The translations under genes and the position numbers were made by a program. A DNA stretch of 64,000 bases from the human T2T-CHM13v2.0 reference genome, Homo sapiens, in contig CP068257.2 of NCBI GenBank assembly GCA_009914755.4, positions 30,432,001 to 30,496,000 on the forward strand. Reading direction: 5' to 3'. Positions within the stretch are counted from its first letter, which is position 1. Every line of letters starts with the position of its first letter. Below are positions 1 to 64,000 of this stretch, one piece after another. A model generated the notes under the pieces. The model saw nothing but the letters and a program-made list of their open reading frames with translations, ran no database searches and was not told where the DNA came from.

Positions 1-14972: not shown

Positions 14973-16024
14973 CACTGCCCGCAGCGCCTCATTATTCCCA
15001 GATAGATAGCATCAGGGGGAGGGAGCCGGCTGCTCTATTTTTCTTTTAATTAAATAATTAATTTGGACTCTGCCTTGTTCTAGAAATTATTAAAACCAGG
15101 CAGCCAAAAATTTCCAGTAACATCTTTTCTTCATTACCAAAGCAATTCACTTTCAATGTAGAAAATTTTAAAAATACAGATAATTTTTTTAAAAAAACCA
15201 ACCCACTCATCATCTCCTCAAGTCTCCTGCACAGCGAAATACTGGATGCTTCTGCTGTTTATTCTTCTGGGCTTCTTTCCCGATCCTCAATATACTTTAA
15301 GATATTTACTTAAAAAACATGGGATCTTACCTGGTTATTGTTTTCCAACTTTATGCTCTACCTAATTGAGTGGTAAATATCTTACAGTATCAATCAACAT
15401 AACCATACATGCAAATTTGCAATTACAATTTTTAGTAGCGCCTAGTATTTTGTTCTAGGACCGTGTCATACATTAATCATTTGTTTTTCATGTATTGGAT
15501 TTTTCTAACTTTTCACTACTGAAAGTATTAACATTAGACTGAACATCCTTAAACAGAGTGTCAGCAGACTTGAAGATAACAGTGAAAATATCATGGTTTC
15601 TTAGTCACTTCATTCCCTTGTCTCATTCAGATGAAAAAAGAAAAACAATAGTAAACCATAAAGAAAGGTCAACAAAATTCTGGTTTGTCTGTGATGCCTA
15701 CTCCAATCTGTTTTTGAAATGTTGAAAATATAATTCTTTTAAAAAATTGATTCTTTCGTTTCGCAGATATCTAAACATCCTTATCTCTTTGTGCTTTTAA
15801 CAAACAAAAGGACATTGCTGGGTCAAAGGACATGCATATTAGTATGACTTCGGAGACATAGTGCCAACCTGTTTTCCAGAAATGACCTATCAGTTTATAT
15901 TTCTTGGGGGTGAACTGTCTTCTCCACACTCTCTTTGTCAACCCGTTAGGCAAAAAGTGTCTCCTCTTTGTTTCGTGTGCATTCTATTCATTCATGAGTT
16001 TGAATACTTTTTTTCATCCATTAA

Positions 16025-16380
<356 letters not shown>

Positions 16381-18354
16381 TCCCATTTATTTTTTTACAG
16401 GGCTGTCTTTCTCTTGTTGTCTGTCAGAATTCTCTGTATTTTAAGGATATTAAACCCTGTTTTTGAAATTTGTCACAGCTATTTTCCCAGATGTAATTTA
16501 CCTTTTGTGTTTTTATTCATGTTTTTTAAAAATTTATGGGTAAAATATTTTTTATAATCCTATTTCCCAATATGTTACTTTATTGATTTTTCCTTTGGTG
16601 TTATGCTTTAAAAGTTTTTCTTACTACAAGTTTACATAAAATTTTACTTCTTTTTCCTCTCAGTACTCTTATGTTTTTAAAAATATGTAAATCATATGCA
16701 AATTATTACCACATGTTATGAGGAGGGAATCTCACTTTTTTTTCCAGATAGCTAATTATTCCAAATCCATTTATCAAATGGTTCATTCTTCCTCACTTAA
16801 TTGGAACAGCATCTTTAGCTCATCCTCATTACTTATACACGATCAGGGATGTAGCTGTGCTTTTTATACCTATCTATTGTTTCTAAGATAGTATCATTTT
16901 ATTTATATTTTCTTTTAAAATATGTTTTAATATCTGGAAAAACAAATACCCATCTTTATTTTTTTCTTTTTAAAAAACTAACCAGTTTCACACATTCTGC
17001 CAAATTAACTTTAAAATCATTATCAAGTTCCAGAAATGATTTTATTGGGATAGAGACTGTAATTGTAATGAATATATATAGTTAGTTTGGGTTGAATAAA
17101 CATATTTACAATGTTAAACTTTCCCAAACGCTGTTGTGTCTACTTTATGAAGTAGATTTTTAAGAAATTTAAAAATTATTATTCAATAAAGTTTTTAGAT
17201 CTCTGCTTCTAGATTCTGTAGACTTTTTTTTAACCCCTCAATACCTTATATTTTTGTGAGCAGAATCTTTTCTTTCTGTTTTCTTAACAGTCACACAAAT
17301 AATTGCTAGTCTCTTGTATTTCTCCTCCATGAGGACAGGGACTCGGGTCTATAGGCCATTTAAGATCATCTTTTTCCCCATTAATGTCAAAACTAAGAGT
17401 TCTGATAGAAGGTTTTTTATAGACTCAAATTTGTCTGAAGCTTCTGGGGATTTGGAGAACACCCTCTCGGAATCTCTCAGTACCCCTAGATGTGACAGCA
17501 AAACACAGCTGTCCTGAGCATCCTTCACTCGTTTCCCGGTGCCGACAGTTGGCACTCACTTCTCTTTGGTTTTTCCTTAAAGGAAGACCCAGACACCCCG
17601 GCCCCACTCTAGGATGTTCAGACTGAAAGCTCCCAGATGGTCTGTTTTACACTTCTGAGCATGTATCATGGCTACCGAGGATTTTGTGACAATGGTCACA
17701 AAATTAGGACTCCATAAAATAAATACCTGATTGGGACCACCAGGAAACCAAACTCATCTGGCGGTTCTCAACCCTGACTGAATTAAAAAAAAAAAAAAGA
17801 ATCATCTTTGGAAATTTTAAATACTACCAATGCCTTGGAGATGCTGTCAATCTGTCTGGGATTGGGCATCAGTACATTTCAACCCCTGGTCCCCTCCACT
17901 CCCTTGGAATTTGATTCTGATGTGCAGCCAGGGCTAAGACCCACTTCTTTAAATGGTGCCCAACGGATTCATCAAATGCTTATTTATATGCAACAGAAAC
18001 AAATTATAGATGATTTAAGCAATAAAGGGGTTTATTTAAATGATATTTAAATAGATATCTTTGGCCTTTGGGAGAGCCGAAGAACCAGCCTTGATGTCTA
18101 CATTCCAGTACCAGTTCCGCACATCACACCATAGAACTGACACAGCGATGACACACTGCCTGCTGCTGGGCTTACACACCCAGAGACACAACTGGGTTTT
18201 GGGAGCCATTCTAACGGAAAAATAAAAATCATAAACAGAAAATTAGGCACCAAAGTAAATATTCATCATGAGAAAAAAACCCCAATTTAATATCATTAAA
18301 GTTAAATATTTACACCTTATCTAAACCAAATTACCTCCCAAATGCCCCATATAA

Positions 18355-19060
<706 letters not shown>

Positions 19061-21668
19061 CTATGTAAGAATATGGTTATAAAATGTAATTTTATAATAT
19101 TTTCTGTAGAAAGAATAGATAATTTGGTCTTTCTTTTAGCATGGTTTATCCAAATTTCTTTTTTAAGTAATCTTTTTAATATAGAATAGTTTTATACTTA
19201 CAAAAAGTTGTGAAGATAGTACAAAGAGTTCTTTCATATTTCTTACCCAGTTTCCTCTGTTGTATATTTGTTACAATGAATGAACCAATATTGATAAATT
19301 ATTATTAACTAAATTCCATATTTTATTTACATTTCCTTAGATGTTTTCTCATCTCTTTTTCTGTCCCAGGATCTCATTCAAGATAACATACTACATTTAA
19401 TCATCCTATCTCCTTAGCCTCCTCCAGACTGTGCCAGTTTCTCAGACTTTCTATGTTTTTGATGACCTTGACCGTTTTGAGGAGTGCTGGTCAGGTATTT
19501 TGTAGAACGTCCCTCCATTTGGGTTTGTCTGACATTTTTCTCTTGGTTAGACTGGGGTTATGGGCCTTTGGGAGGAAGGCCACAGAGGCAAAATGCCATT
19601 TTCATCCCATCATATTATATGCTGTCACTGATAATGTCAATCTTGATCATCTGTCCGAGATCCAAATTTGTTTTACATTAATTATGATTTAGAAAAGTCT
19701 CCTTTAACTTCATACCCACTATGGGCATTGTCATGTAAAGTTATAGGATTGTTGTTAAATTTGGAACAGCTTCTATCAAGTTTCATCTGCAATCTGAGCA
19801 TCTAGAAGGGTTTTCCACAGACTAGCTTCTAGCGGCATGCATTTTGGATCTTGTTTCCCCTCCACTCCCCACGTAATTCCACAGCCTGGTACTCAGGACA
19901 TATTTATATTGCAACTCAATTTCTGTCCCAGAACCTTCATATCATGAAGTTTGTTAATTTGGCACAGTGGACAGTAGAAATTTCCTGGCAGCCATTCTGA
20001 CCCCGGGGAGGCCAGCAGACTGTAGAAGTAATTAGGAACCACAGAAAAATGATGCCACACTGAACTCAAATGAAATGTATCCTAATGCATCTTCCCCTTA
20101 GTTTGTCCCCAAAAATGCCACAGCCACTCCAACACCACATGGCATGAAAGGAAGTGTGACAAATGGTACATTGGAGTGGATGGAGACAATGATCAGCCTT
20201 AACAAATTACAGTTCAAATATCTCGCTTTTGCAGCTTTTATAAAAAAACATGTGAACACATTTCTGGAACACCCTCCTAGGCCTTGGAAGAGGCTTGTTA
20301 TAGTAAGGCACCTCCAAATTTAAGTCATTAGATTAACCATTAATCTGGCTCTGCAAATGCCTTAGTGTATGCTGCAGACCCCCCCGACCCTGAACCCAAG
20401 ATGCTGCAGCTTGAAACACTAGCGCTGCTGTCTCTGGAAATCAGATATGGCTGCTGCTGCCCTAGAGAAGATTCTTCACTATGTCTGCTTCGGTTTGTCA
20501 CCACCTTTCAATTCAAAGTCTGGGGAGGGTGTTTGGCATTGGTTGAGCCTAAATCTTATGCCTTCGCCCTAGCTGCGGGGGGAGGCTGGGAATGTATCTG
20601 TTAATTTGAGCTTATAGAGTGAAGACAAGTTCTGCCTTCTAGTGTGGCAGCCCTCAAATCAAAGCAGAAAGTTTATTGTTTGTAGTTGCATTAAAAAAAA
20701 GCATGAAATGATATAAAAGGAACTGATGAAAGTAGTTACCTGTGGGGGAGGGTAGTGGGAGGAGATTAGGAGCCAGACTTCTTAATGTGAGCATTTTCCT
20801 ATCATTTTGAGTTTTAAAACGTGTGCATATATTATCTAGTCAAAAATTAAAAATTTTAAGGGTGATATAATCATATTAACAAATGTCACAAATCTAAGTA
20901 ACTTCTCTCTTAAATAAACATTCTGAGCAAGGATTAAAAACATTATACTACTAAGTGCACTGCTACACTTCCATCTGTGTTATTTAATGCCACCAAATCC
21001 ATCAGGCCAATTTGCTTTCCTCTCTTCTCTGCCTATTTTGGCATCCTCCCAAATGGCTCATTTTCACAACATCCCCATGAATTGGCAGTGATTAGCCTTA
21101 CTGGTAGGGGGAGAAATGGTATGGATTTCCCATACAATGCAAAATACCGTGACTCACTTTCTTGTCGGGAGATTTCAGAACAGTTCCTCACACACAAAGG
21201 AGGCTTTTCAGAACCAAACACTGCATTAGGTGCTGAGCTAAAGTGAAGCCAGTGAAGATTTGCTCATTGTCCAGAGATGAATCCTTAGGGTTTGTGAAGT
21301 TCTGGGGAAGGAGGCAGGGGAGATCACCATCCAAGGAGTGGAGTGGAAGATTTCATAAAGTGCTTCTGGAGCAATCCTAGTCTATCAGAAAGACCAAGGA
21401 GTCCTCTCTGAGAAAAGAAAGCCCTTGATCGGGAAGATAAAGAAAGGACCCAGCTAGAAGTGATGTTCAAAATATTTAACCACTTTTATGGGATGGACCT
21501 GACCAATCAGAACCTGACAGGTTTCAAAGCTTCAGAGAAGTCTAGAATCCCTGGTGACCAAGAGAAAGTGATCAGGAATAGCGCCGAGAAAGCTGGAAAC
21601 ACACCTGATACGAAAGTCATGGTTGGAGTCTGTTCTGGTTAGGAGGTAGAGAGACAACTGCATCCTAA

Positions 21669-22098
<430 letters not shown>

Positions 22099-22952
22099 TG
22101 AAGTCTTTCTAGAAGGATTCTCCATCTTATTTTTGTCCTAGAGATACTCAATACTCAGTAATCTCATCCTGATCCAATATGGCCTACCCTGAGGAATGGA
22201 GGAAGAGCTTGGTTCTGGATTGGACTCTTCTGGCAAGGCAGGCATGACAGCAGACCTTGCTATTCACGAGTTTACGAATAATCTTGAGGAACCTTGAGCT
22301 CACCTGTGGTCACTCCTTCTTCCCACCCCAAGGAGAAGAGAAGCTTGTCTTCTTGGATGCAGTTGGGAGCCTACAGCCTACTCCCACACCCAGGCCTCTG
22401 TGGCTGTCCAAAGTCCACGTGTCCCCAAGACCATCCTCACTTGGGGAGGACGTCGGCATATTATGGGTTCAGTCATTCTAGGTATAACTATCTTCTGTAT
22501 GACCAGGTCAAGCTATATATAGCTTAGAAATTTTCAGGTGCTCGATTAGTAATCACAACCAATGTGATTCAAGCATCTATCTGCTTGGATTTTTTAAAAA
22601 AGTGTTTTCAGTCTTCCCAGTCCTGGATATTTTAAGCAGAAGGACCCATCCAAGCATCATAGGATAAGCACCCAAATCAGAACAAGCTCCTGGTATCTCA
22701 GGCCTAGGTGAAGCTCCTTTCTCATTACTGCCCATCTTCCCTGACCAGACTGAGCCTTTATCCCCTGTAATGATCCTGAGATTGCCCCTTGGATACAAGG
22801 ACAGTTTCATTTTGGTCTGATATTCTGCCACAGATTTGATCCTCTGATCTGCCCTGGGAATAGATCTCCCTGATCAAGAAGGACTCCTGTGCAGTAAATA
22901 ATTCACCTTGTCCAAAAGAGGTTTGACTTTTGCCCTCAGCACATGAGAGGTA

Positions 22953-23217
22953 ACTTCTAAGCCCTTGAAATGTTTCTGAGGCAGGAGAATGTTGTGAACC
23001 CAGGAGACGGAGCTTGCAGTGAGCTGAGATCACGCCACTGCACTTCAGCCTATACGGTAGAGTGAGACTCCGTCTCAAAAAAAAAAAAAAAAAAAGAGAA
23101 TGCCTTTGTTTATATGGGGGGCTTGGGATAGCCCAAAGGGTCTATGTTATCAATGTGATTTATGGTGGGGACTTTGAACCACACAGTATCAACCTGACCT
23201 CTGGAAGTGCTGGTGAC
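22953..23217 (+). repeat. Copy 1 of a ~265 bp low-copy direct duplication; contains a truncated Alu 3' end at 22978..23096
   Basis: 'acttctaagcccttgaaatgtttctgaggcaggagaatgttgtgaacccaggagacggagcttgcagtgagctgagatcacgccactgcacttcagcctatacggtagagtgagactccgtctc(A)n gagaatgcctttgtttatatggggggcttgggatagcccaaagggtctatgttatcaatgtgatttatggtggggactttgaaccacacagtatcaacctgacctctggaagtgctggtgac'. Confidence 0.9.
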
Positions 23218-24253
23218 CAAGGTCAGCCCAGCAGATGGTCAATCATGTCTACGTGAACAAGTCCCAATAAAAACTGTGCACACCAAGACTCTGGTGAGTT
23301 TTTCCTGGTTAATAATACTCTGTGCATGATGTCAAATGTTGTGTCTGAGAGGTGCTCTCTGCACGACTCATGTTTAATGACTTCTAAAATCTGACCTATA
23401 TGCCTCTTCCCTTGGAGGATTTTAATCTGTATCCTTTCATGGTAATAAAGCATAACCATGAATATAATGACTTTTCTGAGTTCTGTGCATCTTGCTAGCA
23501 AATTATTGAATCTGAGATGGTCCTGGGGATCTTCAATTTGTTGTTGGTGTCAGAAGTGAGGAGGATCTTGTAGACACCCGAACTTTGCAACCTTCAAAGT
23601 AGAATCCCAGCATCAACTCACCTGGCCAGAACTCCCATGAAAAGCGATTAGCAATCTTCATCCTAGAACCTGGGGACATTCTGTTTTTCCTTCTTTTCTG
23701 GTCAATCGGTCTCTTCTCAGCCACTGCACTCTTAGAACAGTCTGACCTCCTAGTTTCCCTTTGGAGCCTTTCCTACCTCATCCCCAAACCAGGTTAAACC
23801 CTCCCACCTGCTGTTTATCCTCTTCTAGAGATATCTCCCTTTTCTGCATCATTACCTTCTCTTATCAGGCACATACCCCAGGTTCATACCTGCCCAAATG
23901 AGGTCCTCCTTCTGTCAGTCAATTCCTGAATTATCAAAGCTCACCACATCTTCTGAGCTGGCATTTCCATATGATATCAGTCTGCTGAAAATAAATTCCA
24001 ATATACAGACACAAGGAGATCCAGTTAAAAGAGCCCAGGAAATTCTCTATTTATTACAGAATGACAAGTAGAGGTCTTGACGTAAACGCAGAAAAGCAGG
24101 AGGCCCCGGAATCTCACAGAAAGAAATAACATGAGAACTGGGAAGGACAGTTCTGAAGCTTTCATAAGACAAATCCATCAAACACAAGAGAGAAAATTAG
24201 ATTTCCTATTCTGCTTTTTCAATAGTGATCCAATTAATACTTGAATACTTGAA

Positions 24254-24516
24254 TACTTCTAAGCCCTTGAAATGTTTCTGAGGCAGGAGAATGGTGTGAA
24301 CCCAGGAGGCGGAGCTTGCAGTGAGCTGAGATCACGCCACTGCACTTCAGCCTATACAGTAGAGCGAGACTCCGTCTCAAAAAAAAAAAAAAAAAAGAAT
24401 GCCTTTGTTTACATGGGGGGCTTGGGATAGCCCAAAGGGTCTATGTTATCAATGTGATTTATGGTGGGGACTTTGAACCACACAGTATCAACCTGACCTC
24501 TGGAAGTGCTGGTGAC
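24254..24516 (+). repeat. Copy 2 of the ~265 bp direct duplication; truncated Alu 3' end at 24279..24397
   Basis: Near-identical to 22953..23217. Differences visible by eye: gttgtg/ggtgtg, gacgg/ggcgg, tacggtagagtgag/tacagtagagcgag, tttatatgg/tttacatgg, poly-A length. The flanks outside the unit are unrelated. Confidence 0.9.
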
Positions 24517-26968
24517 TGGGGCAATAAAAACACAGTAATTTGGATCAATTGGTAAAGAGCTCAATATGAGTTAATGAAAGTTAGAATTGCAGAATATAGT
24601 GGAAGAAACACAATAAAATTACTTCCAAATATTTACATAGATTTTTAAAAAACAAGCAACCAAGTAGAAGTCTTATGGGTCGATTATAGTAAGTAGACAA
24701 TTTTCATGTGCCAGTTCACATTATTTTAATCCAATCAGTGCTACTCAAGTGCTTTAATAATGTGAAAAATAGTTTCCATTCTTAATCAGATCAAATATTT
24801 TCCTTCCAAGGCATCTGAGATTGTGTTTAGTAAATTTGTATAAATAGTAATTCTCATCTCTCATGAAGGCAAATTTGAGGGAGGAGGTGGGATGGGAGGA
24901 AGGCCTAAGTTAATAAGGAATTACTTGATTAGAATGAGTTGGCATATTACAGATCTATAAAATCGAGAGGGCTTGTTTTTCATGGATAAAAGTAGATTCA
25001 TACTAACAAATGTGTGGTCCAAGAAAGTACTATTAATACTTCATTTCGTTTATTTATGTATTCATTCACACATTGATTTGTTCAGCAAACATTTCTTTAA
25101 GACTTATTTCAGGCCCCATATTTGGTTTTGGTGATCAAAGATATGCAAAACACTATTTCTGCCCTCAAGGTATTTGCAGTCCACTAGGACTCTTCAAATG
25201 ACCACAATTCCATGTGGCAAATAGCTCCTGGTGGGTTCTCAGAGAGCACGGAGTGAAGGACACTCCCCTTCTTCCTGAGTGTAGAGTTCAATATTTCCCA
25301 GCCTCCTCTGAGGTTACATGTGGCCACATGACTCACTTCTCCCAGTGGCATGTAGACAGAAGTCATGTCTACCTCTGCTGGGTCTAGGCTTAGGAGATGG
25401 GCATACCTCCTGCCTCTTTTCCCCTTGTAACTGGGGCAGAATATAGTCCAACATTGACCATAGATGAGGACAATGCCATTGGGTCTAGAGGATGATGCAG
25501 CAAAGACTTGACAACCTGGAAGAAATTGAGTCCCTGCCCACAAGCCTGGCACTCTTGAATGGGCAGATGGAACAGAACTGCCCACGAACCTGGCCCACTC
25601 ACTTTAGAACTGTTACTTGAGGGGGAGGAGAAACAGCTATAATTTTAAAACCACTTTATGATGGGGTCTTTTTATTCATTTTTATTATGAAAATGTTCAC
25701 ACATATAGAAAAGCTAAAAAAAATTGTACAATAGACATTTATATATCCACAGCTTAAATTATACCATTAAAATTTTACTGCACTTTCCTTTTTAAAATTA
25801 TAGACCTACCTATTTTTCCACCCATCTATTCACTCATCAGTCCTTCTTAATTTTTGAACAAAATTCAAAGTATATTGCAGACCTCTCTACATTTCAACCT
25901 AAATACTTTGGCATGCAAATTATTAACTAGACTTTTTCTTCTGATGAAAAAACTTACATACAATGAAATGCATAAATCTTAAGTGTGTAGTTGTTAAGCT
26001 TTGACAAATATTACACCCACATAACCCAAACCACTATCAAGATCAAGATCATTCAATTTCCCCAGAATTTCTATTAGGGTATTTCTGTTACAGCAGCTTA
26101 GCTTTACCTTAAATCATATACAGAGTCATAATATTAATAATAGTTAGAAGAGCTGAACATCTTTTATGTGTCAGGGATTATATAATGCATATTTTATTTT
26201 TCACAATAAAGTCATGGTGTAGGTATGATTAGCTCTGTCATATTGATAAGAAAAATTAGGTTTAAGAAATTGCCCATGTTCACTCAGCTAGTAAGTGGCA
26301 GAGATGAGCTCTGCATCTAGATCCCACTGATTATAACACCTGGCATCTTTCCACTACTCTCTTTGACTGACTCTGCCTGAGGGCTTCAGGGGGAGCTTAG
26401 CTGCACAAAGGAAGAATATTTAAGCTACATCTTGAGCCTCAACCCTGGAAGATTGAGCTGAATCCACTTATCAGAAGGACAAAGCAGGGAAGGGCTTTCC
26501 ATGCAGAAGAAACATCACATCCAAAGCAAAGAAGGATGAGAGTGTAGCATTTGAACAATTGCTGATGTCTCCATCTGCTCAGAGCTTAGAGTAATAATGT
26601 AGGGGAAGCAGAAGATGAGAGTTAAAAACTGACCAAGATACTAATGCTTTGCTAAGTGGATTGGATTTGATCCTACAGGCAGTGAAGAGCCATCAAAAGG
26701 ATTTAAGCAGGGAAGTGACGTAATTAGATTTGCAATTTACAATGCAACTTAGAATGCTGTTGATGCAGAAAAATGGTATCAGAAAGAGACAGGGGCTAAG
26801 GAAACCAATGATGAAACAGGTGAAGTAGTCCTTCGGCTTGAGGATCCAAATAGAGCAGTTACTATGGAGACCATGAGCACAAGCTGGAAGACAGGTCAGC
26901 TGGTGATTCCCACTTTCAGGACAAGCTTCCATTTTTTCTGTATGTGCTCTAGTTAAGAAATCTTTAAA

Positions 26969-27322
<354 letters not shown>

Positions 27323-28216
27323 TCACTCCCTTCTATAGTAATAAAAGTTTCAGCTTGATCAATCCAGTCAAAAACTAAGTTATCCAGCCTCTCTTGGGGC
27401 TAAATATGACTAATTGTATGGCCAGGTTCAAGCCCACTGGGATGTGAGGAAAACAGTGTGTGCAATTTCTAGGGTGTTCCTATAAAAGGAAAGGGGCATA
27501 CACTGCATTCCTTCCTCTTCCCTCTCTCCTGGGCTGGGATGTGGAGGTGGTGGAGAGTCACCTTTGATCATTTGTTCAAGAAGAAGCCTGTACAGATGGT
27601 AAGGCAACAAGATGATAAGAGCCTGGGTCCACACAGAGTTCACCTGCGACCCTGGGCCTCCTGCCAGGACTTTTTCAAAGGGAAGAAACCTTTATCTCAT
27701 TTAAGCCATTGTATTATGGAAAAATTTTGTTACAGAAGTCCAACGTGTAGCAATAAAATTCTTCAGAGTAGTAAAGGAGATGGAATCTCTCATGCAGGTT
27801 CTGACCTGGATGGCTCCCTAAGTGTAAGACATGGTGGGAGACTTTGTGGCAAGAATAGCTGTCCTGGGACTTAGAAAGATCGGGATTTGTACACCAGCAT
27901 GCCACTGGCTAAATGGCCTCGAGCGTATTAGTTTACCTCTCTGGACCTGTGAGTTTTTTCTTGTTGCTGTTTCTTTGTTTCCTTCTATAGGATGGGGAAA
28001 ATGGTAGTGCTATTACAAAAAGTCGAGATGGTATTTACAAAAGTCTGCACCTTAGTCCCTGGCACATGGTGGGCCTCCATAGTGGCAGCCATTGTCATTA
28101 TGAATAACTCTGGGTGAAGTTGGCAGGGGCAGCTAGCTCACCAGGGAGGGGCATCCCAGGAACTTGAGCATATAGATGCACTTCTCTCTCCAATCTGCAT
28201 CATACTTGCTCTTTGA

Positions 28217-28529
<313 letters not shown>

Positions 28530-30284
28530 TCAATGCTTTTATTTCTTTTTGCCGTCTCCATAAGAGAGTAGGATTTGTACTCCTCTCTTATGAGTCTCAC
28601 GTTTTAATTGCAGTCTTGTTCCTAGCAAGATAGGCTATCTTGGACAAGATCAATGAGGTTTGTGATCATCTGAACATTCAGGAGTTCTGCGAGACCAATA
28701 GCCCTGGTTTGGAGTTCTTCAGTTTGGAAACTGAGCTGCTTCCTCAGTCAGATTTATTGCACATGTCAAGAAGCAATTGACTCCATACCAGCTTCTTTTC
28801 ACCCTTGTAAGGGCCATGGTTCAAACTGATGGGACTGTTCTTATCAATCCCGCAACCCTGACTAATCGGGGGAAACTTCTTGACTCATAAGCTACAAGGA
28901 AGAAAAAGGGAAACAAAGTTTTCCAGGAGGCCAATGGGTGAATGTCTTTTCCTTCTGGGAAGTGTTGCTCTGTATTCCTGCTCTAGAAAAAATCACCTTG
29001 GTAAGTAAGAGTTCTTCCTCTCTTTAACTTTCTGTAAACAGACCTTAGACCAGTGAATTTCATGCTCACAGTATATCAGAGTCACCTGGAAAGCTTTTGA
29101 GAAAACTCAGATCCCTGCACCCTATTGGCCAAGAAATTGAGACTCGATTGATCTGTGGAGGGGCTCAGGAAATGGTATTTTGAGAGAAGGACTCAAGTCA
29201 GTTTTTATAGACAGTATTTTTCATAGAGTGCATGGGCTTCATCCTTGGTTGACAGTTTTTATGGTGATTGGCACTCAAACAACATTTCTGATGGACAGAA
29301 TGGGACTCCCATGCCTTGCCCTAGCATCTGGAAAGCTCAGAGCTCCTGCTCCATGAGCGCTGCTGCTGCACCTCCACCTGCACCCCCACTTCACTAATGT
29401 GGAGGGATTTCCAACCTATTTTAGAAGCAGAGGCCTATTAATGTGAAGGCCACTGAGTAGCCTTGAAGTCAGAGTTTCCATCCAGATGAACGTCTAAAAA
29501 TTTTCAACCTGAGATTATTTTCCTGACCACAAGAAGAAGGAAGACATAATTTTTATGGTTGACTTGAGAGAGGCAGACTGCCTGCCCCACCCTCTCCTCT
29601 CCTTCCAAACTGATCTTTGTTTTTGGTGTCATTTGGCTCTTGGTGGGAGGAGGGGGGAGGAAACTCTTTCCCAGGCGAGAATATAAGCACCCCATCTCTT
29701 GCAAGGAGCAAGTGCATTTTGGAAGAAGAGCCTCCTTCCCCTCCAGGGAAGACTGTGGGAATGTGAGCCCCTATCTTTTTTTTTTTTTTTTTTTTTGGTA
29801 ATTCCTGTGGTCTTTGATTTATTCTCCGATTCTAATAGACAACCAAGGACTCTGGAATTGGCTGCAAAATCAACTGTGGGAGAGGAGATGAGAGCTTTTG
29901 TGTAGAGAGGTAGAAGTGGAAGAAGCCAGAAGGAAGGGAGTTGAAGAGATTCCAAACACATGGCCACTCCAAAGCTGCAGGGCACTGTCCTAGTGTCCAC
30001 TAGCCACTCTGCAGCAAGGGCCATGGTCAGCTGACTGCTCCAGCTGCATGGGATGCGAATGGTCCATCAACTGCCCATGCCCTTGCTCAGGGCTCACACT
30101 CTTCTGTCACCTCCCTACAAGTGGGGTCTTCACTGAGCACCATTCTTGTGGCTACAAACCCCCAAGAGGGGAGGTGATGACTGACCAGGATCTCCCAGCT
30201 CCATGATGGGGTCAGCTTCTTCAAAGTCCCCAGCTCTCATTCCAAGAAAACTGTAAGATTGAAGATAGTCAGAATACCTGGTAT

Positions 30285-30704
30285 CCAGGTTCCCTAGGGC
30301 TGCCATGGCAAAGGTACCACAACCTGGGGGGCTTAGACCAACAGAAGTCTACTGCCTCCTGGTTCTGGAGGCCAGAAGGCCAAAATCAAGTTGTCAGGAG
30401 GGCCATGGACTCTCTGAAACCTGTAGGGGAAGGGTCCTTCCCTGCCTCTTCCAGCTTTTGGTAGCTCCAGACATTGGCTTGCAGCAGCCTCACCCTAATC
30501 TCTGTCTCCATGCTTACGTGGCTTTCTCCCTGCACCTCTGTGTCTTTTAAAAAGAAAAACAGTCATATTGGATGAGGAGCCCACTCTGCTCCAGGATGAT
30601 CTCACCTTAACTAATTGCATTTGCAGTGACCCAATTTCCAAATAAGGTCACATTCTAAGATATTGAGGGTTAGGGCTTCAAATACCATTTTTTGGCAGGC
30701 AGGA
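30285..30704 (+). mobile_element. MLT1-like LTR (probable), 5' portion, interrupted by a THE1 LTR insertion
   Basis: 'gggctgccatggcaaaggtaccacaacctggggggcttagaccaacagaagtctactgcctcctggttctggaggccagaaggccaaaatcaagttgtcaggagg...aaaaacagtcatattggatgaggagcccac...caaataaggtcacattctaagatattgagggttagggcttcaaataccattttttggcagg'. The expected last ~25 bp ('ggcacaatttaacccagaaca') reappear at 31059..31085, right after the THE1 LTR. Confidence 0.5.
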
Positions 30705-31058
30705 TGTAGTAGCCTGTTTTCACGCCGCTGATAAAGACGTACTTGAGACTGGACAATTTACAAAAGAAAGAGGTTTAATGGACTTACAGCTCCATGTGGG
30801 TGGGGAAGCCTCACCATCATGGCGGGAGGCAAGGAGGAGCAAGCAATGTCTTACATGGATGGCAGCAGGCAAAGAGAGAGAGCTTGTGCACGGAAACTAC
30901 CCCTTATAAAGCCATCAGATTTCATGAGACTTATTCACTATCATGAGAACAGCACGGGAAAGATCTGCCCCATGATTCAATTACCTCCCACCAGGTCCCT
31001 CCCACAACATGTGGGAATTCAAGATGAGATTTGGGTGGGGACAGAGCCAAACCATGTC
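30705..31058 (-). mobile_element. THE1/MST-type solo LTR nested inside the older MLT1-like LTR
   Basis: 'tgtagtagcctgttttcacgccgctgataaagacgtacttgagactggacaatttacaaaagaaagaggtttaatggacttacagctccatgtgggtggggaagcctcaccatcatggcgggaggcaagg...ggaattcaagatgagatttgggtggggacagagccaaaccatgtca'. The ORF 30819..31142 is LTR-derived. Confidence 0.8.
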
Positions 31059-31144
31059 AGAGGGAGGCACAATTTAACCCAGAACACTTGGGATGATGAG
31101 GAGTATGAATTGGAAATGCCTGAGCCCCCTAAACTGGGCTAAGG

Positions 31145-31370
31145 AGACAATCCCTCCCTCTCTCCTACCCTTCCTCCTCTCCCTCCCTTTTTTCCCTTCC
31201 TCCCTTCCTCTGCTCCCTCCCTTCCTTCCTTCCCCTCTTCCTTCCTTCCCTCCCTCCCTTCCTTCCTTCCCTTACCCCTTCCTCTTATCCTTTCCCTTTC
31301 TTCTTTCCCTCCCTCTCTCCTGTCCCCTCTCTTCCTTCTTTCCATTACTCCTGCCCCCATGTCCTCTTCC
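31145..31370. repeat. Long polypyrimidine/polypurine tract (CTCC/TTCC/CCTT)n, ~225 bp; potential H-DNA former
   Basis: 'tccctccctctctcctacccttcctcctctccctcccttttttcccttcctcccttcctctgctccctcccttccttccttcccctcttccttccttccctccctcccttccttccttccc...' is almost exclusively C/T on the + strand. The ORFs 31093..31407 ('PLLPPFLPSPLPSFPPSLPS') and 31139..31414 (minus, 'GREGRKEEGKEGREG') are low-complexity artefacts. Confidence 0.9.
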
Positions 31371-33228
31371 CCTTCATCTGTCCATCTCCTTAGAAGTCTG
31401 CCAGTGAGGTGCACAGATGAGGAATGTCAGGCTGCCCAGGATGGCATCAGCCAGCTGACTGCTTGCAAGTGGCTCCATGGGCCCTAGAGAAGGGAGGAGG
31501 CCAGCCTCCTCAATCTGAATGCCCTTCTGCTTTATGAGCCTTGCCTCTGCTGCCATTTTTAGCAGCAGCTTAACTTGCAGGGATACTGCCCTGGTCCTCA
31601 GCTGCCATCCCAGACCTGCAGGCGATGCCTGGGCGCTCCCTCCCTGCTGTCACAGGACACTCACCACCCGCTGATAGCCAGCCTGCTTTTTTGACATTGT
31701 GAGGCATCTGCCTGGACAGCCAAGGACAATGCTGCAGTTTCTGTGGAAACCTGAGTGCCTGTAAGGACTCTAGTGGGGACTCTAACCCACCATTGGGCAG
31801 GCTCTGGGAGAGGCTAGAGAATGGTGGTCAACCACCTGAGTGAGGTCTGTCTGATCTGTGACCCGAGGGATGTCACTCACTCTGCAGCAAGGGGCCCTCT
31901 CTGGGCCTCAGCTTGCTTCTCCAGTGAGAAATTGCCAAGCCTGGCCACCTGCCTGAAATGAGGGTAAGAGGAGACAGAAGCAGCACGAACACAAACTAAC
32001 ACTTAAAGGGATTATCTTGTCAGTTGCATGGGACTTTCTTTTGCTGTCCATGGAGATAGCTGTAGGAAGAGGGATGGAAAGGTGGAGGAGGGAGTGGGGC
32101 CTGATTCTTTGATGTAGAGAGAGGTACAAGAAGAAGTAGAAGGCTTGGTTTCGATAAGAGGCATTTTAGATTTGGCCATCCCAGGGGCCCAGATGATGCA
32201 GTAGTGGAGGAAGCCAATCTTGGACTCCCTCTTCTCCTCAATTCTTCCCTGGGTCATGGTGCAGCTCAGGACCTCTGAAGGCTTTGGCTGCTCTCCGTGG
32301 AAGACTTTGGGACCAGTCAGCACATGGCCTATTGGCAGATTCACAAAGGGCATCTCCCATCTCACTCTGCTGTGCAAGTAAATGGTTATGAAGCCTTCAG
32401 AGGTGCCACAGAGAGGCCCCAGGGCTGAAGACCATGCATGAACTCTTTTAGCATGGAAAAACACTCACGAAGGCAGTTATTAGTTATAGCACCCTATTTA
32501 GAGACTTTATAAGACACAATTTTTGTTTTATCAATTTGTAGGAACATAGATCATTTACTGTTTGCTGACTATGGTTCTCCCATGAGGACCTCTCTCTCTC
32601 ATGCTTCCTTCTTCCTAGTAGTTATAGAACCACTCAGACTACATTTCCCAGTTTCCCCAGTGCCTAACCATGGTCATGTGACTAAATTCCAGCAAATGGG
32701 ATGCTATGGAAGTGACGTGTGTATAGCTGCCAGGGAAGCTGCTTGCCCTCCACATCTTTTATCAAGGCTAGAAGGTGAACTTGGGGTAATGAACCAGTCC
32801 TAATGAGGATGTAACCAAAGGGAACGGTAGAACAGTGAAATGAAAGGAAGTTGGATCCCTGTATGACCTGCCAGATCAGAGCAGCTGCCCTCCATCCTCT
32901 CTCCCGAAACTGCCCTGTTCAGCTCAAACTTTAAAGGAGAGAAAAATGAACATTCCATCTTGTTTAAGTCACTCTTATTTTCATCTCTGCTAAAGCAACT
33001 GAACCAACATATACAAACTGGATCAATAAGTAATTTGCGCTGTGATTTTGCTTACTATCATGCACATATATTGGTGTCCAAAAAACATGAGTGTGAAATC
33101 TTGTCAAAAGTTTGCTCACATGTTACCTGTTTTTTCCTGCCAACCAACACCACACACCACTTTCTCATAAAGGTCTTCTTAGATCCAGGAAGCTAACCCA
33201 GAACCCTTTAAAAATGATCATATTCTCT

Positions 33229-33545
<317 letters not shown>

Positions 33546-33878
33546 CACATCATATTCTCAAACAGCTAATAGAAAGGTCAATTCAGAGTGATTTACCTTC
33601 AGAGAGGGACCCTCAGAGAGAACCTTGTTTTGGGGAGTTGTAAGAAGCCCTGTAGGCTCTATGACCTTATATCTCAGATTTTTAGGACAATTCTAATTTA
33701 AACTATTCTGGCCCAGTTCCCACAAATGTATTTGTAAGTGTACTTGCCATGGTTTTTGTTGAGAAATGTGGTCGCAGTCCCTACGGGCCCCTCAGCTGAT
33801 TGTCATCCCTTCGTGTCATCTTGCCCTCTGGTCTTCCTCCTGCCAACTCAGGAAGGTCTAAACTCAGGGGACAGAGGA

Positions 33879-33946
33879 CTGCTCCCTCTGAGCTGCTCCC
33901 CCCGAGCTGCTTCCTCTGAGCTGCTCCCTCCGAGCTGCTCCCTCTG
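33879..33946. repeat. Minisatellite-like tandem repeat, 14-15 bp unit 'GAGCTGCTCCCTCY' x ~4.5
   Basis: 'gctccctctgagctgctccccccgagctgcttcctctgagctgctccctccgagctgctccctctggcc'. Confidence 0.85.
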
Positions 33947-35127
33947 GCCCCCTCTCTGACGGACTTTTTCTATTCTAGGAACTGTACCGCACTCATTCGT
34001 AGGGAAGCTTTTTTTTTTTTTTTTTTTTTTTTCCTTTTTGGAGAAGTTAAGCTTCTTTAGAGATTAAAGTTGGTTTCCTCTAGCTTCCTTACAAACTCAC
34101 AGTGTTAAAACTGGGTCATAGAGACATAGTTGTTCCATTTTCTAACCAGACAATAGCTTCAGGCAGTGCCAGAGTTCCCCTCCTCTCTGCCCCCTTTCTG
34201 GAGCCCCAGGAAGCCGCTGAGCAAGTCCCTCCTGCTGGGAGTGGACAGACCTCCTTTGCACCTGCCCTCCTCCCTGGGCCAAGGGCACTTGCCCTTGTCA
34301 CCAGCTTAAGCTGTCGCCTTTTCCTTTGTCTCTAATTTATGCTACTGGCCTCCAGGGGGCTCCCCTCTGCTCCCGCTTCCCTCTCCTTCCCTCCTCCCCC
34401 TAGGATGCATTCTAAACAAGGGCAAGGACATTTTTTGGGGTCATGGGGCTAGGGGTGGAATTTTTGTCTGTCCTCAAGGGCTTAATGCGTTGAGACTGTC
34501 ATAGATGGTATCATCATTCAAAAATATTTTCCGGCCCTTCCTGAAGGAGAGGATAGTTCCCTACCCCCTGCCCCCCACTGACATCAGATTTGACATTGTG
34601 ACTTGCTCTTGCCAAGAAATGCAAGCAGAAGTGATGTGACACATGTCACTTCCAGGAAAAAGCTTTAAGAGCTAGTGTGTGGTTTGCTGTGTGTCTTTTC
34701 TCTCTTCCACAAGATGGACAATGGTCCAGAAAGGGGCTGCTTCATCAGCCTGGATCCCAAAGAAGATAACATGAAGCAGGGATATAGTTGACCCATGACA
34801 GATGGGCAGCTTGAGCAAGAAATAAACCTCTCTGACTGTAAGTCATTGCAGGTTGGGCATGTTGTTATTGTAGCATAATCTAATCTGTCCTGACTATTTT
34901 AGAACATACATAGAAATGATCTCACACTCTTTTTCTATGAAGCTATGGTGAGTTGGGCTTGGGTTGGACATGCAAGGAGACTGCTGCATCATGAGAATAT
35001 AGTGTGGATAGATTAGTCTACCTCTGCTCTAGGCTTTAGAAAGAACCCCACCACTCCCCGCCCCCTACTCCACTCTCTTTTCTGGCCCTGGAATGACCTT
35101 AATGTTATCTGTTTCCATATGTACCTG

Positions 35128-35485
35128 TGTGTTAGTCTGTTTTCACGCTGCTGATAAAGACATACCTGAGACTGGGTAATTTATAAGGAAAAAGAGGTTT
35201 AATGGACTCACAGTTCCACGTGGCTGGGGAGGCCTCACAATCATGGCAGAAGGAGAAAGGCACGTCTTCCATGGCAGCAGACTACAGAGAACGAGAGCCA
35301 AGCAAAAGTGGAAACTCCTTATAAAACCATCAGATCTTGTGTGATTTATTCACTACCATGAGAACAGGATGAGGGAAACCACTCCCATGATTCAATTATC
35401 TCCACCTAGTTGCTCCCACATGTGAGAATTATGGGAGCTACAATTCAAGATGAGATTTGGTTGAAGACACAGCCAAACCATATCA
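35128..35485 (-). mobile_element. THE1/MST-type solo LTR
   Basis: 'tgtgttagtctgttttcacgctgctgataaagacatacctgagactgggtaatttataaggaaaaagaggtttaatggactcacagttccacgtggctggggaggcctcacaatcatggcagaagg...gagctacaattcaagatgagatttggttgaagacacagccaaaccatatca'. Confidence 0.85.
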
Positions 35486-35699
35486 GCCTATTTTTATCCC
35501 TGGTCCACCTTAAGGCAGGATGCAGTCTCTCTTCCCAGGCACCAGAAAGAGGCCATTGCATTAGAAGAACTGATGATAAATATTGATTTTACTGAAGATC
35601 TCACAGGGAAGATAGAATGTTTATATCATATCCTCAATGCCAACTGCCCATGCATGTCTGTAGCAGTTCTCCATGATACAATGAGCTCTGGAGCCAAAA

Positions 35700-36485
<786 letters not shown>

Positions 36486-37689
36486 TGAACTGAAGCTTCC
36501 CCACCACAATTGAGTCCCTTGTGTATCTGGGATCTGGCGTTCATGCCCTCCTCTCTCTCTTCCCTCCTACACTCCCCCTCCACCACCCCAACCACAAGCC
36601 CACATATCTCTAGCTCTCAACCATCCTACCTTGGAGACATTACTTGCAGAGAATAGCCTGCAATGCTGTGAAGTTCCCTCCCAGGGAGAAAGAGGTCATC
36701 TTGAGAACTTATATCCCACAGCCCCCAGTCTCCCATGCTGGGACCTTCTCACCTCTTCTGTCCTGGCAAGCAGCCAAGTGTGGCTCAGAGGCTGAGCAGA
36801 GGGAAAGATGTTGGCCCTTTGCTCCTCAGCATCAGTGGGCTTAAGTGCGGGCACAATCCAGACCTGGAGTGTTTGCATTTGAAGGCTTAGTTCTACTCGA
36901 ATGAAACTCTGGTTCAAGGCCTTCCAGGCCAATGAAAAATTCCAGCCAACTGAGACCAAGCAAATGTGGCTGTATCCACATATTCAGAGCCAGGCCTTGG
37001 GCAGGGCAGGTGACAAGGAGCATGTCATTTGGGGGAACCTAGCACTGAGTGAAATCATCACAGTTAATTCTTTACTAGCTGTGTCAGAATTTCGGCTCAT
37101 TTTAATCTTGGTGTTCAATGAACACCCTGAGGTCTTCCTCATGAGTCCCCTGCATTCTGATGAAATTGCCTTTAGTGTCTTAGGAGGCCGTGTGGTTCAG
37201 AGCATGGGTGTGGAGTTGAGAGATGTCCATTCCACTCCAGGTTTCACCCTAAAAAGCAGTGTGAGGTGGAACGAGTTATTCTGAGGCTCAATTTTTTCAT
37301 CTATAAAATGATCATTATTATTATCACCGTCACCATCATAATCATCAATTGCCCTGCCCCCTGCCTCACAGTCTTACTAGGGTTCAACAGGATAAGCTAT
37401 GTAAAATGTTCGGCCCAGGGCCTGGGACCTGTTTTTCCTGCTTCTGCTGTTGTTATTGTTACTATTATTATTGTTTCAGGTCACCTGGCCCTCCAGGGCC
37501 TCTTTGTAACTCTTATAAAATGATCTCTGACACTCTGAGCCTGTTTTTATTTGGAATCTTAGGGGAAAAAAGCATTTGTGAGGTCCAGGATTTAATCTTG
37601 TTTGTCCTCGGGGCATGTGGCTATTAACAAGGGTTGTTTACGGAGGGTCTGTCCATCCTGCTGAGCTTGTGTGATCCTCACAGTGGCCC

Positions 37690-37810
37690 TGCAAGGTCAG
37701 CATTATTATTTCCATTTCATGAATGAAGAAGAGGCCCAGGGAGGTTGAAACACTTGCTCAAATTCACACATCCAGAAAGGAGCAGGATTGGAGTAGGAAC
37801 CTGCGTCTGA
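37690..37810 (-). mobile_element. MIR SINE fragment
   Basis: 'ccatttcatgaatgaagaagaggcccagggaggttgaaacacttgctcaaattcacacatccagaaaggagcaggattggagtaggaacctg'. Confidence 0.5.
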
Positions 37811-37904
37811 TTCATTTTGCAAACACTTTTCTAGCACTTTCTATGCTCCTAGCACTGTTTCAAGTACTTTTTAAATAAGAATTAATTGATGTCATCCTCT
37901 TAAC

Positions 37905-38020
37905 AACCCTATGAGGTAGGTGCCGTGACTGCCCCCTTGTGTAGATGAGGAAACTAAGGCACAAAGAGGTTAAGCCACTTGCCCAAAGTCACACAGGTTT
38001 GCATGGCAGTGACAAATTCA
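37905..38020 (-). mobile_element. MIR SINE fragment
   Basis: 'ccctatgaggtaggtgccgtgactgcccccttgtgtagatgaggaaactaaggcacaaagaggttaagccacttgcccaaagtcacacagg'. Confidence 0.55.
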
Positions 38021-39815
38021 CTTCGGCAGCCTGGCCCCAGCTGCCCCTCAAGGCTGTTCTTTCCCATACACGTCACTGTCTCTCACAGGGCTCCCGCTTT
38101 TTCAGTGGGTACATAAGCCTGCCTTCCTGGCACAGACATAGACCCCCTTCCCTGGTCCCCTTCGAGCCTCTTAAAAGGGGAGCCGCTGTTCTGCATTCAT
38201 CCTCCATGACCGTGGCCTCTTCTGCTTCCTCCTCAGAAGCCAGTGGGTTTGTTCTGCAAATTGCTAGTCAGAGGAGGCCAGGCATTGTTTAGGCTGCTGG
38301 TGGTGAGGGTCAGTGCCAGCTACTGGACCAGAGCCAGACCTGCCCCCGTGCCAAACCCACCGCAGGGAGGCCTGCTGCACCTCCTCCTGGGAGGTCTCCC
38401 TAGGGCATCACCTGAGAGCATGCAAAACAAAAGCCACACAACCAAACCATTTTTCCAAGGAGGGCCTGCTTGCCCAACACAGTAAAATCCAACTCCTATT
38501 GGCCTGTATTCCAGTAGATGCATTCAGTGTGTCCCTTGGCAAAATAATGTGGTAATTGCTGTAAGAGACTGCCCGCTGCCTTCCCCAGTGGATGCTCTAT
38601 CCTTCACCAGTGCTCATGAGCATTTGTGGAGGGGTCCTCTTCCATGGCCAGCCAACAGCCCCACTTCTGCACCCTGGCTCATACCATTCAGAGTCTGCAC
38701 CCTGGACTGACTTAGACTAGCAAAAGATTTTAATCAACTGGTTCCATCTCCCCAGCCCACACGGATATCTGGGGACTCCTAAAAACACCATCTCTGCCTG
38801 AAGAAATTTCCCTAGCATCTGCTAAAGCAGGCTAGCAAAGAGGAATGGGGGCTTACTCCATCTTTTAACAAATTGACTTATTAGGAAGCGTTCTCACATC
38901 CTGAGTCAAATCTACTGTATTAAAATTTTCTCCCATTCTCTTCGTGCATGTTCTGGAGTAACAAGATCAAGACTGCTTTCTCCTCTACATGACAGCCCTT
39001 TAATATTTAAAAGCAGCTGTTCTTTTTCTTCAGTCTCTAATTCCCTAGGCTAAATATATCCAGTTCTTCCATCTGTTATTCCAACAGGATGGTTCAGAAT
39101 TCCTCACCATTCGGGCTGTCCTGATAGGAGAACTCTCAAGATTGCCAATATCCCCTTTAAAATGAGGCCCCAGGAACTGAACCCACTGTCAGAGCTGACT
39201 GTCATCTGAGTTCCCTGGGCGTGAGCTGCATTTATTTTCCTTAAGAGCCAGGTTGCCCGGTTGGCTCACTCCAATCTGCTCTTCTCACATAAGCTGCTGC
39301 TGGTTATGTTTCTCCCACATTCTAAACTTGGACAAGAGAGTTTTTAGATCTAAATGCAGGCTTTTATATTGATGACTATTTAAAATCCTCTTAATCCCTT
39401 TTAAAGGAAATTCTAGTCAAATTCAACATGTTCCCATATCAACGGCATTATTCTATCTTTTCCACTTCATATTATCTTCAAATCTAAAAAAAAATTTCCC
39501 TTCACACATTTGCCCAAGAAAAATATTGAAAAATTCTGCCAGAGCACCTGGGTTACCCACTGAAGAGAATTCTCCAGAAGAAGGTCAACTGAAGAGATGG
39601 CCTGCCATGCTAATCATAAACAAATTCTAAGCAGATGGCTTGGAAATTCGTTAGAAAATGGATGATGTGATCACCATCAGTCAATCAGCTGGTTAATTCA
39701 ACCAGCTATTAATACTCTGAATAACATTCCATCTCACCCACAAACGTATCATGGTAGACTTTGTCAAATGCCTCATGGAAATCAAATCATGTCAAGGATC
39801 AGTCTCCTGACTTTA

Positions 39816-40214
<399 letters not shown>

Positions 40215-43200
40215 TCATTTGTCCACAAACCATCTGTTTCCTACTCAAGTCCAATGGGAGTATTTTATCCCCTTGCCCCATTGATTGAGTCAGAGATGGG
40301 CATGACTCAAGCCAGAAGAATCAGAGTCAATCCAGAAACTTGTACTGGAACTATTTGGAAAGAATCTTCTTTCCACTGAAATTGCTAAGGTTGGAGGATA
40401 TAAGCCTGGGGATGTCAAGAGCCATCACATGAGATGGCTGAGAAGGGAGTCAATAGAGAAGCTAGCAGAGAAACTGGCTGGGATGCTACTAAGTCCTCAT
40501 GGTGATATCTGACACCTGATCTAAATGTGCCTGAAAATAGAACCCCCATTTGGATTTTTCAGTTACAGGAGCCAATAATTCCCCCATTTTTGCCAAGCCT
40601 CAATCTTTTTGAAATTTGCATCTAGGCCATTTTTTCAACCCCTGCCCCAAATATATCCATAGCTGTCCCTCTAAGCACGGCTTCAGCTTCCACAAGCTCC
40701 AATATGTCACAACTTCATTAATTTTTAGTTCAGTATATTTTCTAATGTCCATGGGGATTTCTTATTAGACCCATGGATTATTTAGAAGGGTGCTGCTTAA
40801 TTTCCAAGCATCTAGGGCTTTTCTAGATATCTTTTGTTATTATTTCCAGGGCTCACCGGTCTGTAAATATATGCACAGGATCTCATTTCCCTTGAGGTCT
40901 TCCTCAGTGAGGATTCTGCGGACTCCACATGGGTATCTTCCTTATGGTTCCTCATGTGATCATGACAGAGTTCATCTCCTCAGTGCCACCTTGGTCCCAC
41001 CACATCCTTCTCAGATTTTCAGTATAGTGTGGTATTTGCTATCTCCCTTGGAAGCAAGGCCTCTGGAGCCCTCTAAATGTAAAGCTGCACCTCATTTAAT
41101 AGTGGAGGGAGAAGAATGTCCTTAGTAGACATATTTAGTTTGTCCATCCAGCAGCTCTTCCTTGGAGGAACTATGCTTCCTCTCTTCCATATAGTTCTAG
41201 TGGGTTTGTCAATCACTGTAAAGCCCCTCCCCACCACACATGCAGAAATGGGCATGTGACTCAAAATGGCCAATCAGAGTTTTCCTTAGGAATTTTCTGC
41301 CCAGCTATCAAAGAAGACTGTCTTTTTCAACTGCAAGGTTATGTGTGGAGGGTTTCTAGGGGCCACCGTCACAGCCCATCAGAAAGGTCTGCAGAAGAAA
41401 TAAAGTCAAATTGAGACAAGCAAAGCTGAGAAACAAAAGGTAAGATAGAAAAGAAACCTGCTAACATTGTTAGAGCCTTCCATCCACTGGAAACTTGAAC
41501 CTCTCCTATGCTTTCCACTTTCATGAACTTGCAAGTTTCCCTTTGGCTTGTTTTAACTTGGGCAGTGGTCTGTCACATAAATCCAAAAGAGCCCTATATT
41601 GCTTGTAAAGGGTTGAATGGTGGCCCCCCAAAATGTATGTCTATGTTCTAATCCCCAGAACCTCTGAATGCGTCCTTATTTGGAAAAAGGGTATTTGCAG
41701 ATGGAATTAAGTTAAGCATCTGGAGATGAGATCATCCTGAATTACCTGAGTTGACCCTAAGTCCAATGGCAAGTATCCTTATAAGAGACACACAGGAGAG
41801 ACAGGGGAAGACGGCCGGGTGAAGATGGAGGCAGAGACTGGAGTTATGCAGCCACAAGCCTAGGAACACTGGCATCTGTCAAGTTGGAAGGGGCAAAGAA
41901 CAATATCTCCCTTAGAGCCTCCTGAGGGAGTGCAGCTCTGCCGACACCTTGACTCCTGGCCTCCAGAACTATGAGAGAACAAATTTCTATTGTTTGAAGC
42001 CCCCAAGTCTGTGGGAATTTGTCAGCAGCCTCAGGAAACTAACACGTTGTTCCACTTTTGTATCAGCTGAGGGGAGGGTTATTTGGCCCTGATGTCTTCT
42101 GAGGCAGACTGGTACCTGTCCGTGGCCTGTTATGAACCAGGGCTGCACAGCAGGAAGTGAGCAGTGGGTGAGCAAGTGAAGCTTCATCTGTATTTACAGC
42201 CACTCTTCATCACTCACATCACTGCCTGAGCTCTGCTTCCTGTCAGATTAGCAGCATTAGATTCTCACGGGAGCACGAACCCTATTGTGAACTGTGCATG
42301 CGAGGGATTTAGGTTGCACGCTCCTTATGAGAATCTAATGCCTGATGATCTGTCACTGTCTCCCATCACCCCCAGATGAAACCGTCTAGTTTCAGGAAAA
42401 CAAGCTCAAGCTCCCATTGATTCTACATTATGACGAGTTGTGTAATTGTTTCATTATATATTACAATGTACTAATATTAGAAATAAAGTGCGCAATAAAT
42501 ATAAGGCACTTGAATCATCCTGAAACCATTCGCCCCCAACCCCTGGTCCATGGAAAAATTGTCTTCCATGAAACCAGTCCCTGGTGCCAAAAAGGTTGGG
42601 GACTGCTGTTCTAAGGCTTCAGATAATAAAGACGGATACGGGACATACCACGCTATATTCCAGATTCCCTATCCGCTCTGACAACCAGTTTCCTAGCTGG
42701 CTTGGTGTGGGCATGCCTACCACGTTCTTCACTCAGAATGAGTTATCTCCTGGGAGATATCACAATCCCCTTACAAATGGACTCCTGATGAGTCCATCAC
42801 CTGTCACACACACACACTTTGCCATAGGGTAATGTTAATATCTCAAGCATTAGAGTCAGTGAGGCCAAAATTAGAATTCTACATCTGCTAATTCCTGTGA
42901 GACAGTGGAGACAAATTGGTTTACATTTCCAGGTCCCAACTTTCTCAGCTTGCAAATTAGGAATCTCTAGCTCACAGGGTATTATAAATGTTAGGTAATC
43001 CACACAAAGCACAGAGCAGTCCATGGTCCATCTTCTCAGCAAATGCAAGCTAGGGTATGTTGCTAGATATTTTTAAAACCTGGCTTTGGGCTTTTTTCAG
43101 ATATTGAGCAGCAATATGTTCAGGAAAGGTGTACGAAGCTTCATTGGGGTGAGTCATGATTTGCAAAGGATGGTTTAGGATTGGGCATAGGATCTCGTTT

Positions 43201-43594
43201 GGGCCAATGAGATGAGAGGGGAAATTTTTGCTGGGCTTTTCTGGGGAAAAATAATTTTAAAAAATTAGACACACAAAGAGACACCCACTCAGACTTTGTG
43301 TTTTGGACGCTGTGATGTGAAGATACAGTGCATAGAGTGCTGGCAGCCATCCTGTGGCCATGAGGCAAAAGCCCAGAAAATTTCAGTGAGCAGTCATAGA
43401 GCCTTGATATCAATAAGCTGCTAAATTCACCGATTCTGCAAATCTAGGCCTCCAGAACTCTTAATGTGTGAGGTCATGAACTCCGAATGTCTATGCCACT
43501 TTTGCAGCTGATAGCCTCCTGAAATGTTCCTCAAGGACTTTGTGTGTTGTACAGTTGTTTTTGTTAGTGATGCAGTGTTTTTAGGCTAAGCGAG

Positions 43595-43955
43595 TGTATT
43601 AGTCTGTTCTCACGCTGCTAATAAAGACATACTCGAGACTGGATACTTTATAAAGAAAAAGAGGTTTAATGGACTCACAGTTGCATGAGGCTGGGAGGCC
43701 TCACAATCATGGTGGAAGGTGAAAGGCACATCTTACATGACAGCAGGCAAGACAGAATGAGAGCCAAGCAAAAAGGGTTTCCCTTTATAAAACCATCAGA
43801 TCTCGTGAGACTTATTCCCCACCATGAGAACAGTGTCGGGGAAACCATCCTAATGATTCAATTATCTCCCACTGGGTCCCTCCCACAACACGTGGAAATT
43901 ATAGGAGCTACAGTTCAAGATGAGATTTGGGTGGGGATGCAGCCAAACCATATCA
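43595..43955 (-). mobile_element. THE1/MST-type solo LTR
   Basis: 'tgtattagtctgttctcacgctgctaataaagacatactcgagactggatactttataaagaaaaagaggtttaatggactcacagttgcatgaggctgggaggcctcacaatcatggtggaaggtgaaagg...gagctacagttcaagatgagatttgggtggggatgcagccaaaccatatca'. The ORF 43685..43984 is LTR-derived. Confidence 0.85.
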
Positions 43956-44734
43956 GTGAGCAACACCTTAAAGTGGTTTCATGACACCTATTACCATTTA
44001 TGATTCTCTCCTCAGTGTAAAACCAAATAAAGTTTCATCCTCAGGGTTCTGCCTTCTGTTGCAACATTTTCACATCACCTGGGGAAAAACACCCTTTTTA
44101 ACCAAATTTATTTGCCCCACAAATCTCAACACATGGGTGATCAATGTCAGCATTGGAAATGTTTTTCACATTAAAATTCAAGCACAACATTTGCTCCATC
44201 TGGGGACAGAGTGAGCAGGTAAACAACTTTGAAAACTATGTACCATGTGAGATACAGGGGCTTGGGTGTCTGGACCCTGAATCCTGTTCAGCTCTGACAG
44301 TGAGCTTTGTTTCATTTGTTTTCACTCTCCCCTACATTAGTTCTCTTGAACAGCGGCCAGGTTCTTCCTTCCTCCTCTCAGCAACAGGCAGGCCTCCCTG
44401 AAAGAGCTCAAGATCCAGGCTGCGGGGTGACTAATAGTCACTAATTTAAAGAGGAGAATCCTCTTGCTCTTTGGTGCATAAATTCTGTCTACTCTGCCTA
44501 ATGCAATCACTAAGGGGTCACTCTCCCTGCCTCCTAGGAAAACACAAGGAATATGTTCTACTAGAGTAACAGTTAACCCTTAACAGCCACATCGAATATT
44601 AAGAGGGTTTAAACTAAAGGATGCTACGGCACAAATGCCAACTTTTCAGAGAACCCTTCCCTTGACCACATAATTACAAAAGAACTCTGATCATTCTCTG
44701 GTTCCTTACCTGACCCTTTTCTGAAGTCACATTT

Positions 44735-61700: not shown

Positions 61701-62714
61701 CCAATCTCCCAGGACCAGGTCTACCAGTCAATGGTGGACATTCCATACATGACAGAGATTTTACTCTCAATGCAGTTCTGTGCTTTGCTTTAAAAAAATT
61801 ATTTGTATTGAGGTGAAATTCAAGTAACATAAAAGCAATCATTTTAAAGTGAACAATCAGTGGTATTTAGCACATTCTCAATGCTGTGCAACCACCACCT
61901 CTATCTAGGTCCAAGACATTCATCACTCTGGAAGGAAACCCCTGTGCTTCACCTTCCACTGTGGGCAACCGGGAGTCACCAAACATTAGAGGAAAAGCTT
62001 CTGACATGAATGACAAACGAAAAAGACAACAGACAGGAGGAATGCAAAGGAAACAGAGAGCGAGAAGAGCAGAATGAAAATTAAAAAGCAAAACTTCTGA
62101 AACTTCTCAGAAAGATGAGAAGTCATTGAATATTTGAAACAGAAAACTGGTGCTTCAACAGTGTTGGGGGGATATATCTGTAAAATGTACAGAATGAGAA
62201 AGAGCTCTTAGAAATTCAAAGTATGAGCATGGAAATTTAAATAATCTTACAGAAAAGATTTTTTTTAAAAATGGAAGACTAAGAAGTTGAAAAGATCACC
62301 CAGAAAGTAGGCAAGTAATGTAAATAGGAAAGACAAGACAAGACAATTAGAATCTATGAGTCAGTCTAAAAATGTCAACATTGAATAACAGGAGTTGTAG
62401 AAAGAAAGAAAGAACAGAGAACATAGAAAGATGTTATTAAAGAACAAATACAGGAAAAACTTCCTAAACTGAACACATTAGTCTCCACATTAAAAGGGCT
62501 GCCTGAGTTTCCAGCACAAAGAATGAAAAAAGAGACTAACACCAAGGCTCACTGTAAGATTTTAGAAGAGCTGGCACAGGAAAATATCTTAAAATTTCCT
62601 GGAGGAAAAAAACATAGGCCACATATTGAGGATTTGAAATCAGAATGACATCAAACTTCTCAATAGTAATAATGGAATCTGGAAAACAATGGAGCAATGC
62701 TTTTGAAACTTTGA

Positions 62715-63142
<428 letters not shown>

Positions 63143-63203
63143 CTGGAAGCAAATTTTTAAAACAAGATGATATGAAGTCAAGGAAATAAAGGATTCAACA
63201 TGG

Positions 63204-63695
<492 letters not shown>

Positions 63696-63876
63696 TTAAG
63701 ATCTGGTAGACGCCATGAATTAACGTAAATACAAAGAAAATTAAGCAAATAGAAAAATGAGGCCATTATTAATTCTAGGAAAACAAAAGCTCTGCATGAG
63801 AAAGAAAAGGAAGCATGGTCAACTACATGGTTCAGAAGTATTTACGTGGTCAAAATAGTACAACATCTGGATATTG

Positions 63877-64000
63877 ATTTTTTTTAATTTTTAATTTTTG
63901 TGGGTACATGGTAGGTGTATAGGTTGATGGGGTACATGAAATGTTTTGATACAGGCCTGGAATGCATAATGATCCCATCATGGAGAATGGGGTATCCATC
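63877..64000 (-). mobile_element. L1P-like 3'-terminal fragment, antisense, truncated by the window end
   Basis: 'ttttttttaatttttaatttttgtgggtacatggtaggtgtataggttgatggggtacatgaaatgttttgatacaggcctggaatgcataatgatcccatcatggagaatggggtatccatc' matches the remembered antisense L1PA 3' end ('...ggggtacatgagatgttttgatacaggcatgcaatgtgtaataatcacatcagggtaaatggggtatccatcacc'). Confidence 0.55.

What the first reader, a model, noticed from the sequence alone, without database searches (positions are those of the whole stretch)
22953..24516. Local ~265 bp direct duplication (~97% identity) spaced 1.3 kb apart, each copy carrying the same truncated Alu tail
Segments 22953..23217 and 24254..24516 share the same unique 5' flank (~25 bp), the same 3'-truncated Alu fragment with poly-A, and the same ~120 bp unique 3' flank. 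This is therefore a duplication of a host segment and not two independent Alu insertions. Several of the handful of differences are CpG transitions (acgg/acag, gcgag/gtgag), consistent with an evolutionarily recent event. Direct repeats of this size and identity are substrates for non-allelic homologous recombination, so a ~1.3 kb deletion/duplication polymorphism is plausible. Alternatively the pair could be terminal repeats of an unrecognised composite element. The intervening 1.04 kb has an 'aataaa'-containing LTR-like feel but I cannot classify it.
Basis: seen in the sequence. Interest (0 to 1): 0.55.

Follow-up and report, generated by a model that had tools for sequence, protein, structure and literature searches.

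The report
Small local copy-paste duplication, primate DNA
A 265-bp piece of non-coding primate DNA (the tail of an Alu plus parts of an old LTR-like repeat) was copied once and pasted 1 kb downstream several million years ago, which is a real but ordinary kind of small genome rearrangement.

Summary
A1 (22953-23217) and A2 (24255-24516) are direct copies that differ by 5 substitutions and a 3-bp length change at the poly-A end. The unique parts occur nowhere else in the 64-kb window. Both copies carry the same Alu 3' end (consensus positions 181-281, AluY-like), so the Alu is 5'-truncated, not 3'-truncated as written. A related contig from a public assembly (L001) shows that window ~22937-23565 is one copy of an old ~570-630-bp LTR-like interspersed repeat interrupted by the Alu tail. 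A1 therefore sits in its native context and is the source. A2's flanks match nothing around A1, so A2 is a secondary DNA-level copy inserted 1037 bp downstream. It lies at an (AATACTTG)n microrepeat whose phase the first four bases of A2 continue. There is no target-site duplication, no TG...CA ends, no PBS/PPT and no terminal poly-A. That rules out retrotransposition and a composite LTR element. The repeat length is below the period, so it is not a simple tandem duplication. Divergence of 1.9% suggests roughly 8-19 Myr (wide interval). The best reading is a templated, template-switch or break-repair "dispersed duplication". This is a common, known class and probably neutral. The NAHR polymorphism idea could not be tested here.

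The parts
22937..23565 (+). One copy of an old LTR-like interspersed repeat (~570-630 bp), interrupted near its 5' end by the Alu tail. It supplies the unique 5' and 3' flanks of A1 and the first 348 bp of the spacer.
   Evidence: Reverse-complemented L001 is homologous to 22937-22969, 23098-23114 and 23140-23565 (0/200 shuffles reach the scores). There is no homology outside 22937-23565.
22953..23217 (+). A1, the source copy of the duplicated segment (265 bp).
   Evidence: Alignment. Family homology continues past both of its edges in L001, so it lies in its native context.
22976..23095 (+). 5'-truncated Alu 3' end (consensus positions 181-281, AluY-like, 87%) plus A19, inside A1.
   Evidence: L001 has ~84 bp of other repeat sequence at this position and no Alu.
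23218..24254 (+). Spacer B (1037 bp). 23218-23565 is the rest of the old LTR-like repeat. 23566-24254 is unclassified sequence, single-copy within the window.
24236..24258 (+). Perfect (AATACTTG)x2.9 microrepeat straddling the B|A2 junction. Its last 4 bases (ACTT) are the first 4 bases of A2.
   Evidence: TRF and the junction display. The chance of a 4-base in-phase continuation is 1/256.
24255..24516 (+). A2, the derived copy (262 bp), inserted in unrelated sequence.
   Evidence: Its flanks (B-end, Y) show no homology to A1's flanks or to L001.
24278..24396 (+). The same 5'-truncated Alu 3' end (89% to AluY-like consensus) plus A18, inside A2.
24517..25100 (+). Y, the AT-rich downstream flank of A2. 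It is unrelated to B-start and single-copy in the window.

Best explanation
A2 is a secondary, DNA-level copy of A1, a small non-tandem ('dispersed') intrachromosomal duplication. The inferred history has four steps. (1) An old LTR-like repeat inserted at ~22937-23565. (2) An AluY-like element landed about 35 bp inside its 5' end. Only its last ~100 bp plus poly-A remain, and ~84 bp of the old repeat are missing there. (3) Much later, during replication or double-strand-break repair at an (AATACTTG)n microrepeat 1.3 kb downstream, a DNA end switched template to 22953, where ACTT matches the microrepeat phase. It copied 262-265 bp and returned to the original site, leaving a templated insertion (FoSTeS/MMBIR-, SDSA- or Pol-theta-type). 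(4) The two copies then drifted apart by 5 substitutions and a poly-A length change. Shown here: the duplication, its boundaries, A1 as source, the unrelated context of A2, and the absence of retro-element hallmarks. Inferred: the template-switch enzymology, the single-event history, and neutrality (no function).
For: The two copies share unique flanks on both sides of the Alu tail. L001 shows that the old repeat family is colinear across both edges of A1, with 22937-22969 spanning the left edge and 23098-23565 spanning the right edge. A2's flanks are not homologous to A1's flanks or to L001, with z between -1.1 and 1.3, while a positive control gives z = 11. No TSD of 4 bp or more exists around A2, around B, or around the whole unit. 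The ends of A are ACTTCT...GGTGAC, there is no TGG-type PBS after A1, the 20 bp before A2 are only 50% purine, and neither strand has a terminal poly-A. The B|A2 junction lies in a perfect 8-bp microrepeat that A2's first 4 bases continue in phase. The literature describes dispersed duplications as a regular class of human insertion variants, 63% of them in simple repeats (PMC7640490). Germline templated insertions with junctional microhomology, attributed to an MMBIR-like process, are also described (PMC8421209).
Against: No pre-insertion allele or outgroup sequence could be obtained. The junction microhomology is therefore only inferred. Under the simplest pre-insertion model (B-end joined directly to Y), strict microhomology is 0 bp at both junctions. 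The right junction shows no evident homology. Most germline templated insertions described in the literature are shorter than 262 bp. The right-edge continuity evidence in L001 lies inside a 265-bp tract identical to the window, which may come from the window locus itself. The independent evidence for that edge is the colinear ~70% homology on both sides of the tract. The repeat class (LTR, ERVL-like) rests on memory and was not tested against a library.
Confidence: 0.62

Rival explanations
1. The cause was capture of a free DNA fragment rather than template switching. A ~265-bp double-stranded fragment, excised or small extrachromosomal DNA from 22953-23217 or from its sister chromatid, was ligated by end joining into a break at 24254/24255.
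For: The insert has clean, abrupt ends, no TSD, and no strict junctional homology under the simplest pre-insertion model. The end product is the same as in the best explanation.
Against: The in-phase ACTT continuation of the 8-bp microrepeat (chance 1/256) fits annealing-primed copying better than blunt ligation. The donor is intact, so the fragment would have to come from a copy. Sequence alone cannot separate the two models.
Confidence: 0.17
2. There were two events. A 1302-bp tandem duplication of A+B gave A-B-A-B, and a later deletion removed the second B and joined A2 to Y.
For: Tandem duplication is the commonest duplication type. The direct orientation and the 1302-bp period are compatible with it.
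Against: It needs two events, with the deletion starting exactly where A ends. No trace of a second B is found downstream (Y vs B-start z = 0.8). The B|A2 junction lies in a microrepeat that is not present upstream of A1.
Confidence: 0.08
3. The event was ectopic gene conversion. A second old copy of the same LTR-like repeat (for instance the 3' LTR of a degraded provirus) lay at 24.2-24.9 kb, and a 262-bp tract including the Alu tail was copied into it from the upstream copy.
For: L001 shows just such a colinear high-identity patch inside a ~70%-identical paralogue, so patch transfer within this family may occur.
Against: The sequences flanking A2 show no homology to the repeat family on either side, while a known ~70% segment scores z = 11 in the same test. 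Word-7 BLAST finds nothing either.
Confidence: 0.04
4. A1 and A2 are the terminal direct repeats of a composite mobile element (LTR-like unit A-B-A), or A is a long target-site duplication of an inserted element B.
Against: There are no TG...CA ends, no flanking TSD, no PBS or PPT, and no terminal poly-A on B on either strand. B-start is the colinear continuation of the old repeat that begins upstream of and within A1, so B was not inserted next to A1. The unit has no other copies in the window or in the scanned collections.
Confidence: 0.03
5. The duplication is an assembly artefact (a false duplication) in the source assembly.
For: None specific. L001 reads across A1->B but not across the A2 junctions.
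Against: The copies differ at 5 substitutions plus an indel (1.9%), far above haplotype or sequencing-error differences. The copy is non-tandem and has precise, unique junctions.
Confidence: 0.03

Closest known systems
Dispersed (non-tandem) duplication insertions in human genomes, as classified in long-read callsets (PMC7640490)
   Same: The inserted sequence is a low-copy duplicate of sequence elsewhere on the same chromosome. It is not a mobile element and not tandem, and the insertion site is in a simple repeat, as for 63% of that class.
   Different: This one is fixed in the given sequence and old (1.9% diverged), not observed as a polymorphism. The donor is only 1.3 kb away.
Microhomology-mediated templated insertions (MMBIR/FoSTeS, Pol-theta TMEJ); germline MMB-TIs (PMC8421209)
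   Same: It is a copy of a nearby template in direct orientation, inserted at a non-homologous site. A short match (ACTT) links the donor start to the target, and an adjacent small tandem repeat suggests slippage.
   Different: At 262 bp it is longer than most described germline templated insertions. The right junction has no visible microhomology, and the pre-insertion allele is not available.
Segmental duplication (>=1 kb, >=90% identity)
   Same: It is an intrachromosomal, high-identity, DNA-level duplication, and a potential NAHR substrate.
   Different: It is only 265 bp, below the defining size. The longest identical run is 104 bp.
Independent Alu (SINE) retrotransposition
   Same: Each copy contains an Alu 3' end with poly-A.
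   Different: The copies share 23 bp upstream and 120 bp downstream of the Alu piece and the same truncation point. There was one Alu insertion, copied later with its flanks.
LTR retrotransposon / provirus with paired LTRs
   Same: It has direct repeats flanking an internal segment, and an old LTR-like repeat is involved.
   Different: The direct repeats are not the LTRs. A1 is an internal piece of one old LTR-like repeat plus an Alu tail. There are no TG...CA ends and no TSD, PBS or PPT.

Membership tests
Dispersed duplication / templated insertion | The inserted segment matches a template elsewhere in the same genome at high identity. | tested here: met
   262/265 bp, 98.1% identity, template 1.3 kb upstream.
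Dispersed duplication / templated insertion | The copy is not adjacent to its template and sits in unrelated sequence. | tested here: met
   1037-bp spacer. A2's flanks show no homology to A1's flanks.
Dispersed duplication / templated insertion | It is not a mobile element: low copy number, no TSD, no terminal poly-A. | tested here: met
   Only two copies in the window and no hit in the scanned collections. No TSD or terminal poly-A. Genome-wide copy number was not testable.
Dispersed duplication / templated insertion | Microhomology at the template-switch junctions. | tested here: inconclusive
   ACTT continues the (AATACTTG)n phase at the left junction. Strict microhomology needs the pre-insertion allele, and the right junction shows none.
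Dispersed duplication / templated insertion | An empty (pre-insertion) site exists in an outgroup or another haplotype. | not testable with these tools
   No primate genomes are available. Exact-ORF look-ups, two homology searches and five collection scans found no orthologous locus.
Simple tandem duplication | The duplicated unit length equals the period, so the copies abut. | tested here: not met
   The repeat is 265 bp but the period is 1302 bp, and there is no second copy of B.
Segmental duplication | Length >= 1 kb at >= 90% identity. | tested here: not met
   Identity is 98%, but the length is only 265 bp.
Two independent Alu insertions | Each insertion has its own flanks, TSD and truncation point. 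| tested here: not met
   The truncation point (consensus position 181) is identical, and the unique flanks are shared on both sides.
LTR element with terminal repeats (composite element) | TG...CA termini and a 4-6 bp TSD flanking the unit. | tested here: not met
   The ends of A are ACTTCT...GGTGAC, and no TSD flanks A1-B-A2.
LTR element with terminal repeats (composite element) | A PBS just inside the 5' repeat and a polypurine tract just before the 3' repeat. | tested here: not met
   After A1 the sequence is CAAGGTCAGCCC..., with no TGG start. The 20 bp before A2 are 50% purine.
Ectopic gene conversion between paralogous repeats | The converted tract is flanked on both sides by colinear, lower-identity homology. 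| tested here: not met
   Y vs B-start z = 0.8 and B-end vs X z = 0.4, against a control of z = 11.3.
Old repeat hosting A1: ERVL-type LTR (lead only) | Match to a curated LTR consensus (Dfam/Repbase). | not testable with these tools
   No repeat library was available. Support is limited to one paralogue (L001) that delimits a ~570-630-bp unit, and to motifs recalled from memory (AATAAA region, TGGTGTCAGAAGTGAG resembling a tRNA-Leu PBS at 14-15/18).

The most novel reading that the evidence does not exclude
The same stretch of this old LTR-like repeat may have taken part in two separate patch transfers of about 265 bp. One is the local A1->A2 copy. The other is the exact 265-bp tract (23151-23415) found inside a ~70%-identical paralogue on contig L001. 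If both are real germline events, this could mark a recurrent size-constrained copy-paste process, for example re-insertion or conversion from small extrachromosomal DNA, acting between sequences too diverged for ordinary homologous recombination.
Probability: 0.05. Interest if true: 0.45.

Novelty: already known. Interest (0 to 1): 0.1.

Why it matters
It matters little beyond annotation. It is one more example of a small, old, probably neutral dispersed duplication in repeat-rich non-coding primate DNA. In practice, the two copies can confuse short-read mapping and repeat annotation, because one Alu insertion gets counted twice. They could in principle mediate a rare 1.3-kb deletion by unequal recombination. 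With an outgroup sequence, the locus would give a clean, datable example of a templated insertion with both junctions preserved.

Tried and rejected
(1) I looked up two window ORFs (106 aa across X|A1, 92 aa in B) by exact sequence in public assemblies. Neither is on record.
(2) I ran five exact-pattern scans with 26-30-mers from A, B-end and Y-start: two of metagenome contigs, two of genome contigs and one of viral contigs. All gave 0 hits.
(3) A homology search with a concatenation of all non-Alu ORF peptides from 22.5-25.6 kb found 4661 word-sharing candidates, none significant. Cross-species dating was therefore impossible.
(4) Rfam at gathering thresholds found no family in the window.
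(5) I aligned the inverted LTR-like motif upstream (22409-22442) against the repeat at 23554-23587. The score was 20 and the shuffle maximum 19, so this is not significant and I dropped it.
(6) The sandbox has no repeat library, so 23566-24254 and Y stay unclassified.
(7) I rejected LTR-LTR conversion, a tandem-duplication remnant, a composite LTR element, A as a long TSD of B, retroposition of A2, and an assembly artefact. The reasons are given under the rival explanations.

Full report
OBSERVATION. The repeat finder and a gapped alignment give A1 = 22953-23217 (265 bp) and A2 = 24255-24516 (262 bp), in direct orientation with a start-to-start spacing of 1302 bp. The copies differ at five substitutions: 22992 T/G, 23007 A/G, 23056 G/A, 23063 T/C and 23113 T/C. 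They also differ by 3 bp in length at the poly-A/GA boundary. Identity is 98.1% over aligned bases, or 97.0% if gap columns are counted. Identity ends abruptly on both sides. A word-7 BLAST of each component against the whole window finds the unique flanks of A only at these two places. It finds no second copy of the spacer B (23218-24254), the upstream flank X or the downstream flank Y.

ANATOMY OF THE UNIT. Each copy consists of 23 bp of unique sequence, 101 bp matching Alu consensus positions 181-281, A18-19, and 120 bp of unique sequence. It scores best against an AluY-like consensus (87-89%). The roughly 22 other Alus that the same query found in the window serve as an internal control and show this is catarrhine primate DNA. 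Rfam finds nothing at gathering thresholds.

WHICH COPY IS THE ORIGINAL. No repeat library was available, so I used ORFs as handles to pull related DNA from public assemblies. The 92-aa ORF at 23223-23501 (minus strand) hit one protein. That protein is encoded on a 1031-bp ENA metagenome-assembly contig, L001. Reverse-complemented, L001 is homologous to window 22937-22969, 23098-23114 and 23140-23565 in colinear order. No shuffle reaches the observed scores, and there is no homology beyond those limits on either side. So ~22937-23565 is one copy of an old interspersed repeat of about 570-630 bp. Its size, AATAAA region and end motifs are LTR-like. An ERVL-type LTR is my guess from memory and is untested. 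L001 has no Alu. Where the window has the Alu tail, L001 has ~84 bp of other repeat sequence. The family homology runs about 16 bp beyond A1's left edge and about 350 bp beyond its right edge. A1 therefore lies in its native context and B-start is its natural continuation. A2's neighbours are different. Y against B-start, B-end against X, and both against L001 score no better than shuffled sequence (z from -1.1 to 1.3). In the same test, a known ~70%-identical segment gives z = 11.3. A1 is the source and A2 is a copy placed in unrelated sequence.

A caveat concerns L001. An exact 265-bp run (23151-23415) is embedded in ~70%-identical flanks. This is either a real ectopic conversion patch or a low-coverage (0.87x) assembly chimera containing a read from the window locus itself. 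In the second case the read-through of 23217/23218 is not independent evidence. The colinear flanking homology on both sides of the tract (inside A on the left, inside B on the right, at the same spacing) still places A's 3' flank and B-start in one repeat unit.

MECHANISM. Retro-element explanations fail direct tests. There is no target-site duplication of 4 bp or more around A2, around B, or around the whole A1-B-A2 unit. The ends of A are ACTTCT...GGTGAC, not TG...CA. There is no TGG-type primer-binding site after A1 and no polypurine tract before A2. Neither A2 nor B has a terminal poly-A on either strand. A simple tandem duplication is excluded because the repeated length (265 bp) is far below the period (1302 bp), and no trace of a second B exists. 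Conversion between two old LTR copies is excluded by the lack of flanking homology. What remains is a DNA-level copy-paste.

TRF shows a perfect (AATACTTG)x2.9 microrepeat at 24236-24258 straddling the B|A2 junction. Its last four bases, ACTT, are the first four bases of A, whereas A1 is preceded by GGTA. A 4-base in-phase continuation has a chance of 1/256. I therefore favour a template switch or break-repair synthesis primed at the microrepeat, which copied 22953-23217 and then returned. This corresponds to FoSTeS/MMBIR-, SDSA- or Pol-theta-type templated insertion. That step is inferred. Without the empty site, strict microhomology cannot be scored, and under the simplest pre-insertion model (B-end joined to Y) it is zero at both junctions. 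Capture of a free ~265-bp fragment by end joining gives the same product and cannot be excluded.

AGE. Four of the five differences were polarised with the Alu consensus and one (23113/24412) with L001. This gives three derived changes in A1 and two in A2. The K2P distance is 0.019. At 0.5-1.2e-9 substitutions per site per year, the point estimates are about 8-19 Myr. The Poisson limits span 2.6 to 45 Myr. The event post-dates the AluY-like insertion. 'Recent' is therefore relative.

NAHR. The longest perfectly identical run between the copies is 104 bp, and the next are 48 and 39 bp. Unequal recombination producing a 1.3-kb deletion is possible in principle but should be rare. No population data could be consulted.

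COMPARISON WITH WHAT IS KNOWN. Long-read callsets classify dispersed duplications (non-tandem, low-copy, not mobile elements) as a regular type of human insertion variant, and 63% of them lie in simple repeats (PMC7640490). Germline templated insertions with junctional microhomology, some shared between individuals and regarded as evolutionary events, are attributed to an MMBIR-like process (PMC8421209). This locus fits that known class. It fails the defining tests for segmental duplication (size), tandem duplication, paired-LTR element, independent Alu insertions and ectopic conversion (see the membership table).

WHAT COULD NOT BE DONE. Orthologous or empty-site sequences were sought in three ways. 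Exact ORF look-ups were tried first. Five collection scans followed. Last was a concatenated-ORF homology search. All were negative. B-rest (23566-24254) and Y remain unclassified.

VERDICT. This is a real, correctly spotted, but ordinary small dispersed duplication in non-coding, repeat-rich primate DNA. The core interpretation is supported, the composite-element alternative is rejected, and the polymorphism suggestion is untested. Interest is low, and the kind of event is already known.

Noticed in passing
L001 351-615 (reverse complement) = window 23151-23415: An exact 265-bp run is shared between the window and a ~70%-identical paralogous copy of the old LTR-like repeat, on an ENA metagenome contig (ERZ1023377 NODE_22156, coverage 0.87). 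It is either an ectopic conversion patch or a low-coverage assembly chimera. It has the same length as A1, probably by coincidence.
   Followed up: partly
window 22970-23097 vs L001 (reverse complement) 230-313: Where the window has the Alu tail, the paralogue has ~84 bp of repeat sequence, including an internal ~24-bp tandem duplication. So either the Alu insertion was accompanied or followed by loss of old-repeat sequence, or a later deletion removed the Alu's 5' 180 bp together with it. No Alu TSD is visible.
   Followed up: partly
window 62866-63142 (-) and 63204-63476 (+): A closely spaced inverted Alu pair (AluY-like at 93.5% and AluS-like), about 61 bp apart. This is a potential hairpin or dsRNA-forming arrangement.
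   Followed up: no
window 45965-46122: A second 5'-truncated Alu (consensus positions 148-282) with A23, lying 205 bp downstream of a full-length Alu at 45469-45759.
   Followed up: no
window 21723-21824: A polypyrimidine (TCTC/TCTT)n tract of ~100 bp abuts the poly-A side of an antisense AluS-like element at 21833-22097.
   Followed up: no
window 14930-14969 and 11286-14992: A (CA)20 microsatellite lies inside a GC-richer stretch with unusually long ORFs (up to 270 aa, 14163-14975, minus strand). No 1-kb bin in the window meets CpG-island criteria (GC > 0.55 and observed/expected > 0.6).
   Followed up: no
window 22409-22442 (-) vs 23554-23587 (+): A 34-nt inverted match (79%) carries an LTR-end-like motif (AAGTGAGGA..GACAC..ACTTTG), hinting at another old LTR fragment in opposite orientation upstream. 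The extended alignment is not significant (score 20 vs shuffle maximum 19).
   Followed up: yes
window 47035-47382 (+): A 115-aa ORF resembles the C-terminal end of L1 ORF2 (...AKTWKQPRCPSVSEWISKLWYIWTMGYYLALKR...). This was recognised from memory only.
   Followed up: no
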